DNA from: a virus | Lineage: Duplodnaviria > Caudoviricetes | IMG/VR virus record: IMGVR_UViG_3300011774_000001 | Coordinates: 96,001 to 160,000 of that record | Direction: 5' to 3' (one strand) | DNA: 64,000 nt | Part shown: piece by piece, positions 1 through 64,000 of the stretch | Numbering within the stretch: the first letter of the stretch is position 1 | How the letters are laid out: each line of letters begins with the position of its first letter | The notes under the pieces: model-generated | Databases searched by the model: none | Told to the model about the DNA's origin: nothing | The model's input: the letters and a program-made list of their open reading frames with translations, nothing else | Translations under genes and position numbers: made by a program

Positions 1-1
1 G

Positions 2-523
2 CTTGCCTACGGTCAATTGCAGAACCTCGTTCTGACCGTGGACATGAGCCTGGTTGATGGTTCGTTCAAATCGTGGAAGTACGTGCAGCCTACAGGGGTC
101 ACTCTGTTTGCGCCGGCTTCGGCTGGTGATGAAACCAGCTACACGGTCAACTACGAACCAACCGACAACACGGTGTTCGGCATCAAATTGCAGGTGAAGG
201 GCGATTACCGTTCGGCTGGTACCTGGTTGATGGACGTGTCGATGAATGCGGGCAGTAAAGAAGACTGGCTGGACAAGATGTTCTTCAATACTCGCCCGAT
301 CTACAACCCGACCAGTGAGCTGCGTGCCCCAGCGCCGACTCACTTCAACCTTGTGATCGCAGGGGTCAGTAAGGAGTTCTCCACTGACAACTGGAAGACC
401 AAGCTTCTGATGAATGTCTTACCTGCGCCAGGCGAGCAGGTCCGTTTTGAATGGATCATGCGCGATGGCAACGGGGATCATCTGCTGGGCGTTAGCGCCG
501 TTCCAATGTTCCAGATTGACTGA
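2..523 (+). CDS. phiKZ-like virion structural protein, C-terminal part (5'-truncated by window)
   Basis: Frame open from position 2; directly upstream of terminase, as virion genes are in phiKZ-like phages. Confidence 0.6.
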   Translation, partial: LAYGQLQNLVLTVDMSLVDGSFKSWKYVQPTGVTLFAPASAGDETSYTVNYEPTDNTVFGIKLQVKGDYRSAGTWLMDVSMNAGSKEDWLDKMFFNTRPIYNPTSELRAPAPTHFNLVIAGVSKEFSTDNWKTKLLMNVLPAPGEQVRFEWIMRDGNGDHLLGVSAVPMFQID

Positions 524-529
524 TAGAAC

Positions 530-559
530 TGCCCGCTCCTCCGAAAGGAGGGGCGGGTA
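530..559 (+). terminator. GC-rich hairpin, GAAA loop
   Basis: TGCCCGCTCCTCC-GAAA-GGAGGGGCGGGTA; no U-tract. Confidence 0.55.
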
Positions 560-574
560 TTAGGAGCGACGATT

Positions 575-2755
575 ATGATTTTACATGACGGGGATATTGA
601 CCAGTACCCCGGTGCCATTTATGACGTGCACACAAGTAACAAGAGCTTTGTGCGTTATGTGGCACTGCTTCGAAAGATGGGCGTTAAGAACGCCTACTTC
701 TGTTTGGCCTTGTTACACCCAGAATTGCAAGGCGTAGACCCGCACGATAAGAACTTGGATGAACAGACCAAGGTGAAGATCTGGCGGGAGTGCATGGAAA
801 ACCCGTGGTACTTCATCCGGGAAGTTATCCGTATTAAAGCGGGTGACATGATTCCGTACATCGCCAACCGTGGCAACATGGCTTTGATGTGGCTCTTCCT
901 TAACCACATCGACATGTTCCTCATTCAGCCTCGTCAGACCGGTAAGTCGGTGGGGGCTGACTGTTTGATGTTGTGGTTGATTTACTTTGGCTGTTATAAC
1001 GTCGACATACAGCTAATCACAAAAGACGCCAAGCTTCGAACGGACAACATCCTTCGACTCAAGGCAATGCGCGACGGCATACCGCAGTGGCTGGTGCTTC
1101 ACTCCAAGGGTGACCCAGACAACACGGAAGAGATTGGTTATGAAGCGCGCAAGATGCGCTACATCGCAAAGGTACCACGTGCCTCTGCAACGGACGCTGA
1201 GAAAGTAGGTCGGGGTGCTACCTCTCCGATCCTGCAGTTCGACGAAGCCCCCTTCATCAACCACATTGGCATTACCCTACCGTCGGCGATGGGTTCCTCT
1301 ACTCGGGCCCGTGAGAACGCCAGACGCCTGGGTGCACCGTACGGTGTGCTGTACACAACCACCGCTGGTAAGATCGACAGCCGCGATGGTCGTTTCGTTT
1401 ACGACATGCTGCAGGGTGCTGCAACGTGGAACGAACGTTACATGGATGCTGGCTCGCAAGCTGCCCTTGAACAGATGATCATGGACAACTGCACCGGCGA
1501 CGTACCGCTGATGAACGTCACCATGTCTCACCGCCAGTTGGGTTACACCGACGAATGGCTGTGGGAAACCATGGCACGAAACAAAGCGTACGGCGAGATC
1601 GCAGAACGCGACTACATGAACCGCTGGACCAACGGTACCGGTAGTAACCCTATCGATGCCAAAACGTTGGAACGCATTACCAAGTCTGAGCGTGAGCCAG
1701 ATTGGGTGGAGCTGTCCAAAGAAGGGTACATGGTCAACTGGTACGTCCCGAAAGAGAAGATCCAGGAGTTCATGACCCAGCGTCGATTCATCATGGGTCT
1801 CGATACCTCCGATGCGATCGGTCGAGATGGTATTGCCATGATCATTATCGATACCCGGTCTCTGGCTGTGGTGGCGTCGGGTGTGTTCAACCGCACCAAC
1901 ATCTACCGCTGGATCAGTTTCTTGGGTGCTTTCATGTTGTCCTACCCAACGGTTACGCTCATCCCAGAGCGCAAGTCGTCGGCGCAATCGATCGTCGATG
2001 GTCTCATTCAGATTCTGGATGCGGCTGGTGTGGACCCGTTCCGTCGGATCTTCAACCACATCGTCGACAACCGCGAGCGCTACTCGGAAGAGTTTGTCAA
2101 CACCGGCAACTCCATGCTGCGTCGTCGTATGTTCGAAACCCACAAGCAACACTTCGGGTTCAACACCACAGGCGATTCTCGTACTCAGCTCTACGTCAAC
2201 GTACTCAACAGTGCGCTGGATGATGCCGCTGGCAAGATCCAAGACAAGAAGCTGTCTGGCGAGTTCAGAAGCCTTGTGGTCAAGAACGGTCGAATCGACC
2301 ACCAGACTGGCGGTCACGACGACTCCATCATTGCGTATCTCATGGCCCAATGGATGTTGCTCCATGCGAAGAACCTTTCGCACTATGGCATCCAGAAGTC
2401 GGACATTCGTACCGAAGTCATCAAAGGCAAAGACACCATCTCGGTGCAGGACATGATTCGTCAGGATCGTGCTCGCAAAATCCGCGATCAACTGGACACT
2501 TTGTTCAGTGCACTCAACGATGCCGAGTCGGATGTGGAAGCCATTCGTTACGAACACGAGATCCGTCACCTCATGTCCATTACCGTGGATATCGGGGAAT
2601 CGGCCGAGAGTATTCAGGAACTTATCGACGCTGCCACTGTGCGGCGCCGTGAGCGCCTGCGTAATCGCCGGATGGGTAGTCCAACCATGCAACCAGGCTT
2701 CGGCTGGATGCAGAACCGTGGACAAGGTTACACACCACCTTCCATGACCTGCTGA
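575..2755 (+). CDS. terL: terminase large subunit (phiKZ-type)
   Basis: Walker A QPRQTGKS, Walker B ILQFDE, motif III YTTT, nuclease MGLDTS and GHDD; SD TAGGAG. Confidence 0.93.
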   Translation: MILHDGDIDQYPGAIYDVHTSNKSFVRYVALLRKMGVKNAYFCLALLHPELQGVDPHDKNLDEQTKVKIWRECMENPWYFIREVIRIKAGDMIPYIANRGNMALMWLFLNHIDMFLIQPRQTGKSVGADCLMLWLIYFGCYNVDIQLITKDAKLRTDNILRLKAMRDGIPQWLVLHSKGDPDNTEEIGYEARKMRYIAKVPRASATDAEKVGRGATSPILQFDEAPFINHIGITLPSAMGSSTRARENARRLGAPYGVLYTTTAGKIDSRDGRFVYDMLQGAATWNERYMDAGSQAALEQMIMDNCTGDVPLMNVTMSHRQLGYTDEWLWETMARNKAYGEIAERDYMNRWTNGTGSNPIDAKTLERITKSEREPDWVELSKEGYMVNWYVPKEKIQEFMTQRRFIMGLDTSDAIGRDGIAMIIIDTRSLAVVASGVFNRTNIYRWISFLGAFMLSYPTVTLIPERKSSAQSIVDGLIQILDAAGVDPFRRIFNHIVDNRERYSEEFVNTGNSMLRRRMFETHKQHFGFNTTGDSRTQLYVNVLNSALDDAAGKIQDKKLSGEFRSLVVKNGRIDHQTGGHDDSIIAYLMAQWMLLHAKNLSHYGIQKSDIRTEVIKGKDTISVQDMIRQDRARKIRDQLDTLFSALNDAESDVEAIRYEHEIRHLMSITVDIGESAESIQELIDAATVRRRERLRNRRMGSPTMQPGFGWMQNRGQGYTPPSMTC

Positions 2756-2793
2756 CATACGCCCCCTCCCCATCACGGGGAGGGGGCTATGCC
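2754..2793. terminator. bidirectional hairpin between convergent genes
   Basis: GACATA-c-GCCCCCTCCCC-atcac-GGGGAGGGGGC-TATGCC. Confidence 0.8.
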
Positions 2794-2794
2794 G

Positions 2795-3193
2795 TTAGGC
2801 GTTACGAATGGCTTCGATGGCCAACTTCACTGGAGCATGATCGTCTTCGGTGATCTGTGGATCAGCTTCACCCATGCGAGCCTTGAGACCCTGCAGAGAT
2901 TCACACACCGCTTGGATGAGACCCGTGGCCACTGTCAGCGACTCTACGGCCACCTGATAGTTGGTGTGGGTCACTTGGGTAGTGAACGACTCCATGACGA
3001 TCTGTGGTGGGAGAACGGCCTTGAACTGGCTGGCATGTTCTTTCGACACACCGCCAATCCCTTGGATGGCCTCTAGCTGCATCTGGAATTCCTTAGCCCG
3101 TTCATTGGCCAGGGTTTCCAGATCGTTCAATTCCTCGATAGACATGTTGGCCATTGCCGACAAGTCCACGTCTGTCAGTCCGGGAATGATCAT
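2795..3193 (-). CDS. putative head/inner-body-type protein
   Basis: xLE/xME/AVE motifs (QLEA, VMES, AVES) resemble prohead-protease cleavage sites in phiKZ head proteins. Confidence 0.5.
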   Translation of the reverse strand: MIIPGLTDVDLSAMANMSIEELNDLETLANERAKEFQMQLEAIQGIGGVSKEHASQFKAVLPPQIVMESFTTQVTHTNYQVAVESLTVATGLIQAVCESLQGLKARMGEADPQITEDDHAPVKLAIEAIRNA

Positions 3194-3202
3194 AATGGTC
3201 CT

Positions 3203-4528
3203 TTACTTGTAGTAGTTCATGGTAAGGGCACGGACCACGATGTAGAGTTCGAGGGCAGTGCGCAGGGAGGCGATCTGTGAATCAGACTTGGACAGCTTGG
3301 ACTTGCGAACAATCTCTTCAGCATAGTCACGCGCTTTGATCAAGCCTTGATCCTTCATACGGGATGCGCCGTAGAGGTCTTTGAGTTTGCTGACGAGACC
3401 AGCGAGGTTGTCCACCGACTTGATGTCGATGCGGTTCTGCTGGATGTACTCGATGGCGTGTAGGACCAGCTCTTCGGACAGCTCGTTGGTGGGGACTTTG
3501 GTGCGTCCCTTGTGTGCCTCGCAGACCCACTTCAAAAGATCCCAGAAGAGGTTCTCAGACACCGTACTGACCATCTCACGAACAATGGTCACCACCTCAT
3601 CACGGATAAAGGTGTTGGCATCATTCATCACCGACTGGATGTAGGTAACGTAGCGTTTGTTACCGTCAGTATTGGATTTGAGCATCAGCTCACCGTCAAT
3701 CACCAACGTCGAGGTTGTGGTACGAATACGCCCACCGTTACGACGAATGTCCATGTGGACCTGGAAAATCTTCTTGACCACTTCACGCAAACGGTCTTGT
3801 GGTTCAGTCACCGCGTAGGTCACACGACTGTCGGGTGCGTAGTGCGTTACCACACGGGCGTGAATACCGTTGGGTGCCAAGAAGTTCTCAGCACGGGTTG
3901 TGAACCATGCGCCCCAGCTACCCGCCTGCTTGATACCCCACTTGAGGTCGAGCGAGGCATAGGTGGCCTTGGCTTCCTCGATGGAGGCTGGCTTGTCATA
4001 CCAGTGGGACAGGAGCGAGGTGAACAGCTTTACCTGCAGCATGTAGAACACGTCGATCTTCGCTTGGTCTTTATCCTTGAGCGGGATCTTGCTGGAGGTA
4101 TGAAGGCGGTGCAGCAAATACAGCGCAGCGGTGTTGTACGGATCAGACAGACGAGCAAAGTCAGACTGAATCAGTGGCGTCTTGACGATGAGTTGGCGAG
4201 CATCGTGTTCATCGATACCCAACACGTCCTCAAAGAACACGTCACGGTCCATCTTGGTGTGCCGTACGATTTCCACACCGAGCAGGTTGCCACCGAAGAA
4301 TGCAATGTGGTCTTCGTTCTTGTTAATGAAGCCAGACTTGTAACGACGGATGCGGTCCACCAGATACTTGTCCACTACAAGGTCAACGCACAGATCATCG
4401 TAGACCTGTTTGATAGCGTCACCTGTGGCACCCAATGCCTCCAATGCCATGAGCGGGGCTGGGTTGTTATGGTGGGCTCTGTCGAACTCTTGGTCGAACC
4501 CGTAGGTACTTAACAGTTGGTATGACAT
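3203..4528 (-). CDS. conserved phiKZ-like virion protein (possibly virion RNA polymerase-associated)
   Basis: 441-aa ORF; motif HIAFFGGNLLGV recalled from jumbo-phage virion proteins; function uncertain. Confidence 0.5.
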   Translation of the reverse strand: MSYQLLSTYGFDQEFDRAHHNNPAPLMALEALGATGDAIKQVYDDLCVDLVVDKYLVDRIRRYKSGFINKNEDHIAFFGGNLLGVEIVRHTKMDRDVFFEDVLGIDEHDARQLIVKTPLIQSDFARLSDPYNTAALYLLHRLHTSSKIPLKDKDQAKIDVFYMLQVKLFTSLLSHWYDKPASIEEAKATYASLDLKWGIKQAGSWGAWFTTRAENFLAPNGIHARVVTHYAPDSRVTYAVTEPQDRLREVVKKIFQVHMDIRRNGGRIRTTTSTLVIDGELMLKSNTDGNKRYVTYIQSVMNDANTFIRDEVVTIVREMVSTVSENLFWDLLKWVCEAHKGRTKVPTNELSEELVLHAIEYIQQNRIDIKSVDNLAGLVSKLKDLYGASRMKDQGLIKARDYAEEIVRKSKLSKSDSQIASLRTALELYIVVRALTMNYYK

Positions 4529-4582
4529 GATGGGTTCCCTAGGGGATTAACGGACTATACGATAGAACCTGATTTAAAGAGA

Positions 4583-4610
4583 TTTCAAACCTAGATTACC
4601 AACATGAATG
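4583..4610 (+). promoter_or_regulatory. phage early promoter, copy 1
   Basis: TTTCAAACC-TAGATTAC-CAACATGAATG; core is one base from phiKZ early motif TATATTAC; six copies in window. Confidence 0.75.
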
Positions 4611-4638
4611 ACAGTCAATAATGATCGTTGTTCTAACT

Positions 4639-4660
4639 ATTCCCACGTCCTAAGGAGGAC
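4639..4660 (+). repeat. SD-hairpin leader, copy 1
   Basis: ATTCCCAC-GTCCT-AAGG-AGGAC. Confidence 0.85.
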
Positions 4661-4665
4661 ATGCC

Positions 4666-5556
4666 ATGAAACAAGCGAACATTACTTTCATCGAAGGTGT
4701 TGACGGTGCCCTGATCTTCCAATACGAAGGTCGCAACTTCCTTTACGCTGGTCGTAAGGATGGCCTGATGTATGGCATCTCCACGGCTGGCAACAACTGG
4801 AAGCACCTGCTGGAGGACGCTGGTAATCGTGAGTACGAGAAGGTTGGTGAGCGGGCTGCCAAGCTTGGCTTGGACTTCATGACCTTTGATCTGGGGGTTC
4901 TCAAGATCGATGCTGTCGCCAAGCTATCGGATCTGATGGAGACCTACGATGACTTCGAAGGTCTGGGTGTCATGACCATCAGCAAAACCGATTGCCGTTC
5001 TCCAGACGGTATCACCATCGGGTTGATCGATGGCATGATCGCCATGGCTCGGGTGCTGCGTAAGGCCAACCTCGGCGCAGCAGAAGTACAGGAGGCTCTC
5101 AAGGACTTCACCGCCGATGAGGATGTGAAGTGGCTGATGGAGCACTCGGTACAGAACTGGGAGTTCGGTGAGGAGGTCGATAAGGACTGGCAGTTAGGCG
5201 ATCCTCTGACACCTGTAGTTGTCATTCCTGAGGCAGCTCTTCAGTCCGCTGGAGAGCAGTCGAAAGAAGGCATGTTCAAGGTGGAGTACGCCCAGAAGAC
5301 CTGGCCATGCGGTTGGGATCAGGAGGACTCTGTGGCTGAGTTCGCTAACCGGGACGAGCTGAACACTTGGCTGCTGGGCAAGATCGAGTGGTGCAAGTAC
5401 GAGGAGAACGGCTTCCGCTGCCGCGTCTACTTGTACAAGGACAACTTCCCGTACTCGGTTGGTAAGGGTGAGTGGACTGACAAACAGTTCGCTGACGTAG
5501 GTCTCAACTGGAAGCCTACTGTTGAAATCCTGGCCGACATGGAATGGATGAAGTAA
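4666..5556 (+). CDS. hypothetical early protein
   Basis: 296-aa ORF, strong SD, first gene after promoter. Confidence 0.8.
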   Translation: MKQANITFIEGVDGALIFQYEGRNFLYAGRKDGLMYGISTAGNNWKHLLEDAGNREYEKVGERAAKLGLDFMTFDLGVLKIDAVAKLSDLMETYDDFEGLGVMTISKTDCRSPDGITIGLIDGMIAMARVLRKANLGAAEVQEALKDFTADEDVKWLMEHSVQNWEFGEEVDKDWQLGDPLTPVVVIPEAALQSAGEQSKEGMFKVEYAQKTWPCGWDQEDSVAEFANRDELNTWLLGKIEWCKYEENGFRCRVYLYKDNFPYSVGKGEWTDKQFADVGLNWKPTVEILADMEWMK

Positions 5557-6132
5557 ATGCAAGTAACTGTCCTACCTCCACAACCGGATGGTAAGCAGTT
5601 GACTGCTCGGCATGTCGTCAAGACTCTTGGTGAACATGCCGCAGCTTTCATGCTGGCCAACAACATCCGTGGGTTCCAGAAGGATGATGACTACGTCTTG
5701 CGAGACGATCTGGTCATGGACATCCTCCTGGGCATCGCTTGTACCACCGGACTCACTCGGACCCAAGCCAAAGAGTTTGGGTTCAAGATACGGGTCCTTA
5801 CCAAAGCTGCTGGGATTAAAGTCAGTTTGTCTGAATGCTTTAACCTGGTGGCCAGGGCGCTGGGCTACCATGCCTACAACCTAGCCCATATGTGTTCAGA
5901 TGAGGAAGGCTTCATCGAGAACCTGTGGGCTTATGGTGTTATCATCAATACACAGATGCTGGATGCTGATGATGACAAATCGGTCATGCGAACTAACCGT
6001 CAACACTGGCGAATGCTCGTGGATCGGCGCAAGAAGAACTCCGGTCAGAAGATCATCAAACCGGATATGTCGGAAAAGAAATCTACTCGTTTAAAACGTG
6101 AGCGTGCTCGGCCAATCGAGTACCGCGTTTAA
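5557..6132 (+). CDS. hypothetical protein with Glyoxalase_8-like helical motif
   Basis: GIKVSLSECFNLVARALGYHAYN; abuts previous stop. Confidence 0.6.
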   Translation: MQVTVLPPQPDGKQLTARHVVKTLGEHAAAFMLANNIRGFQKDDDYVLRDDLVMDILLGIACTTGLTRTQAKEFGFKIRVLTKAAGIKVSLSECFNLVARALGYHAYNLAHMCSDEEGFIENLWAYGVIINTQMLDADDDKSVMRTNRQHWRMLVDRRKKNSGQKIIKPDMSEKKSTRLKRERARPIEYRV

Positions 6133-6154
6133 TCCCCAAGATCTAAGGAGATCT
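6131..6154 (+). repeat. SD-hairpin leader, copy 2 (compensatory stem)
   Basis: AATCCCCA-AGATCT-AAGG-AGATCT. Confidence 0.8.
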
Positions 6155-6158
6155 AAAA

Positions 6159-6572
6159 ATGGCTTTCAAAGACTACTCCCCTAAATCCCTGCTGACCGGT
6201 GGTTTCCTCGTAGCAGTGTGCTTTGCCATCATGACCTTCTTGTTCATGCTGGCGTACCGGATCGTGGGTCAATTGCCGACCAACGTCTTGACCGTTCTCT
6301 CGGTGGTGTACTTCATCTGGCAGTTCTTCCACTTTGCGAGCAATCCCAAAAAGGAAGATGAGTACATCAACAATCTGGCCCGAGTCTACAGCTACTCGTG
6401 GGCCAAGCACTTCAACGCAATCATGATGTTGGTAAACGGTGCGGCGCTGTTGGCCTTGTTCATTTTGGGCTGGTGGTTCGTGCTGGTCGTAGGTGTTGTA
6501 ACTTCGGCGATCGTGTGGAAACACTTCGACCGAGCTGAAGCCCGGTACATCGCTTCTGTTGTTGCTAACTAA
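6159..6572 (+). CDS. membrane protein (~4 TM)
   Basis: Four hydrophobic segments. Confidence 0.8.
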   Translation: MAFKDYSPKSLLTGGFLVAVCFAIMTFLFMLAYRIVGQLPTNVLTVLSVVYFIWQFFHFASNPKKEDEYINNLARVYSYSWAKHFNAIMMLVNGAALLALFILGWWFVLVVGVVTSAIVWKHFDRAEARYIASVVAN

Positions 6573-6596
6573 TCCCCCAACTTCGAGGTAGTCGTC

Positions 6597-7082
6597 ATGT
6601 TCAGTATGTCCAACCACGCTCAAGACAAAGCAGTTTTCAATGACCACGTGGACACCATTATCGAAGCACTGCGTGCCGAAGATTACATGGTCCGTCTCGA
6701 CAAGGAAGGTGCCAGCAACAAGAAGCACCAGCTGCTCGGCGTCGTGCTCTGCTACAGCGACAATGCCACGCAGTTCGTCTGCCCTTGCTACAACGACCTG
6801 GAGTTCGAGTTGAACCCCATCCGTCTGAAGGAAGGCAAACTGTGCGTCACCCAGAAGTCCATCGGCATGGCCACCAGCGTGGGTCTCAAGTGGTTTGAAA
6901 CCAAATCACTGACCTACACCGGCAGCCTGTCGATGTTCCTGACTCGCGAAGAAGAACTCGCTGGTCTGGAATACACCCCACCTCCGCTGTATGTGGTGGT
7001 GGTAGACGAACCGCTGGTATCCCAAGCCGAAGCTGCGGCCAACGCTGCTGACGCCGTCAAAGATACACCAGCTGCTGTATGA
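6597..7082 (+). CDS. hypothetical early protein (likely paralog of the N-terminus of 8231..9331)
   Basis: QFVCPCYN...LKEGKLCV vs EYICPAAN...NAEGDLFL; degenerate leader AATCCCCCAA. Confidence 0.75.
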   Translation: MFSMSNHAQDKAVFNDHVDTIIEALRAEDYMVRLDKEGASNKKHQLLGVVLCYSDNATQFVCPCYNDLEFELNPIRLKEGKLCVTQKSIGMATSVGLKWFETKSLTYTGSLSMFLTREEELAGLEYTPPPLYVVVVDEPLVSQAEAAANAADAVKDTPAAV

Positions 7083-7084
7083 TC

Positions 7085-7118
7085 CATAGGGCCTTCGCAA
7101 GAGGGCCCGCTCTTATGC
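7085..7118 (+). terminator. hairpin flanked by CATA/TATG
   Basis: CATA-GGGCCTTC-GCAA-GAGGGCCC-gctct-TATGC. Confidence 0.65.
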
Positions 7119-7148
7119 ACATTCATTGGGAGTGTGCATAAAAGTCAT

Positions 7149-7172
7149 AATCCCCAAGTCCTAAGGAGGACT
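7149..7172 (+). repeat. SD-hairpin leader, copy 3
   Basis: AATCCCCA-AGTCCT-AAGG-AGGACT. Confidence 0.85.
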
Positions 7173-7175
7173 GCA

Positions 7176-8198
7176 ATGAAAGACCTGGAAAAGAAATACT
7201 CGGCTGCCGACATCGAATCGGCCAAAGCCTGGGTTCGCAATGAGTGCGGTGCCATGAGTGAGGAGGGTTTCGAGAAAGCAGTTAAGCAAGTGCTCGAAAT
7301 GCGTGAGACCACCCATGTGATCAAACTGGATGGTGCCGTACCACTGAACATGTACGGCGGCCCTACTCCAAAGGTGGAGCTGCTGGACCCAGAGCCTGCG
7401 GAAGAGCCTCTGCTGAATCTGGACAACGTCCGCCGGATGCCAGAGATGCAGAAGCCTGACCTGTCATTTGAAGACAGGGTCACCAATCGCCTGATGCTGG
7501 CAATGGCTCGGGGTGAGATTGTGCTGGCGCTGGATGGCACTCCTGAAGGTAAAGCTCACGATGCCAAGGTGGTCAAAGATTACCTGACTCGTGAGGCTGG
7601 GTACTACCCCTACGAGACTCGCGATCAGTGGTTGGCTTCCAATGGTGGCGTCACCAGCGATGGTCATGGATCGCTGTGGTTCGAATACCCAGGCGACGGC
7701 ATGAGCGACATCAACCCGCCTCGACCAAGTGAGAAGCATGCCACCGATCTGCTAGACAAACTGCCAGCGCGGCAGCTAGGTCAGAACGTGGACTTTGCCG
7801 ACATTGCGCCAAGCGACTTTGAGTTGTTGGGCATTGATCCATCGGAAGCCAAGCCACGACCTGTGTTTGTAGAGGTGGACATCTCCAAACTGGCAGAGGG
7901 TGAAAGCTACATCACGCCAGACGGCAAGAGCTACACCAAGGTGCATGGTCGCATGGTGCCTTCAGACGCGGTGCAGACGGCTCTGTCTTCGATTCACTTG
8001 GACCGACCTGCATCTCCTGCTCGTCAGGAAATGTTCAAACGTCACGTGGATCTTAAGCTGGAGGACATGAAGCTCAGTCCTGCAGACGAGGCCACAGGTT
8101 TTGAGAAGGCGTTCCGCGAACGTCATCCTGACCTGCATCGTGGACTGCCACCTGGCCATGCCCTCAAAGTCACCCCAATCAAAAACGATGATAAATAA
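7176..8198 (+). CDS. hypothetical early protein
   Basis: Start moved to the ATG at 7176 behind the SD leader. Confidence 0.8.
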   Translation: MKDLEKKYSAADIESAKAWVRNECGAMSEEGFEKAVKQVLEMRETTHVIKLDGAVPLNMYGGPTPKVELLDPEPAEEPLLNLDNVRRMPEMQKPDLSFEDRVTNRLMLAMARGEIVLALDGTPEGKAHDAKVVKDYLTREAGYYPYETRDQWLASNGGVTSDGHGSLWFEYPGDGMSDINPPRPSEKHATDLLDKLPARQLGQNVDFADIAPSDFELLGIDPSEAKPRPVFVEVDISKLAEGESYITPDGKSYTKVHGRMVPSDAVQTALSSIHLDRPASPARQEMFKRHVDLKLEDMKLSPADEATGFEKAFRERHPDLHRGLPPGHALKVTPIKNDDK

Positions 8199-8205
8199 TC
8201 ATCCT

Positions 8206-8227
8206 ATCCCCAAGTCCTTAGGAGGAC
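8206..8227 (+). repeat. SD-hairpin leader, copy 4
   Basis: ATCCCCAA-GTCCT-TAGG-AGGAC. Confidence 0.85.
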
Positions 8228-8230
8228 AAC

Positions 8231-9331
8231 ATGTCTAAAGCTTCCCGTGACCTGATCAAAAACCTGACTCCAGAAAACCGCAATCTGGTGTTGTTGTTGC
8301 AAATGCGAATGGGTCACTACATCGATGGCGAGATCACGATCTGCAAACAGGTCGTCATTCTCACCCAGAACGATCGGGAGTACATCTGCCCGGCTGCTAA
8401 CCCATTCACTGGTCGCATGAACTACAAACCTCTGCAACTGAATGCAGAAGGTGATCTGTTCTTGTCCCCAATCGCGTTGCAGGGTGGTTGCAACTTTATC
8501 GGCGTGCTGGACATCATGGTGGGTGCTGAGGAATTGGCGCAAACCATGCGCACTGTCTCTGCCCTCAAGAGCGCTCCAGCCGCCACTAAGGGTGTGGATG
8601 TGGTCGTCATGGGTAACGAGATGCAGAGCGCTGTGGGGTACAGCGATGGTCTTATCAATCCTGAGTTGGTGATCACCCAAGATGCTATCCAGCGTCGGCT
8701 GGTAGGCCCTTGGGATGGTCCAGGTTGGGATGAAGGGATGGATGAGGAAACTCGTCGTAATCGTCTCTTTCTCTGGGATAAGGCATCTTCAATGGGTGAG
8801 GTCAGTGAAACGACCAAACGTCAGATCCTTGAAGCCACCAACTCATTCCCCAATGTGCGAGACATTCATGGTGGGTACTACCGCAATCCAATTGCGGATC
8901 TGCCAGAGAGTCTGCCGCTGCCAGAAGGTGGTCGGGATGCTCGCAAGTTCCGTGAGGTCACTGTTGGTGAAATGATGGAGGCGCTCCCAGATCGCTCTGA
9001 TATTCAGATCAGTTTGGACCGCGCCCCACGCCAATCCCCGATTCGTATTCACGGCGAGTCTGAGATGAACCCTAACTACCCTCTTGGGATGTCAATCAAT
9101 CCTGAGGTGTTGGCAACCATCGATGCCTGGGCTGACCCAGAACTGCGCAGTGCTGCAAAGTCCATACTGAGCAGCCAGACCCCGCTGAGCGATTCGGAAT
9201 ACTTCAATCGCAAGATGCAAATGCCTGGTTACCAGCCTGCCAAGTTCAGCTTCTGGACTCGCATGGGTTGGAAGTGGGCAGATCTCAAAGACCGCGTTGG
9301 TCGTTTCTTCTCTAACCTGTTCAAACGTTAA
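8231..9331 (+). CDS. hypothetical early protein
   Basis: 366-aa ORF, SD leader. Confidence 0.8.
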   Translation: MSKASRDLIKNLTPENRNLVLLLQMRMGHYIDGEITICKQVVILTQNDREYICPAANPFTGRMNYKPLQLNAEGDLFLSPIALQGGCNFIGVLDIMVGAEELAQTMRTVSALKSAPAATKGVDVVVMGNEMQSAVGYSDGLINPELVITQDAIQRRLVGPWDGPGWDEGMDEETRRNRLFLWDKASSMGEVSETTKRQILEATNSFPNVRDIHGGYYRNPIADLPESLPLPEGGRDARKFREVTVGEMMEALPDRSDIQISLDRAPRQSPIRIHGESEMNPNYPLGMSINPEVLATIDAWADPELRSAAKSILSSQTPLSDSEYFNRKMQMPGYQPAKFSFWTRMGWKWADLKDRVGRFFSNLFKR

Positions 9332-9333
9332 TT

Positions 9334-9355
9334 ATTCCCAAGTCCTAAGGAGGAC
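9334..9355 (+). repeat. SD-hairpin leader, copy 5
   Basis: ATTCCCAA-GTCCT-AAGG-AGGAC. Confidence 0.85.
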
Positions 9356-9358
9356 ATC

Positions 9359-9559
9359 ATGGTTTCTGTTAAAGGTATCGCTATTCTCGTTTTCGGTATG
9401 GTTGTAGGTGGTGTGGTCGTTTCCAATTCGTCGGCCATGCAAAGTTCTCCGGCTGCCAAAGCCAACGCTGAAGAAGTCATCACCGGTCACCGCGTAAATC
9501 CGCTGGGCCAAGAGATGCTCACTTTCAAAGGCGCCCGTGCACAGATCGTTGCACTCTGA
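9359..9559 (+). CDS. small exported/membrane protein
   Basis: Signal-like N-terminal hydrophobic segment; SD leader. Confidence 0.7.
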   Translation: MVSVKGIAILVFGMVVGGVVVSNSSAMQSSPAAKANAEEVITGHRVNPLGQEMLTFKGARAQIVAL

Positions 9560-9583
9560 TAACCTACCAGCTGGAGAGATACC

Positions 9584-9970
9584 ATGGATCTGTTTGACGT
9601 TGTAACCACTTCTTCTTCCACCCGTCACATGGAATTCAAAGACGAGTGGTTCACCCGCAGCGAGGGCTTCAAAGCTCTGGTCAATGCGGAAATCCCTGAA
9701 CTGGAAGTGGGTGGTGTAATTGCTACCCGCGCTCCTGCCGACAACCGTCTGTTGGTCATCGGCACCCCTTTCGGCAATGTGGTGGTCATGGAGGTTGATC
9801 GCGATAAGCGTCACGCTCTGTTGTACTCCACCCCTGCCATCGAAGGATTGTTTGGTCACTGCTATCTTCCAGATGACCAACTCGAAGGCATAATCGGCGC
9901 ATGGGGCAAAGATAATATCGGCCACCGTCTCGCCAAGTTTTCCACCATCCATGAGACCAAAGGAGGTTAA
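9584..9970 (+). CDS. hypothetical protein (GTPFGNVVV motif recalled from jumbo-phage early proteins)
   Basis: SD GGAG; motif. Confidence 0.75.
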   Translation: MDLFDVVTTSSSTRHMEFKDEWFTRSEGFKALVNAEIPELEVGGVIATRAPADNRLLVIGTPFGNVVVMEVDRDKRHALLYSTPAIEGLFGHCYLPDDQLEGIIGAWGKDNIGHRLAKFSTIHETKGG

Positions 9971-9972
9971 TC

Positions 9973-10320
9973 ATGGCTAGCAACAACTCCGCAGTTCTTT
10001 ACATCCGCAACCCTGACGAGCGCTCCGCTCAGCGTCATCTGGCTGTGGACGATGACCCCAAGTGGGTTGCCAAAGTCAAATATGTTCTGGAGAACGGTGC
10101 CGAGTACGCTGACCTGGTAGGTCCGCTACTGGTTGCCCACGATGTATCTGGCGGTGGTCGGATGATGTTCTACCCACTGCCCTACATCTTCCGTACTGAA
10201 CGCGAGCGCGCTGTAGCGGCTGCTCGCCTGGGTAAAACACCACCCCCAGAAACTTGGGTTCAGCGCAAGGTGCGCGTACTGCAAAAGATGTTTGGCCGTC
10301 AAGAGCCACAGGTCGCCTAA
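9973..10320 (+). CDS. hypothetical protein
   Basis: SD AAGGAGG. Confidence 0.75.
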   Translation: MASNNSAVLYIRNPDERSAQRHLAVDDDPKWVAKVKYVLENGAEYADLVGPLLVAHDVSGGGRMMFYPLPYIFRTERERAVAAARLGKTPPPETWVQRKVRVLQKMFGRQEPQVA

Positions 10321-10335
10321 ATCTTAAGGCGGCGT

Positions 10336-10358
10336 AATCCCCACGTCCTAGGGAGGAC
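10336..10358 (+). repeat. SD-hairpin leader, copy 6
   Basis: AATCCCCAC-GTCCT-AGGG-AGGAC. Confidence 0.85.
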
Positions 10359-10363
10359 AAGTG

Positions 10364-10732
10364 ATGAAGTCGATCCGTGAAAATGTAATGGAAACGAAAC
10401 TCCACACCACTGAACGCACTGTTGTAGACGGCACAGTGATGGCTTACGGTTTGCTGGGCTCTGCACGTGCCTGGCAACAAGATGCCATTCAACAAGGTGA
10501 CGTAGGCGATGCACATACTCGCCTGCTGCACGAGTTGGCTGTCCTGTTGCACTGTGCACCCAAAGAGGAATCCACACCGGTCCTCAGCAATCTGGAGAGC
10601 CATGGCTTTCTGGTTGGCTTTGAAGTAGAGGCATCCCGTGTGGCCATTGCCTGTGATGGGCATCAGTTGTCTGCAGTCATTACCCGCGATCAAGCCTTGG
10701 CCTATCAGGCTGAGAATAAACTCATCCACTAA
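10364..10732 (+). CDS. hypothetical protein
   Basis: ATG at 10364 (or GTG at 10361) behind SD leader. Confidence 0.7.
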   Translation: MKSIRENVMETKLHTTERTVVDGTVMAYGLLGSARAWQQDAIQQGDVGDAHTRLLHELAVLLHCAPKEESTPVLSNLESHGFLVGFEVEASRVAIACDGHQLSAVITRDQALAYQAENKLIH

Positions 10733-10749
10733 CCCGATAAGGAGGACGT

Positions 10750-11259
10750 ATGAAAAAGCACATCGAACATGCGTCCTCCATCATCGCGCAACATTACGGC
10801 CTTGTCTGGAACGGACGCTCACTGACTCTCAAACGCTGGGAGTCGGTGGGTTGTCTGTCCAGTTTATTTTTTGTTTCAATACACCTAGATTCCAGCACAC
10901 ACCTCTATCTCGTTGACCGCAAGGACATCGATACCGAAGAGGAGGGCATGCGTTTGAAGCTACCGTGTTTTCATTTCAGTCCGCAGATGGTCGACTCCCT
11001 AGAGAGTGATCGACATCAAGTGTGGTATCTAGCCGCTGAAGGGGAACTGATCCTCATCAAAGATCACAATGTCGAACGACTGTTCAAGCGACTGCGCATT
11101 ACCCATGTAGGTGGTGATCGTCATCGATTTGAGCAAGATGTGTTGGGCACCGACATTGAGATCAGGCAACCTTATCAACCCGGTCGAGGTAGGGTTAGAA
11201 AGGATTATTGGAAGAACCACCTCAACCGAAAGCCTAAGCCGGTCTTGGTGCCGGCATAA
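10750..11259 (+). CDS. hypothetical protein
   Basis: SD AAGGAGG. Confidence 0.75.
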   Translation: MKKHIEHASSIIAQHYGLVWNGRSLTLKRWESVGCLSSLFFVSIHLDSSTHLYLVDRKDIDTEEEGMRLKLPCFHFSPQMVDSLESDRHQVWYLAAEGELILIKDHNVERLFKRLRITHVGGDRHRFEQDVLGTDIEIRQPYQPGRGRVRKDYWKNHLNRKPKPVLVPA

Positions 11260-11309
11260 TTCTCCCTCCTGCCTTTCGGGGCGGGGGGGTCTATGCTGTC
11301 TTTTTTTTT
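11253..11309 (+). terminator. terminator ending the early block
   Basis: GGCATA...CCCTCCTGCCT-TTCG-GGGCGGGGGGG...TATGC, then T-tract. Confidence 0.8.
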
Positions 11310-11395
11310 GTGTCGTGGTGGCCATTTGATGTACGTTCACCCAGAGTTAATCTATGTAGTACCCTGACAATCCCCCTTATGTACGGAGTTTGGCC

Positions 11396-11785
11396 ATGAC
11401 ATCTGCATTGGTTAAACGCATAGAGTCAACGACTCAGTCGCGCTACATTCTGGATGGCAGGGGTCCCTCTGTTGCCCAGTATTGGTCAGACTATCGGGGC
11501 CTCGAAGCTATGCTCTCTGAGCGGCATAGCACTGCGCTGTACATGGCGCAAGTGGCTAAGGAAAGGGGTGAACTAGACCGTAAGTTCTCGACAGACATTC
11601 CCCAGTCAGTCTTGAACAACTACATTGTCCAAGCACCCTCGATTCTGCGCAAGCTGGACAGAGATATCAAAAACATCATTGATGAAGGAGGAGCTGACGC
11701 AATAGTGTACTTGAAAACACTATCCACGGTTAGAGGCGCGATGACTGACACCATCACGCACTTAGGCCGACTTGTAGGAAGCTGA
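11396..11785 (+). CDS. hypothetical protein
   Basis: SD GGAG, ATG at 11396. Confidence 0.65.
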   Translation: MTSALVKRIESTTQSRYILDGRGPSVAQYWSDYRGLEAMLSERHSTALYMAQVAKERGELDRKFSTDIPQSVLNNYIVQAPSILRKLDRDIKNIIDEGGADAIVYLKTLSTVRGAMTDTITHLGRLVGS

Positions 11786-11787
11786 TC

Positions 11788-12234
11788 ATGACTGTATCTG
11801 TCACTTACCAAAGCGTCTTTGATTCCCCAGCCCAGGCGCTGGTGGTTACGGTAAACTGTGTCGGCATCATGGGTAAGGGCGTAGCTGAAGTTTGTAAGCG
11901 CAAATACCCGCAAGTGTTCATCGACTATGTTCGCCGTTGCCGAAGTGGCAAGATCACTGTTGGTCGGATAAGTAATGAAGATTGCTACCAGCTGGCTGAT
12001 GGGCGGTACATCATCCTGTTCCCCACCAAAAACCACTGGAGACGAGACAGTCAAGTTTGTTGGATTGAAACAGGGTTAGCCGACCTTCTCGGTCACTGCC
12101 ACCGTCTGAGCTTAGATGACGTGGCCTTACCTCCCCCAGGCTGCGGTAATGGTGGCTTGGAATTAAGCGACGTTAAGCCTCTAATCGACCTCATGTTCGA
12201 GGAAGAGGGTGTTGAGGTTACCTTATGTATATAG
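11788..12234 (+). CDS. macrodomain ADP-ribose hydrolase (DarG/TARG1-like)
   Basis: VNCVGIMGKGVA, FPTKNHW, PGCGNGGL motifs. Confidence 0.88.
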   Translation: MTVSVTYQSVFDSPAQALVVTVNCVGIMGKGVAEVCKRKYPQVFIDYVRRCRSGKITVGRISNEDCYQLADGRYIILFPTKNHWRRDSQVCWIETGLADLLGHCHRLSLDDVALPPPGCGNGGLELSDVKPLIDLMFEEEGVEVTLCI

Positions 12235-12239
12235 ACGCG

Positions 12240-12500
12240 TTGCTGCGGCTAGATCCTTACCCTGAGGAGTCGGTCAGCGAACTGGGATTCCAGTCATGAC
12301 TGGCAAGAGGGGTGCGGCGGTGGGCTTTCGTCCTTTTCACCACCGCAAGTTGTACAGTGCTGGTCCTCTTTTGGGGACTCAGGTTGTGCAGCCTACAGAA
12401 CATTGGGGCGTCACGCCCTTGCCCGCCCTCCCCCGTGTTCTGTGGGGTGCTTCCTCATCGCACCGGTGTTAGAGTCAGCCTTCGGGCTGGCTCTTATGCC
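12240..12500 (+). ncRNA. putative structured ncRNA (~260 nt), ending in a cUUCGg hairpin
   Basis: Intergenic; seven consecutive stem-loops, several with + strand G-U pairs. Confidence 0.55.
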
Positions 12501-12552
12501 CTGGTCCATTCTATGCGACATACTGTCGTTGTGAACCCCAAGGAGATGCTCC

Positions 12553-13071
12553 ATGAAAATCAATGTGGCCAAAACGGCACAGGAAAACTTGATCGACCTG
12601 ATCATCGACGCCAACCCTGGTAAGTCGTTGACCGCCGCTCAGTTCACTGCTGCCAACCCTGTCGTTATCCCAGACGACGCCGGTCGCAACACCACCATCG
12701 TTCTGTCCGCTGTTGTGGGTCAGGGCTACGGTGCTGGCGACGTTACTTTCAAATACACCCGTCTGGGTCTGGCTGGCGTTAACGTCACCCCAGTTACCAG
12801 CGTGCGCGTTGCTGAAGGCGATGACCAGGCTGCCTCGCTGGCCAAGGTGCTGGCTGCCGTTGGCATCCTGGGTAGCGAAGTTGATGCGTCTGACTACGCT
12901 GCACCGACTGACGACACCGTTCCAGGCATGATCACCCTGACCCCGAAGGCCAACTCCGCGTTGTACGTCGGCGAAGAAGTGGTCATCGAACTGACCTGGG
13001 CGCCTGAAGTAGAGCCTACCCTGGCTGACACCTTCACCACCACCGATCTGGACGGCTTCGAGCCTGCCTAA
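12553..13071 (+). CDS. virion tail/baseplate-fibre paralog
   Basis: NT...GYG...F.Y.RL family motif; C-terminal LDGFEPA shared with neighbour. Confidence 0.75.
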   Translation: MKINVAKTAQENLIDLIIDANPGKSLTAAQFTAANPVVIPDDAGRNTTIVLSAVVGQGYGAGDVTFKYTRLGLAGVNVTPVTSVRVAEGDDQAASLAKVLAAVGILGSEVDASDYAAPTDDTVPGMITLTPKANSALYVGEEVVIELTWAPEVEPTLADTFTTTDLDGFEPA

Positions 13072-13082
13072 GTCGTAATGGC

Positions 13083-13123
13083 GACATACGCCCCCTGCCC
13101 TTTGCGGGGCAGGGGGTTTATGC
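13083..13123. terminator. bidirectional hairpin
   Basis: GACATA..CCCCCTGCCCT-TTGC-GGGGCAGGGGG..TATGC. Confidence 0.8.
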
Positions 13124-13813
13124 TCATGCTGGTTCAAACCCGTTAAGGCTTTTGTTCTCAAACACTTCGGCCAATGTAGGCTCAGCACCCATGGTTGCAA
13201 TGCTGCCCGGTACAAAGAAGTAGCTCTCTGCACCCGCTACCAAATAGATGGAGTTGGCAGTAACCCGGCATTTGGTCAGGTCAAAGTCAGCATCGACCAC
13301 CAGAATACCCTTGGCACGAATGGCTGCAATCACTGCAGTCATGTTGGGTAGCGAACTACCCGGTACCAACTTCATGGCCGCCAATACGTTCATGTAGCGA
13401 CGTTCGTAGATTACCGTCACTGGAACGCGGTACGCACTGGTTTCTGAAGGCGACAGCAGAACATTGGTTCGTGCAGGACCAACGCTCAGATCCGCAACAG
13501 GCTTACCAATGATCAGTGTGTTCCAGTCGGGCACTACGGTCATCTTGCGGGTCACCATGACCTTGAAGTTGTCCAGCCCCGTGATGTCGTAAGGCAGTGT
13601 AACAAAGCCTTCCTGCACCTGAGCGACCAACACCCGAGCACTGGCAGTACGGATCACTGGGGCAGATTTCTGGGCCACCAGTGTCCGCACGCTGGCTACC
13701 CTGGCCGCGGGATGGGGTTTCTCAATCACAATGCCCTGTACAGAGAACAAGTCTGTGGAGACCCTCTCCTGTTCAACGACCAGACCTTGCAGTGTAAACA
13801 GATCAGTATCCAT
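13124..13813 (-). CDS. virion tail/baseplate-fibre paralog
   Basis: Family motif; ends LNGFEPA. Confidence 0.7.
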   Translation of the reverse strand: MDTDLFTLQGLVVEQERVSTDLFSVQGIVIEKPHPAARVASVRTLVAQKSAPVIRTASARVLVAQVQEGFVTLPYDITGLDNFKVMVTRKMTVVPDWNTLIIGKPVADLSVGPARTNVLLSPSETSAYRVPVTVIYERRYMNVLAAMKLVPGSSLPNMTAVIAAIRAKGILVVDADFDLTKCRVTANSIYLVAGAESYFFVPGSIATMGAEPTLAEVFENKSLNGFEPA

Positions 13814-13823
13814 GGAATTCCCC

Positions 13824-14879
13824 TTAACGTGCTACTACGGTAAGGGAAACCTCTAGCCCGTTAAGGGCAGTGGCTGGGACAGATTCAGCGCTGTTGCGAG
13901 AACCGTTGATCAGTCGAACTGCAGGACCTGTCAGGGCCACCGCCGAGTTGGGGGACAGGGTAACACTGTCGTTGTGAGTGCCGCGAGTAATCTTGGCAAC
14001 AACGTCCGAAGGACTGCCCTGGGCATAGGCACAACGACTTTGCACCATGACACCACTGACGTTAGCCACGTTTGGCAAGACGTACCCATCCACTGGTTTC
14101 AGTTTAAGCACTGGATTGACGCCGTTACCCAGGATGTACTTACCTGTGTCCGTCGCAAAGTCACGCCATGCCTGAACATTGGCCAGGTTAGTCATGTCCC
14201 AATCCGTGCTGGACACGACCTGCATTGGAATGTCGGTGATGTCCTGAGGACCCAGACGACCACTGGGTGTGTCATCGCCGATGTCTGCGGTAACGTAGAT
14301 GTCGGTCATCCAGATACCTTCGGTACCACTGATCGGGAAACCCAATGCCCAGGTATTGGCACCGAACTCGGCCTTATCGGTCGTGTCAGTAACTGTGTTG
14401 ATCCACTGGAAGCGGCCATCGATGTACGCGGATATCGTGCGGTCAGTGCGGTTGAATACCAGCTCCAAATACCACTCCGTCACGTTGGCCGGAATGTTCT
14501 GCATCCAGTATGCCCCGCGCAGGGTTTTGAAGACAGGGAAGTTCAGGGGGGTGGTAGGTGTGCCAAGCTTACGCTTGAGACGCAGACCGATCGTGAACAC
14601 GTTAGCAGAGGCGGGTACCAGGCTACCGATGTTCATGACGTACTGGTTGAAAACGTTGACAATACCGTAACCAGTATAACCACCCAACCAATATTTGTTC
14701 CCCACCTTCTCTACACCGAGACCCCATGGCTGACCACCCGAGCCCCAGTTGGCACCGGCGTTGACCAGAGGAATTGCACCAGGCAACCCTAGGGCACCAG
14801 CCCCCGCTGCAGTGGCGATGGCAGACAGTTCAATGCCTGTCTGTACGCCAGCAAAGTTTTCAAGTTGTGTAATGGCCAT
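13824..14879 (-). CDS. putative tail fibre/receptor-binding protein (lectin-like beta sandwich)
   Basis: WYLELVFN..ISAYIDG, DIY..D..RLGP; paralog of 14879 and 17074. Confidence 0.65.
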   Translation of the reverse strand: MAITQLENFAGVQTGIELSAIATAAGAGALGLPGAIPLVNAGANWGSGGQPWGLGVEKVGNKYWLGGYTGYGIVNVFNQYVMNIGSLVPASANVFTIGLRLKRKLGTPTTPLNFPVFKTLRGAYWMQNIPANVTEWYLELVFNRTDRTISAYIDGRFQWINTVTDTTDKAEFGANTWALGFPISGTEGIWMTDIYVTADIGDDTPSGRLGPQDITDIPMQVVSSTDWDMTNLANVQAWRDFATDTGKYILGNGVNPVLKLKPVDGYVLPNVANVSGVMVQSRCAYAQGSPSDVVAKITRGTHNDSVTLSPNSAVALTGPAVRLINGSRNSAESVPATALNGLEVSLTVVAR

Positions 14880-15961
14880 TATGCAGGGTCCTTCAGAGTA
14901 ATGCTGAAGTCAACCGAGGCCAGAGGCACGTTGGCCGCTACAAACTCGGCACGAGGGCGTGTCCAGTTGACCACGTCAGCAGTCGTGGTGGTAAAGTTGA
15001 TCGCACTGGCGTTGGTGTACTTGGTTCCATCCACGGTCTGCGAGATATCGACCTGTGGTATGACTGCGGCACTACGCCGGCCACCCACCAGAACACCTGC
15101 AGCCAACACCTTACCTGGAATTGCGGAGAGGTCCAGTTTGAAATTGACAGCGCTGTTAGCGTCCGTCAGTTTCACAGTGCCGGCAGCCTTGGACCAAGCA
15201 CCACCCGAGGCCGTGTTAACCAGCGGTTGGTTGAGGATGGTTTGGGCAGTGGCAGCATCCTTGTTGGCACCCACTACGCCGGTGACTGTCACCGGGGCAC
15301 GTTTGATGTTCACAGGACCCAAGCGTTTAGTGACGCCAATGCCGTCATCCACCACGATGTAAATGTCGCGAACCTTGAACTGGTCGGGGCTGACTTTTGC
15401 CGCACCGTTGTTGGTCCATGCGGTTGCGTTCTTGAACGGAACACCTAAGGTAAGTTCGCGACCGTTGTTGATGTCCGAATACAGTTGAGGGAACGACGTC
15501 AGGGCTGATTCACTAATAAGTGCACCGTCCTTGTAGACACGGAATTTATTGCCGGTGAAGTCGATCTCAATTTCCAAGAACGCTTCTGGTGTACCGGTGC
15601 CCCCCACAAACCCGAGAGCAGCGCCGTTACTCAATAGCAGGTCATTGACTGGCTGGCCGGTGGCCGCTAGTCTGAACAGCGCGTAACCGGCGTTGTTGAC
15701 GTTGCGATAACGAGCGCCGAACCAGTAGACCTTGGTTTTGTCGAGCGTCAGCGGTAGAAGGTATTGGCCGCGGTATTCACCAACACCGTTACCCTCGACC
15801 GCACACATCCAACCCGCTTCATCAATGCAGGGGTTCTGCACCCAACTGGTCGAGCTGTAATAGACACCGACGTCACTCATCGGGACAAGGCCAAAGCTTT
15901 TCAGGCTGGCCCCTCCGATAGAACGTAGGTTGTCGAAACAATAAGCAGCTAAGAGACTCAT
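14879..15961 (-). CDS. putative tail fibre/receptor-binding protein
   Basis: FLEIEIDF..VYKDG, DIYIVVD..RLGP. Confidence 0.65.
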   Translation of the reverse strand: MSLLAAYCFDNLRSIGGASLKSFGLVPMSDVGVYYSSTSWVQNPCIDEAGWMCAVEGNGVGEYRGQYLLPLTLDKTKVYWFGARYRNVNNAGYALFRLAATGQPVNDLLLSNGAALGFVGGTGTPEAFLEIEIDFTGNKFRVYKDGALISESALTSFPQLYSDINNGRELTLGVPFKNATAWTNNGAAKVSPDQFKVRDIYIVVDDGIGVTKRLGPVNIKRAPVTVTGVVGANKDAATAQTILNQPLVNTASGGAWSKAAGTVKLTDANSAVNFKLDLSAIPGKVLAAGVLVGGRRSAAVIPQVDISQTVDGTKYTNASAINFTTTTADVVNWTRPRAEFVAANVPLASVDFSITLKDPA

Positions 15962-15970
15962 GGTACCTCC

Positions 15971-17062
15971 TTACACGGAACCAAGACTGAGAGAGGTAAA
16001 GACCGTCGCCAAAGCAGGCTTACGACCTACTGTGAGCGTGTATGTGCCCTTAAAGAGCGGAGAGCTGGCCTTTGCCTGCAGCGTCAGTGTAAACGTCGTC
16101 AGGCTGTCCTGAGCGACCACAGGGAGATCTTCCACATCGTAGATGGTGAAGGGGATGCCTGTGATGGCTTGGATGGTTGGCAAGATGTGATGGATCGTTG
16201 TATCCTCCAAGACCTTGGTGGTCGTGGGGAATGTGAAGGCCGACATCCCTGCCAGATCCAGACGATTGTAGAACACCTTGTGCGACTGGGTACTCTGGCC
16301 GTCAGCGCTTGGGTAGGACACGTCCCGCTGGATCTCGCGGATACTGGAAGGTCCTGGGTTGAGCGATGCAGTATTGGCGAAGGTCACACCCGCTGCTGCC
16401 ACAGTCCGACCCAGTACGGTATTCAGCTGTGCAACAAAGGCCGCTTTGGCAAAGTACGCTGGCAACGCCGCCAAGGTGGCTGGCCAAGCCAGTCCTGCAA
16501 ACTCCCAGTCACGATCGGACGGACACATCCAACCCACGTTGATCTGGGTACCCGGTTGGAAGTACATCGAGTTGGCAGAGGCTTCCAGTGTGCAAGGACC
16601 ATCTTGGGGGATGGGTGCAGACTTGAAGTCAGAGGGGGTTAGTGCTGTGCCGAAGGTGGTGTTGAAACGTGTCACCACCTGATCGGTTGTGGTCATGACC
16701 TTGTCGTACTTGAGGATGTCGAGATCCCGATTCACGACAATCTCTTTTGCAGGGAACCGGTAGTACGCAAAATCCATGTTACCACGGTAACCAGAACTTG
16801 GTTTGAACACCACATTCAGCTTGGTGTTGAAACGGTCCTTGACCTCAGCCACAGGTACACCCAGCGTCAGATCGGCGGCAACGAAACCTTTTTGATGGGT
16901 CACGTTGATCGAGTCAATGATGTGCTGGGTAACCTCGACCTTGAACGGGTCTGTGGGGAGGGTGGACAAAACAGCGTAGGCCGCGACCTGATCCACCCGC
17001 AACACATCCGGCTGCTTAAGGATCGCGTAGGCCGCGACCTGATCAACTTTTACAGTTGCCAT
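15971..17062 (-). CDS. virion tail/baseplate-fibre paralog with two family domains
   Basis: N-terminal VDQVAAYA duplicated; SGYRG..Y.R and FYNRLDL. Confidence 0.7.
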   Translation of the reverse strand: MATVKVDQVAAYAILKQPDVLRVDQVAAYAVLSTLPTDPFKVEVTQHIIDSINVTHQKGFVAADLTLGVPVAEVKDRFNTKLNVVFKPSSGYRGNMDFAYYRFPAKEIVVNRDLDILKYDKVMTTTDQVVTRFNTTFGTALTPSDFKSAPIPQDGPCTLEASANSMYFQPGTQINVGWMCPSDRDWEFAGLAWPATLAALPAYFAKAAFVAQLNTVLGRTVAAAGVTFANTASLNPGPSSIREIQRDVSYPSADGQSTQSHKVFYNRLDLAGMSAFTFPTTTKVLEDTTIHHILPTIQAITGIPFTIYDVEDLPVVAQDSLTTFTLTLQAKASSPLFKGTYTLTVGRKPALATVFTSLSLGSV

Positions 17063-17073
17063 CGACGTTCACC

Positions 17074-18210
17074 TTAAGAAGTGGCTGCCAACTTGACGGA
17101 GTATTTGTCAAGCTCTGTTTTGGCAGGTGTGGCGGCAATCGACTTGAACGCCATGCGGCGAGCAAAGCCCGTGGTCAACAGATTGCTACGGGTAAGGTCG
17201 AAGGTTTGCTGGAAAGAGGCGGTCAGGTTCTGTTCCGACGCACCACTCTTGAGCAGGTCCCCACGCAGGTTTGAAGTACCACTCGAACCCAACGCATCTA
17301 CCTGCACCATGATCGCCTTGACGCTGTCCTGATCACTGATACCAGTGGTGTCGAAAGTCACCAGACCATTGGCATCAGTGTCGGTCACGTTGACGGTGGT
17401 TGGGGCTGCGTCTGGGGTACCGAAAGCCAGGTGCGTGTCGTTGAACGATTCGACAATGGTCTTGCCCGCAGTGTTGGGTGTCCAGGTGGGGGCGTTGACC
17501 GCCTTGACTGGCATGTTTTTGAGAACAACAGGGCCGACCTTCTTGACCATGTCGTTGGCCGCGATCTCGGACAGGATAATGTCCTTGAAAGCGTCTTCAC
17601 GATACTGCTCGGCATAACCACCGGCCTGGTTGGTACGCACACCAATCCAGAAGGCCACCAACGAGGCACCCGCCGTAAGCCTTGAGGAAACAGACATGGT
17701 CTTGAGATAAACGTTGTCGCGATAGACGATGACCTCGCCGGTGTCGCGATCCACGGTGATCTCGAAGTAATGACTGTTTCCTACCACGCTAGGAGCTGCC
17801 CAGTCTGTTCCCAACACGATCGACAGGGGCTGCAGGGAGTCAGAAAGACGAAGGCCCGCACTGGCCACCAGACTGGTAGATCCAACGCTACCGTTGAATG
17901 TCACACGGAACCCGAAGGACAACATGGTCTTGGTGGCCTGAATGCCGACTTCGGCATTCTCCAGAAGCGCCTCTACGGTCGCGGTGTATAAACCACCGGA
18001 GTAGTTGGACAGGTTTCGAGCGCGGACAACCAATGCATCTGGGTCGTTACCCTTACGAACACCAAAGGTAGATCCCGTTGGAGCGTAGGCGTAGGGGTCG
18101 GTGTAACCAACGGTCATCCGACTACCCACTACCTGACCCACATAGGGAGTGTTGGTGTTGAAGATGTTGGTGGGCGCTTTGGCAAACCCGTAGGAATCAA
18201 TGATGCGCAT
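17074..18210 (-). CDS. putative tail fibre/receptor-binding protein
   Basis: YFEITVDR..VYRDN, DIIL...KVGP. Confidence 0.65.
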   Translation of the reverse strand: MRIIDSYGFAKAPTNIFNTNTPYVGQVVGSRMTVGYTDPYAYAPTGSTFGVRKGNDPDALVVRARNLSNYSGGLYTATVEALLENAEVGIQATKTMLSFGFRVTFNGSVGSTSLVASAGLRLSDSLQPLSIVLGTDWAAPSVVGNSHYFEITVDRDTGEVIVYRDNVYLKTMSVSSRLTAGASLVAFWIGVRTNQAGGYAEQYREDAFKDIILSEIAANDMVKKVGPVVLKNMPVKAVNAPTWTPNTAGKTIVESFNDTHLAFGTPDAAPTTVNVTDTDANGLVTFDTTGISDQDSVKAIMVQVDALGSSGTSNLRGDLLKSGASEQNLTASFQQTFDLTRSNLLTTGFARRMAFKSIAATPAKTELDKYSVKLAATS

Positions 18211-18225
18211 GCTGAACTCCTAGGC

Positions 18226-18549
18226 TTAGTTGCCGTAGTGCATGTACAGGCGGCGGCTGTCCCGACCTTCCAGATCCTGGAGGCGAATACCTACCACGCG
18301 CTTGAACAAGGGGTTGGTGGGCAGCATCGTGTCGTTGTCACCGGTGTAGATGACTTCGGCATTCTGCAGAGAGGTCAGACCATCGCCAGCCGGCACCCAC
18401 TGACCTTGGGAATCAGTCGGGTCGTACTCGCCCAATGCGGCAGAGAGGGTCATGATTTGTTCGTCCGAGAGTGGACCTACTTCCAGCTCATCCAAGAAGT
18501 CCTTGAACGGGGAGAAGTCAACGCGGAAGAAGTTGGGCAAAATTTGCAT
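18226..18549 (-). CDS. stand-alone C-terminal domain of fibre paralog family
   Basis: Ends NPLFKRVVGIRL...LYMHYGN like the ~290-aa paralogs. Confidence 0.7.
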   Translation of the reverse strand: MQILPNFFRVDFSPFKDFLDELEVGPLSDEQIMTLSAALGEYDPTDSQGQWVPAGDGLTSLQNAEVIYTGDNDTMLPTNPLFKRVVGIRLQDLEGRDSRRLYMHYGN

Positions 18550-18551
18550 GG

Positions 18552-19049
18552 TTAACTCCAGTCGAAATAAGAGCTGGTGATGGCTGCCGAGATTGGTGGA
18601 AGACCACCACTATTGAGCGTACAGCTACCTTTCCAGAAGATGCCCGTGGCTTTTGCAGTCAGGGGGATCTTGAACGTTCCGTCACCGTTGTCGACCAGTG
18701 CTGCATCTTCGACGTCATTGGCGTCCAGAAGAACGCCCCACGTTTTGAGGATGTAGGGGAAGCAGTCGTAAACACGAGTAGCTCCAGTCAGCACGGTGGT
18801 GGGTGCGGGGGCTGCACTGTTGCCCAGATGCGCCAGATCAACGCGGGTGTACTTGAACGAACGGTAGTCCTTGTACGTGGGGTTGGTCCCCTGCGCGGTG
18901 AGTTTGATTTTGGTATCAAACCCTTCTGGATCATTCACCAAGGCACTGGGGGTAGAGAACACCCAGAGGTCGGGCGACGAATACGTCAGAGAGTGGATGG
19001 CCTGCAACTGAATGAGCAGGCTGATCTTGGAACCTTGTTTCAAGTCCAT
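18552..19049 (-). CDS. stand-alone N-terminal domain of fibre paralog family
   Basis: FKYTRVDL motif; lacks the C-terminal domain. Confidence 0.7.
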   Translation of the reverse strand: MDLKQGSKISLLIQLQAIHSLTYSSPDLWVFSTPSALVNDPEGFDTKIKLTAQGTNPTYKDYRSFKYTRVDLAHLGNSAAPAPTTVLTGATRVYDCFPYILKTWGVLLDANDVEDAALVDNGDGTFKIPLTAKATGIFWKGSCTLNSGGLPPISAAITSSYFDWS

Positions 19050-19056
19050 GGTTCAC

Positions 19057-19950
19057 CTACACCTTGTAATGAAGCAGGAATTTACCCACGAACCAACCAC
19101 CTGCAGCAGGCGGCGTAATCACCACCACGTTGTTGTAGTCTGTGGAGTTTGCCTCAGGCACGTTGACGTTGGGTAGGGCATACTTGATGCAGCGAGCATC
19201 TTGCATACCGAACTTCGTGGCAGCATCAACATAAGCGTTGAGCTTGCGGCCCGAGACCAGACTCATGTACCCAACCAAGTCCTTGGCCATAGCAGTCGCC
19301 GGCAAGACACGTAGAGTGGTCAGAGTCTGCAGCAGTGCACTGAACTTGGAGAAGTCAGCCCCGTAGGTCATGAAGTCTGCCAAGTTATCTGGATTGCCAC
19401 CTGGAGCCACACCGCTGACCAATGTCAACAGAGCTGGGGTGGTGGCAGGAACCTGTTCACTGACTGGTTTCTTGGTGGCCTTGCGGTTCCATCGGAACGA
19501 CCCAATCCAAGCCGGGTTGGTGGCTGGGAAGCCCCAGATGTACGCAGTGCCCAATGCAGCGGTGACTACAGCGCGGTCAGCATCGCTGGCAATGAAGTTG
19601 GTGCCGTACTTCTGGTTGATCCAGCGCATGGCTGATTCTACCTTGATGGCAGCGCCGTTCATGTCTGATGGTGTGGCGTAATCGTCAATTATTGGCACGC
19701 CTTGTTGGAACAAGACGTCCGAAGACATGCGACGATAGGTGAGCACCGTGGTGGCCATGTAGCCAGAACCAGCCTTTGGCATCACAGAGATCTGTGTGTT
19801 GCGAATCCCCTGACCAGTGATCGCTGCCGGAACACCCAAACGACAGTTATCTGGCGTGAGTTTGTACGGCAGCTGAGGATTGTCCCGATTGATCAAGTCA
19901 AAGACCAATTCGGCAGATGTTTTTCGATAGTCTAAGTCCATCTTCTTCAT
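19057..19950 (-). CDS. virion tail/baseplate-fibre paralog
   Basis: Family motifs; ends GKFLLHYKV. Confidence 0.75.
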   Translation of the reverse strand: MKKMDLDYRKTSAELVFDLINRDNPQLPYKLTPDNCRLGVPAAITGQGIRNTQISVMPKAGSGYMATTVLTYRRMSSDVLFQQGVPIIDDYATPSDMNGAAIKVESAMRWINQKYGTNFIASDADRAVVTAALGTAYIWGFPATNPAWIGSFRWNRKATKKPVSEQVPATTPALLTLVSGVAPGGNPDNLADFMTYGADFSKFSALLQTLTTLRVLPATAMAKDLVGYMSLVSGRKLNAYVDAATKFGMQDARCIKYALPNVNVPEANSTDYNNVVVITPPAAGGWFVGKFLLHYKV

Positions 19951-19991
19951 CCCAGTTGGAAGGGGCCGGGGAATACCCGGCCACTATGCCG

Positions 19992-20876
19992 TCAGTCCGC
20001 CGAGTTCGGGTTATCCGGGTCGTTGAAGTGCAGGTAGAAACGGCCGGTTGGTGTGGTTACACCAGCACGCAGTTCCAAACACATCACGTACTTGTACGAC
20101 TGGTTGGTGGGAAAGACCATGGAGTTCAGACCACAGAAGATCACATTGGCGCCGTTGAGCGACCAGGTGTTGCTGCTGTCGGAGTTATTCCACAGCGCAG
20201 CGCCTGGACCCTGATCGAGTGCCTTGAGTGCTGTCACCAAAATGTCGGCGTTAGCAGAAGACAGTACGCCTTCAGCCATGGCCAGCAATTGATCCCGGTA
20301 GCCTGTTAGGTTGAGCGGGTAGGTGTACAGCAGTGCCGAGGTCTGGGTCGCCGGGTCGGCCACTGGATAGTTCAAACCATTCAACGCCTTGACCGTGGTC
20401 AGGGTGTCGATGTTTGCACCACCTTGAACAACGTCAAAGGACAATTGACCCAGCCACAGTGGCGAGGTGTCCTTGGCTTTGATAGTCACCGTACCAGCAC
20501 CCTGCGCATCCAACACCACAGGCTCACTGAGAATATCCTGCGGACCCAGCACAAGGCCGAAGTAGTACAGGATGTTCGACAGCAGGTCGAGGGTGGTTGC
20601 AGGCTGGTATACCGGCAATGGGCGGGTAGGGCGGAACTTGGCGAAGTCTGCCAAAGTAAGACGATCGTACTTGACGGTCGTCTTACCTTCAAACCCAGCA
20701 CCCTGCTTAGGAGTTACCTTGGCGTAGGTGTTCTTGGTGGTGGTACCTTCCATCCACGTCCCTGCGATCGGTTTGGGATCTGACCAGGCGAGGTTGGTTG
20801 CAGTGAACTGCGTGGTACTGTTGGCCGCATTCAAATAGTTGAAGAGGGCCTGCTTGGAATCTACGAAAACAGACAT
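19992..20876 (-). CDS. virion tail/baseplate-fibre paralog
   Basis: YDRL, LNGLNYP, GRFYLHFN. Confidence 0.75.
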   Translation of the reverse strand: MSVFVDSKQALFNYLNAANSTTQFTATNLAWSDPKPIAGTWMEGTTTKNTYAKVTPKQGAGFEGKTTVKYDRLTLADFAKFRPTRPLPVYQPATTLDLLSNILYYFGLVLGPQDILSEPVVLDAQGAGTVTIKAKDTSPLWLGQLSFDVVQGGANIDTLTTVKALNGLNYPVADPATQTSALLYTYPLNLTGYRDQLLAMAEGVLSSANADILVTALKALDQGPGAALWNNSDSSNTWSLNGANVIFCGLNSMVFPTNQSYKYVMCLELRAGVTTPTGRFYLHFNDPDNPNSAD

Positions 20877-20888
20877 GGCTGCCTCCTC

Positions 20889-21776
20889 TTAAAGGTTGAA
20901 GTACAGAATCCACTTGCCTGCAAGGCGTGGGTTGCTGGCGTCGGAGACCGTGAGGATCTTCGCGTAGGCGAAGCCCGGCTTGTTGGCCTCGGGGTGAGCA
21001 GCGCTCGGCAGTGCCACACCAGCGAACGTGCCGTTGGACATGTTCCAAGGCGCAGTGTCGGCGTTGTAGGTGCCGATGGCGATCGGCCAACTGGTCTGAC
21101 GCTGAATCTCGGCGATCACGCCGCCAGCACCACTGAGGTTGACACTGCCGCCAGCCGTCCAACCCTGGGCCAGAGCGTACTCGGTGAAGTCCAGCCCCGC
21201 GAACACAAACTCAGGACGCAGGCTGCGATCTGGTTTGGCCACGAAGTCGTTACCGCCTGGCCATTGACCACCGTCCAATTCAGTGACTGTCAGGATGTCG
21301 ATACCAATCTGCTGTAGACCACGGTTCCAGGTAACGGTGAAGCTACCCACATAAGCCAAGTTGTCAGCCACGGCCGACCACACACGCGGAGTAGCGTTCT
21401 GGCTGTAGCTCCAAGCAGCGCCAGAGATGCCAGACACTGTCAGGTTCACACCGTACAACTGGTTGACGTAACCGATAGCCTGAGCCATGGTCATGGTGGC
21501 ACCGTCGTTCAGCCAGCGTGTGAAGGCGATGTTGTTACCACGGAACAGACTGGTCAGGTCACGGCGACGATACAGAACTTCCAATACGCCTCGGTACTTA
21601 CTGGACGACTTGGCCGTGATTTTGAGTTTGGTGTTACGGCCGAAACTGTCAGCGGCCACAACAACCGGTTTACCGAAGATGAAATCGGTGGAATTGATGG
21701 GCCATGGCAGCGTCGGGTTATCCGCGTTGATCTGCGCGATGGCCTCTTCGAGAGGACTGCCTGTGAGAATTGGCAT
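20889..21776 (-). CDS. virion tail/baseplate-fibre paralog
   Basis: RNT..SKYRG..YRRRDL, GKWILYFN. Confidence 0.75.
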   Translation of the reverse strand: MPILTGSPLEEAIAQINADNPTLPWPINSTDFIFGKPVVVAADSFGRNTKLKITAKSSSKYRGVLEVLYRRRDLTSLFRGNNIAFTRWLNDGATMTMAQAIGYVNQLYGVNLTVSGISGAAWSYSQNATPRVWSAVADNLAYVGSFTVTWNRGLQQIGIDILTVTELDGGQWPGGNDFVAKPDRSLRPEFVFAGLDFTEYALAQGWTAGGSVNLSGAGGVIAEIQRQTSWPIAIGTYNADTAPWNMSNGTFAGVALPSAAHPEANKPGFAYAKILTVSDASNPRLAGKWILYFNL

Positions 21777-21786
21777 GTGCTTTTAC

Positions 21787-22554
21787 CTAGGCTGGATTGT
21801 AGTGGAAGTACATGGCGCCTTGTAGGAGGCCGCTCTGCACAGTCGACTGAATAACGACACGTTGGAACGCAGGGTTGGCATCTGGTACTTCTGCCGTTGC
21901 CTTGTCCACAACCTTGCCTTTAACCCAGTCAGGGATACCCATGGCACGAGCCACTGTTTGAACGAGCGCCCAATCGGAATACTCGCCTTTGGCAGTTGGT
22001 TTCAATGCGTCTTGGATACCAGAGAAGTCCGCACCCCAGGTCCACATCCGGCTCGATTGTCGGTTGGTGGCGTTAGGGTGTTTGAAGATGTCCAGATCGG
22101 TCGTACCAATCATCGAGTCCAGCCACGAAGGACCGAACGACAGATTAAGGTCCAGACCACCGAACCACTGCAGCGAGGTCTCTGCAATCTCGATACGCGA
22201 AGAGATCGCCTCACCATCACCCAGCACAGGTGGGGTGTACTCTTCGAAGTCTTCGGGGTTGATGTCTAGGCCAAACTTGTTAGACAGGCCCAGCACAATC
22301 ATTTCACGGGTCATGGTTTCCAGAGAACGGAAATCAAAAGACGTCACGTAATCTGCCAGATCCATGCGGTCATAGTAGACATCGACTTCACCGTAGTAGC
22401 CACGCCCCGGAATACCAGAGATGGTCACCAACGTGTTACGGTCGTGCTCTGTGGTCGGCTGGGGTACCGAGAACGAGAGCCGCTTTTCCGTGAACTCCTT
22501 GGGTGGAGTGAACATGTCGTTTAGAACGACAAACATCCGTTCGGCGTTAGCCAT
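21787..22554 (-). CDS. virion tail/baseplate-fibre paralog
   Basis: RNT..GYYG..YDRMDL, GAMYFHYN. Confidence 0.75.
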   Translation of the reverse strand: MANAERMFVVLNDMFTPPKEFTEKRLSFSVPQPTTEHDRNTLVTISGIPGRGYYGEVDVYYDRMDLADYVTSFDFRSLETMTREMIVLGLSNKFGLDINPEDFEEYTPPVLGDGEAISSRIEIAETSLQWFGGLDLNLSFGPSWLDSMIGTTDLDIFKHPNATNRQSSRMWTWGADFSGIQDALKPTAKGEYSDWALVQTVARAMGIPDWVKGKVVDKATAEVPDANPAFQRVVIQSTVQSGLLQGAMYFHYNPA

Positions 22555-22564
22555 GGTTCACCCC

Positions 22565-23407
22565 CTATGCCAGGTCTGGATCGGGTTCATTAAAGTGAAG
22601 CGTCAGCTCACCTGTCATGCCCAAGCAGTTGGCATCCACCAACACGACTTTAATGAAGCGATCGTATTTGGGATTGGCTTCCGTTGGATGGTCGGCACAG
22701 ATACCCACCATGCGGATCGTGGCACCTGCCAAACTGAAACGACTGATACCTTCGGTCTTCCAGTCATCCCCCGTCTGTGTTTTGAGCAGAGGGCCCAATA
22801 CCTCAAGAGGGGCGTCGCCCACCACAATGTCCTTGAGCTGCTCGTAGGAGGTCGTGAAGTCACGCCAGTACGAATAGATCTGGGCATACGGTCGAGTAGT
22901 AGTAGCCGCTGGATAACGCAGGCCGTTGAGACGGGTCACTTTGAGGTAATCCGCCAACTGGTAGCCACCCGGACGGGTACCCACCGAGACAGTGCCAGTC
23001 CACGCCAAGCTGGTAGGCAATGCCTCCAACTCAACCACGGCGTTGTGCACTTTCTCTTCGTCGGTCAATGCACGGATCAATACATCTTTATCCGTGAGCA
23101 GCGTACCGTAGCGTTTGTTCATGGCCGCGATGATGTCGCTGGTGCTTTGCGGCTCTTTGACCGGCACCATCAGGGTCACTTGCGCAGCCAAGTCGGACAA
23201 TGGGTTGCGATGGTAGCGGAACGTCTCGGAACCGGAGTACGCTGTCTCTTGGTTTTTGGCAGTGAGTACGATCGTCGTGTTGAACTGCCCTACCGGAGTA
23301 ATCGCGATAGGTGCTTCGAAGATGTATTCACTGGCCACCAAGTCAAGCTTGTTCAGCCGGTTGATCGATTCCACCATCACATCCAAAGAGGGTTTATAAA
23401 GCGACAT
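22565..23407 (-). CDS. virion tail/baseplate-fibre paralog
   Basis: LNGLRYP, GELTLHFN. Confidence 0.75.
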   Translation of the reverse strand: MSLYKPSLDVMVESINRLNKLDLVASEYIFEAPIAITPVGQFNTTIVLTAKNQETAYSGSETFRYHRNPLSDLAAQVTLMVPVKEPQSTSDIIAAMNKRYGTLLTDKDVLIRALTDEEKVHNAVVELEALPTSLAWTGTVSVGTRPGGYQLADYLKVTRLNGLRYPAATTTRPYAQIYSYWRDFTTSYEQLKDIVVGDAPLEVLGPLLKTQTGDDWKTEGISRFSLAGATIRMVGICADHPTEANPKYDRFIKVVLVDANCLGMTGELTLHFNEPDPDLA

Positions 23408-23418
23408 AATCGTGCCCT

Positions 23419-24252
23419 TTAGGAAGTGAGGTTATAGTGGAAGTAGGCGATACCCGAGTAATCCATGGTTTGCACGTTGGCAATATCCTTGATTACCTGA
23501 ACAAGCACTCGATCGTAGTCCTTGTTAGCTTCCGGTACTTGTGCCGTACTGTAGTCGTACATGGGATTGTTCCACGCCACTGGCCAGTTCGAGTAACCGA
23601 ACGAAGCCATCAGTGTCCGCATGGCGTTCCCGTCGTTAACGATGTTGTAGAACGGGTGCTTGCGAACTTTGGCGTAATGCTCCGACCAGTCTTCACTGTA
23701 AGTGAACAACGTGATCGGTCGCTTGTTCAGCGTGTCCAGCGTTTGACCCGGATGCAGCATGACATCCAGATCGCGTACGGCAACGACCTCAGACAACAGA
23801 GGGCGCCGGCGGGTAAAGCGAATAACAAACTGGCCGATGTAGGACAATGAAGTGGTCAGGGCGACGAGGGGGATGTTGACCTCTTCGTTTTCGCCCAACC
23901 AGCTGTAGTCAACCTGCTCGAAGTCGTCGACATCCAATTGGATGCCCAACTCTTGGCCGATATACGGCAACATCGAGTGCAGGTTTCCGTTACTCAGCCC
24001 ATTGATACGGGGACGGATATCACCAAACGCGCTTGTAAGGTCCATCCGCTCGTACTCAACGGGGACCATGCCTTCATAGGTCGTATCGGGAATCGGCACA
24101 ACGACACTACGGACCAGGGTAGGTAGGGGACCCTGGACAAACTTAGGCGTGGTAAAAAGCACATCGTCCGGGCTCAACGGGGAGGGAAGGACATTCTGCT
24201 GATTGATGAGATCAACTAAAACGTCCCTGCCCTTTCCAGGGACAAGGATCAT
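23419..24252 (-). CDS. virion tail/baseplate-fibre paralog
   Basis: Start moved to 24252 (SD AGGAG); YERMDL, GIAYFHYN. Confidence 0.75.
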   Translation of the reverse strand: MILVPGKGRDVLVDLINQQNVLPSPLSPDDVLFTTPKFVQGPLPTLVRSVVVPIPDTTYEGMVPVEYERMDLTSAFGDIRPRINGLSNGNLHSMLPYIGQELGIQLDVDDFEQVDYSWLGENEEVNIPLVALTTSLSYIGQFVIRFTRRRPLLSEVVAVRDLDVMLHPGQTLDTLNKRPITLFTYSEDWSEHYAKVRKHPFYNIVNDGNAMRTLMASFGYSNWPVAWNNPMYDYSTAQVPEANKDYDRVLVQVIKDIANVQTMDYSGIAYFHYNLTS

Positions 24253-24348
24253 TTTTCTCTCCTGAAACCGTGATCTGAAGGGAAGGAATGTGTGCCGGAT
24301 GGGAAACATTCACATAGGATTAGCCCTTGCTGAAATAAGATAGGTAAG

Positions 24349-24383
24349 GGCATAAAAGAGAGTGGCCCGCAGGCCACTCTCCC
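24349..24383 (-). terminator. hairpin followed on the - strand by TTTTATGCC
   Basis: GAGAGTGGCC-CGCA-GGCCACTCTC. Confidence 0.7.
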
Positions 24384-24403
24384 ACGAGTCCTTTCGCACC
24401 GCC

Positions 24404-24958
24404 TTACGGGCCAGCCGGAGGGGTTGGGTAGTTCAGACCGCTCAGGGTGGTCACGGTGATCACGTCGGACAATGGGATGTCTTCGGCGGTCAGGGTCACG
24501 CTCAGGGATTCCAGGAAGACGTAGGAGTCTGCGTCTGCCGGGATCTGGATGACCTTGGTTTCGTTGGGAGTACCTTCCCAATCACCGATGTCGCCGTCGA
24601 TGTAATCGTCGACGGTCAGGTTGATGCCGAGTGCAGTGTTGATCTCGTCGATCAGGTCTGCGAACTTGACAGCGTCACCTACCGGAATCTCCAACGCGCC
24701 GGTGATACCAGCGGCGGCGATGAAGCCGTCGAGGGCCAGACGGTTGTAGTTCACGCTGACTGCACCGGTGTAACCCGAGTTAGCCAGAGCAGTTACTTCC
24801 AGGGAGGTGTTGGCCACTGGATTTTCGCCAGTCGCCGCCTGTGGGACACCCAGCGCCATTACAGTGCTGGAGATGGTCTTACCGGGGTTGTCGAAGTTGA
24901 TGAGATCGAAAATGATCTCCTTCGGGGCTTTCTTGAAGTCACTGACATGGAGGGCCAT
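24404..24958 (-). CDS. virion tail/baseplate-fibre paralog
   Basis: Start moved to 24958; SGYTG..YNRL, LSGLNYP. Confidence 0.75.
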   Translation of the reverse strand: MALHVSDFKKAPKEIIFDLINFDNPGKTISSTVMALGVPQAATGENPVANTSLEVTALANSGYTGAVSVNYNRLALDGFIAAAGITGALEIPVGDAVKFADLIDEINTALGINLTVDDYIDGDIGDWEGTPNETKVIQIPADADSYVFLESLSVTLTAEDIPLSDVITVTTLSGLNYPTPPAGP

Positions 24959-25058
24959 GGGGACACCTTTTTGGTTGCTGCATGATGGAAAAGGACCCGT
25001 TAGTAAAGGGCCACATATCATAGTAAAGTTATAGACAACCGCCTACCCGGAGACAACA

Positions 25059-25730
25059 ATGCAGGGGCTATTCATTACGTTGGAGGCTACAGAGGGTGCT
25101 GGCAAGGGCACTTCTCGTGGTTTCCTCGACGACTGTTTTAAGGCCTCTGGCCGAATGACCACACTAACGCGTGAGCCGGGTGGCACTCCATTTGCTGAAC
25201 GCATTCGAGAATTGCTACTAGCGCCCAGCGATGAGCCGGTGTGCAATGAAACTGAACTGTTGTTGATGTTTGGTTCTCGCATGCAACACATTCACAGCGT
25301 AATCAACCGGTATGTGGAAATGGGGTCTGTGGTGCTCTGTGAGCGATTTACCGACAGCACCTATGCGTATCAGCATTACGCCCGTGGAATGCCTAAGGCG
25401 TTAATTGACGGCCTTGTGGAGTTACTTAAACCACCTGTGCCTGACTACACCTTCATCCTCGACATCGATCCTGAGATTGGCATGGCCAGGGCCAGTGCTC
25501 GTGGTGTTCTGGATCGTATTGAACAGGAACACATCGACTTCTTCCATCGTGCTCGGAACGGTTTTCTGACACGAGCCAAGGAAGATACTTCAGGGCGTTT
25601 CCGTATTGTCGATGCAACGCCACCGATTCCAGAAGTACGCAAACAATACCTTGATCACCTACTCAACGATAATCTAATTACACCAGAGGCTGCTGCGCTG
25701 GTGAGGGAGAAATACGATGTCGCAGAATAA
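25059..25730 (+). CDS. tmk: thymidylate kinase
   Basis: FITLEATEGAGKGT, TREPGGT, ERFTDSTYAYQ, DRIEQE. Confidence 0.95.
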   Translation: MQGLFITLEATEGAGKGTSRGFLDDCFKASGRMTTLTREPGGTPFAERIRELLLAPSDEPVCNETELLLMFGSRMQHIHSVINRYVEMGSVVLCERFTDSTYAYQHYARGMPKALIDGLVELLKPPVPDYTFILDIDPEIGMARASARGVLDRIEQEHIDFFHRARNGFLTRAKEDTSGRFRIVDATPPIPEVRKQYLDHLLNDNLITPEAAALVREKYDVAE

Positions 25731-27195
25731 TTTCAACTTTGACCCAGCCCTGGTAAATGCCGAGTTTGAAAATAATCGGCAGGCCATCATCGATGGTTTG
25801 AAGGGTTTTCTTAAACTCGATTACAGCTTAGGTCATGATCCCATTCCAGAGACAGCGGCCGAAGCTGCCAGACGCTGGCTGCGCCCGGTTATTGATTGGG
25901 CTGAGAATCGTAAGGGCCACCCGGAGAAAATGTCCCGTGCCGAGGCCGAAGAGGCGGTAGACGGTATCCACAAGGACATCCGCGAACAACATGAGAACCT
26001 TGATCGGTCCATGGCACTGGTTAAGGAGATGCAGGCACAGCCCAACGCAGACCCTGCGCTGGAGTTCGTTCTTAAGACTCTAGAAGGTGCCAAGCGCGGT
26101 GGGGGCGTTGACCTGATCGAGATGTGCAATCGCGGCAAGCGTCTGTCTGACGGCCGGAGCCAGGAAGTCAAAGACATCATCCCAGTAAGCTTGCAGCAGA
26201 TCGCCCAGCGACTGCGCAGCCGGACAGGGCCAGTGGTCAGTCCTCTGGAAGTTGCAGAAGCTATCGAGGCACTACCAGAGAGCCTGCGTAAGCATCGCGA
26301 CTTGGTGGGCCGTGGACTGCTCAAGCCTCAGGTCACCTACGACCCGATAGTGACTGAAGTCAAGCAGTACATCGAAGACCTCGATGCTGCCCGTGGTTAT
26401 CTGATGCAGGCGGACATGCCTGAGCAGTTGGAACCCGTACTCGACTACATGCAAGCCCATCTGCGCTGGCTGATGACCCCACAACACGACTTCAAGCCGG
26501 TCATGGAACTCAAGCACATGGCCGAGATCATGCGCGACTGGATCGCAGCAGAAAGCCTGGCTTCGAATGTGAAGTTCGACATGAGCAACATGGTCGAGTC
26601 GCTGGACAAGTTGATTGCCCTGCACGTAGCTGAAGAACTGCCGGTCAAAGTTGAGGGGATTGACGGCCCTGCCAAGGTGAGTCGTCTGGGTTGGGCGATG
26701 GGCGTTATTAGTGATGCCATCAATGCTCATCCGTTCGACATTTCCCAGAAAGACCTGCGTGAAGTTCACACCTGGATGGAATCGATTGTGGTGAACACCC
26801 GCGGCTATGACAACCTCGGCAAAGAAGAATACGCATTGGTTCCTCTGCCGGGTAACCTGCCGGGCATCGCGATCGATTCGGTTCGTCAATACCTGGTCGA
26901 ATACGGCGAAGGGCGTCACACTGCTGAAGACCTGCGTGAAGCAGCCTGCCGTTCTGGCTCCCCAGCAATCTGCTACATGCCCGAATGGTTCGCGCAGACT
27001 TACGGCCACATGGGCAAGGGCGGCTTTGCCTCTCTGCTGTTCCACACCATGGTTTCCATAGCTGCAGAAACCACCCCCAAGAAGATCTACGTCAGTGGTA
27101 CGGAGCGCAAAGCGCTGGAGGCTGCCTTGAAGGCCGGCCAGACCACTGCATGGACAGACTTCATCCAGAATGCCGATAAGCGAGATGCGAAATGA
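25717..27195 (+). CDS. hypothetical helical protein
   Basis: 492-aa ORF overlapping both neighbours. Confidence 0.75.
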   Translation: MSQNNFNFDPALVNAEFENNRQAIIDGLKGFLKLDYSLGHDPIPETAAEAARRWLRPVIDWAENRKGHPEKMSRAEAEEAVDGIHKDIREQHENLDRSMALVKEMQAQPNADPALEFVLKTLEGAKRGGGVDLIEMCNRGKRLSDGRSQEVKDIIPVSLQQIAQRLRSRTGPVVSPLEVAEAIEALPESLRKHRDLVGRGLLKPQVTYDPIVTEVKQYIEDLDAARGYLMQADMPEQLEPVLDYMQAHLRWLMTPQHDFKPVMELKHMAEIMRDWIAAESLASNVKFDMSNMVESLDKLIALHVAEELPVKVEGIDGPAKVSRLGWAMGVISDAINAHPFDISQKDLREVHTWMESIVVNTRGYDNLGKEEYALVPLPGNLPGIAIDSVRQYLVEYGEGRHTAEDLREAACRSGSPAICYMPEWFAQTYGHMGKGGFASLLFHTMVSIAAETTPKKIYVSGTERKALEAALKAGQTTAWTDFIQNADKRDAK

Positions 27196-27887
27196 GTGAA
27201 CGAAAGATTGCCTGTATTCTTGCTATCAACAAGGCAGGCACCATTGGGCATGCGGGCAAACTCCCGTGGCACCTCCCTGACGATCTGGCGCGCTTTAAGC
27301 GCGTCGTTTCGGGTAACACCATGGTCATTGGTCGGGTGACTCACGAATCTCTTCAGGAGTTCCGTGAGGCGGCGGTGCGTAACCATGATCGCAAGGTCAA
27401 GGAAGTGTGGGATTGGTTTGAGGGTGAGAAGACCAAGCTGGAAGGCATGGACTACAAACCGGGTCGTTTGCAGCGCGAGATTGCCAAGGCAGCTTACCAG
27501 CGTGATCTGTCACTCGGCCTGATCCACCCGGTGTACGAACCCCACACCTTGCCCAACCGTCTGACCATTGTGATTTCTACCACAATGGAGCAGCCGACCA
27601 CCAACCCTGACTTGATTGTGGTGCGCTCTCCAGAAGAAGCGATCAAGTTTTGGCAGGAATGTGGTAAGGGCAATTTGTACGTCGCCGGTGGCGCCAAGCT
27701 GTACGAGGCCTTCTGGGACAAGATGGATTTGTGTCACGTCACTCTGGTTGAGAATACCGATGAGGGCGATACCAAGTTCAATTTCGAGCTGCAAAACCAT
27801 ACGTGGAAATTGCTGGCCAGACAGATCATGCGTCGTGAAGACCAGTCTGTCTCCCACACCTTCCATGTCTTTACCAAGAAGAGGTAG
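27192..27887 (+). CDS. folA: dihydrofolate reductase with a ~50-aa insertion
   Basis: IG..GKLPWHLPDDLARFK, IGRVT, LPNR, AGGAKLY, GDTKF. Confidence 0.9.
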   Translation: MSERKIACILAINKAGTIGHAGKLPWHLPDDLARFKRVVSGNTMVIGRVTHESLQEFREAAVRNHDRKVKEVWDWFEGEKTKLEGMDYKPGRLQREIAKAAYQRDLSLGLIHPVYEPHTLPNRLTIVISTTMEQPTTNPDLIVVRSPEEAIKFWQECGKGNLYVAGGAKLYEAFWDKMDLCHVTLVENTDEGDTKFNFELQNHTWKLLARQIMRREDQSVSHTFHVFTKKR

Positions 27888-27890
27888 CTC

Positions 27891-28265
27891 ATGCGGCTGT
27901 GGACAATTCAGATGGGCCAATGGCGCCTAGCACAACAAAAAAATATCCCCTTGGTGAATACCACGGTGATGTCTGGATTGTCCTGGCTGGCCCCTACCTG
28001 GGACATGGTTAAAGGCCACAAGCTTAACATCTATTCTGATGCGGAATACACGTCCAAGTTTATTCCCATGATGGCTATCTCCGAAAAAGACCACCGAGAC
28101 AAGTGGCTGGAGTTGGCTAACACAGAAGAAGTGGCCATTGCTTGTTATTGCAAAGCTGGGGCTTTCTGTCACCGCATGTTGTTGGTTGAAATATTGCGGG
28201 TATTCTGCGAACGAGAGGGAATTGAGTTTACCTACATGGGTGAACTCACCAAGGGGCTAACATGA
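27891..28265 (+). CDS. DUF488-like protein
   Basis: LAPTW and ACYC....FCHR motifs. Confidence 0.7.
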   Translation: MRLWTIQMGQWRLAQQKNIPLVNTTVMSGLSWLAPTWDMVKGHKLNIYSDAEYTSKFIPMMAISEKDHRDKWLELANTEEVAIACYCKAGAFCHRMLLVEILRVFCEREGIEFTYMGELTKGLT

Positions 28266-28819
28266 CAAACCACTACGCTTATCAGCTGCATGGTGCTTAC
28301 AAGAATCTGGTGTCTGACGTTGTTCACGCATTGCGTGGCAGCGAATGGCCAGAAGAGGTGCAAGTGCTGGACGCATTGCCAGGCATTCCTTCTGGGGTGC
28401 CTGACCTGGACGTTCAGTTCATTGTAACCAAGATGGGTTCGATCAGTCTGTCGGCTACTTCTGGCGACAGCGTTCTGGCACTCTGGAGGTTGGAGCCTGA
28501 AGTAACCGGTATCAATGAAGGCACGTATCAGCTGATGATGATCGGCAAGATGCAGGCGGCCTTTGATCGGTTCTGGGATGTCTTTCATTCCAAGTGTACT
28601 CGCATCGACATGAACCACAATCGTCGTGGTGTGCATGCACCCACCATGAATTCGCGCATCTTCTTTACCGAGAAGGTATTGCGCTTGTGGCTGAGTGAAT
28701 CGGTTGGACTGGTGTTCCGTATCCGTCCTGGTGAAATCAGTGTGGGGCAAGACCTTTACCACACCAACCGCTCGTGGCGTCGTAACGTGCGCGAGTTGGT
28801 AGGTCTCGGTGCAAAATGA
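28262..28819 (+). CDS. hypothetical protein
   Basis: ATGA coupling to previous gene. Confidence 0.7.
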   Translation: MTNHYAYQLHGAYKNLVSDVVHALRGSEWPEEVQVLDALPGIPSGVPDLDVQFIVTKMGSISLSATSGDSVLALWRLEPEVTGINEGTYQLMMIGKMQAAFDRFWDVFHSKCTRIDMNHNRRGVHAPTMNSRIFFTEKVLRLWLSESVGLVFRIRPGEISVGQDLYHTNRSWRRNVRELVGLGAK

Positions 28820-29241
28820 AAACCCCCATCAACTCTGTATTGGAAGAGTTTGTTAATGACGTAGGGCTAGCCCTGGGCATGGACTGGCGCTACCTTTACC
28901 AACCGTACTACGACGACCCCTCTGCGGGTCTGGAGATTGAGATCTCGGTCTACGGAATCTTTATCTCCTATCCAACTGGCTACAACCAGGAACGAACAAC
29001 GGTCACCTACGGGATTAGCGACAAACATAACCCGGTGGATTGGGAAACTCTCCGGGCGGGTTTGATCTTCTTCTATCGGTTGATCGGGCAGCATGTGTTA
29101 CCAGACTGCGTCACCCAGAAACCTTGTGGGTTGACCAAGTTTGCAGTGGGCATGACCAAGGCAGTGTTGCAAGGCATGCGCGATAGTCGAGTTGTACTGA
29201 TGTCATTTAAAGACGGGCAGAACGACGTACGTTTCAGGTAA
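28816..29241 (+). CDS. hypothetical protein
   Basis: ATGA coupling to previous gene. Confidence 0.7.
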   Translation: MKTPINSVLEEFVNDVGLALGMDWRYLYQPYYDDPSAGLEIEISVYGIFISYPTGYNQERTTVTYGISDKHNPVDWETLRAGLIFFYRLIGQHVLPDCVTQKPCGLTKFAVGMTKAVLQGMRDSRVVLMSFKDGQNDVRFR

Positions 29242-29242
29242 G

Positions 29243-29284
29243 GGCATAACTGCCAGTCCCGGAGGACTGGCAGGCTTTTATGCT
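29243..29284. terminator. bidirectional hairpin
   Basis: GGCATA-a-CTGCCAGTCC-CGGA-GGACTGGCAG..TTTTATGC. Confidence 0.8.
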
Positions 29285-29790
29285 GCTGGGTAGTTCAGAC
29301 CGCCGAGATTGCGCACGGTAATGATCTCTGACAATGGAATCAGTTGGGGTTTGATTACCATGGTCAGCAACTCACCTTTGTAGAACATGGACTCAGGCGC
29401 GGCGCGCACAACCACGGTGGCCTCGTCTTCGTCCCATTCAATCGGGTCGTTGTGCAGATCAATGGGTTCTACGTTCATGCCGTAGTTGATCTGCAGTGCA
29501 GGGATCAAATCGTGAACCGTGTTGGCTCGGGTATTTAAAGTCAGGTGTTCGATACCCAGGTATTGGGTGAACAACCATTCCAGATCCAACTTATCAAAAG
29601 TGGATTCAACACTCCCCACCCAGCGCTTGGGATCGAGCGAGGTGATGGTCACTGCCGTGTCGCCAACCATTTCTGGATTGTCGTTAGGCCTGAGATTACC
29701 CACATGCAACAGGTCGTAAGGAATCTCATAATCGCTCGCTGCAAAGATCTGATCGAGCAAGATCTCCTTGTGTGGTTTTAGCGTAGACAT
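29278..29790 (-). CDS. displaced virion fibre paralog
   Basis: Start 29790 (SD GGAG); FDKLDL; IPLSEIITVRNLGGLNYP resembles the end of 24404..24958. Confidence 0.75.
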   Translation of the reverse strand: MSTLKPHKEILLDQIFAASDYEIPYDLLHVGNLRPNDNPEMVGDTAVTITSLDPKRWVGSVESTFDKLDLEWLFTQYLGIEHLTLNTRANTVHDLIPALQINYGMNVEPIDLHNDPIEWDEDEATVVVRAAPESMFYKGELLTMVIKPQLIPLSEIITVRNLGGLNYPAA

Positions 29791-29877
29791 AACTGTCTCC
29801 TGTGTGTGCGCATACCATTCTTCAAGTGCCACCCACGAGAGACAATTTATCAGACTACCCCACATTTGGAGACCGCT

Positions 29878-30513
29878 ATGTCCTTCCTTTCCGATATCTC
29901 GATCCGTGAACGCTGTGTTGCCAAGATTCCAGGCAACCGTTTGGCCAACCCCATGATCGTACCTTTCTTTGAAGAGTCGGTAAAGACCGAAGTTCGCAAG
30001 ATGGGTAAGTGCGACGTGAACGTTGACGTCTTCTCGTATGGCCTCTCCAGCTATGGTTACGACGTACGCCTGGCTGATAGCCTGGAGATCTTCACCAACA
30101 TCAATAACGTGAGCGGCGATGCCAAACGTCCTGCTACGGGTAACAAGGTCAAGGCCGAGATCCTGACAGACAAATACGGTGGTCGCTTCGCATGGTTGCC
30201 GGCAGGTGGCTTCATGTTGGGTCACACCGTGGAATACTTCCGCATCCCTCGCGGCTGTATTGTCATCTGCCTGGGCAAGTCCAGCTATGCACGCGAAGGC
30301 ATCATTGTCAACGTGACCCCGCTGGAACCGGAATGGGAAGGCCAGGTGGTCATCGAGATCTCCAACACCTCAGGCGTGCCACAGAAGATCTACGTCGACG
30401 AAGGTATCAGTCAGTTCCTGTTCGGCATGGGCGACATGCTTTGCGCTGTCTCCTACAAGGACCGTGGTGGCAAATATCAGGGTCAGACCGGCATCACTCA
30501 CGGCAAGGTGTGA
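29878..30513 (+). CDS. dcd: dCTP deaminase
   Basis: SYGLSSYGYDVRL, GKSSYAREG, TPLEPEWEG, YQGQTG. Confidence 0.95.
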   Translation: MSFLSDISIRERCVAKIPGNRLANPMIVPFFEESVKTEVRKMGKCDVNVDVFSYGLSSYGYDVRLADSLEIFTNINNVSGDAKRPATGNKVKAEILTDKYGGRFAWLPAGGFMLGHTVEYFRIPRGCIVICLGKSSYAREGIIVNVTPLEPEWEGQVVIEISNTSGVPQKIYVDEGISQFLFGMGDMLCAVSYKDRGGKYQGQTGITHGKV

Positions 30514-30515
30514 TC

Positions 30516-30764
30516 ATGCCTTCAATGAAGCTTAAGGACCACATGGCCCAGTTCATTGTGCTGAGCCCTACATTGGGTGAAGAGGTCGAGTTTATCTTGG
30601 GTGTCAATGCCCCGGACGACTTGGCCACCCAAGTGCAGGCATGGTGGGTCGATAACCCCAAGGCTACCGCCAAAGATGCAGCGCTGTGGATGCAGGGTAA
30701 GAACTGGGGCGTGTTGGCAGATTACGAGGCGATCTCTTTAGTTCGCCCAAGGAAGAAATCATGA
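30516..30764 (+). CDS. hypothetical protein (82 aa)
   Basis: ATG at 30516 just after the dcd stop; ATGA overlap with next gene. Confidence 0.7.
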   Translation: MPSMKLKDHMAQFIVLSPTLGEEVEFILGVNAPDDLATQVQAWWVDNPKATAKDAALWMQGKNWGVLADYEAISLVRPRKKS

Positions 30765-31267
30765 GAGCAGAAGATCCGTGGTTGGTGGCCCGCTACTCCC
30801 CAATGATGATCGATGACAATATCTACTTTGTCATTGCTGTTGGTTTACCGTCTGGGAATCTGCGTCGTAATAAATCGCCTCAGTTGGTGACCTACGTTGA
30901 TCCTCGCACTGGCGCTGAGTACACCCGTGAGAAAGAGGACTTCATGGTGCGGGCTGCTTACGCCACCTTGGATCAGGTTCAGAACATCCTGGACTATCTC
31001 AAGCCGTACAACTACAAGGCCGTGCAAGTCATGGCGCAACATCGGGATGCAATTCCTATCACGCTGGTAGTTCGTTCGTACCCCGATGCTCGTGGGCCTG
31101 TACTCAACTACACGGATCGTGCGCTGATCCACAATTACGGTGCAGCGCTTGATCCTCATGATCCTGCCAATTCTATTGTGGTGGCTGCCCGATTGTTGGA
31201 AGAACCCACGGCCACCAAATTTATGCGTCTGACCAATATCTTGGCCAAGACTATCTGGAGCGTTTAA
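30761..31267 (+). CDS. hypothetical protein, DUF1653-like N-terminus
   Basis: Y.V...VTY......YTRE..DF pattern. Confidence 0.65.
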   Translation: MRAEDPWLVARYSPMMIDDNIYFVIAVGLPSGNLRRNKSPQLVTYVDPRTGAEYTREKEDFMVRAAYATLDQVQNILDYLKPYNYKAVQVMAQHRDAIPITLVVRSYPDARGPVLNYTDRALIHNYGAALDPHDPANSIVVAARLLEEPTATKFMRLTNILAKTIWSV

Positions 31268-31268
31268 A

Positions 31269-31526
31269 ATGGTAATGCGTGTTTGGCCAGCTAAGGTCAA
31301 GATCGAAGTGACCCGCCTTCTGGATCAAGATGTTAAGGTTCCAGGCGATGCCGTTGTCCATCAGGAGCAACTCATTGTTCGTGTAGAAGGTCTGTGTGCA
31401 GACGCTGTGCTGCGCAAGATCAAAGACCACTACAAGGCCATCGACAAGAACTGCGAGGTCAAGTTCCTGAGCGGGGTTGACTGGTATCCTGCCGACATGA
31501 TTGGCAAAATTGAATTAAGTTTCTAA
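31269..31526 (+). CDS. hypothetical protein
   Basis: SD GGAG; operon continuity. Confidence 0.7.
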   Translation: MVMRVWPAKVKIEVTRLLDQDVKVPGDAVVHQEQLIVRVEGLCADAVLRKIKDHYKAIDKNCEVKFLSGVDWYPADMIGKIELSF

Positions 31527-32455
31527 GGGTTCTGCTAGATGTATTAGTAGAACCTATAAGGATCGCATGATGCGACGGATTCTTTTAGGGGGATCGGGGT
31601 TGGGACTTGCTTTGGCTTTGGCTACACTGGCACATGCCGTGGAGCCGGTTTGCGATGGAGTGGAGTGTCCGTCTTTCGAGACGGATGACACCGCTGACCT
31701 GCGCGTTGCCGCTAGCTCTCCCAGCTCTCGATTCCCCGCCTATTCGGCTGTACCTACGAGCAGAGAACTAGGTGCCGCCCCTCTGAACCGCACGAGTCGG
31801 GATCGTGTATGGACAGCTGGGGTCGCGCACAGTCCGATGAAGACCTTTTGAATCCAGGGGTGTAACGCCGGCATAGCCCACTATCAAATCCGGCACTTAA
31901 GGAAAACAAGGAGCATCACACGAACTACTTGATCCGCTGGGCACTTCTGTTGCTCGGGTCAGTAGTCGCAGTACCGACCATCCTGACGCGGAATGCTACC
32001 GTTCTCTTGCCATGGACCGTGGAGGTCCCGCAGGTTGAAACGCAGTCTTCGTTTGCACGGTTGGTATGGAAAAGTGTGTTGGCTGGGATCGGCAAACTGC
32101 CTACCCAAACCCACAGCACTTTCGCGACTGCCTGACAAACTCACAGGCCGCATTGCCAAAGTAGAGGTTTAAATGGACCTCATTAGGGATGGCTCTCAGC
32201 CTACCTGTATATCTGCACAGAATCCTGCTCGCGAGGACAAGGCTCCCTGAGTTCCCACGGACTCAGACCACGTACCTTACCCAGGCCTAGGCAGTGACCG
32301 CTCGACGATACCCCTATTCCAAGTAAGGCCAACACTCTCCCGATGGGAGTAAGTGAAGAGCTGCTTCCCTGATCTCTCTAGCACCAGCTGATGCGCTCAG
32401 CCGGTTTCACTGACGAGACTTGAGTGGCCTTGAGTTTAGAGGGTATTCGTTGGGT
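31527..32455 (+). ncRNA. large multi-domain structured ncRNA, unclassified (~930 nt)
   Basis: More than 20 helices identified by eye, including nested long-range pairings; UUCG loop; G-U pairs indicate the + strand; no convincing CDS. Confidence 0.7.
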
Positions 32456-32496
32456 ATTCATTTTATCTCTTATGCCCTTGCCCCGTTTAAACGCTT

Positions 32497-32524
32497 TTTC
32501 AAACCTAAAGTATCAACCTGAATG
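32497..32524 (+). promoter_or_regulatory. phage early promoter, copy 2
   Basis: TTTCAAACC-TAAAGTAT-CAACCTGAATG. Confidence 0.75.
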
Positions 32525-32578
32525 ATCGTCAGTAATGATTGATTGTTCTTGAATAACTACCGCACAAGGAATAGGTTA

Positions 32579-33061
32579 ATGCGTCAAATCGATGAGCAAA
32601 CTAACGAGGCAGCGATTGAAAGAATTCGCGCTACCTTCGATGCGCTGGTGGACGGTTTGGGTATTGACGTACCCGGTCTACTCAGTGGCGAAAAACAATA
32701 CCTGTGCCTGCCGGATGATCTGGTCAAGCCCAACATCCTGAAGCCTGCTGAAGGCGACATGGTGTACGGCCTGAACGAGAACGGTGTTGAAACCTTGGGC
32801 ATCTTCAATGTCATGGGTTGGGCACTCTTCGGTCGCGATGGTAGCTTTGAGCTGCCTGATGGCGCCGACGAGCGTGACCCGCTGGATATCTATCCGGTGG
32901 AGGAGCATTACGATTACTGGTACGCCCTGATCAGCGAATACGTTCGCGTGACGGACATGCCTGACAAGATCGAAGATCCGTTTGATGACGAGATCAACGT
33001 CGAAGCAGGTTTCGGTGACGCCGATGTGGACGGCGAACCAATCGATCCGAACGACGAATAA
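32579..33061 (+). CDS. acidic hypothetical protein
   Basis: Start moved to 32579. Confidence 0.75.
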   Translation: MRQIDEQTNEAAIERIRATFDALVDGLGIDVPGLLSGEKQYLCLPDDLVKPNILKPAEGDMVYGLNENGVETLGIFNVMGWALFGRDGSFELPDGADERDPLDIYPVEEHYDYWYALISEYVRVTDMPDKIEDPFDDEINVEAGFGDADVDGEPIDPNDE

Positions 33062-33120
33062 GTCGCATCGCCTCGATCCATTCTTAGATTTCATTACCCA
33101 TTTACTGGGGGAGAGTAACT

Positions 33121-33582
33121 ATGCAAGCTTTTCGTCTGAGTGACCGTCGTCTGTTTATCCCAGGTGTCGGAATCATTCCTTATATCCGCTACTTGCGCAT
33201 TGTCAAAGCCGGCAAGCGCCAGTACCTGTTTGTCAAAGGGCGCAATGTTACACACAGTTTCGGCATCTATGGTGACAACGGGCGTGAGCCACTGTTGTTG
33301 GCCTTGGAGGCCTTGGAAGAGGAGTATGGCGTGATCCGCACAGGTAGTGCACTGCGGAAGCGCGAAAGGAAGGACAAAAAGAATCCTACAGGGATGGTGG
33401 GTGTCTTCCGTAAGGAAGGCTATCTGTCACAGCCGTATCAGGTAACTTGCCCATATGAGACCAATGAAGCCGTCGGTAGTTTGTCGAAGGCTTACATGGT
33501 CCGAGAGGCGGCAGTAGCCGAGTATGAACGCAAGAACATACTCACCCGCGGTCAGGTGCTGGCACAAGCATCCAGCCTGTAA
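33121..33582 (+). CDS. AP2-like DNA-binding protein (no HNH motif seen)
   Basis: KNPTGMVGVFRK...AYMVREAA pattern. Confidence 0.5.
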   Translation: MQAFRLSDRRLFIPGVGIIPYIRYLRIVKAGKRQYLFVKGRNVTHSFGIYGDNGREPLLLALEALEEEYGVIRTGSALRKRERKDKKNPTGMVGVFRKEGYLSQPYQVTCPYETNEAVGSLSKAYMVREAAVAEYERKNILTRGQVLAQASSL

Positions 33583-33644
33583 GGAAACTTGCCAGACGCA
33601 GCTCAGTCAACGAAGAGTGACCTGGCTGCGTCTTAGGAGCGACA

Positions 33645-34196
33645 ATGCTTCAAGAGCCGATTATTCGCAATGGGATAACATTAGATCCCAAGAAAGATGG
33701 TGTCACGCATCTCAACGTGTACACCGGGGGTAACACCGTCATTGGACGGGAGGCTAGTAATCTTTTCCATGCACCCACCGACAATCCACGCCTAGTTCTT
33801 CGGGAATCGGATAACGCTTTGATTCCCATTGGTTTCTTCAAAACCATTGAAGGTTTGTGGTGGTGGTTTTCAGGTGGGATGGTTGATGACTATTTTAGGA
33901 CGTGTGATGGATTTGAAGCGCGCAAGCGTGGAAGTTCCATTCCTAAAGAGGATAGAGTAGAACTGCCGTCATTCAAACATGAGATTCGGTATGCGATCGC
34001 TCTCAAATACAAAACTCATCCTGAATTACTCGATCGACTTCTCAATTCTACTTTGCCCCTAACCCACTATTACGTCTACGGTAAGAAGCACGTTAATCCG
34101 CTAGTTCGGACCGCTGACCGCAGTATGTGGGTGATTAAGTTCCTGGAAGAAATCCGGGAATCTAAGGGGGAGGTAATTACTAAAATTCTGACGTGA
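33645..34196 (+). CDS. NADAR-like phage protein
   Basis: DGVTHLNVY, GREASNL, FKTIEGLWW, LPLTHYY. Confidence 0.5.
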   Translation: MLQEPIIRNGITLDPKKDGVTHLNVYTGGNTVIGREASNLFHAPTDNPRLVLRESDNALIPIGFFKTIEGLWWWFSGGMVDDYFRTCDGFEARKRGSSIPKEDRVELPSFKHEIRYAIALKYKTHPELLDRLLNSTLPLTHYYVYGKKHVNPLVRTADRSMWVIKFLEEIRESKGEVITKILT

Positions 34197-34235
34197 CGAC
34201 GCTGTGCAAGCCGCCTGCGTCGACGGAGAGCTTCT

Positions 34236-35099
34236 ATGACCGACCAACCAGCAGTCATGCAACTCAATATCGCCGAGACGGTTAACGTTCTCGAAGGGCT
34301 GGACCTGCACGCTTTGGCTGCAGGCAATGCAAACTCAACCCGCGTGGAGGATCATGAGAGCTGCTTTAAGTTCTATGTGACCTGCACCAATACCAGCAAC
34401 GGTGAACGCACGAAAGAGCGCTTTGCCCTCCATGGACGCCTGCAATCTCGTAAGGGCGTCGGCATCGATCACAAGTTCGTGATTGACCAGTTCGAGAAGA
34501 CTTTAAAGAAGTACCTGGAAGACAAGAGCATGATCATCTCTGATGAACTGCCGATGGGTTCCACTGTGGTGCATGCGATCTACCGTCATGTATTCGCAGC
34601 CGGTTCCCGTGTGGCTGAGTTCGCCAACGGTGTGGGTGTGTTCTCTCAGCCGATCGAAACCAACTTCGACATCCGTACCGATGCCATCGAGAAGTTGGAA
34701 GCGATGGACGGGAACTTCACCTTGGCCGTCGTCGGCGACAACATGGTCAAGTTCTACTTGGGCGAAGAGCCGCCTGTCTGGGGCTACAAGCATGAAGAAG
34801 AAGACGCCTGGAGGCCGCTGAAGAAACGGCCAACCCCAAGCATCATCGCTGCGTGCCTGGACCACTTTACCCAGTACGTCTGTGAAGAGAACTCGCAGAT
34901 GGAGGTCTACCCGAACGATCGATTTGTCGATCTCATTCAGGTAGTCCGGGCTCGACAAGCAGCCCTGGAAGATCCCAAAGATCAACCAGAAGAACCTGTC
35001 GTAGCCGAGCAGCCTGTGACCGAAGCGCAGTCCACCGAGAAGCCTAGCCTGCTCAAACGAGTAGCCAGCGTAATCGGTATGGGAGCAACCCAGGGGTAA
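34236..35099 (+). CDS. hypothetical protein
   Basis: 287-aa ORF, SD GGAG. Confidence 0.75.
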   Translation: MTDQPAVMQLNIAETVNVLEGLDLHALAAGNANSTRVEDHESCFKFYVTCTNTSNGERTKERFALHGRLQSRKGVGIDHKFVIDQFEKTLKKYLEDKSMIISDELPMGSTVVHAIYRHVFAAGSRVAEFANGVGVFSQPIETNFDIRTDAIEKLEAMDGNFTLAVVGDNMVKFYLGEEPPVWGYKHEEEDAWRPLKKRPTPSIIAACLDHFTQYVCEENSQMEVYPNDRFVDLIQVVRARQAALEDPKDQPEEPVVAEQPVTEAQSTEKPSLLKRVASVIGMGATQG

Positions 35100-35170
35100 C
35101 TGAGCGGTAAGGGGGAGGCGACTCCCCCGACACCCTAGTTATTTTTTTGTACCTAGGTCAGGACCCTGCC

Positions 35171-35737
35171 ATGGACAAGTCGTTTTACACCAAGGTTACG
35201 GGAGAAACCATCACCGCAGGACCAATCACATTGGCCACCTTGCGGGTCACACATCGCCTGAGGTTAAGACGCTTATTCTCATTCGTCTACCGGCATTTCA
35301 CAAAGGAGGGACGTGAGTGGAAAAAGATGGAGGCTTTAAGTCACGAGGGAACGCAGGCTGTCCTTGAGATGATTGAGGGCAATGCAACCTTGAGGAACTT
35401 AGAGTCACGCATGCAGGAACACGTAACGGCTCAAGTAGACCGTAGGACGTGGTGGGCGTTATTTGAGATCTTTGAAGATCGTCAGGTAACCTTTATTGTG
35501 CAGGACTTCCTGAGTCACAGCCGCTCAGAAGACCTACAGGCTTTTGGCCGAACATGCACCAGCTTGGCTGATCAGATGTTACGCGTCTCCAATGTACATG
35601 CAACCCATGGAGCCGCGGTCAGGGAACCAGAATACATTAGAGCCGTTGCTATCCAGCAGTTGGCTGCGTGCTTTGCGACATTTCCCCAATTGCGTCGCAC
35701 TGAAGATCAAATCAGGCATTGTCTGAGAACGTATTGA
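35171..35737 (+). CDS. hypothetical protein
   Basis: ATG at 35171 after AGGA. Confidence 0.65.
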   Translation: MDKSFYTKVTGETITAGPITLATLRVTHRLRLRRLFSFVYRHFTKEGREWKKMEALSHEGTQAVLEMIEGNATLRNLESRMQEHVTAQVDRRTWWALFEIFEDRQVTFIVQDFLSHSRSEDLQAFGRTCTSLADQMLRVSNVHATHGAAVREPEYIRAVAIQQLAACFATFPQLRRTEDQIRHCLRTY

Positions 35738-35805
35738 TCTACTAATTTCGGGAGGTATCTATTGTGGTACCTCCCCCTTTTGCTTTATGACCCCAAGGAG
35801 TGAAA

Positions 35806-36489
35806 ATGGATAAGCCAGTTGTTCATTTGGCGTTGTTGTCGACTGACCATGAAGACATGGAAGGTTACACCGCCAGCCTGCGCACCCTCTTCGAAAAGAC
35901 CATCACCCGCATCGGTCATTTCCATTGGGGTGTTGATAACCCCAGACCTACCGTGCGTCATCAGACCCATAATGGCTTCCATGGCGACTACGAACCAGGG
36001 GACAAGGGTGCCATCAACATTCACATGGATTTCCCTCGTTCCATGGAGCGTGAAGTTTCCCTGTTCCAGGAACTGTTCACCAACACGGTGCTGAACCGCG
36101 AGTACGGTGACCAGGATGCCAACAAGACCTTTACTCTGGCATTGTTCGAAGTAGTGCCTGCCGGTAAAAACTCGTTCACCCTGGGCCGCATCAAGCTGAT
36201 CACCAACGTCTGCTTCCCGGTGGTGGGTGTTGGCTTTGGCAAGCTCGGCGAAGACTTCAAGCATCGTCATCGCGCCTTTGGCGCAGAGGTGCCGGTAGAC
36301 TGGAAGTCCATTCCAGAACAACCTGTCATCATTCACGAAGCTGAAGAAGGCAACAGCAGTGTCACCATCTCTGGTATCGAACTGATTGCCAACGCCAAGG
36401 CCCGCGACAAGATTGCTGACCTGGCTCAAGTGATCGTTCAAAACCTTTCAGGTACCGAGCCTAAAGCCAAGGCCGTAGCCAAGAAGTAA
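35806..36489 (+). CDS. hypothetical protein
   Basis: SD AAGGAG. Confidence 0.75.
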   Translation: MDKPVVHLALLSTDHEDMEGYTASLRTLFEKTITRIGHFHWGVDNPRPTVRHQTHNGFHGDYEPGDKGAINIHMDFPRSMEREVSLFQELFTNTVLNREYGDQDANKTFTLALFEVVPAGKNSFTLGRIKLITNVCFPVVGVGFGKLGEDFKHRHRAFGAEVPVDWKSIPEQPVIIHEAEEGNSSVTISGIELIANAKARDKIADLAQVIVQNLSGTEPKAKAVAKK

Positions 36490-36495
36490 CCGCCT

Positions 36496-36525
36496 GCCTC
36501 CTCCCCTAGGGGAGGAGGCTTTATG
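36496..36525 (+). terminator. hairpin + TTTATG
   Basis: GCCTCCTCCC-CTAG-GGGAGGAGGC-TTTATG. Confidence 0.75.
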
Positions 36526-36549
36526 GTTCTGTGTTCTTTTTTAACCGTA

Positions 36550-36577
36550 TTTGAAACCTAAAATATCAACCTGAATA
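36550..36577 (+). promoter_or_regulatory. phage early promoter, copy 3
   Basis: TTTGAAACC-TAAAATAT-CAACCTGAATA. Confidence 0.75.
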
Positions 36578-36598
36578 GAGTCCCTTAAAGGAATTGCA

Positions 36599-37048
36599 AT
36601 GTCCACCTATGAACGTTATCGCCCATCCCTGGCCCGACATATGCTGGAAGGTTATTTGGATTGGTACGCGACGCTACCCGATGCGGAGAAATGCTACCTC
36701 ATCGTAGACCCTGTGGTTTGGGATGACATGCCCGAGCCTCTCAAGAAGTTTATTGGGCCGGCCGGTTTGCTGTTGGACATCAGCCCACAAGCCGTTGTCA
36801 ACTTCGTGATTGGCGACGAGTACCTGAGTTTCAATGCTCGCTTCAGTGGGCAAGAAACTCAACTGGATATTCCGTGGCCAGTGATTCATTCGGTGTACAC
36901 AATCACCCGTGACCAACAACCCATCTCGCAACTCGGATTCGGTGGGTATACCCCTCATGAATTCCGCACCATCGAAACACCAAAACCCGAAGAACAACCA
37001 GTTGCGCAATCCGCTGACAAGAAACCAGCCCTGCGCGTTGTCAAATAA
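36599..37048 (+). CDS. sspB: ClpXP adaptor SspB homolog
   Basis: ISPQAVVNF...LSFNARFSG core; C-terminal ClpX-binding motif PALRVVK. Confidence 0.88.
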   Translation: MSTYERYRPSLARHMLEGYLDWYATLPDAEKCYLIVDPVVWDDMPEPLKKFIGPAGLLLDISPQAVVNFVIGDEYLSFNARFSGQETQLDIPWPVIHSVYTITRDQQPISQLGFGGYTPHEFRTIETPKPEEQPVAQSADKKPALRVVK

Positions 37049-37057
37049 GGACAGCAC

Positions 37058-38395
37058 ATGAACGACACTCCTTTCAAACAGAACAACCTGCAACGTCTGG
37101 TCCGTCACCTGATGGAGCATGGTCATCCTAAAGGCGACCGTACCGGCGTGGGTACTCTCAGCCAATTTGGCATGATCGAGCGCTATGACCTGGAAGCGGG
37201 TCACCCCCACGAGAACGCCAAGTACACCCCGTTCAAGATCAACGTGGCTGAACTGCTCTGGATCATCTCCGGCAGCACCCAACTGGCATTCCTCAAGCAG
37301 TGGGGCTGCCATGTTTGGGACGAGTGGGTTAAGCCTGGTACTGAGGTGTGGGGTAAGACCTACGACTTCAAAGAGCGTCAAGCGATGCTCGCGCAGCAGA
37401 TCGAGTCTGGCCGTATCCTGGAGTCTGACAAGGACAACTGGGTTGACCAGTGGATGGCCGTCAACAAAGACATGGTCATGCAACAGGACGATGTTGAGCT
37501 GATGATGGATCAGTTCCGCATCCCTCGTCGTGAGCTACTGGATGGTCAGTTGGGACCGGTGTATGGTCAGCAGTGGCGTAACATCATTGACACCCGCATC
37601 ATTGAGCACGAAGAAGAGCAGGACTACCTGGAGCGTGGTTACACCTTCATGGGTACCATGCTCACCCCGGAAGATCTGTCTAGCGGCAAGTGCAACGGCA
37701 GCAAGGTCATTGTGCAGCGCAAGATCGATCAACTGGCCAATGTGATCGAGCAGCTCAAAACTCGACCAGACGATCGTGGCATTATCGTCAACGCCTGGCA
37801 TGTGCCGGATCTGGATCAGATGGCGCTGCGCCCTTGCCACACGCTGTTCCAGTTCGAAACCGTCATGCGCCCTTGGAGTGAAGTCTTCTCCGAGATCATG
37901 CAGGAAGACCACTACGACGAGTTCAATCAACTCACCACCGATATGTCTTCTGACAAGCAGGTGGGCGATGATTGGGTTGAGGCTCAGAAACCTGGTGGTG
38001 GGTGGCGTCATCCTGATTACTACGCGATGGGCTACGAGTTTGCCCAGCAGAAGGGGTTGGCTACTCGTAAACTGAACTGCTTGCTGTACATGCGTTCGAA
38101 CGATACCTTCCTGGGTCGTCCGTTCAACATCTCGCAGTACGCACTATTGACCCGCATGGTGGCTCAGGTGGTGAACATGAACCCTGGCGAGTTCATCCTC
38201 GTCAATGGCGACGTACACCTCTACAACAATCATCACGACGCTGCCAAGAAGCTGTTGGAGCAAGATGGTGGTCGTCCTTTACCATGGGTCAACATCAACC
38301 CAGAAGTGAAGAACATCGACGACTTCAAAGTTGCCGACTTCGAGCTGATCAACTACACCCACGGCCCCAAGATTGGTGCGCCGGTAGCTGTCTAA
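37058..38395 (+). CDS. thyA: thymidylate synthase with two large insertions
   Basis: DRTGVGT, ELLWI, LGPVYGQQWR, MALRPCH, YMRSND.FLG.PFNI, GDVHLY. Confidence 0.95.
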   Translation: MNDTPFKQNNLQRLVRHLMEHGHPKGDRTGVGTLSQFGMIERYDLEAGHPHENAKYTPFKINVAELLWIISGSTQLAFLKQWGCHVWDEWVKPGTEVWGKTYDFKERQAMLAQQIESGRILESDKDNWVDQWMAVNKDMVMQQDDVELMMDQFRIPRRELLDGQLGPVYGQQWRNIIDTRIIEHEEEQDYLERGYTFMGTMLTPEDLSSGKCNGSKVIVQRKIDQLANVIEQLKTRPDDRGIIVNAWHVPDLDQMALRPCHTLFQFETVMRPWSEVFSEIMQEDHYDEFNQLTTDMSSDKQVGDDWVEAQKPGGGWRHPDYYAMGYEFAQQKGLATRKLNCLLYMRSNDTFLGRPFNISQYALLTRMVAQVVNMNPGEFILVNGDVHLYNNHHDAAKKLLEQDGGRPLPWVNINPEVKNIDDFKVADFELINYTHGPKIGAPVAV

Positions 38396-38446
38396 CCAAA
38401 TTGGCCGAGGGGATGACCCTCGGCCTTTATGCCCAAGGAGTACGTT

Positions 38447-39139
38447 ATGCTTCGTCTCAATGATAAGATTGATGGTCTGTTTACCCCAGTTATGGAAGGC
38501 GTCCTTAAGGATCGCTTTGCCTACCTGATCACTCACCGTCCAGGCCTGCCTGGCAAGGAGGTAATGAATCGGGTGCTTGGTGATCTGGTGCTGGGCGAGG
38601 ATGAGCACATTCTCATCATGTGTGGCATGGGTCCTTACACCGCATCTTTCCGCCGGGATAAAAAGACCGAGATCATTCTTGGGTCGCTAACCGAACGCAA
38701 TGTGGCGCTGGAAGATTGGTCCAGCTACATGGCAACTGTCATGGCCAATCTCAAGGCTGCCGGCACCAAGGTCGGTGTGGTCATTCTGGATGGGGTGATC
38801 GACGAGTACGTGGAAGCACTGGCACTTACAGCGCTCAACGAAAAACACGACGTGCCTAATCCAATCAATGCATTCTATCGCCAGATGCGCGGATTGGTTT
38901 GCGGAATACACGAACTACCTCTGGTCGTGCGTCACCAACTGCGCCATGAGTCCATCCTACCCGACGGCATCGAGAACTACAACTGGGACAGCTGGTACCT
39001 TGGGTCCCGCACGCTGGATCAGGAGTTTGATGCCACGGTTCTGGTTTACCAGAATGGCGACGACTACACGGCTGTTCGTGGAAAGCTGCGTGGGGGTGTG
39101 TACAACGCTGGCGAACCTAAACCGAGGGTTAAACTGTGA
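38447..39139 (+). CDS. degenerate DnaB/RecA-like protein
   Basis: VVILD, HQL, YLGSRTLDQEFD, RGKLRG resemble a jumbo-phage DnaB C-terminus; no Walker A. Confidence 0.45.
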   Translation: MLRLNDKIDGLFTPVMEGVLKDRFAYLITHRPGLPGKEVMNRVLGDLVLGEDEHILIMCGMGPYTASFRRDKKTEIILGSLTERNVALEDWSSYMATVMANLKAAGTKVGVVILDGVIDEYVEALALTALNEKHDVPNPINAFYRQMRGLVCGIHELPLVVRHQLRHESILPDGIENYNWDSWYLGSRTLDQEFDATVLVYQNGDDYTAVRGKLRGGVYNAGEPKPRVKL

Positions 39140-39381
39140 AGGTCTTTACCTATTTGTTGTTCACAACCACGATTGTCACCGGTACCACTAAACCGACCGT
39201 GGATACCGACACCACCCACATTCCAGATAAGGCAGGCTGCGTTCAAGCAGTGGCCGACTTTATCAATGAGGGGGCCTACAAGAACTACGGCACTTACGGT
39301 TCTTCTGAAATCAAGCTCGGGGACGGGCTGGTCATGAAGAAAACTGCGAAGTGCTCCAAGATTGGACAAGGGGAAGATTGA
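39136..39381 (+). CDS. hypothetical small protein
   Basis: GTGA and TGATG coupling on both sides. Confidence 0.6.
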   Translation: MKVFTYLLFTTTIVTGTTKPTVDTDTTHIPDKAGCVQAVADFINEGAYKNYGTYGSSEIKLGDGLVMKKTAKCSKIGQGED

Positions 39382-39833
39382 TGGAACTGGCTGAAAAGAT
39401 TCGCCGCATTCAAGAGAAGTTGGGTAAGACCTGCAACGTGTCTCAATGCAGTATCGGCGTTCCTTTGCCGGACCCTGTCATTGTGGATATGGGTGATCAG
39501 ATCATGATCTATGTGCATCTCGATGAAGATGCTAGCCAGATCCAAGCAGGCGAACACGAGAAGCATGCGTGGGAGAAAGCGTACTTCACCGTGTTCGGCC
39601 ACATGTCTTTCAACGACGACCCCATCGAGATCCAAGCCCAGTCGATCTACGACAACTGGACTCGCAAGGGCTTCAAGAAAGACGGCAAGTCTGAACACCC
39701 GGTCGAGAAGGCATTGTTCTATCTCAACCTGGTCATCATGGCCCCAGGTGCCGATGGCTCTCCGAGTTGCTTCGAGAAAGCCAAGACCCTGATCCTCGCG
39801 CACTGCACTGTTGGCAAAGGCGCACCTAAGTAA
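39381..39833 (+). CDS. hypothetical protein
   Basis: Start 39381. Confidence 0.7.
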   Translation: MELAEKIRRIQEKLGKTCNVSQCSIGVPLPDPVIVDMGDQIMIYVHLDEDASQIQAGEHEKHAWEKAYFTVFGHMSFNDDPIEIQAQSIYDNWTRKGFKKDGKSEHPVEKALFYLNLVIMAPGADGSPSCFEKAKTLILAHCTVGKGAPK

Positions 39834-39895
39834 GTTGTACCCTCAATCGGGTTGGGCAGACTCCCAACCCGCACTTGATTCATAAGGAAAGTACC

Positions 39896-40750
39896 ATGAC
39901 CGTAATCGCTACCCCAAACAATCCAACCGGCTCCCGTTCCTTTCGTCATGAACCAGATCGCGAACCCAAGATCTGGCAGGCCCATGAACTGTATCGTGGT
40001 GGTCATCCTGAATGGGTGGGTGAGTATGTACCCAACGCCGGTGACATGGTTGACCTGAACAATGGGCGTTATCTTGACATCTCTTCCATCGACTTCACCA
40101 CATTTGACTGGGTGGCCGAAGAGAAAGAAGGCGATGTCTTCAAGGCCATGCACGATTACAAGTGGCGCCTGGCTGGTGGTAGCACTGAGTCCTCCATGGT
40201 TCATGTGCAAACCAAGACCCGTGATGCGGATGCTGGTTTGGCTGCTCGTGCTAAGGCGGCTGCGCGTAAAGCTGCTGCGCGTACTGCTCGCATGATTCGC
40301 TGGTCGATTACCGCAGCAATCTCGTTGACCATTATCGCGGCAGCGGTGATTGCCACCTATGGCTACAAGACCATGGAGATTGGGCGTGATTCCTTCGAAC
40401 GTACCTGCACGGCCAAACTGAGCAACGGCACTGAAGTCACTGGTCGTCGGGGCTATGTTCAAAAGTATCGTGAGGTCTTCGGCTTCAAGATCGCCAACAC
40501 TCGTGAAGCTTACGAGAAGACCACGCTGGACGTCCGTGGAGCAGCTCTGACGGTGGTTGGCCAATACACCAAGACCAAGCCAGTCAATCCAGAAGACAAC
40601 TCTGTACCGGCTCCTGAGGAGCGCTGGTGGGGTGCTCAGATGGAAGCAGGTGACAAAGAGCGTTTGGTGCTCAAGGGTGCGGACAACTACACCTTCGTCA
40701 TGGGCAAGGGTGTGGCCGTTGTCAAGTACGAAGAATTCTGCAAGGGGTAA
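39896..40750 (+). CDS. single-pass membrane protein
   Basis: Basic AARK linker, then TM ITAAISLTIIAAAVIA. Confidence 0.75.
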   Translation: MTVIATPNNPTGSRSFRHEPDREPKIWQAHELYRGGHPEWVGEYVPNAGDMVDLNNGRYLDISSIDFTTFDWVAEEKEGDVFKAMHDYKWRLAGGSTESSMVHVQTKTRDADAGLAARAKAAARKAAARTARMIRWSITAAISLTIIAAAVIATYGYKTMEIGRDSFERTCTAKLSNGTEVTGRRGYVQKYREVFGFKIANTREAYEKTTLDVRGAALTVVGQYTKTKPVNPEDNSVPAPEERWWGAQMEAGDKERLVLKGADNYTFVMGKGVAVVKYEEFCKG

Positions 40751-40752
40751 CC

Positions 40753-41253
40753 ATGTTCAAAACCAGCGCCGAGGGTAGTAGCTACGCATCTACCACGACC
40801 AAGCGCGTGGAAGAAGTTGATAAGGGGTGCTTTGTATTGGAGCACGTCTCTACGGGGAAAGTTATTGTGGGTGTCTCCGAGCATGTCACTGTCGAGGTTA
40901 ATCGCAATCTCGACAGTCTGTACGGTGAAACCCATAGCAACAAACACCTGAACGAGGTCTGTAAGCGAGACCCAGAAGTAAGAGTTCATGTGTACCCTAC
41001 TAAGACTGTCCGGCAAGCTGAGAAGCTGGCTAAGGAAATCAAAGACAGCGTGGAGCCTAAGTATCTTTTTCTAGGGGACAAACCAGAGAGGAAGAAACCA
41101 TGCCCAGCAAAAGTGAAAAGCAAGCCCGCACCATGCGCGGAGCAGCCCACGACAAAGAGTTCGCGGACAAAGTCGGCATCCCCCAAGATGTCGCCCGAGA
41201 ATACGTCGAAGCCGACCGTAAAGAGCGGGACAAAAAAGAAAGCAAGTAAGTGA
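40753..41253 (+). CDS. degenerate GIY-YIG-like protein
   Basis: GCFVLEH..TGKVIVG.S and H.NK.L; canonical Tyr/Arg absent. Confidence 0.6.
   Translation: MFKTSAEGSSYASTTTKRVEEVDKGCFVLEHVSTGKVIVGVSEHVTVEVNRNLDSLYGETHSNKHLNEVCKRDPEVRVHVYPTKTVRQAEKLAKEIKDSVEPKYLFLGDKPERKKPCPAKVKSKPAPCAEQPTTKSSRTKSASPKMSPENTSKPTVKSGTKKKASK
41100..41249 (+). CDS. small nested protein MPSKSEKQARTMRGAAHD... (49 aa)
   Basis: Own SD GAGG; resembles a widespread small phage protein (MPSKS..Q..M..AAH...A.KVGIP..VA); not in ORF track. Confidence 0.7.
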   Translation: MPSKSEKQARTMRGAAHDKEFADKVGIPQDVAREYVEADRKERDKKESK

Positions 41254-41255
41254 CT

Positions 41256-41283
41256 GGCGCCGGGGCAACCCGGCGTCTTTCTA
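41256..41283 (+). terminator. hairpin terminator
   Basis: GGCGCCGGG-GCAA-CCCGGCGTC-TTT. Confidence 0.7.
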
Positions 41284-41292
41284 TATGTCGTT

Positions 41293-41673
41293 ATGGAGAA
41301 TACCATGGAATTCACTCGCACTCAGATTGCTGCTGCCCTCAAGGGTATCAACACAGCCATCAATACCAGTGTCCCAGAAAGTCCTGAGACCCAGATCAGC
41401 ACCCAAATCACCGTGGCCCTGCAAGTGGATGACAATCGCGGGAATGATGTTGTTGCCCGTGGTGTGGTTCTTGAAGGTGAGACCATTGATGAGGTCTCCC
41501 AACAGTTGTTGAACAGTGCCTTTGACAAGGCCATCCGCGGCTGCACAGTTATCCATGGTCTGAAAGAGGGCGATGCTCTCAAGAACCAGGCCTTGTACAA
41601 ACGTGTAGTGATGATGGACGAGGCTATCCGTGCTCGTGCTGAATACGTTGCCGAGATGGGGGAGAACCTGTGA
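41293..41673 (+). CDS. hypothetical protein
   Basis: ORF; start may be 41305. Confidence 0.7.
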   Translation: MENTMEFTRTQIAAALKGINTAINTSVPESPETQISTQITVALQVDDNRGNDVVARGVVLEGETIDEVSQQLLNSAFDKAIRGCTVIHGLKEGDALKNQALYKRVVMMDEAIRARAEYVAEMGENL

Positions 41674-42074
41674 AGGAAGCATTTAAAGCAAGTGCAAAGA
41701 ACTTCTTCAACTGGCTCAGCTGGAGAAAGGTTCGTCGGGCCTGCTACTGGCTTCTGTTTGCTTGGGTGCTGTTGTTTGGCCTGAGCAGCTGTACGATGAA
41801 GTGGGTCAAGATGAATGCCATTTCCTCGTACATGAAAACGTTGGACCCACAAGAACTGCGGGACACCGTTAACTGGCGTCGTGCCAACTGGATCAACACC
41901 TGCGTCAACAATGGTGCGGCGGGTGTGTTGGGTGGGGCTACCATTGCAGCCGATGCCATTGAGGCATGTAAGCGCACTGGCTTCGAATTGTTCCCGGAAC
42001 AAGACTGGGCAGCATTGGCCAAAGCCAACCGTAACGAATCGTACGAACAGTTTCTTTGGGATACCCGTCCATGA
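41670..42074 (+). CDS. membrane-anchored protein
   Basis: TM segment ending LSSC (lipobox-like). Confidence 0.7.
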   Translation: MKEAFKASAKNFFNWLSWRKVRRACYWLLFAWVLLFGLSSCTMKWVKMNAISSYMKTLDPQELRDTVNWRRANWINTCVNNGAAGVLGGATIAADAIEACKRTGFELFPEQDWAALAKANRNESYEQFLWDTRP

Positions 42075-42397
42075 CGCGCAGTAAGTTTGACCTGACCATC
42101 TGGCATAAGCTGGGTATCTACATCGGGCTGCTGATGATCATTGTGGGTGGGTTGATGTACATCCCCACCTACGTGCACCACAAGTTGGAAGCCGAGAAGC
42201 ATGCCCGTGAACAGGGTAATCCGATCTGGCTGGAAATGGACAACGTCCGCAAGCGCAAAGCTTACTTCGACGAGTGTCGCACCATGCCCAAGTTGCCGGG
42301 CGACATTCCAAACGTTACCTGCCTGGGCGAAGCCAATAACCTTTACCCAGATCGCAACTGGAAACAAGTTGCTGCAGACAATCTGAAGGGGAAGTAA
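42071..42397 (+). CDS. membrane-anchored protein
   Basis: N-terminal TM; ATGA coupling. Confidence 0.7.
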   Translation: MTRSKFDLTIWHKLGIYIGLLMIIVGGLMYIPTYVHHKLEAEKHAREQGNPIWLEMDNVRKRKAYFDECRTMPKLPGDIPNVTCLGEANNLYPDRNWKQVAADNLKGK

Positions 42398-44008
42398 ATG
42401 TACTACCAGATCAAGAATACTGGTGTTCCACAGTTCAGCGCTTTCCGGGTTACTCGTGCTAACTTCACCGGCGAGGCTTTCGACAATGCTCCGTTCGAAG
42501 GAGATACCGGTCACAACTGGCTGGAAATCGCGATGCGCGATGGCGTGGTATCGTTGGTGCCTAGTGGTGAAACCACGTACGCGGTGTGGGGTGTGCGCAC
42601 GCCTGATGGCGAGATTATGTTGGCGTCTCCGGGCGACTACATTATTCAAACCATGGATACCTACGCCATTCACGTCTGCCCAGGTCCTCTCTGGGAACTT
42701 CTCGCCGAACTCGTACCGGAAAGAGAGGCGGAACCGCTCCCTACACCTGAAGAAGTGGAACAGGCGGTGATCGATGCCCAAGGTCGTGTTGAGCGCGCTT
42801 ACGAAGTTCTGGAGGATGTTCGTCGCAAGGTTCTCTACGGTAACAACGTGAACTGGGGTGAGTTGGTCGAACAGTTCAAGCGGGATGTTGAAGCGGTCTT
42901 GGGTGAGCATGTGCCTGAAGATTTCGAAGACCTCAAGGCCAATCTCAAGATGTGTTCTGACGGGCACGCTGGCATTCACCCAATGGACCCAAGCAAGATC
43001 AACATGCGTCACCTGGCGATGGGTACCCATCGACTGGCCTACAACTGGATCGACGGTGCGGGCGCTGCAGTCATGCAGCAACAACTAGCCTTCGCCAAGA
43101 ATGTATTCGGCGAGCAGAAGCCCGATGGTTGGGAGAACACCGAGAAGCACATCGACGAATGTGCCGAGCGTGAAGATTTTGTAGCAGGTGTTCCCAGACA
43201 AGATCTTCAAAAGACCAAGATCGCTCGCAAGGCTCAGGGTACCAGAGACTACTGCGTGGCCATGTACCACAATGGGGGAGATCTTTCTCCAGCTCAGTGG
43301 GAGAAGGTTCGCTGGTCCATGGCTTGGGCCAAAATGATTCTCGGTGACCCGGTCAGTGAAAGCGATGATCCGATCTACGATGAGTTGGCCAAGCGCGCGC
43401 AATATGGTGAGCACAGGCCACGGGAAGCTGCTGCTGAGAACTTCTTCCCAACCATCACAGCGGAGCCAGCGCAGGAAGTTCCACCGGGCGCAGGCTTTGC
43501 CGCATTGAAAGGTGCGGTAGATCAGCGTGAAGCTGACGATGACCTGGCCTTCCAGATGAACGAATACTGCGACCAAGCCCATCGGATGTTCGAGCGTCTG
43601 AAAACAGGTGAGCAGTTCGACTGGAAAGGTTTCCATGCTGTGGGGTTGGAGATTGCTGACCCAGAAAAGTTGGATCAGAGCCTGGTGTTCTGCAAGGTTG
43701 TGTTCATTGCGGAAGTGTTGTCTCACCAGCAGAATGTAACCCATACCGACTACTTGGTGGCGGAGACTCAGGCAGGCATTGTCCGGCGTCAGCGCGAAGA
43801 CAAGTACAAGGCATTGGAGTACGTCAACACTGCTCGGATGTGGATCTTTGAAACTGCATCTACCGAAGAGCGTGACTGGTGGGACATGGAAAAGAAACTG
43901 ATCTGGGCCAAGGTCATTCTGGCGATTCATGAAGAAACGCCTGAAGACTTCGACCGCATCGTCAAAGCCGTATCTCACATGATCGGCTCTCATCCTCTGG
44001 GTGAGTAA
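42398..44008 (+). CDS. hypothetical protein with PGDY-motif N-domain and helical repeats
   Basis: TPDGEIMLASPGDYII; repeated WAK.IL segments. Confidence 0.75.
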   Translation: MYYQIKNTGVPQFSAFRVTRANFTGEAFDNAPFEGDTGHNWLEIAMRDGVVSLVPSGETTYAVWGVRTPDGEIMLASPGDYIIQTMDTYAIHVCPGPLWELLAELVPEREAEPLPTPEEVEQAVIDAQGRVERAYEVLEDVRRKVLYGNNVNWGELVEQFKRDVEAVLGEHVPEDFEDLKANLKMCSDGHAGIHPMDPSKINMRHLAMGTHRLAYNWIDGAGAAVMQQQLAFAKNVFGEQKPDGWENTEKHIDECAEREDFVAGVPRQDLQKTKIARKAQGTRDYCVAMYHNGGDLSPAQWEKVRWSMAWAKMILGDPVSESDDPIYDELAKRAQYGEHRPREAAAENFFPTITAEPAQEVPPGAGFAALKGAVDQREADDDLAFQMNEYCDQAHRMFERLKTGEQFDWKGFHAVGLEIADPEKLDQSLVFCKVVFIAEVLSHQQNVTHTDYLVAETQAGIVRRQREDKYKALEYVNTARMWIFETASTEERDWWDMEKKLIWAKVILAIHEETPEDFDRIVKAVSHMIGSHPLGE

Positions 44009-44010
44009 CA

Positions 44011-44050
44011 GCATAACTCCCGCCCTCGAAAGGGGCGGGAGCCTATGTCG
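44011..44050 (+). terminator. hairpin flanked by GCATA/TATG
   Basis: GCATA-a-CTCCCGCCCTC-GAAA-GGGGCGGGAG-cc-TATG. Confidence 0.75.
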
Positions 44051-44100
44051 TCATCTATTAATTTTTGGCCTAATGGTAAAGCCAATTTGGAAAATGTGCC

Positions 44101-44982
44101 ATGAACATTGTCGCTTTGAAAGCAGCCAGGAACGATCTGGTTGCCAATGTGTTTGCTAAGATCTTGGGCGATTGGTCTGAGATCCCTGGTCTGCGTACCT
44201 GGAAGACTAACTTGGAAGTGGCCTATCACCACACCAAGCGGATGGGTACCACTATCGGGTTGTTCAGCAACCTGCCTGGTAAGTTGGGGCGTGAGAACTT
44301 TGAACAGCCGTTCTTTCAAGTACAGGCTGAGAAGCTCCCATTCAAGCTTACAAACGTCGAAGGGTGGAAGGTCAACTTCGGTCTTAACGAATACCTAAAA
44401 GAGCGCTACAGCGAATGTGCGGCGTTGCTGGTACCGTTCCTGACGTACGCAACCGTGCTTTACCACAATCGACAGAATCAACTGTGGAGCGTGGAAGTAG
44501 GCAACTGGCGTAAGGGTGAGCCACTTGTGGTAAACTTTGCCAGTGGCAAGAGTCTGGTCAAGTTGGCGTTGTACGGTCACGTGCTCATGCGCGATGTAGA
44601 TCTGATTGACCTCTACACGGTCAAGCCTACCACTCTGTCATTGCCAGACGTAACCCAGGCCCAAACGTCGGTGATGGATACTTATTCCGATGAGCGTATC
44701 ATTCACGAGTTGATGGCCAATCGTCAGGGTAAGCCCATTTTCTTTGGTGGGCAGGATCGGGTGGTTGGGACATACGACAATGTCCGACTCACTCAGGACG
44801 GCATTACCCTGGACGCTGCGCTGATCGACCCGAACGAATGGTCCAGCGGTGGTATGCATGTGGCGGTTATTCCTCGTCAGCGTCATGATACGAAACGCAG
44901 CGGACGAAAGTACACCAAGCGTTACATAACCCCACACACTGAACTTGAGGTCAGACTTCTGGCCACCAATAAAAAGGAATAG
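44101..44982 (+). CDS. hypothetical protein
   Basis: 293-aa ORF. Confidence 0.7.
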   Translation: MNIVALKAARNDLVANVFAKILGDWSEIPGLRTWKTNLEVAYHHTKRMGTTIGLFSNLPGKLGRENFEQPFFQVQAEKLPFKLTNVEGWKVNFGLNEYLKERYSECAALLVPFLTYATVLYHNRQNQLWSVEVGNWRKGEPLVVNFASGKSLVKLALYGHVLMRDVDLIDLYTVKPTTLSLPDVTQAQTSVMDTYSDERIIHELMANRQGKPIFFGGQDRVVGTYDNVRLTQDGITLDAALIDPNEWSSGGMHVAVIPRQRHDTKRSGRKYTKRYITPHTELEVRLLATNKKE

Positions 44983-44984
44983 CC

Positions 44985-45491
44985 ATGCTGTACATCTACG
45001 GGGAAGCACACTTTCAACCCGAATCGGTCAAATTCATTCGAGACGAGATCGAACGTATCCGCCCTCACGTTTTGATTCACGAGTTGGTTAACGATGCTGT
45101 GCTGTCCGTCCGGGATGTCAAGGCACAGTTGTCCCACTGCGATGGCAAGGACTGGTGTGACCCAGATGTCAACATCGACATCTTCCAGTTGGCTGCCAAG
45201 CTGAAGATCCCTCTCATGGGGTGTGACCTGTCCAAGGCACAGCTGCAACTGAATAAGGCCTACCCATTGGCCGAGCAATTCGCCCTGCGCGAGAAACGCA
45301 TGCTGGAGGTCTTGCGCGTGGTACCTAACTCTCGGTTCGCCCGAGTTGTTTGTGTGGTGGGTGACATTCACCTGCGCACTAAGCCCAACAAAGACTTGGG
45401 TGAGGCATCTGTACTCGCCCAGGCTATCAAAAATAAATCCCTCAAGGCAGACGTTGTCCGCTGCCCAGAGCAATGGAGAGAAGCAGAATGA
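44985..45491 (+). CDS. TraB/ChaN/EreA-like metal-binding hydrolase fold
   Basis: YGEAH, IHE, GCD, RE..M, VVGDIH. Confidence 0.6.
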   Translation: MLYIYGEAHFQPESVKFIRDEIERIRPHVLIHELVNDAVLSVRDVKAQLSHCDGKDWCDPDVNIDIFQLAAKLKIPLMGCDLSKAQLQLNKAYPLAEQFALREKRMLEVLRVVPNSRFARVVCVVGDIHLRTKPNKDLGEASVLAQAIKNKSLKADVVRCPEQWREAE

Positions 45492-45943
45492 AAAAGCGAT
45501 TCCCTGTTCACATCCCTAACTACCTGAGCATCAAAAGTCCTCAGTGGATCTTTGACGAAATGGTCAAGGGCAACCACATTCATCTCTGCAAGATTGGCCT
45601 GTACCTTGGTGATGAACCATTCTTGTCTTCCGCCAAAGATCTGGAACCGAAGGCAGTTGATCTGGATACCCCGGTGCCTAGCACCTCTGCTCTGTCTCAT
45701 CGCCTGCGAGTTGTGGCAGAGATCAAGGACTTCGCTTTGGAAGGCGACAAGATCTACATCGACGTAGAAACCATCGAAGGCTTCTCCGTGGAAAGCCCTA
45801 ACTGGGAAGCTGCGTGCAACTATACCCCATTGGGTGCCGACCCAGGGAATTACCGCATGCACATCGTTCTCAAGAACATCGGTGGGGACGATCTGTACGC
45901 ATTGTCTCCAACGATGATCGAGGTGGCAGATGTCGCTCCTTAA
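45488..45943 (+). CDS. hypothetical protein
   Basis: ATGA coupling at 45488. Confidence 0.7.
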   Translation: MKKRFPVHIPNYLSIKSPQWIFDEMVKGNHIHLCKIGLYLGDEPFLSSAKDLEPKAVDLDTPVPSTSALSHRLRVVAEIKDFALEGDKIYIDVETIEGFSVESPNWEAACNYTPLGADPGNYRMHIVLKNIGGDDLYALSPTMIEVADVAP

Positions 45944-46226
45944 GTGGTGGGCTAAGCGTCGTCTGCGAAAGCATGCGACGTACATCCGCTGGCTACGCAT
46001 TCAAGTGCTGGCCAAAGAAGTCATGCAAGAAGGTATTGCCATAGACGACCGGTACAAGGTTCGTTGTGGCTGGTGTAACTGCGAGGAGTGTGCCTGCGAC
46101 ATGGGGCGCAATCGCCGGCTCAAAGCAGTTCGCGGTGATCTACAGGCGATTCATACCGAATACCATCTCACCCTTAAAAACGGTGTGGGTGTCATTGATG
46201 ACCTGGAGGCAAGGCTAAATGATTAG
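45930..46226 (+). CDS. Cys-cluster small protein
   Basis: CGWCNCEECAC. Confidence 0.65.
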   Translation: MSLLKWWAKRRLRKHATYIRWLRIQVLAKEVMQEGIAIDDRYKVRCGWCNCEECACDMGRNRRLKAVRGDLQAIHTEYHLTLKNGVGVIDDLEARLND

Positions 46227-46488
46227 TAGACTGATCCATCGCTGGCGTGTGGGGCGGATGCTAAAACAACTGGACCGTGAGCATGTTGCTGAACGGGCTC
46301 GGTTCCTGGAGAAGATCAAGAAGGAAGGGTTTACTCTTCTGGACGATTCTCAGGTGGTCTGTGATCACTGTGGGGCAAACTGTGGGCAGTGTGGCATTGG
46401 GGTGCGTGCGCACCGATTGACGCAGCAATACGACGTGCTCAATGCCGCACATCAACTTACGCGTGAATCCTTCTTACGGAATGTCTGA
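46219..46488 (+). CDS. Cys-cluster small protein
   Basis: CDHCGANCGQC. Confidence 0.65.
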   Translation: MISRLIHRWRVGRMLKQLDREHVAERARFLEKIKKEGFTLLDDSQVVCDHCGANCGQCGIGVRAHRLTQQYDVLNAAHQLTRESFLRNV

Positions 46489-47072
46489 TGGCTAAGACTT
46501 ACGCTGGAGTGGGGTCAAGGGATACCCCGCAGGACATTCTGGACATCATGTACCGAATGGCCAAAGTGTTGTGTGACCTTGGATGGATAGGTAACTCCGG
46601 CGAAGCCCCTGGTGCGGATTGGTATTTCCATCAGGGGGCCAAAGCCAGTAGTAACTACGGTCCGGGGGCGTTCAATGCAATCATCCCTTGGAACGGCTTC
46701 AAATCGCAGAACGAAGTCAAGGTGTATCAACACGAGGGCAACAACATTTACGTCATGCCGCGCAGACGCAGTAAGCGGGCGGAGATGTTGGGGATTGGGG
46801 CAAGGGGTACATACGCCGGTCTGAACACACCGGGCAAGATTGCACTGCATTCCCGCAATGCGATGCAGGTCTTGGGCATGGATCTGATGAGCCCTGTCAA
46901 GTTCCTGATCTGCTGGGCACAGCCTGTGGGCAAACAGGGCAAGGTGAAGGGTGGTACCAACACAGCAGTAGCGTTGGCACTGCACTTCGGTATCGACGTA
47001 ATTAACTTGGCGACTCCGAACGGATTGAACAGGGCAATGACATTCCTGGAGGAGTATGAGGAGGCAGCATGA
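46488..47072 (+). CDS. DprA/SLOG-family protein
   Basis: YAGVGSRDTP, SGEAPGAD, RNAMQVLG, GGTNTA. Confidence 0.85.
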   Translation: MAKTYAGVGSRDTPQDILDIMYRMAKVLCDLGWIGNSGEAPGADWYFHQGAKASSNYGPGAFNAIIPWNGFKSQNEVKVYQHEGNNIYVMPRRRSKRAEMLGIGARGTYAGLNTPGKIALHSRNAMQVLGMDLMSPVKFLICWAQPVGKQGKVKGGTNTAVALALHFGIDVINLATPNGLNRAMTFLEEYEEAA

Positions 47073-47158
47073 GTGGTCATAAACCAGAGCCGTGTACGCC
47101 ACCCTATCATCCACCGCCACCAGATCCAGAGCCGGTTCCGGCGGATAAGGGGAAGTAA
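47069..47158 (+). CDS. 29-aa proline-rich microprotein
   Basis: MSGHKPEPCTPPYHPPPPDPEPVPADKGK; SD GAGGAGG; ATGA and TAAATG coupling. Confidence 0.6.
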   Translation: MSGHKPEPCTPPYHPPPPDPEPVPADKGK

Positions 47159-47506
47159 ATGGCAAAGAAAAGAAACAGTGAGCAGGTCATCCCGCGTAGT
47201 GTAATCATTGAGTACGACGAAGATGACCTGCCATCGGAGGCCAAAGTTGCGGAATTCGTAATGGACGGCATCCACCAGTTTGAATGGGAGGGTGACTTGA
47301 AAGACCCCTACATTCGGGCAAAAAAGGTTGTTGGCTATCTGCGTGACTTCCTGTGGGGCGATGGTTACTTACACGCATCTGTCGTTCCCCGCGACGGAGA
47401 TAAGACTCTGCCAGAGGGTTGGCGGTCTACTCACGAATTCAAAGCGATGACGAGTCCAAGTGGACGAATCATTAAACTCGTTCTTATGCCACGAGAGGTG
47501 GAGTAG
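47159..47506 (+). CDS. hypothetical protein
   Basis: Operon continuity. Confidence 0.7.
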   Translation: MAKKRNSEQVIPRSVIIEYDEDDLPSEAKVAEFVMDGIHQFEWEGDLKDPYIRAKKVVGYLRDFLWGDGYLHASVVPRDGDKTLPEGWRSTHEFKAMTSPSGRIIKLVLMPREVE

Positions 47507-47508
47507 CT

Positions 47509-47736
47509 ATGGCTAACGAAGCGTGGCGGGAGTGGTGTAAGGGTTGTCGGCACATCAACGACCAGACACCCTCGCAGCACTGTTACATGTTTCGCGATCA
47601 ACCAGAACACACCTGTGCACAAAACACGGTGACTATGGAACAGGCTAAAAAGGACGGCAAGGTCCTTAGCCTTCATCAGGTGTCCGAGTTGGACATCGCA
47701 GAATGCGTTGGGAGAAATAACAATGAATTCCAGTAA
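47509..47736 (+). CDS. Cys-rich small protein
   Basis: CKGC..HCYMF..TC; SD GGAG. Confidence 0.65.
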   Translation: MANEAWREWCKGCRHINDQTPSQHCYMFRDQPEHTCAQNTVTMEQAKKDGKVLSLHQVSELDIAECVGRNNNEFQ

Positions 47737-48538
47737 CAACGTCGACAACATTCGCATCATTGAACCAGACAAGGATGGCTACTTCTCTTTGACCGACGCC
47801 AGTGTCTGCGAAGTCGGTAACGGCGATTTTGTCTTCTTGGGTTATCGCCTCATGCATCTGAACTACGACAGCCCGTGGAGTAAGAAGACCTACGTCGCCA
47901 ACCGCATTTCAATTCAAGCGGCCTACGACTGGTGCAAGAAGGGTGCTGACGGCGTCTATTACGGCGAGTTCAATCATCCGAAGCTGTATGACGAGGCTGC
48001 TTACCCTACCCAGTCGGCCAGATACGAGCGCCTGCAGGAAATCTCGGCTGCCGATGCGGTGGTTCGTTTCGACGACACCTTCGTACTGTTTGAACACCGT
48101 GGGGAACTTATTCTCCCAGGTCCATGGGTGATGGGGTCGTTCACATTACTGTCGAAGAGCCTGAATGGCAAATACCTGATCGACTACCTTAAAGGTGGTG
48201 GGCGCTTCCGGCTGGCGCTGCGCAGTCTGACCAACAATGGGGATTGGGGAAGTAACGATCGAACCATTGGCCAGATGATCACCTTCGATGTTATCACCGA
48301 GGAGATGGATCAGGCCAGTGAAGCCGCTGAGGCCCAGCGCCGTAAAGAGCGTGAGGAGGAACGGCTGGCGCAGAACAAGCGCGATGCGGAAGACCCCTCC
48401 CTGAATGCTCCGTTGGAGTCTCCTGAGAAACCTGTGGTCAGCGACAAGGTCAAAGCCTTGATTAGTCGTACACTGCCTTCTGGTTACGACGAGATAGCCG
48501 AGCCACAACAGTTCCTCGAAAAGCGCGACGGCGAATAA
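47723..48538 (+). CDS. prohead-protease-like paralog, possibly inactive
   Basis: YGEFNHP, ALRSLT, ITFDV resemble T4 gp21/phiKZ gp175-type motifs. Confidence 0.5.
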   Translation: MNSSNNVDNIRIIEPDKDGYFSLTDASVCEVGNGDFVFLGYRLMHLNYDSPWSKKTYVANRISIQAAYDWCKKGADGVYYGEFNHPKLYDEAAYPTQSARYERLQEISAADAVVRFDDTFVLFEHRGELILPGPWVMGSFTLLSKSLNGKYLIDYLKGGGRFRLALRSLTNNGDWGSNDRTIGQMITFDVITEEMDQASEAAEAQRRKEREEERLAQNKRDAEDPSLNAPLESPEKPVVSDKVKALISRTLPSGYDEIAEPQQFLEKRDGE

Positions 48539-48543
48539 CTCAA

Positions 48544-48571
48544 ACTCAAACCTAGATCATTGAATTGAGGG
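48544..48571 (+). promoter_or_regulatory. phage early promoter, copy 4
   Basis: ACTCAAACC-TAGATCAT-TGAATTGAGGG. Confidence 0.65.
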
Positions 48572-48612
48572 CTGTACAAAGTCCTCTTTCATTCATGTAA
48601 AGGAATTTATCC

Positions 48613-49641
48613 GTGTCTGAACTTAACAAAGCTGGACCAGAAACCCCGCTCGGTATCATTGCGTCCGTGTTGACCGTACCGCGTGCCGAACTGGATCGTC
48701 TGGGTTTCGAGGGCAAAGACCCTCGTGAGATTCAGGATGAGCTGTTGGCTGCAGAAAAGCACATCGAACAGATGGTACTGCGCAAACATCTGCCCGATGT
48801 GTTGCTACCTGGAGATCTGGTTCGTCTGATTCAAGACAGTCCAGAATCTCAGTACGTGCTCGTCCATCGGCCAAAGCCAAAGCCTGAAACCGTACGCCAA
48901 CTGACCATCGTGCAGGCGGTCAACGCATTGATGCGTGCGACTGGCAACATCAATCACTTCAGCAAAGAACAGGCTGATGTTGATCACCTGCAAAAGACTT
49001 TGCGTGAAGTCTCAGCGTTCTGGCCTGGCTATGGCTCTGTGATGGCCGAATCGCGCATCAACCTATTGCTGGCTGGTCAGGTGATCAAGGATTACTTCCC
49101 GAACATCGTGACTGGCTTCCCTGGCCTAGGGCAGCGTGCAACCGACCTTATCAAGCGCATGCTGGTACAGCTCGACGGTGTTGATTCCAACGGTGATATC
49201 CCAGAGCGTGTGCGTGGTACCTATACCACTCAGACCTTCTGGCTGGAAGTCATTCGCAAGGCTGAAGAAGCTCAGGCGCTGTGGCACGAGATGTACAACA
49301 TCGAAGTTGAGCGCAAGAAGAACCCAGGCAAGGTTCGGGTCGGCAAGCAGTGGATGGAATACGGCTCAGTGTTCCTCGACGGTAACCAAACCGAGATGGT
49401 GGTGATCAACCATCAGACCCTGCCGAAGCAAACACTGGAACTCAAGGCGCAGGGTTTCGAAAACACACTGGCGCAAATGCCGCGCGAGTTTGCTCAGCCT
49501 GCGATTGACGTGGTCAACTCGTTGGGCGGCAACATGTTTGCAGCAGTGTGCCGCGCTGGCATGGCCCGCATTGCGCATGAAGTGTCTGTCTGTCAAGAGG
49601 CCTTTGAAAAGTCTCAAGCCAAAGAAACTCAATCGGAGTAA
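48613..49641 (+). CDS. hypothetical protein
   Basis: GTG start, SD AAGGA. Confidence 0.75.
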   Translation: MSELNKAGPETPLGIIASVLTVPRAELDRLGFEGKDPREIQDELLAAEKHIEQMVLRKHLPDVLLPGDLVRLIQDSPESQYVLVHRPKPKPETVRQLTIVQAVNALMRATGNINHFSKEQADVDHLQKTLREVSAFWPGYGSVMAESRINLLLAGQVIKDYFPNIVTGFPGLGQRATDLIKRMLVQLDGVDSNGDIPERVRGTYTTQTFWLEVIRKAEEAQALWHEMYNIEVERKKNPGKVRVGKQWMEYGSVFLDGNQTEMVVINHQTLPKQTLELKAQGFENTLAQMPREFAQPAIDVVNSLGGNMFAAVCRAGMARIAHEVSVCQEAFEKSQAKETQSE

Positions 49642-49643
49642 TC

Positions 49644-50312
49644 ATGGAAAAGTCACCGGGCGTACCTGTAAATCCTTTCGATGGTCCAGAGTTTGACGAG
49701 TCCATTAAGGACACGCAGAACGCCCTGACTCGGATTACCGAAGATCTCAAGTCACGCAGCTGGAATAGATCTGAACCTACTCAGGAAGGCGGGTTGATGG
49801 TCGGCCCTGGGTCCCCGCTCTATGGTCGGCGGGTCATGCGTGATCCAAAAGAACTGTTGGCCAGTTTCCCAGCTGAAATGGTTGAGGAGATGAAGGTTGA
49901 GCTAGCAACTAAATGGGCAGGAGGTATCATGGCAGAAAACATGCGCACGGCACACTGCGAGTTGCCAGAGATCAAGGGGGTGATGACCAGCAATGGTCTT
50001 TACATACCGGTTCACCCAAAGAACCTTAACGACTATGAGGTCTCTGCGTTGGGGTTGAAATATAACCTCTACCCAGCGGGCCAAGTACCGGAAGACGAGC
50101 GGGCAAATCTGGAGGCATGGCTGGAAAGCAATCGTGGCAAAATAGCCTGGAGCGCTTCCAATGTCTCCAAGGAAGATATGGACAGATTGAGGAACGGCAC
50201 ATTGGCGATACGACGGGTGCCTGGAATCAGGTTGAAGATCAGCGTCCCCACCGATGCTGCCTTTTACGAAGATCAATCAAAATCTGCAGAACTACGCGAA
50301 CAAGAGGAATAA
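49644..50312 (+). CDS. hypothetical protein
   Basis: SD GGAG. Confidence 0.7.
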   Translation: MEKSPGVPVNPFDGPEFDESIKDTQNALTRITEDLKSRSWNRSEPTQEGGLMVGPGSPLYGRRVMRDPKELLASFPAEMVEEMKVELATKWAGGIMAENMRTAHCELPEIKGVMTSNGLYIPVHPKNLNDYEVSALGLKYNLYPAGQVPEDERANLEAWLESNRGKIAWSASNVSKEDMDRLRNGTLAIRRVPGIRLKISVPTDAAFYEDQSKSAELREQEE

Positions 50313-50315
50313 GTT

Positions 50316-51005
50316 GTGTCCAAGGCTAAGAAGTTCTTTGTTGAATCTGCTAAGCAAGCAGCGGCCGCAAAGATAGAAGAAGAGAAACGTTTGGCTGCTG
50401 AAAAGAAGCGCCAGGAAGAAGAAGAGAAACAGGCTCGGCGGGATTACCTGCTGGAGAACCCGTACACCACTCTCGACACTCTCCTGATTCTGGCACTGAT
50501 GGAAAAGTTTCATGGCCAAGTCAACTTCTCAGGGAAGCCTCAGAAATGGCTGGACAAGTTGTGGGAGATCAAGGACTACGTGGCCCCGGCTGTCGTAACC
50601 ACGATCGTTCAACCACTGCTCAAAACCCCACTACCTTTCAAAGAACTGACAGGTATGGTGGATAACTACCTGACCCTGGGTACCGCCACCGAAGACTTCA
50701 TTGCCCAGAAGTACCACGGCATGCTGATCTACGAAAAGCAGATCTATCCGATCAAGCTCTACGTGGAAGAAGAAGTTGGGTACAAGTGGGTAACGACCAA
50801 CGAAACACAGATCATGCGAATGGCCGCTCACGTTGCTTGTGAGATGTTCGATCTCGAAACGATCCAGTGTCACGTTATGTTCTTCGCAGCGTTCAACATG
50901 TCTGGTCGCATGGCGTCCGTAGGGCATCGCCGTGTCGACATCAAGGAGGCCTTCCCAGATCAGGATGAGGCCAACGTAGTTAACCTGGTTCGAGTGGTGG
51001 CGTAA
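50316..51005 (+). CDS. hypothetical protein with N-terminal coiled coil
   Basis: SD GAGG. Confidence 0.7.
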   Translation: MSKAKKFFVESAKQAAAAKIEEEKRLAAEKKRQEEEEKQARRDYLLENPYTTLDTLLILALMEKFHGQVNFSGKPQKWLDKLWEIKDYVAPAVVTTIVQPLLKTPLPFKELTGMVDNYLTLGTATEDFIAQKYHGMLIYEKQIYPIKLYVEEEVGYKWVTTNETQIMRMAAHVACEMFDLETIQCHVMFFAAFNMSGRMASVGHRRVDIKEAFPDQDEANVVNLVRVVA

Positions 51006-51418
51006 TGGCAAAGATCATCTGTGCGTTCCCCGGTACCAGTAGCGGTGCCCTACTCGTTCTTCTTAAGTATCGGAAGGATGGTCAGGTTATCGATCGAGAT
51101 TGGTCCGGCGCGATCAAGGACATAGAACGCAAGGTGGAAACCACGGACGTCCTTATCCTAAAGGCTGTTCCGTGTGTGATTGACAAGTTGATCTCCCTCG
51201 GGGTGGAGTTTGACTTGGTGTACCCAGACCCTGTGCTGTCCCCTACCCGTTTCACCTCTATCCTTGCGATGGAAGGAATGCGGTTGGCTGAAATTCATGA
51301 CGCCATTCACAACTGGCGCAATGACCTGCAAGTGTTGCAAAGTTACAGACAACCGAATGTAACTCACATCGTTCTCGACGAAGGACAATCCATCGTTGAC
51401 ACCCATGGAGTAAAGTAA
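51005..51418 (+). CDS. degenerate P-loop-like protein
   Basis: IICAFPGTSS where this family usually has AFPGTGK. Confidence 0.55.
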   Translation: MAKIICAFPGTSSGALLVLLKYRKDGQVIDRDWSGAIKDIERKVETTDVLILKAVPCVIDKLISLGVEFDLVYPDPVLSPTRFTSILAMEGMRLAEIHDAIHNWRNDLQVLQSYRQPNVTHIVLDEGQSIVDTHGVK

Positions 51419-51419
51419 T

Positions 51420-52085
51420 ATGGGCGAAGTAGTAGAAATTCGTAAAGGCGTATTGGAGATTCAGAACCGACACGCTCCTGGCAAACTGCGCGGCTTCTAC
51501 CGTGCGCTTTGTAAAAGTCATCAGGCCGCTGGCCGTGGTGGTTGGTCGTCTGCGAATATGCTGACGGCAGCCATCATCAAACAAATGCTGGACCACGGCA
51601 ACAAGCTGTGGTGGGACTTGGTCGATCTTGAGTTTGGATCGCTCACTTCCCCAGATAGTTCCAAGGATGAAATTGGCATCCGTACCCTGGCGGGTGAAAC
51701 CTTCAATGGTGTCCCTAGTCAACCGTTCATAATCGCCATGGCGGTTACCCACCAGAACGGCATTCGCCAAGAGATTCACGAGTGCTTCCAGAGCATCACA
51801 CCGGCTGAGGTCAATGCTCGGGTAGCAGAGATGCTGTCTGATCGTGACTTCCCAACAGGTGGTCTGGACCCGATGATGCTGCGTGTGGGGGATGCCATTG
51901 CCATGACTAATCTCAAAGTCGAGTCTGTTCTCGACAAACACAGCCACATCAAGCTGAACCTGCAAGACCCGAATGAGGAAGGACATTTCACTTCCTACAC
52001 GGTGTACATTTATCCCGATACCCTGCGCAAGGATATCGATCTCATCAAAGCTTCTCTCGCTACCCAGGAAGGAAAAAAGCAATGA
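51420..52085 (+). CDS. hypothetical protein
   Basis: SD GGAG. Confidence 0.7.
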   Translation: MGEVVEIRKGVLEIQNRHAPGKLRGFYRALCKSHQAAGRGGWSSANMLTAAIIKQMLDHGNKLWWDLVDLEFGSLTSPDSSKDEIGIRTLAGETFNGVPSQPFIIAMAVTHQNGIRQEIHECFQSITPAEVNARVAEMLSDRDFPTGGLDPMMLRVGDAIAMTNLKVESVLDKHSHIKLNLQDPNEEGHFTSYTVYIYPDTLRKDIDLIKASLATQEGKKQ

Positions 52086-52363
52086 GCGTCTCTGTCAATC
52101 AACTGCAGGCTGAAATCCGTGAAGTGGAGGGCGTCGATGTTGTCGTCCATTCGGCTAAGCCTGGTGAGATGTTTCCTTCCTACAAAGAGCAGTGGCACAA
52201 AGGTCTGAGCAACGAGCGCACCCTGTCGGCATTCAAGCGTCGACTGGAGCACTGTCTGCGCGGTCATAGCTACGGCATCAACAAATCCGATGGCAACAAA
52301 ACGCAAGGCGCTGGCAACATCTACATGGGCACCATTCGTGGTGTCGAAGTAGCGAAGGCATAA
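52082..52363 (+). CDS. small protein, paralog of 61119..61415
   Basis: V.QL..EI...EGV.VVVH shared. Confidence 0.7.
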   Translation: MSVSVNQLQAEIREVEGVDVVVHSAKPGEMFPSYKEQWHKGLSNERTLSAFKRRLEHCLRGHSYGINKSDGNKTQGAGNIYMGTIRGVEVAKA

Positions 52364-52400
52364 GTGCTGCCCCCTCCCTTCGGGGAGGGGGTTTATGCTC
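52357..52400 (+). terminator. hairpin flanked by GGCATA/TTTATGC
   Basis: GCCCCCTCCC-cTTCGg-GGGAGGGGGT. Confidence 0.8.
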
Positions 52401-52429
52401 CACCATTTTTTCTTTTTGTTTCAACCGAT

Positions 52430-52457
52430 ATTCAAACCTAAAGTATCCATTTGAATG
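52430..52457 (+). promoter_or_regulatory. phage early promoter, copy 5
   Basis: ATTCAAACC-TAAAGTAT-CCATTTGAATG. Confidence 0.75.
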
Positions 52458-52481
52458 TACCCTCATTAAACGGAGTTTACC

Positions 52482-52763
52482 ATGAAATTGTTTCAAGCCC
52501 TGTTGATCTCTGTGATGTTCTCTCAGAGTGCCTTGGCTATGTCGTCGGACAAACCCCACATCAGCGTAGACCGACTCATTGAGTTGGCTAAAGATCAGGG
52601 GCTGGCGGTTGCTCAGTGTCGTTATGGGCTGTGTCGCGATACAGAAGATGGCTACTATGTGAGCATCCCTGGTGCGGGCAAAGACGGCTACTATGCCTAC
52701 GACCCATTGACCACCACCCCATCTGAAGGCTTTGGCTCAGACCTGCCTGAGAACAAGGAATAA
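52482..52763 (+). CDS. small secreted protein
   Basis: Sec signal ending ALA; Cys pair. Confidence 0.7.
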   Translation: MKLFQALLISVMFSQSALAMSSDKPHISVDRLIELAKDQGLAVAQCRYGLCRDTEDGYYVSIPGAGKDGYYAYDPLTTTPSEGFGSDLPENKE

Positions 52764-52765
52764 TC

Positions 52766-53800
52766 ATGAACGCAAACACGCTCTTCCAGCGAGCAGCGAG
52801 TAAGTCAAAAATCCTGCGCCGTGAAGAATCGCTGGGTTACATCGAGCCTTGCCTCGATGCCCTGGCTAAGCAGAAGACCTTTCAATGGCTGGGGGTCGAT
52901 GATCAAGACGACGTGATGGCCTGCATTCGTGAAATGCGTGCAGGCTTTGATACAGCCATTCACCATTACACCCAATACGGTCGAGCGTACATGCCCCTTA
53001 TTGAAACCTCGATTGCACACAGCATCTCGTGGTTCTTTGTGGCGGCCTACGTGATGATGACCCGTGGTGGCATTTACCAGTCCCGAGTGGGCAGTGTGAT
53101 GCGTGGGTTCTTCGGCAACGCTCAGGCGGTGGTGGCCGTGTCCAATACCCTGCTGGATCTGGTGCACGATCATCGCAAATGGTCCAAGGGTGAGTCTGAG
53201 TTGGAACGTGTCTGCATGCTGATGGGGATTCCTTATCAGCCGATCCACATGTTCCCAGACCACGACGACGTTCTGATGGTTGCCAACATCGTTGGCTTCC
53301 GTCGGGGTGAGGTCATGTCGTGCAAAGGTTACGAAGGCTTTGACGATGCAGTGATCAACGATGAGGTGGAGAACTATGTTCCGCCTAACGTGTTCGGACT
53401 ACTGGATGAGGATCAAGGACAACTGCTGCGCCGTTCGTATGTCTTCAACTACAATGCCGTGCGCACCATGGTTCCGTATTACCTGACAGTGCCTGTGCCT
53501 GAAGGCAAGGATGTTGAGGTCGTTCATGCGGCCTTGATTGCAGCGATGTGCGTAAAGCCAGACGACACCGACCCTGGTATTCAAGATGACATTCGCGAGA
53601 TGTTGGCTTGGACCAGACGGGGTAGACTGAACCCTATCCCATTGATGCGTAGTGACAATCTGTCCAATCGCATGCAACAGCGGTTTGGCTTTCATTTGAC
53701 GGTGGAACGTAACAATCCCTCGCAAATGCAGTTGTTGCACATGGTCTCAATCTTTGCGTTGAGTTTGACTCCAGACAACCCGTACCTCGGTGTTAACTGA
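52766..53800 (+). CDS. hypothetical protein, paralog of 55800..57080
   Basis: Shared PD..DV..VANI.G motif. Confidence 0.75.
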   Translation: MNANTLFQRAASKSKILRREESLGYIEPCLDALAKQKTFQWLGVDDQDDVMACIREMRAGFDTAIHHYTQYGRAYMPLIETSIAHSISWFFVAAYVMMTRGGIYQSRVGSVMRGFFGNAQAVVAVSNTLLDLVHDHRKWSKGESELERVCMLMGIPYQPIHMFPDHDDVLMVANIVGFRRGEVMSCKGYEGFDDAVINDEVENYVPPNVFGLLDEDQGQLLRRSYVFNYNAVRTMVPYYLTVPVPEGKDVEVVHAALIAAMCVKPDDTDPGIQDDIREMLAWTRRGRLNPIPLMRSDNLSNRMQQRFGFHLTVERNNPSQMQLLHMVSIFALSLTPDNPYLGVN

Positions 53801-53886
53801 GTACAGGTTGGAGATACCCGATGGCTTATGCTGTGATTGACGCCAACTCAATCGGGTCTAACTCAACATAGGAGCGATCGGATGGT

Positions 53887-54420
53887 TTGCGCCTGACGAT
53901 CTGTGACAATATGCCAAAACAAACCAAGATCTTCTACACCTCCAGCATGGGGCAGGGGAGTGCAGAGTTCACCTTAGTTCAGGATTACACTGGACGAGGT
54001 GTTTACATCGGTAAGCGTAAGCTGGCTGACGACAAAGAGCTGGCTCTCTACCATGAGCAACTGCTTGCCGACCGCATGACTATTCCAGAGGGTACTTCCT
54101 ATGTGACGGTCATGCGCCCCTTCGTGATGGGCGATCTCATCAACGATGGTCCTGATCTGGCCAAGAGCCTGTACGCGACCATCGAGAATCACATGGACGC
54201 AGACTTCAATCGACGGAAGGCTGTGGTCTGCGAACGAGTGTGTTATGTGGGCACCGACTTCGCTGGGCGGCTGGATAAAATCCGGCCACTGCTGAATGCT
54301 TTCGATCGAGAGATCATTCGCCACAAGTTGGCAGATGCTCTTCTCAACAACCTGCCGGTCAACAGTCGTTATGTGTTTGACCGCTATCAATTGCAACGCT
54401 TGAGAGAACTCAGGGGGTAA
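53887..54420 (+). CDS. hypothetical protein (start uncertain; ATG at 53911)
   Basis: ORF. Confidence 0.65.
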   Translation: MRLTICDNMPKQTKIFYTSSMGQGSAEFTLVQDYTGRGVYIGKRKLADDKELALYHEQLLADRMTIPEGTSYVTVMRPFVMGDLINDGPDLAKSLYATIENHMDADFNRRKAVVCERVCYVGTDFAGRLDKIRPLLNAFDREIIRHKLADALLNNLPVNSRYVFDRYQLQRLRELRG

Positions 54421-54422
54421 GG

Positions 54423-55520
54423 GTGAATCAATACGAATATCTTCAGCTCATGCTGGGGGCCAAGTATCAGTTGGAGAAGGACGATCTTCTACTGATCACG
54501 GCAATCGCAACGGTTCTGCGTGGTCGCAACATTGAGGTGACCTTTGCGTCGGCTCCATTGTTCGGTCAACTGAACGGTGAAGAAGGGCACAGTGAACGCC
54601 ACCAGCTTTACAAGGTGGTGACTCAGGGCATGGCGTACTGGGAACTGACTCAGGCGCTGGGCGGTGTGGACAACAAGTATCGCGCTGCCAGCTACCTGCG
54701 TGAGATCATGAACGGTCGTGGCGGTACCCCAAGCATCCGTAAGGTTGCCATGGTGCTGGTTAGCGAGTGGGAAGTGCCTGCTCCTCCACCTGTGTCTGCA
54801 GAAGACATGGCCGGCACTGACCGTCAGGATGAAGCTCGTCCTGCACACGATGGCTGGCTTGCCACTGGCAAGTACAAGGTTGAAGGCGAGGAAGGTGAAA
54901 AGACCTACGACCTGGACGCCAAGAACGGCGAAGACGGCGAGCCTGCCGTGGTCACCATCGCTCGTCTGATTCGTGCGTCGTGGGACCCTGTGCTCAATCA
55001 GGTTGATCCTGTCCGTCTGGAAAAGGTCAGCCTCATGTTGGGTCATGTTCTGATGGGTGAGCGTCAGCAAATGATCGCTCAGCTGGAAGAAGCGAAGAAA
55101 GCGGCCAAGCCAGAACCGGTCAGCATCTGGCCGAAGAACAAAGAACACTGGATCTTCGATGCGCGTTACTCGGCCCTGCAAGCGCCGTGGGCTCTGAACA
55201 AAGACTACCCTTGCCGTCAGGCGATCGAAGACGTTGTTCGTAGCGCAGCACGCTTTGCGGTGTCTCGTGCCAGTGGCATGGGTAACAGTCGTGTGTTCAA
55301 CATTGAAGGCTTTGTCGAAAACGTTGTCCTCGGCCTGTTTGGCGATGGTACCAACGAAAAAGACTTCGACTTCAGCAAACTGGTGTTCCGTGAAAAGACA
55401 CCAGCAGCGGAGGCGGCAGGTACCACCATCCACTTTGAAGCACCGCTGGAAGCAGCCGCCACGCCGGCACCTGCTGCAGAACCTGCAGGGGGCGAAAGCG
55501 AGGCTGAAGTGGGAAAGTAA
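54423..55520 (+). CDS. hypothetical protein ending at a -1 slippery site
   Basis: Ends GTG GGA AAG TAA. Confidence 0.8.
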   Translation: MNQYEYLQLMLGAKYQLEKDDLLLITAIATVLRGRNIEVTFASAPLFGQLNGEEGHSERHQLYKVVTQGMAYWELTQALGGVDNKYRAASYLREIMNGRGGTPSIRKVAMVLVSEWEVPAPPPVSAEDMAGTDRQDEARPAHDGWLATGKYKVEGEEGEKTYDLDAKNGEDGEPAVVTIARLIRASWDPVLNQVDPVRLEKVSLMLGHVLMGERQQMIAQLEEAKKAAKPEPVSIWPKNKEHWIFDARYSALQAPWALNKDYPCRQAIEDVVRSAARFAVSRASGMGNSRVFNIEGFVENVVLGLFGDGTNEKDFDFSKLVFREKTPAAEAAGTTIHFEAPLEAAATPAPAAEPAGGESEAEVGK

Positions 55521-55744
55521 GTGCTGAGGTAGCCAGTAAGGTATCTGCAGCATCCAACTTCCCTCAGGCTCCAGTAGAAACAGCAGAAGAAACCATTCTG
55601 CCAGTCAGTGAACGTGGGGCACCTGCCAGTACGCCATTGATTGAAAAGCTGCAAGCCCAAAAGACTGCGGCTAAACCCGTAGCCAAGAAGCCAGCAGCAA
55701 AACCTGCAGCAAAATCGCGCACCGCGCGCAAACCTACCAAGTAA
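55511..55744 (+). other. programmed -1 frameshift site and 75-aa extension with AlgP/histone-like KPAA tail
   Basis: G_GGA_AAG heptamer; hairpin 55521-55553; ATG-less open -1 frame. Confidence 0.7.
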
Positions 55745-55751
55745 CACATCT

Positions 55752-55783
55752 GGCTCACTCCCGGTCGGGGGTGGGCCTTATGC
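55752..55783 (+). terminator. hairpin + TTATGCC
   Basis: GGCTCACTCCC-GGTC-GGGGGTGGGCC-TTATGCC, right after the extension's stop. Confidence 0.7.
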
Positions 55784-55799
55784 CATCGGAGAGAAACAC

Positions 55800-57080
55800 A
55801 TGAATTCTACTCGTCACAAAATCGCAGCTGGTGTTTACCTGACCCAACTCATGTTGCGTTGTCAGATCAGCGACATGGCGCACACCTTGAACGTTGCCGA
55901 CGAGGCTTCGTTCCGCAAAGAAGTCTTCCATGGTGACGCCCAAGACCAGAACAGAACTCTGGCCGCCCAATGCTGGTCCACAGTGCGGGCGATCGCTTTG
56001 GGTCATCGTGGTTTCCTGCAGGCCCTGCGCTTGCACGAAGACCTCTTTACCCCAGGCGTGCTGGCGACACTTACTCGCCACCTGCTCAACGACCCTGATG
56101 TCGATTGGAATGACGTGGGCTGTTTCCTGGCTGGCACGGCTGAGCAGTTCAAGTTGGATATCTTGCTTAACAACCACTTGGAGCGCCCCATCTCGCAGCA
56201 GACAGGGAGTGCTGTTCGCGAGGTGTTGGAGCAGGCTGCAAACATCTTTGACAATGCTCGGACCTATAACGAGACCTTTGTCAAGTCTTCTGTGTTCCGC
56301 TATGCTGATCTATGGACTCGGATGTTCCACAATCCGCGGGAGCTGATGCGTGCCCTGGACGAGGTGGGTATCAAGCAGGGTCCTGATGATTCCGAAGACG
56401 TCAATGCAGTGGCCAACATCATGGGTGGTGAACCTGATGGTGTGTTCGAGGCTTTCTGTATTCGTCACAGCCTGGGGTTGGAATCTGCCAAGGCCTGGGA
56501 AGAGCAGATGGTCACTTGGGGCTACCGCGAATATGCGGGGGCCACTCGCGGCATGATGGCTGATGGTCGTGCTGAATTCAAGACATTCATGGCCAGTGCC
56601 GTTGCTGCCGGCTATCCTGTCTACATTCAGGACAAGCACCTGTCTGACTTTGAAGACTTGTTGATCAAGATCCCTGGCGCCACCACCGACGAAGAACGGG
56701 ACATGGTGGAAAACCTAATCCACTGCATCGCACCGATCCTGTACTTTGAACTGTGTGAACATGGCGTGCGTCGCTCTGCTCGCTGGCGTGGTATTCGCCT
56801 GTCCTCCTACTACGAAGAAATGATCGATGAGCTGGAGAACTATGAGGGTTCTGGTTGGCTGCCATTGGTTCGTCTGGAAACCATGCGCTTCGCCAATCGT
56901 CGCTTTGATCGGCAAACCATCTTCACCCCGTATGAAGAAGAAGCCTTGAAGCAGATCGAGAAAGCCAAACTGTTGGCCAGCAAACCTCAAGCAACCTTCC
57001 GTCACACCTACCTGGTTCAGGAACTGCTGCGCGTCATTGAAGACGACTTCTATCACCTGAACTTCTTCGGCCACAACTAA
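55800..57080 (+). CDS. hypothetical protein, paralog of 52766..53800
   Basis: 426-aa ORF, SD GGAG. Confidence 0.75.
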   Translation: MNSTRHKIAAGVYLTQLMLRCQISDMAHTLNVADEASFRKEVFHGDAQDQNRTLAAQCWSTVRAIALGHRGFLQALRLHEDLFTPGVLATLTRHLLNDPDVDWNDVGCFLAGTAEQFKLDILLNNHLERPISQQTGSAVREVLEQAANIFDNARTYNETFVKSSVFRYADLWTRMFHNPRELMRALDEVGIKQGPDDSEDVNAVANIMGGEPDGVFEAFCIRHSLGLESAKAWEEQMVTWGYREYAGATRGMMADGRAEFKTFMASAVAAGYPVYIQDKHLSDFEDLLIKIPGATTDEERDMVENLIHCIAPILYFELCEHGVRRSARWRGIRLSSYYEEMIDELENYEGSGWLPLVRLETMRFANRRFDRQTIFTPYEEEALKQIEKAKLLASKPQATFRHTYLVQELLRVIEDDFYHLNFFGHN

Positions 57081-57081
57081 C

Positions 57082-57136
57082 GGCATAGCCTCCCCTCCCT
57101 TGCGGGAGGGGAGGCCTGCTTACCACTCTTTTTTTT

Positions 57137-57139
<3 letters not shown>
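57082..57139. terminator. bidirectional terminator
   Basis: GGCATA-GCCTCCCCTCCC-TTGC-GGGAGGGGAGGC, then T-tract. Confidence 0.8.
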
Positions 57140-59779
<2,640 letters not shown>

Positions 59780-59780
<1 letters not shown>

Positions 59781-60016
59781 TAACACTTCTCCAGTTTGGC
59801 TTTGACCAGTGTCAGATGTTCACAATTCGCCACCAACACCTCTTCGCTAGACGTGTATGTGGTAAACACCACCATGCTCGGGAAGTTGGTGGGGCGACCA
59901 TCCAGTCGCTCGTGACTATCGTGTTTGTCGAAATGCTTGACTGCCTGATCGAAGCCTTTTGCATTCTTTACGACATACACTGGACCGTAGATGTGTTCGA
60001 AGTTTGCTTGACTCAT
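59780..60016 (-). CDS. hypothetical protein
   Basis: SD GGAG. Confidence 0.65.
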
Positions 60017-60082
60017 ACTCACTCCAACGCGTTTAGAAAAGAAGCTAGACTATCTCCCACATGCTTGCCGTTTTAAGTGTTA

Positions 60083-60500
60083 GCATAAAGGCCTGCCTCG
60101 TTGGGCAGGCTTTAGAATGTATTTTTTCTCAACAGATGATTCTTACATTGTGAATACTACTACTACTACAAAGGGACTGCGTCCCCTAGGGACGATTATT
60201 CCCGTTGGCGGCCTCCTGCGGAGTCCTACCCAGGACGAAGCGCTCTTTACCAGCCATCTCCATTCCTTCCAGTCATTACAATGTCTAGTAACGCTGCTTC
60301 TTCTTTATCCTTCCCATTAACATATACCTACCCCCCTTGGGGTTGAATGAATTAGTTTTTTTCTTTTCTCTTTGCTTCTCTCCCTTTACTGGGGGGCCTC
60401 TCTAGCGAGAGGCCAAATGGGAGGTAGCTTTTATTTTGAGCTTCGCTGTAGAGCAAGTGCAAATCCGCGGGTGGGCGCGGCGGCGCGGTCGCCTCGATTG
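60083..60500. other. non-coding, strand-skewed region with short hairpins (candidate origin/packaging region)
   Basis: (TAC)5, pyrimidine tracts, several 4-6 bp hairpins; lies between divergent units. Confidence 0.4.
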
Positions 60501-60507
60501 AACCTAA

Positions 60508-60535
60508 GTTGAAAACTAGATCATCACTGTGAGGC
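60508..60535 (+). promoter_or_regulatory. phage early promoter, copy 6
   Basis: GTTGAAAAC-TAGATCAT-CACTGTGAGGC. Confidence 0.6.
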
Positions 60536-60587
60536 GCTATCTTAGAGTATCTGTTAGCACCCACCTAAAAAATCCGGGAGAAACCCC

Positions 60588-61055
60588 ATGGGACGCACCG
60601 TTAAGATTCATGGCTTTGATTCCCCGCGCCTCGGCCGGCTGGAGGACAGCATTGTTGTGCGCTGGAAGGAGGCGTTGTTGATTGCCTTCCCCGGCACTCG
60701 TGTGTGGGAGTATCTGGATGGGATTCCAAGCGATGACTGGGATGTCGATTACTCTCCGGCACTCTTTACCCGCTTTACTCCACACATTGAATACCAGGAC
60801 CTGTGGATCACTGATTACCTGCATTGCCAGTATTGGGATGCGGTGATGGTGGTGGGTCTGCATCCTGGTGTGGTAGTTGCATTACCCAGTGGGCCTGATA
60901 CACTTAAGGCACTGCTGTTAGGCAAGGAGCGGTTGCATGAGCTGTACCCAGAGTTGCGCATTCTGCGCGAGAACAACTGGATCAGTAAAGTGCAGTGGCC
61001 AGTAACAGAAGTCATGCAGATCCCTGATGTGCATTGGCAGCGTCACAACTTTTAA
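60588..61055 (+). CDS. hypothetical protein
   Basis: SD GGGAG. Confidence 0.7.
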   Translation: MGRTVKIHGFDSPRLGRLEDSIVVRWKEALLIAFPGTRVWEYLDGIPSDDWDVDYSPALFTRFTPHIEYQDLWITDYLHCQYWDAVMVVGLHPGVVVALPSGPDTLKALLLGKERLHELYPELRILRENNWISKVQWPVTEVMQIPDVHWQRHNF

Positions 61056-61118
61056 GGAAAGCCCGCCTAGGAATAGGTGGGTTTCCATTTATGCCCTTTG
61101 GGCGATTAGGAGATACAC

Positions 61119-61415
61119 ATGAAAGCTAGCGTTAAGACCACCGTAGCAGAACTCACCAATGAAATCTGGCAGCGTGAAGGTGTCCGGGTTATCATTCATA
61201 CCAAGAGCAACTACGTCTGCTACAACTATCGCTACTCGCGTGCGTTGGACGAGGCGCACACCATCGCTCACCTGCGCAAGCGTGTGCAGAAGCGTTTGGA
61301 GAAGATGTTCACGATCATGCCTGAGTACACGATCGTACTCGGCGACGGCGCCATCAACCCACGTTCGGACATGCGCATGTCGCGTGCTCGTAAGTCTTAC
61401 AATCGAGCGGCCTAA
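61119..61415 (+). CDS. small basic protein, paralog of 52082..52363
   Basis: TVAELTNEIWQREGVRVIIH. Confidence 0.75.
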   Translation: MKASVKTTVAELTNEIWQREGVRVIIHTKSNYVCYNYRYSRALDEAHTIAHLRKRVQKRLEKMFTIMPEYTIVLGDGAINPRSDMRMSRARKSYNRAA

Positions 61416-61417
61416 TC

Positions 61418-62269
61418 ATGATCGCTAAGTTGAACATCCTTTTCATGGGCCATGGCGTTTATTTCATGGACGCCAATAACAGTGCCCGCACCACATTGGT
61501 CCACTGCATGGGTCGTGTGTTGTTTGAACACTTCACTCAGGAATGGGGTGCCAACAATGCTGAGCTGGCTCGGGCAATCCGCGAGGCTGACAATGCTCTA
61601 ATGACGGTCACCGTCCAGGCTGAGAAGATGTACGAGACACTCATGTCGGACGCCCCGATGTATGAGGCTGATCGCCCTGGACGGGGCTCTCTGCTCGCCG
61701 ATGCCCGCAACCCCAACGCCGGGCGGCCAGCGATGCAGTTTAATCTGCAATACTCCAACGAGCCAAACCGCATCATTGCCAAGTCGTTGTATGACGCAGC
61801 CCACCACATTGCGTGGTACAGCTATGAGAGCATGGCGGGTGCTCCACGAGATCGGTTGGAAAAGTTGGTACGGGGTGAGGTGCAAAGCAGTATTGATTCA
61901 GAGATTGTCTCTGGGTTGAACTCGCCAAGCTTCTTCGACCTGTTTGGCCGTGAACCAATTCTGTTAACGGCGTTCGCAGGCTTTGAAGCCAACCTGCGTA
62001 ATCGTGGTTTCCGTGAGGACCATTTGTCGTTGGTATGGGAAGACATCGATAAGGATGGCACCGTTCAACCACAACCAGCCTCCAAGTATCTTTCTGACCG
62101 ACCTCTGAAAGATATCAAGGACATACTCTGCCATCTGGGGATGAACGAAAGTGACGCAATCACCTTCGCCACCAATCTGGGACAAGCTGGTCTCAGCATT
62201 GGCACCGATCTTCACAACGAGATCATCCGCGACATCCGTGGACTGCTCATCAACAAAATCAAACACTAA
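61418..62269 (+). CDS. hypothetical protein
   Basis: 283-aa ORF. Confidence 0.75.
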   Translation: MIAKLNILFMGHGVYFMDANNSARTTLVHCMGRVLFEHFTQEWGANNAELARAIREADNALMTVTVQAEKMYETLMSDAPMYEADRPGRGSLLADARNPNAGRPAMQFNLQYSNEPNRIIAKSLYDAAHHIAWYSYESMAGAPRDRLEKLVRGEVQSSIDSEIVSGLNSPSFFDLFGREPILLTAFAGFEANLRNRGFREDHLSLVWEDIDKDGTVQPQPASKYLSDRPLKDIKDILCHLGMNESDAITFATNLGQAGLSIGTDLHNEIIRDIRGLLINKIKH

Positions 62270-62285
62270 TTCCGGGGAATCGATT

Positions 62286-63080
62286 ATGGGCATTGCAGAA
62301 AACGTGAAGGACAAAAAAGAAAACACCCGCCACCATCAAGAGCGCATGCGGGTTATCCAGATCATGGCGCCCGTGAGCTACGAGTTCAGCCCAGATCGCC
62401 CTCCTCAAGCGTTCGAACTGGAAGTGGGTTTCACCGACCATCACCGTGGGCCAACTGCTCCAGTGCGGTTTGAAAGTGCTGACCTGTTGTTCAAGGAACT
62501 GCATCCTTCCATCGATCGTCAGGACCTGCTGCCTAATCTGGGCAAGCCGTTCTTCTTCGTGAATCAGGTTTACATGCCGCATGACTACCGGCCAGAAACC
62601 CATCACGTTGAACTGTTCCTGCCAGAAGGCCTAGTTCGCGGCTACCTGAACATCTACAACAGCCTGGGCTACCAAACCCGTTCGACCTTCCGGGAAACCA
62701 CCCCGCGGTCTACGGTACTGGACCTACTGGCACTGGTCGCCTTCCACAACACCCTGAGCCTGGACTGGTTGTTTGACCCAACCATGTCTGTCAAGGAGTT
62801 CCTCAAGCACATCGGTTTGGGCGATGATGAAGAGGTCAAGAAGGGCAATGAGCGCGAGCGTGAAAGCTTTGCCGCTACCAGCGCTAGCCCGTGGATCAAC
62901 ATCCGTCAGGACGTAGACCGCGCCATGCGCAATCGTGATCCTCGCGGTGGCCAGATGCATCGTCAGGGCGACAGCATCGCATACTTCTACGCCGAGAACC
63001 TGCTGCCAATCGATCCAACCATCCGCCAAATGCTTCAGCTGCCGGCGGCCACTCTCGTTAACTACGTGCCAGGATTCTGA
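62286..63080 (+). CDS. hypothetical protein
   Basis: Start moved to 62286. Confidence 0.75.
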   Translation: MGIAENVKDKKENTRHHQERMRVIQIMAPVSYEFSPDRPPQAFELEVGFTDHHRGPTAPVRFESADLLFKELHPSIDRQDLLPNLGKPFFFVNQVYMPHDYRPETHHVELFLPEGLVRGYLNIYNSLGYQTRSTFRETTPRSTVLDLLALVAFHNTLSLDWLFDPTMSVKEFLKHIGLGDDEEVKKGNERERESFAATSASPWINIRQDVDRAMRNRDPRGGQMHRQGDSIAYFYAENLLPIDPTIRQMLQLPAATLVNYVPGF

Positions 63081-63081
63081 C

Positions 63082-63276
63082 ATGAACGATCATTTCAACA
63101 AAGCATTCGCCGACATCTTTGGCAGCGCTCAGCTCGACCCAATGCCGAAGAACCCAGGCAATGCTTCACGTACCCGCATGTACCCAGGCGCAACGGGTGC
63201 GCGCACTCCGGTGACACTCAAAAGTGGTCACGATTCTCTGACCTCTGCGTGCCGGCAGCATAAGGGCCAGCCGTAA
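63082..63276 (+). CDS. hypothetical small protein
   Basis: ATG one base after previous stop; runs into terminator. Confidence 0.45.
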   Translation: MNDHFNKAFADIFGSAQLDPMPKNPGNASRTRMYPGATGARTPVTLKSGHDSLTSACRQHKGQP

Positions 63277-63291
63277 GGCCGGCCAATGTGC

Positions 63292-64000
63292 TCAAAGCAA
63301 TCCACCCACCATGGATTGAATATGGTCCAGGTGCGACAGTGGGTCGACCAGGATGGATACCTTTTCCCACTTCTTCATCTGCTCTTCGTAGAGTTCGTTG
63401 GCATCTTGATAGCTGTCAACGATTTCCTTGAAGCGGCCGATGGACATACCACCCGCGATCTGGGCTTCATCCATTGGGATGACAATGTTGTTGTAGATGT
63501 ACGCCTTAACAGCGAACTCGCACAACTTCTTGAAATGCTTCCAGGCAGCTGGTGGTACGTGGGACAGGGTGGCATCGTTTTCCAACTGGCAGTCGAGGTA
63601 CAGTGTACCCGCCAGACGCAGAGGGGAACGAATCATGATGACGTTATCACCAATGATCTGGATATTGCTATCCGACATCAGAGGCATGGCGTCACGGGAT
63701 TGCTTCACTGCCCGCATGGCATCTACCAACCCACTCGACGCACCAAACTGCATCGATACCGAACCACCCAATGCACCCGTAGGCGTACCGGTTACCATGG
63801 CGTAAACCGCGGTGATCGATCGCCCATTGGTACGGGACTTCGGAATGGTCAGGACCAAACTCCAGTCGTCTTGTTGCTCTTGCACCAGGCCAACCAGAGA
63901 GACCAACTCACGTTGACCACTGATGAGGTTGATGCCGGGCAGAACACGGCCCTCAATTACCTTTTCACGGATAACGTGATCGATGCTCACCACCGGGGCA
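63292..64000 (-). CDS. conserved phiKZ-like virion structural protein (5'-truncated)
   Basis: KAYIYN..IPMD.AQI.GG...G.FKEIVDSY.DA motif recalled from jumbo-phage virion proteins. Confidence 0.6.
   Translation of the reverse strand, partial: APVVSIDHVIREKVIEGRVLPGINLISGQRELVSLVGLVQEQQDDWSLVLTIPKSRTNGRSITAVYAMVTGTPTGALGGSVSMQFGASSGLVDAMRAVKQSRDAMPLMSDSNIQIIGDNVIMIRSPLRLAGTLYLDCQLENDATLSHVPPAAWKHFKKLCEFAVKAYIYNNIVIPMDEAQIAGGMSIGRFKEIVDSYQDANELYEEQMKKWEKVSILVDPLSHLDHIQSMVGGLL

Follow-up and report, generated by a model that had tools for sequence, protein, structure and literature searches.

What do the 930 nt at positions 31527-32455 of a phage sequence encode, a large non-coding RNA or a message? 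An earlier note had taken this stretch (hereafter the unit) for an ornate, multi-domain non-coding RNA of the + strand. The DNA analysed, a stretch of 64,000 nt which we call the window, is contained in a phage genome of 230,984 nt with 54% GC and no tRNAs. Virion families of the phiKZ type are encoded in this genome, and its terminase shares 39-43% identity with those of the Xanthomonas phages RTH11 and Xoo-sp14, Erwinia Agricanvirus and Pseudomonas Noxifer. Judged by its genes, the source virus is an uncultured phiKZ-like jumbo phage; the runs that match it best are plant, rhizosphere and soil samples. Upstream of the unit lie dcd and three small genes and downstream a phage promoter repeat (9 copies in the genome, all on the + strand), the neighbour genes being dcd, DHFR, thymidylate synthase and SspB. 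The gap had been singled out as the largest of the region, and 31301-32542 is indeed the longest stretch of the 231-kb genome that is free of ORFs of at least 100 aa. The accompanying claim that it holds no credible gene did not survive, since two conserved ORFs fill 31570-32135. The next-largest stretches of this kind are 52086-52765 in the window and 86775-87530, 163061-163762 and 171749-172363 in the genome.

Searches with flanking proteins and patterns yielded 12 syntenic loci, 49-99% identical, which represent about five independent lineages, all of uncultured phiKZ-like phages. Among 50,697 phage records, blastn with the region and tblastn with ORF2 and the downstream gene returned chance matches only. 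A pattern scan of GTDB genomes gave 0 matches, Xoo-sp14, Ea35-70 and DT01 matched neither the ORF2 profile nor the domain 3 model, and no second copy of the unit was found in its own genome. Short-pattern matches at L003-L005, L007, L008, L016, L019 and L020 were discarded as chance words. At a similar position, Xoo-sp14 has an annotated 463-nt gap (L031:8500-8970) in which an open frame longer than 140 codons was left unannotated.

The unit is conserved differently from its surroundings. In the L001/L009 comparisons, the linker, ORF2 and domain 3 are 73-85% identical compared with 60-71% for the flanking genes, the first 210 nt of ORF1 being the exception, and in distant pairs domains 3-4 are better conserved than the flanking genes. 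Relative to L013, identity is 87-97% from the 5' hairpin through domain 3 and 59-78% in the adjacent flanks, which suggests that the unit was exchanged as a block. The 168-aa and 85-aa genes (window 30761-31526 against L013:3211-3988) are just 59-70% identical, with a recombination boundary at about 31526. One lineage (L021-L023) has a free-standing GIY-YIG endonuclease gene directly 3' of the terminator (L021:4726-5295; L023:4747-5262), an insertion that marks the same boundary just past the 3' end; in L023, a NUMOD3 protein gene adjoins dcd.

Table 1. Features of the unit and its boundaries, in window coordinates.
Feature	Position	Strand	Basis
5' hairpin, immediately past the stop codon of the 85-aa gene	31527-31555	+	6-7/7 core pairs in 11/11 rows
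AUG-UAU-UAG mini-frame, loop and 3' arm of the 5' hairpin	31539-31547	+	invariant
SD (AAGGA) and AUG of ORF1, in a small hairpin	31557-31572	+	both in all homologs
ORF1, 93 aa (78-102 in homologs)	31570-31851	+	open in all homologs, gene-called in most
Domain 1: long helix that closes a 2-3-armed junction, inside ORF1	31588-31737	+	9 homologs folded separately
Covarying hairpin beneath the R-T...V-W motif of ORF1	31788-31812	+	8 pairs, 100% of cells paired
H-type pseudoknot with A-rich loop 3	31858-31894	+	S1 31858-61/31876-79, S2 31867-71/31890-94
SD AGGAG, 6-nt variable spacer and invariant ACG: probable ORF2 start	31909-31922	+	13/13 sequences
ORF2, 71 aa (64-72); coding region = domain 2	31920-32135	+	codon-position pattern
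Domain 3: non-coding multiloop	32143-32300	+	homolog alignments
SD/AUG hairpin inside domain 3	32164-32181	+	hairpin conserved, frame not
Domain 4: non-coding, long closing helix and two optional modules	32301-32454	+	covariation
TTATGCCC tail, phiKZ-type intrinsic terminator, probable 3' end	32470-32477	+	TTATGCC in 13/13
Promoter-like repeat of the next transcription unit (boundary, outside the RNA)	32485-32524	+	repeat family D2

The description of the unit as non-coding was contradicted by the pattern of codon changes, an outcome that the earlier note had named, for the 94-aa ORF, as a refutation. In the 94-aa ORF of the earlier note (ORF1), codons 1-12 show 7/3/16 changes at the three codon positions (p = 0.003), and the pattern is stronger in the ACG-started ORF2 (46/29/62, p = 0.002), whose hydrophobic half, codons 1-36, gives 27/6/30. 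In ORF2, 46% of the changed codons are synonymous, compared with 9-32% in the other frames, and its WKSVL motif is kept through a Ser codon switch from AGT to TCC. ORF2 has no usable AUG. Its AGGAG and ACG are invariant while the spacer columns vary, and in 7 homologs an in-frame stop is located three codons upstream of the ACG. In E. coli, ACG initiation is low but real, at 0.1-1% of AUG (10.1101/063800).

The predicted ORF2 product has one N-terminal TM segment (KD19 1.8-2.4) followed by an amphipathic basic WKSVL helix. Helices 2-29 and 45-57 were modelled with low confidence, which is true of the AlphaFold models of the ORF products in general. The C-terminus is always T-A or A-A, compared with 4/183 long ORFs of the genome, and our guess is that this end serves as a protease tag. 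The nearby SspB homolog (window 36599-37048; also present in L009, L013-L015 and L028) has the C-terminal tail RVVK, which is of the ClpX-binding type, and might act on Ala-ended peptides such as that of ORF2. A holin or spanin was rejected because there was no PHROG/Pfam match, no lipobox was seen and no endolysin is found among the neighbours.

ORF1 would encode a signal-peptide-like hydrophobic N-terminus, a variable disordered body and a conserved R-T-x4-V-W-x-x-G motif near the end, and its stop position is not conserved. Past codon 12 the coding signal is weak, the reverse frame that shares third positions scoring higher. No Pfam/PHROG family was found for ORF1, and its model is one helix followed by disorder (pLDDT 53); a Rossmann-fold reading of its N-terminus was dropped as it is absent from L011 and L021. 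For both proteins, no relatives were found outside the clade and the ESM Atlas gave no usable feature match, its structure matches being disregarded because they rested on a model of pLDDT 0.26. Fusion of ORF1 to ORF2 by frameshift or readthrough was rejected, since an in-frame stop precedes the ORF2 SD in 7 homologs and the ORF1 stop wanders; gene-60-type hopping was likewise rejected for want of a matched take-off codon.

Omega is 0.3-0.6 for ORF1 (0.9-1.4 in the two closest pairs). Omega of 0.14-0.64 exceeds the values of the flanking genes (mostly 0.02-0.24), and synonymous divergence in both ORFs is mostly at or below that of the flanking genes. This is as expected if the sequence serves protein and fold together, and the constraint is therefore double. 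On comparative grounds, the RNA holds two small genes with hydrophobic products, of which ORF2 appears to start at ACG; the 5' two-thirds of the 930 nt are predicted to be coding, the non-coding remainder being limited to some 320 nt at the 3' end and a 68-nt linker.

When compared with shuffles, the + strand folded better (z -3.2) than the - strand (z -1.9). With 97 control windows giving a mean z of -1.0 ± 1.15 and 3% below -3, the 230-nt windows at 31527, 31570 and 31910 reached z -5.2, -3.2 and -3.4, and those at 31750, 32140 and 32250 were unexceptional (+0.3, -1.1 and -0.5). Domains 3-4 therefore rest on covariation. Every motif quoted in the earlier note was found in place, and the homologs keep the core of the 5' hairpin, the helix 31588-31605/31719-31737, the pairings 31962/32131 and 31972/32066, the 32071/32122 arm and the closure of domain 3. 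The closure of domain 4 is also kept. The 7-bp 32325/32431 register is disfavoured, and covariation backs a 4-nt shift. By contrast, the proposed closure of domain 1 (31577/31855) retains just 1-3/6 pairs outside close relatives, and the UUCG loop is altered already in 94%-identical relatives. The list of features in that note lacked the pseudoknot, the SD/AUG hairpin of domain 3 and the terminator tail.

A 12-nt core of the 5' hairpin is invariant in 13/13 sequences. The mini-frame within this hairpin lies 8-9 nt past an AAGG, just after the stop of the upstream gene, and, if translated, may be a re-initiation or ribosome-holding signal. Domain 1 is unalignable by sequence across clades; the same architecture is nevertheless formed from different sequence in 9/9 homologs, its long helix beginning near codon 7 of ORF1 in each of them with the inner arms present. 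The hairpin beneath the R-T...V-W motif has 2 pairs changed on both sides (0/500 shuffles on cells) and one position with three pair types, and in domain 2, the folded coding region of ORF2, 5/60 pairs show both-side change with 90% paired. In domain 4, 10/25 pairs are changed on both sides, 96.8% of cells pair and 0/500 shuffles match, with slid controls at 31-41%; because there are only about five independent lineages, these covariation counts are not formal statistics, as they take the sequences as independent, with some of the structures taken from the alignments on which they were scored. Module A of this domain (32333-32355) has 6/9 pairs changed on both sides (1/500 shuffles). Modules A and B (~32383-32410) were lost independently in some relatives, L011 being without both. 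Domains 3-4 also contain invariant unpaired motifs. The third AUG (32173) opens a 21-26-codon frame conserved neither in sequence nor in phase, and this ORF3 was rejected as a peptide because three different phases run over the same conserved bases. By this comparison of homologs, the + strand fold over the 930 nt is kept by compensatory change and thus under selection.

As to the linker, the pseudoknot is paired in 107/107 cells over 12 sequences. Its S2 has two both-side changes, and S1 shows one-side changes only (pair 4 is U-G, U-A or C-G), so that S1 is the weaker part. The pseudoknot ends 12-14 nt upstream of the ORF2 SD, and the geometry of pseudoknot, SD and ACG is fixed across 50% divergence. 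Although fold and pseudoknot are conserved, no conserved helix over the ORF2 SD was found among the homolog folds. In 10/13 sequences, 8/8 pairs can form between the terminator tail and the S1 arm of the pseudoknot; no compensatory change was seen in this pairing, and each arm has other reasons to be conserved.

At the 3' end, the TTATGCCC that follows domain 4 agrees with the terminator motif given for phiKZ, a stem-loop and then TTAT (PMC10914365), both elements being present. Genome-wide, 77/351 TATGY words (22%) follow a strong hairpin, compared with 2-3% of control words. A GC-rich hairpin with TATGY is the general terminator form of this genome, as at window 2759-2788 and 13088-13119, and is often bidirectional where genes converge. 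The conserved terminator after domain 4 fixes the strand, and the RNA probably ends near 32475. As no promoter was recognised inside the unit, the 5' end would be that of the upstream operon or a processing site. On the minus strand, sequence analysis found no conserved promoter motif or partner (antitoxin) RNA.

Two rhizosphere metatranscriptomes from different studies contained contigs of such a phage. Those of X17 cover 31838-31990 and 32067-32414, with no other phage-like cover in 6 kb, and X19 gave a contig at 31824-32228 together with two short pieces in flanking genes. No RNA contig of either run falls on the first 250 nt of ORF1, where the DNA run of a similar strain aligns, as it does across the flanks. 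The concentration of contigs on 31824-32414 is a weak hint at a stable RNA of some 600 nt from the 3' part, as the runs were chosen by this query and neither strand nor ends nor level can be read from contigs; the absence of RNA contigs from ORF1 and the flanks does not prove that these are little expressed.

With respect to known classes, Rfam gave 0 matches in the window at the gathering score and at E ≤ 10, and ARAGORN found no tRNA or tmRNA in the window or the genome, both in line with the earlier note. Among six homolog loci, Rfam gave one chance match (E 3.4) outside the element. The absence of Rfam matches and the compensatory changes uphold the idea of a new, conserved, multi-domain + strand RNA of jumbo phages; no evidence was found for the suggested ribozyme or anti-defence decoy. 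Group I and II introns were rejected, as there was no Rfam match, the flanking genes are intact and in L021-L023 the GIY-YIG gene is located past the terminator, outside the unit. RNase P was rejected as well. A tmRNA did not fit either, for neither ARAGORN nor the alignments revealed a tRNA-like domain (G3-U70, T arm, CCA). The unit is a real, apparently undescribed, dual-coding structured RNA restricted to a narrow, uncultured clade.

Which known systems does it resemble? Type I toxin systems include hok/mok/sok and tisB/istR, where mok is an upstream frame of low sequence constraint and a 3' fold-back of hok mRNA acts as a block until the 3' end is trimmed. ORF2 would encode a small hydrophobic protein with a TM segment, as is typical of such toxins, ORF1 may be likened to mok, and the possible 3' fold-back to that of hok. 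The phage unit differs in that no antitoxin RNA was found, the genome is that of a lytic jumbo phage, the start is ACG, the length is 930 nt with a structured 3' region of 320 nt, and there is no sequence similarity. Staphylococcus RNAIII, a dual-function RNA, is long and multi-hairpin; a membrane-active peptide is encoded within it, and its 3' domain is structured and non-coding. The unit shares the long multi-hairpin form, the embedded hydrophobic peptide frame and the structured non-coding 3' domain; unlike RNAIII, it is phage-encoded, has two ORFs and has no known base-pairing targets. The membrane toxin TimP offers a further parallel, as its timP transcript was first annotated as the non-coding RNA RyfA and its translation requires a pseudoknot upstream of the RBS (PMC11228461). 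Shared with timP are the structured transcript first taken for an ncRNA, the small membrane peptide and the pseudoknot upstream of the RBS (PMC11228461). GOLLD, ROOL and OLE share size, multi-junction fold and optional peripheral domains with the unit, and the first two also its phage origin (10.1101/2024.12.08.627333). The unit matched none of their covariance models, however, and is set apart from them by the lack of any Rfam match at E ≤ 10, the lack of a tRNA island, two selected ORFs and a narrow clade; it has the covarying multi-domain fold of large ornate ncRNAs but not their freedom from protein-coding constraint. The sRNAs and terminators of phiKZ and 201phi2-1 belong to the same virus group and the same hairpin plus TTAT terminator type, and the RNAs described in the available text of those reports are shorter than 250 nt and non-coding (PMC10914365, PMC11512511, PMC8244752). 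By analogy, the closest counterparts in mode of working would be type I toxin mRNAs and dual-function RNAs; membership in neither is established, no antitoxin having been found.

The explanation to which we give about an even chance is that the unit is a locked mRNA of the type I toxin kind that meters a membrane peptide, the translation and function of which are putative. The unit would be the end of the dcd operon transcript, and the ORF2 membrane peptide would be kept very scarce by the fold together with the ACG start, perhaps helped by a C-terminus open to proteases. The pseudoknot would be the on-switch for initiation in a timP-like manner, and ORF1 would be largely an upstream regulatory frame like mok, because its body and stop position drift. 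Domains 3-4 would stabilise the 3' part, which would persist as an RNA of about 600 nt. They may also gate translation: in a hok-like manner, pairing of the terminator tail with the S1 arm would keep the pseudoknot from forming before trimming of the 3' end. The peptide would most likely act on the host inner membrane, in lysis timing, exclusion of competing phages or damping of host energy. The locked mRNA is favoured by the coding signal in ORF2 and the ORF1 N-terminus, by covariation in coding and non-coding parts, by the fixed pseudoknot-SD-ACG geometry and by the movement of the unit as a block. It is weakened by the search for an antitoxin, which found none, by the weak ORF1 signal beyond codon 12 and by a 3' fold-back without compensatory change; moreover, a 320-nt 3' region with invariant unpaired motifs far exceeds what is found in type I toxin mRNAs.

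This last feature leads to a serious although less probable alternative, in which the RNA is the main product. OLE RNA has a membrane protein partner, OapA. A stable ornate RNA of about 620 nt, from pseudoknot to terminator, would here be a scaffold or RNP core that encodes its own scarce membrane anchor or partner, like OLE and OapA in one molecule. The invariant unpaired motifs and optional peripheral modules of domains 3-4 would suit such a role, as would the conservation of these domains beyond that of flanking genes and the position of the metatranscriptome contigs, mainly on 31824-32414 and off the first 250 nt of ORF1 in two studies. But those contigs were found with this query and define no ends, strand or level, neither module of domain 4 is indispensable, no covariation pointed to kissing loops or multimers, and OLE, ROOL, GOLLD and every other Rfam family failed to match. 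The two readings are not mutually exclusive. A bolder combination, to our mind doubtful, would make the unit a large phage RNA of a new class, machine and message at once: a stable ornate RNA of 600-900 nt with its own job and a self-made membrane anchor from a pseudoknot-controlled ACG start. That job could be a scaffold or, given four SD/start hairpins in a row, a ribosome-binding decoy.

It is improbable that ORF1 is a membrane-targeting monitor like SecM or MifM, in which translocon pull and C-terminal arrest would set the pseudoknot and hence ORF2 translation. SecM, MifM and VemP share with ORF1 an upstream position, a hydrophobic N-terminus and a conserved C-terminal motif, and monitoring substrates of such layout are described in the available text of the source (PMC7897499). 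ORF1 moreover has a free linker, a suitable length of about 93 aa and a Trp codon some 45-55 nt upstream of the pseudoknot within its conserved motif. That motif, however, overlies the hairpin 31788-31812, whose own conservation explains it. The stop of ORF1 is variable, and in L011/L027 it falls five codons past the Trp, too short for SecM geometry; arginines occur within the hydrophobic stretch in the L001 clade, no known arrest motif is present, and the downstream gene is not part of the translocon.

Quite improbable, too, is the view of the earlier note that the RNA is purely non-coding and its ORFs are by-products. Structure does span the ORFs, omega exceeds that of flanking genes by a factor of 3-10, and a single frame of such length is open in 3-8% of shuffles. 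Yet both frames are open in all lineages with indels net in-frame, codons 1-36 of ORF2 show the second-position conservation typical of a TM segment, and the Ser codon switch and conserved SDs point the same way. The opposite extreme, two ordinary small accessory genes with an over-long terminator region and incidental structure, is very improbable: domains 3-4 fold no better than shuffles and coding windows in the genome average z -1, but both-side changes far exceed shuffled and slid controls, and domain 1 keeps its architecture with different sequence. A phage tmRNA-like tagger with pseudoknot, resume frame and Ala-ending degron is scarcely credible in spite of the AUG-less frame that follows the pseudoknot and ends in T-A or A-A and the phage SspB 4 kb away, since ARAGORN finds nothing, no tRNA-like domain or CCA end was seen, and the frame has its own SD and TM segment.

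If ORF2 is translated, it would provide a natural conserved ACG start in a phage; we know of no such start from other phages or bacteria, and a single literature search gave no example. It would also bring type-I-toxin-like RNA control of a membrane peptide to a lytic phiKZ-like phage, from a group whose RNAs are short and non-coding in the available descriptions. The peptide is a candidate for a membrane function such as lysis timing or exclusion, and in its 320-nt non-coding half the unit offers an RNA motif, not described before, that is suited to probing and cryo-EM. For genome scans there is a caution in that the largest "intergenic" gap of this genome conceals a gene overlooked by callers. 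Elsewhere in the window, the SDs of accessory genes (4639, 6130, 7150, 8206, 9334 and 10337) lie in a repeated hairpin whose loop is readable as AAGGA and resembles a CsrA/RsmA site.

Follow-up and report, generated by a model that had tools for sequence, protein, structure and literature searches.

A probable -1 ribosomal frameshift that makes an ancestral protein tail conditional in a chimallin-encoding jumbo phage

A gene of an uncultured jumbo phage probably undergoes -1 programmed ribosomal frameshifting (probability about 0.88), in which slippage at the heptamer G_GGA_AAG would yield two isoforms of one protein. Scarcely less probable, on the sequences of its homologs, is the fuller reading that the frameshift also gates an ancestral C-terminal tail, what that tail might bind being left aside. 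The gene lies in a window, by which we mean the whole analysed stretch of 64,000 nucleotides (positions 96,001 to 160,000 of IMG/VR record IMGVR_UViG_3300011774_000001). An earlier note on this DNA, made from the letters alone, had proposed a lambda-type -1 frameshift with two isoforms. The end of the ORF, the heptamer at 55511-55517, the TGA at 55505, the lack of an ATG and the 75 open codons with their peptide are all as it described them, and the proposal itself is supported by a conserved heptamer, a coding -1 frame and the lack of a start codon of that frame's own. The features of the locus, in window coordinates, are as follows.

54423..55520, + strand: 0-frame ORF, 365 aa, 40.1 kDa, pI 5.06, with a helical core and a disordered end
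55131..55355, + strand: small helical-hairpin module, core residues 237-311, found alone or fused in unrelated proteins
55500..55503, + strand: GAGG, candidate Shine-Dalgarno (SD)-like element by the criteria of PMC4066793
55505..55507, + strand: TGA closing the -1 frame, one codon 5' of the heptamer and within the invariant block
55511..55517, + strand: slippery heptamer G_GGA_AAG, Gly-Lys in both frames, from the sequence and its relatives
55518..55520, + strand: 0-frame stop directly 3' of the heptamer, TAA here and TAG in the L001 and L004 types
55517..55744, + strand: -1 frame extension, 75 codons and TAA, predicted to give a long isoform of 440 aa, 47.8 kDa, pI 5.65
55521..55553, + strand: 3' hairpin, -13.7 kcal/mol, from folding
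55598..55654, + strand: conserved motif LPVxERGAPAxTxLIxxLQ, in frame in homolog P0005
55661..55741, + strand: basic patch, the last 27 residues, net +10 with two exact KPAA, from composition
55752..55784, + strand: hairpin and TTATGCC end-of-gene element, 33 nt past the -1 stop

The slippery site and its conservation

The 365-codon ORF at 54423-55520 ends, as read directly from the sequence, in the codons GTG GGA AAG TAA. We propose that most ribosomes would decode Gly-Lys and stop at 55518 to release the 365-aa acidic protein, and that a minority, slowed by the adjacent stop and presumably by the 3' hairpin, would slip one base back at G_GGA_AAG, with tRNA-Gly moving from GGA to GGG and tRNA-Lys from AAG to AAA. 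The slipped ribosomes would read 75 more codons to give a 440-aa form with a short motif and a basic patch at its end. The slippage rate may lie between a few and some tens of percent; lambda shifts about 4% of the time at GGGAAAG (PMC3296357). G_GGA_AAG ranks in the top three -1 motifs for efficiency in E. coli (PMC4066793), because a single tRNA-Lys reads both AAA and AAG (PMC5009743); this is an E. coli value, and the tRNA-Lys set of the phage host may differ, the phage itself having no tRNAs. Since the -1 frame is closed by the TGA at 55505-55507, the shift would be confined to the heptamer.

The relatives used to follow the site were taken from different samples, assembled independently (JGI, ENA and Logan), and fall into three sequence types: the window with L017 and L018 (stop TAA), L001-L003 (stop TAG; 92-95% protein identity) and L004, L013 and L019 (stop TAG; 60% protein identity). 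The heptamer and the adjacent stop are invariant in the three types, whose proteins are 60-95% identical, and 11 of 11 close proteins end in AEVGK. The upstream GAGG lies 8 nt 5' of the second base of the heptamer in two types, a spacing that fits the SD-like criteria of PMC4066793, and is missing in the L004 type. The 17 nt at 55503-55519 are common to all three types and the DNA on either side diverges; this block alone is weak evidence, since the window and L004 share many exact runs of at least 15 nt (49 in 9 kb, only two of them inside the gene). L001 is about 98% identical to the window across most of the locus, so only two deep lineages carry the site. The earlier note had named a sequencing indel as what would undo its reading, and the same junction in three types from independent assemblies excludes it; the conservation that it had proposed as a check, of the heptamer together with an open -1 frame, is found in the close homologs of all three types.

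The heptamer is also scarce in this genome. GGGAAAG has three copies on both strands, compared with 8-27 expected from Markov models, and it is missing from the 0 frame of all 173 long ORFs counted, where about 3 copies are expected. GGA is a rare codon (6% of the Gly codons in the genome), and chance would give about 0.015 genes per 300 that end in the heptamer. A genome-wide scan found seven other sites near ORF ends with a heptamer and an open frame, none of which combines an adjacent stop, a closed upstream frame and the lack of a start.

The -1 frame extension and the nearby hairpins

The -1 frame is open from 55517 to 55741, is followed by TAA at 55742-55744 and contains no ATG or GTG. 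An open frame of 75 codons arises by chance in 4% of shuffles. The frame is open for 75, 79 and 80 codons in the three types, lengths that differ by whole codons. Between the window and L004, the codon changes within the 41-codon core of the tail are 10 synonymous to 4 non-synonymous when read in the -1 frame; the corresponding counts for the other two frames are 0/12 and 1/12. Synonymous divergence between the same two sequences is close in the tail (19/53) and in the main gene (83/201), which argues against a recently shared patch. Codon-usage scoring of the tail rated the +1 frame as highly as the -1 frame. The gene callers overlooked the extension in every close relative with gene calls examined. 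A separate observation in the tail core is a 34-nt exact match to L004 (55596-55629), third positions included, which may reflect a local exchange or an element acting at the RNA or DNA level.

The extension is uneven in charge: its first 45 residues are net -3 and its last 27 are net +10, and the long isoform as a whole is still acidic (net -7, pI 5.65). Its best-conserved part is the non-basic stretch LPVxERGAPAxTxLI. Exact KPAA repeats number one or two, with two in the window, and no other such basic patch occurs in the six frames of the genome. The earlier note's description of the tail as AlgP- or histone-like holds for its composition, including the two KPAA units, and is overstated for the extension as a whole, given its acidic first 45 residues and the isoform's pI.

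The hairpin that had been placed at 55521-55553 folds as claimed, and it is modest, with z scores of -2.8, -1.9 and -0.3 in windows of 40, 50 and 60 nt and with 54% of the gene's own 55-nt windows as stable. It is the weakest of the three types; the hairpins at the equivalent place reach -22.0 kcal/mol (L001 type) and -23.6 kcal/mol (L004 type), in the top 3% and top 1% of the windows of their own genes, and their sequences are unrelated. The segment directly 3' of the 0-frame stop is the most divergent part, yet a hairpin folds there in every type. The three hairpins share no register, which points to replacement and shows no covariation; the gated clade has rebuilt its hairpin in different sequence.

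Beyond the -1 stop, where a terminator had been claimed, a real and strong stem is present (55752-55777; z -2.8). It is followed by TTATGCC with no U-tract, and the terminator scan made no call at it. The genome contains 21 such hairpin and TTATGCC elements (for example at window 38427, 55778 and 61089), most of them about 30-55 nt past a stop codon, and half of the TTATGCC copies in the genome belong to them. From its sequence and placement, the element is probably an end-of-gene element of the phage, either a terminator or a transcript boundary. The interval from the chimallin stop to its own hairpin and TTATGCC element (G000 175728-175944, about 215 nt) has no long ORF and several apparent stem-loops.

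It is very unlikely that the tail is what is left of a truncated gene, no longer functional and open only by chance or through RNA-level constraint, with the heptamer incidental. The 34-nt exact run could be such an RNA or DNA element, or a recent exchange, and codon usage did not single out the -1 frame, but the synonymous bias is specific to that frame, the indels are of whole codons only, and the tail has diverged at synonymous sites about as far as the main gene. Even less credible is a separate small gene begun at TTG 55637 or by re-initiation, a start that the earlier note had itself held up against its frameshift. This TTG is in frame and would yield a 35-residue basic peptide; it is CTG in L017, L018, L013 and L019, where the tail frame lacks any ATG, GTG or TTG, no SD sequence precedes it in the window, and conservation reaches 5' of it. 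The remaining sources of a long form or of an apparent one, namely transcriptional slippage, stop read-through and a sequencing error at the site, are together highly improbable. The phage's own RNA polymerases may have their own slippage rules, but the site has no homopolymer longer than 3; read-through would run only 3-11 codons to the next stop, and the +1 frame only 2 codons here; and the junction recurs unchanged across the JGI, ENA and Logan assemblies, which stem from different samples.

The core protein, its homologs and the origin of the tail

The source, judged by its sequence, is an uncultured nucleus-forming, chimallin-encoding jumbo phage of 231 kb, represented by a single contig of 230,984 bases with 53.9% G+C. 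Chimallin is encoded at G000 173638-175728 and matches PhuN/chimallin structures (E 7e-35 to 2e-22), the terminase is of the phiKZ type and 39-43% identical to jumbo-phage terminases of Xanthomonas, Erwinia and Pseudomonas, and the genome encodes its own multisubunit RNA polymerases. The Pfam tubulin family PF00091 has no match in the whole genome, where a diverged PhuZ could still be present. An SspB-like gene (PHROG 8945, E 9e-10) at window 36599-37048 ends in LRVVK. Around the frameshift gene the gene order is conserved, and the neighbours are an NAD-dependent ligase and otherwise unannotated genes. The next gene (55800-57080) is a swapped allele with about 50% nucleotide identity to L001, unlike the other L001 neighbours, which are about 98% identical to the window; an additional 73-aa gene is present there in L001, and a 149-157-aa gene in L005, L022 and L024.

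The core of the 365-aa protein, about residues 1-322, is predicted to fold into several domains, mostly helical, and includes a long helix at 196-228, and the last 43 residues, modelled at low confidence, are acidic, Pro/Ala-rich and disordered. This core is without a known family or fold match, and none of its features links it to nucleic acids. Neither core nor tail has a Pfam, PHROG or PDB sequence match, and the gene, its homolog P0028 and the 344-aa neighbour have no match among 50,697 isolated phage records. Neither the whole model (pLDDT 72, pTM 0.36) nor the C-terminal module (pLDDT 85) rose above background in fold searches: the best Z was 4.7 and 5.2, no Foldseek E fell below 0.001, and Atlas TM values did not exceed 0.41. 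The Atlas feature matches to the protein were generic helical proteins only and were set aside. No likeness to a gpG-type chaperone, in sequence or fold, was detected in Pfam, PHROG, PDB or fold searches of the 365-aa protein. Its homodimer prediction gave no verdict (0.38, with the mark at 0.42) and counts neither for nor against a dimer. The module of about 75 residues (55131-55355; P0027-P0037) occurs solo, duplicated, or joined to a MazG-like or other domain, with a match in Shewanella phage vB_Sb_QDWS and a weak one in Xanthomonas phage LucasX. A faint likeness of the tail motif to a helix of this module was rejected at a profile-comparison probability of 0.2%.

A profile search brought in 13 more distant full-length homologs, none of them frameshifting. 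The in-frame end is a net-positive Lys/Arg/Pro/Ala stretch in 11 of the 13, and tails are very short in P0023 and P0025. The in-frame ends of P0005 and P0026 are acidic, so the basic tail is not essential to the family. The DNA was examined for six homologs (L005, L007, L009, L020, L022 and L024), and no slippery site of such kind occurs in their last 150 codons. In these six the hairpin and TTATGC element lies 34-41 nt past the ordinary stop; in the frameshift clade it lies 33-34 nt past the -1 stop and 257 nt past the 0-frame stop. In addition, the 0-frame stops of L007 and L009 pair with the -1 stop in the alignment, position by position and flanks included. The in-frame basic tails and the aligned stops together indicate that the frameshift gates an ancestral tail and adds no new one. 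The earlier note had taken the tail for an addition, and these results replace that view with an ancestral C-terminus made conditional. The tail motif is in frame in the acidic-ended P0005 (39% identical; E 2e-6 among the 13 homologs), and LPVxERGAPAxTxLIxxLQ is not found in the other 12. In a midpoint-rooted tree, in which P0005 has no firm placement, a 100/99 branch sets the three frameshift proteins apart from the in-frame homologs. The simplest reading of these sequences is that the frameshift cassette was gained once, in the ancestor of a small clade, and it would have turned a constitutive ancestral C-terminus into a sub-stoichiometric tail.

As to purpose, two further readings, both compatible with slippage at the heptamer, differ from ours. 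The frameshift may be compensatory, an old indel having severed the tail and slippage rescuing it, with the long form doing the work and the short form a by-product. This reading, which concerns purpose and not mechanism, agrees with the match of the -1 product to the ancestral full-length architecture and with corrective frameshifting as a recognised class (PMC5009743). We consider it unlikely, because the short form retains the whole folded core, a simple reversion would restore the frame and yet the site has persisted over 41% synonymous divergence, the heptamer is optimal and its hairpins were replaced, and homologs with short tails (P0023, P0025) or acidic ends (P0005, P0026) exist. About as doubtful is that the frameshift rations the non-basic motif LPVxERGAPAxTxLIxxLQ as a protein-binding or targeting signal, with the basic patch secondary. 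No part of the extension is better conserved than this motif, which also stands in frame in an acidic-ended homolog, but the motif has no known partner and is absent from the 12 other homologs in a set where basic ends prevail (11 of 13).

Known systems and the possible purpose of the tail

The site resembles that of lambda gpG/gpGT (PMC3296357, PMC5009743) in its GGGAAAG, in Gly-Lys in both frames and in a short product accompanied by a longer fusion. Unlike lambda G/GT, the gene is not between tail tube and tape measure genes: its neighbours are the unannotated genes and the ligase, and a 2314-aa tail protein, which has a transglycosylase domain, lies about 82 kb from it, in line with the earlier note's placement of the gene outside the tail-chaperone and tape-measure context. 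The extension also differs from that of gpGT in being a low-complexity 75-aa tail with no second domain; it has no Pfam match, and the control L012 scores Big_1 at 7e-16. The capsid and tail extensions made by frameshift, among them those of T3, T7 gene 10 and Lactobacillus phage A2 and the Ig-like domains (PMC5009743), are similar in that a minority of copies gain a C-terminal extension. Here, however, the core cannot be recognised as a capsid or tail protein, and the extension, which is not Ig-like, appears to be the gene's own ancestral end with no incoming out-of-frame domain. Given the different gene context and the lack of an Ig domain, the gene is a member of neither the lambda G/GT nor the capsid-extension family.

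The 17 nt recur unchanged at a locus of an unrelated 50-kb phage contig, L012 (1455-2692, - strand): there a Gp13-like major capsid gene has the same five end residues and stop, and is followed by a hairpin (z -3 to -4) and a -1 frame of 96 codons that encodes a Big_1 Ig-like domain. This locus matches the capsid-extension frameshift (PMC5009743) and thus presents the same stop-after-heptamer layout in a classic setting. The 17 nt common to L012 and the window could reflect convergence on a favourable context or transfer. By analogy, the closest system in logic is the reversed dnaX arrangement of some bacteria (PMC5009743), in which a stop also lies directly past the site, the long form is made by a -1 shift and the same region is in frame in relatives; dnaX differs in being an unrelated protein with a different heptamer and a chromosomal, not a phage, gene.

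The end of the extension is Lys/Pro/Ala-rich, with KPAA, KPVA and KTAA units, like the tails of Pseudomonas AlgP and PhaF and of histone H1 (PMC9239181, PMC12818456). AlgP carries 25 perfect KPAA repeats in 154 residues, and PhaF carries 22 (PMC9239181, PMC12818456), whereas the patch here has 2 exact repeats in 27 residues and the core is not homologous. The long tandem KPAA arrays of those reports (9-25 repeats; PMC9239181, PMC12818456) are absent from this tail, which is therefore a short patch of like composition and not an AlgP-type domain. Because binding to DNA or RNA and association with polyphosphate are on record for KPAA tails (PMC9239181, PMC12818456), polyanion binding is a reasonable guess for the patch. 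By this analogy we tentatively suggest, at a little under even odds, that the basic patch would hold some copies of the protein on a polyanion, DNA or RNA, with the frameshift setting the ratio of tethered to free copies.

A more specific and rather doubtful extension of this proposal is that the frameshift acts as a dial on the polycationic-tether copies of a conserved protein of nucleus-forming phages, dividing it between a nucleic-acid-bound pool (e.g. at or within the phage nucleus or capsid) and a free pool, and that the in-frame, acidic-ended and gated alleles record the birth of the recoding site. No study in the literature that could be searched, which is incomplete, connects ribosomal frameshifting with phages that encode chimallin. 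With its in-frame basic, in-frame acidic and heptamer-gated tails, the family is one of the rare cases that show the states before and after a recoding site arose, and a familiar recoding mechanism seems here to have been built anew into an old gene.
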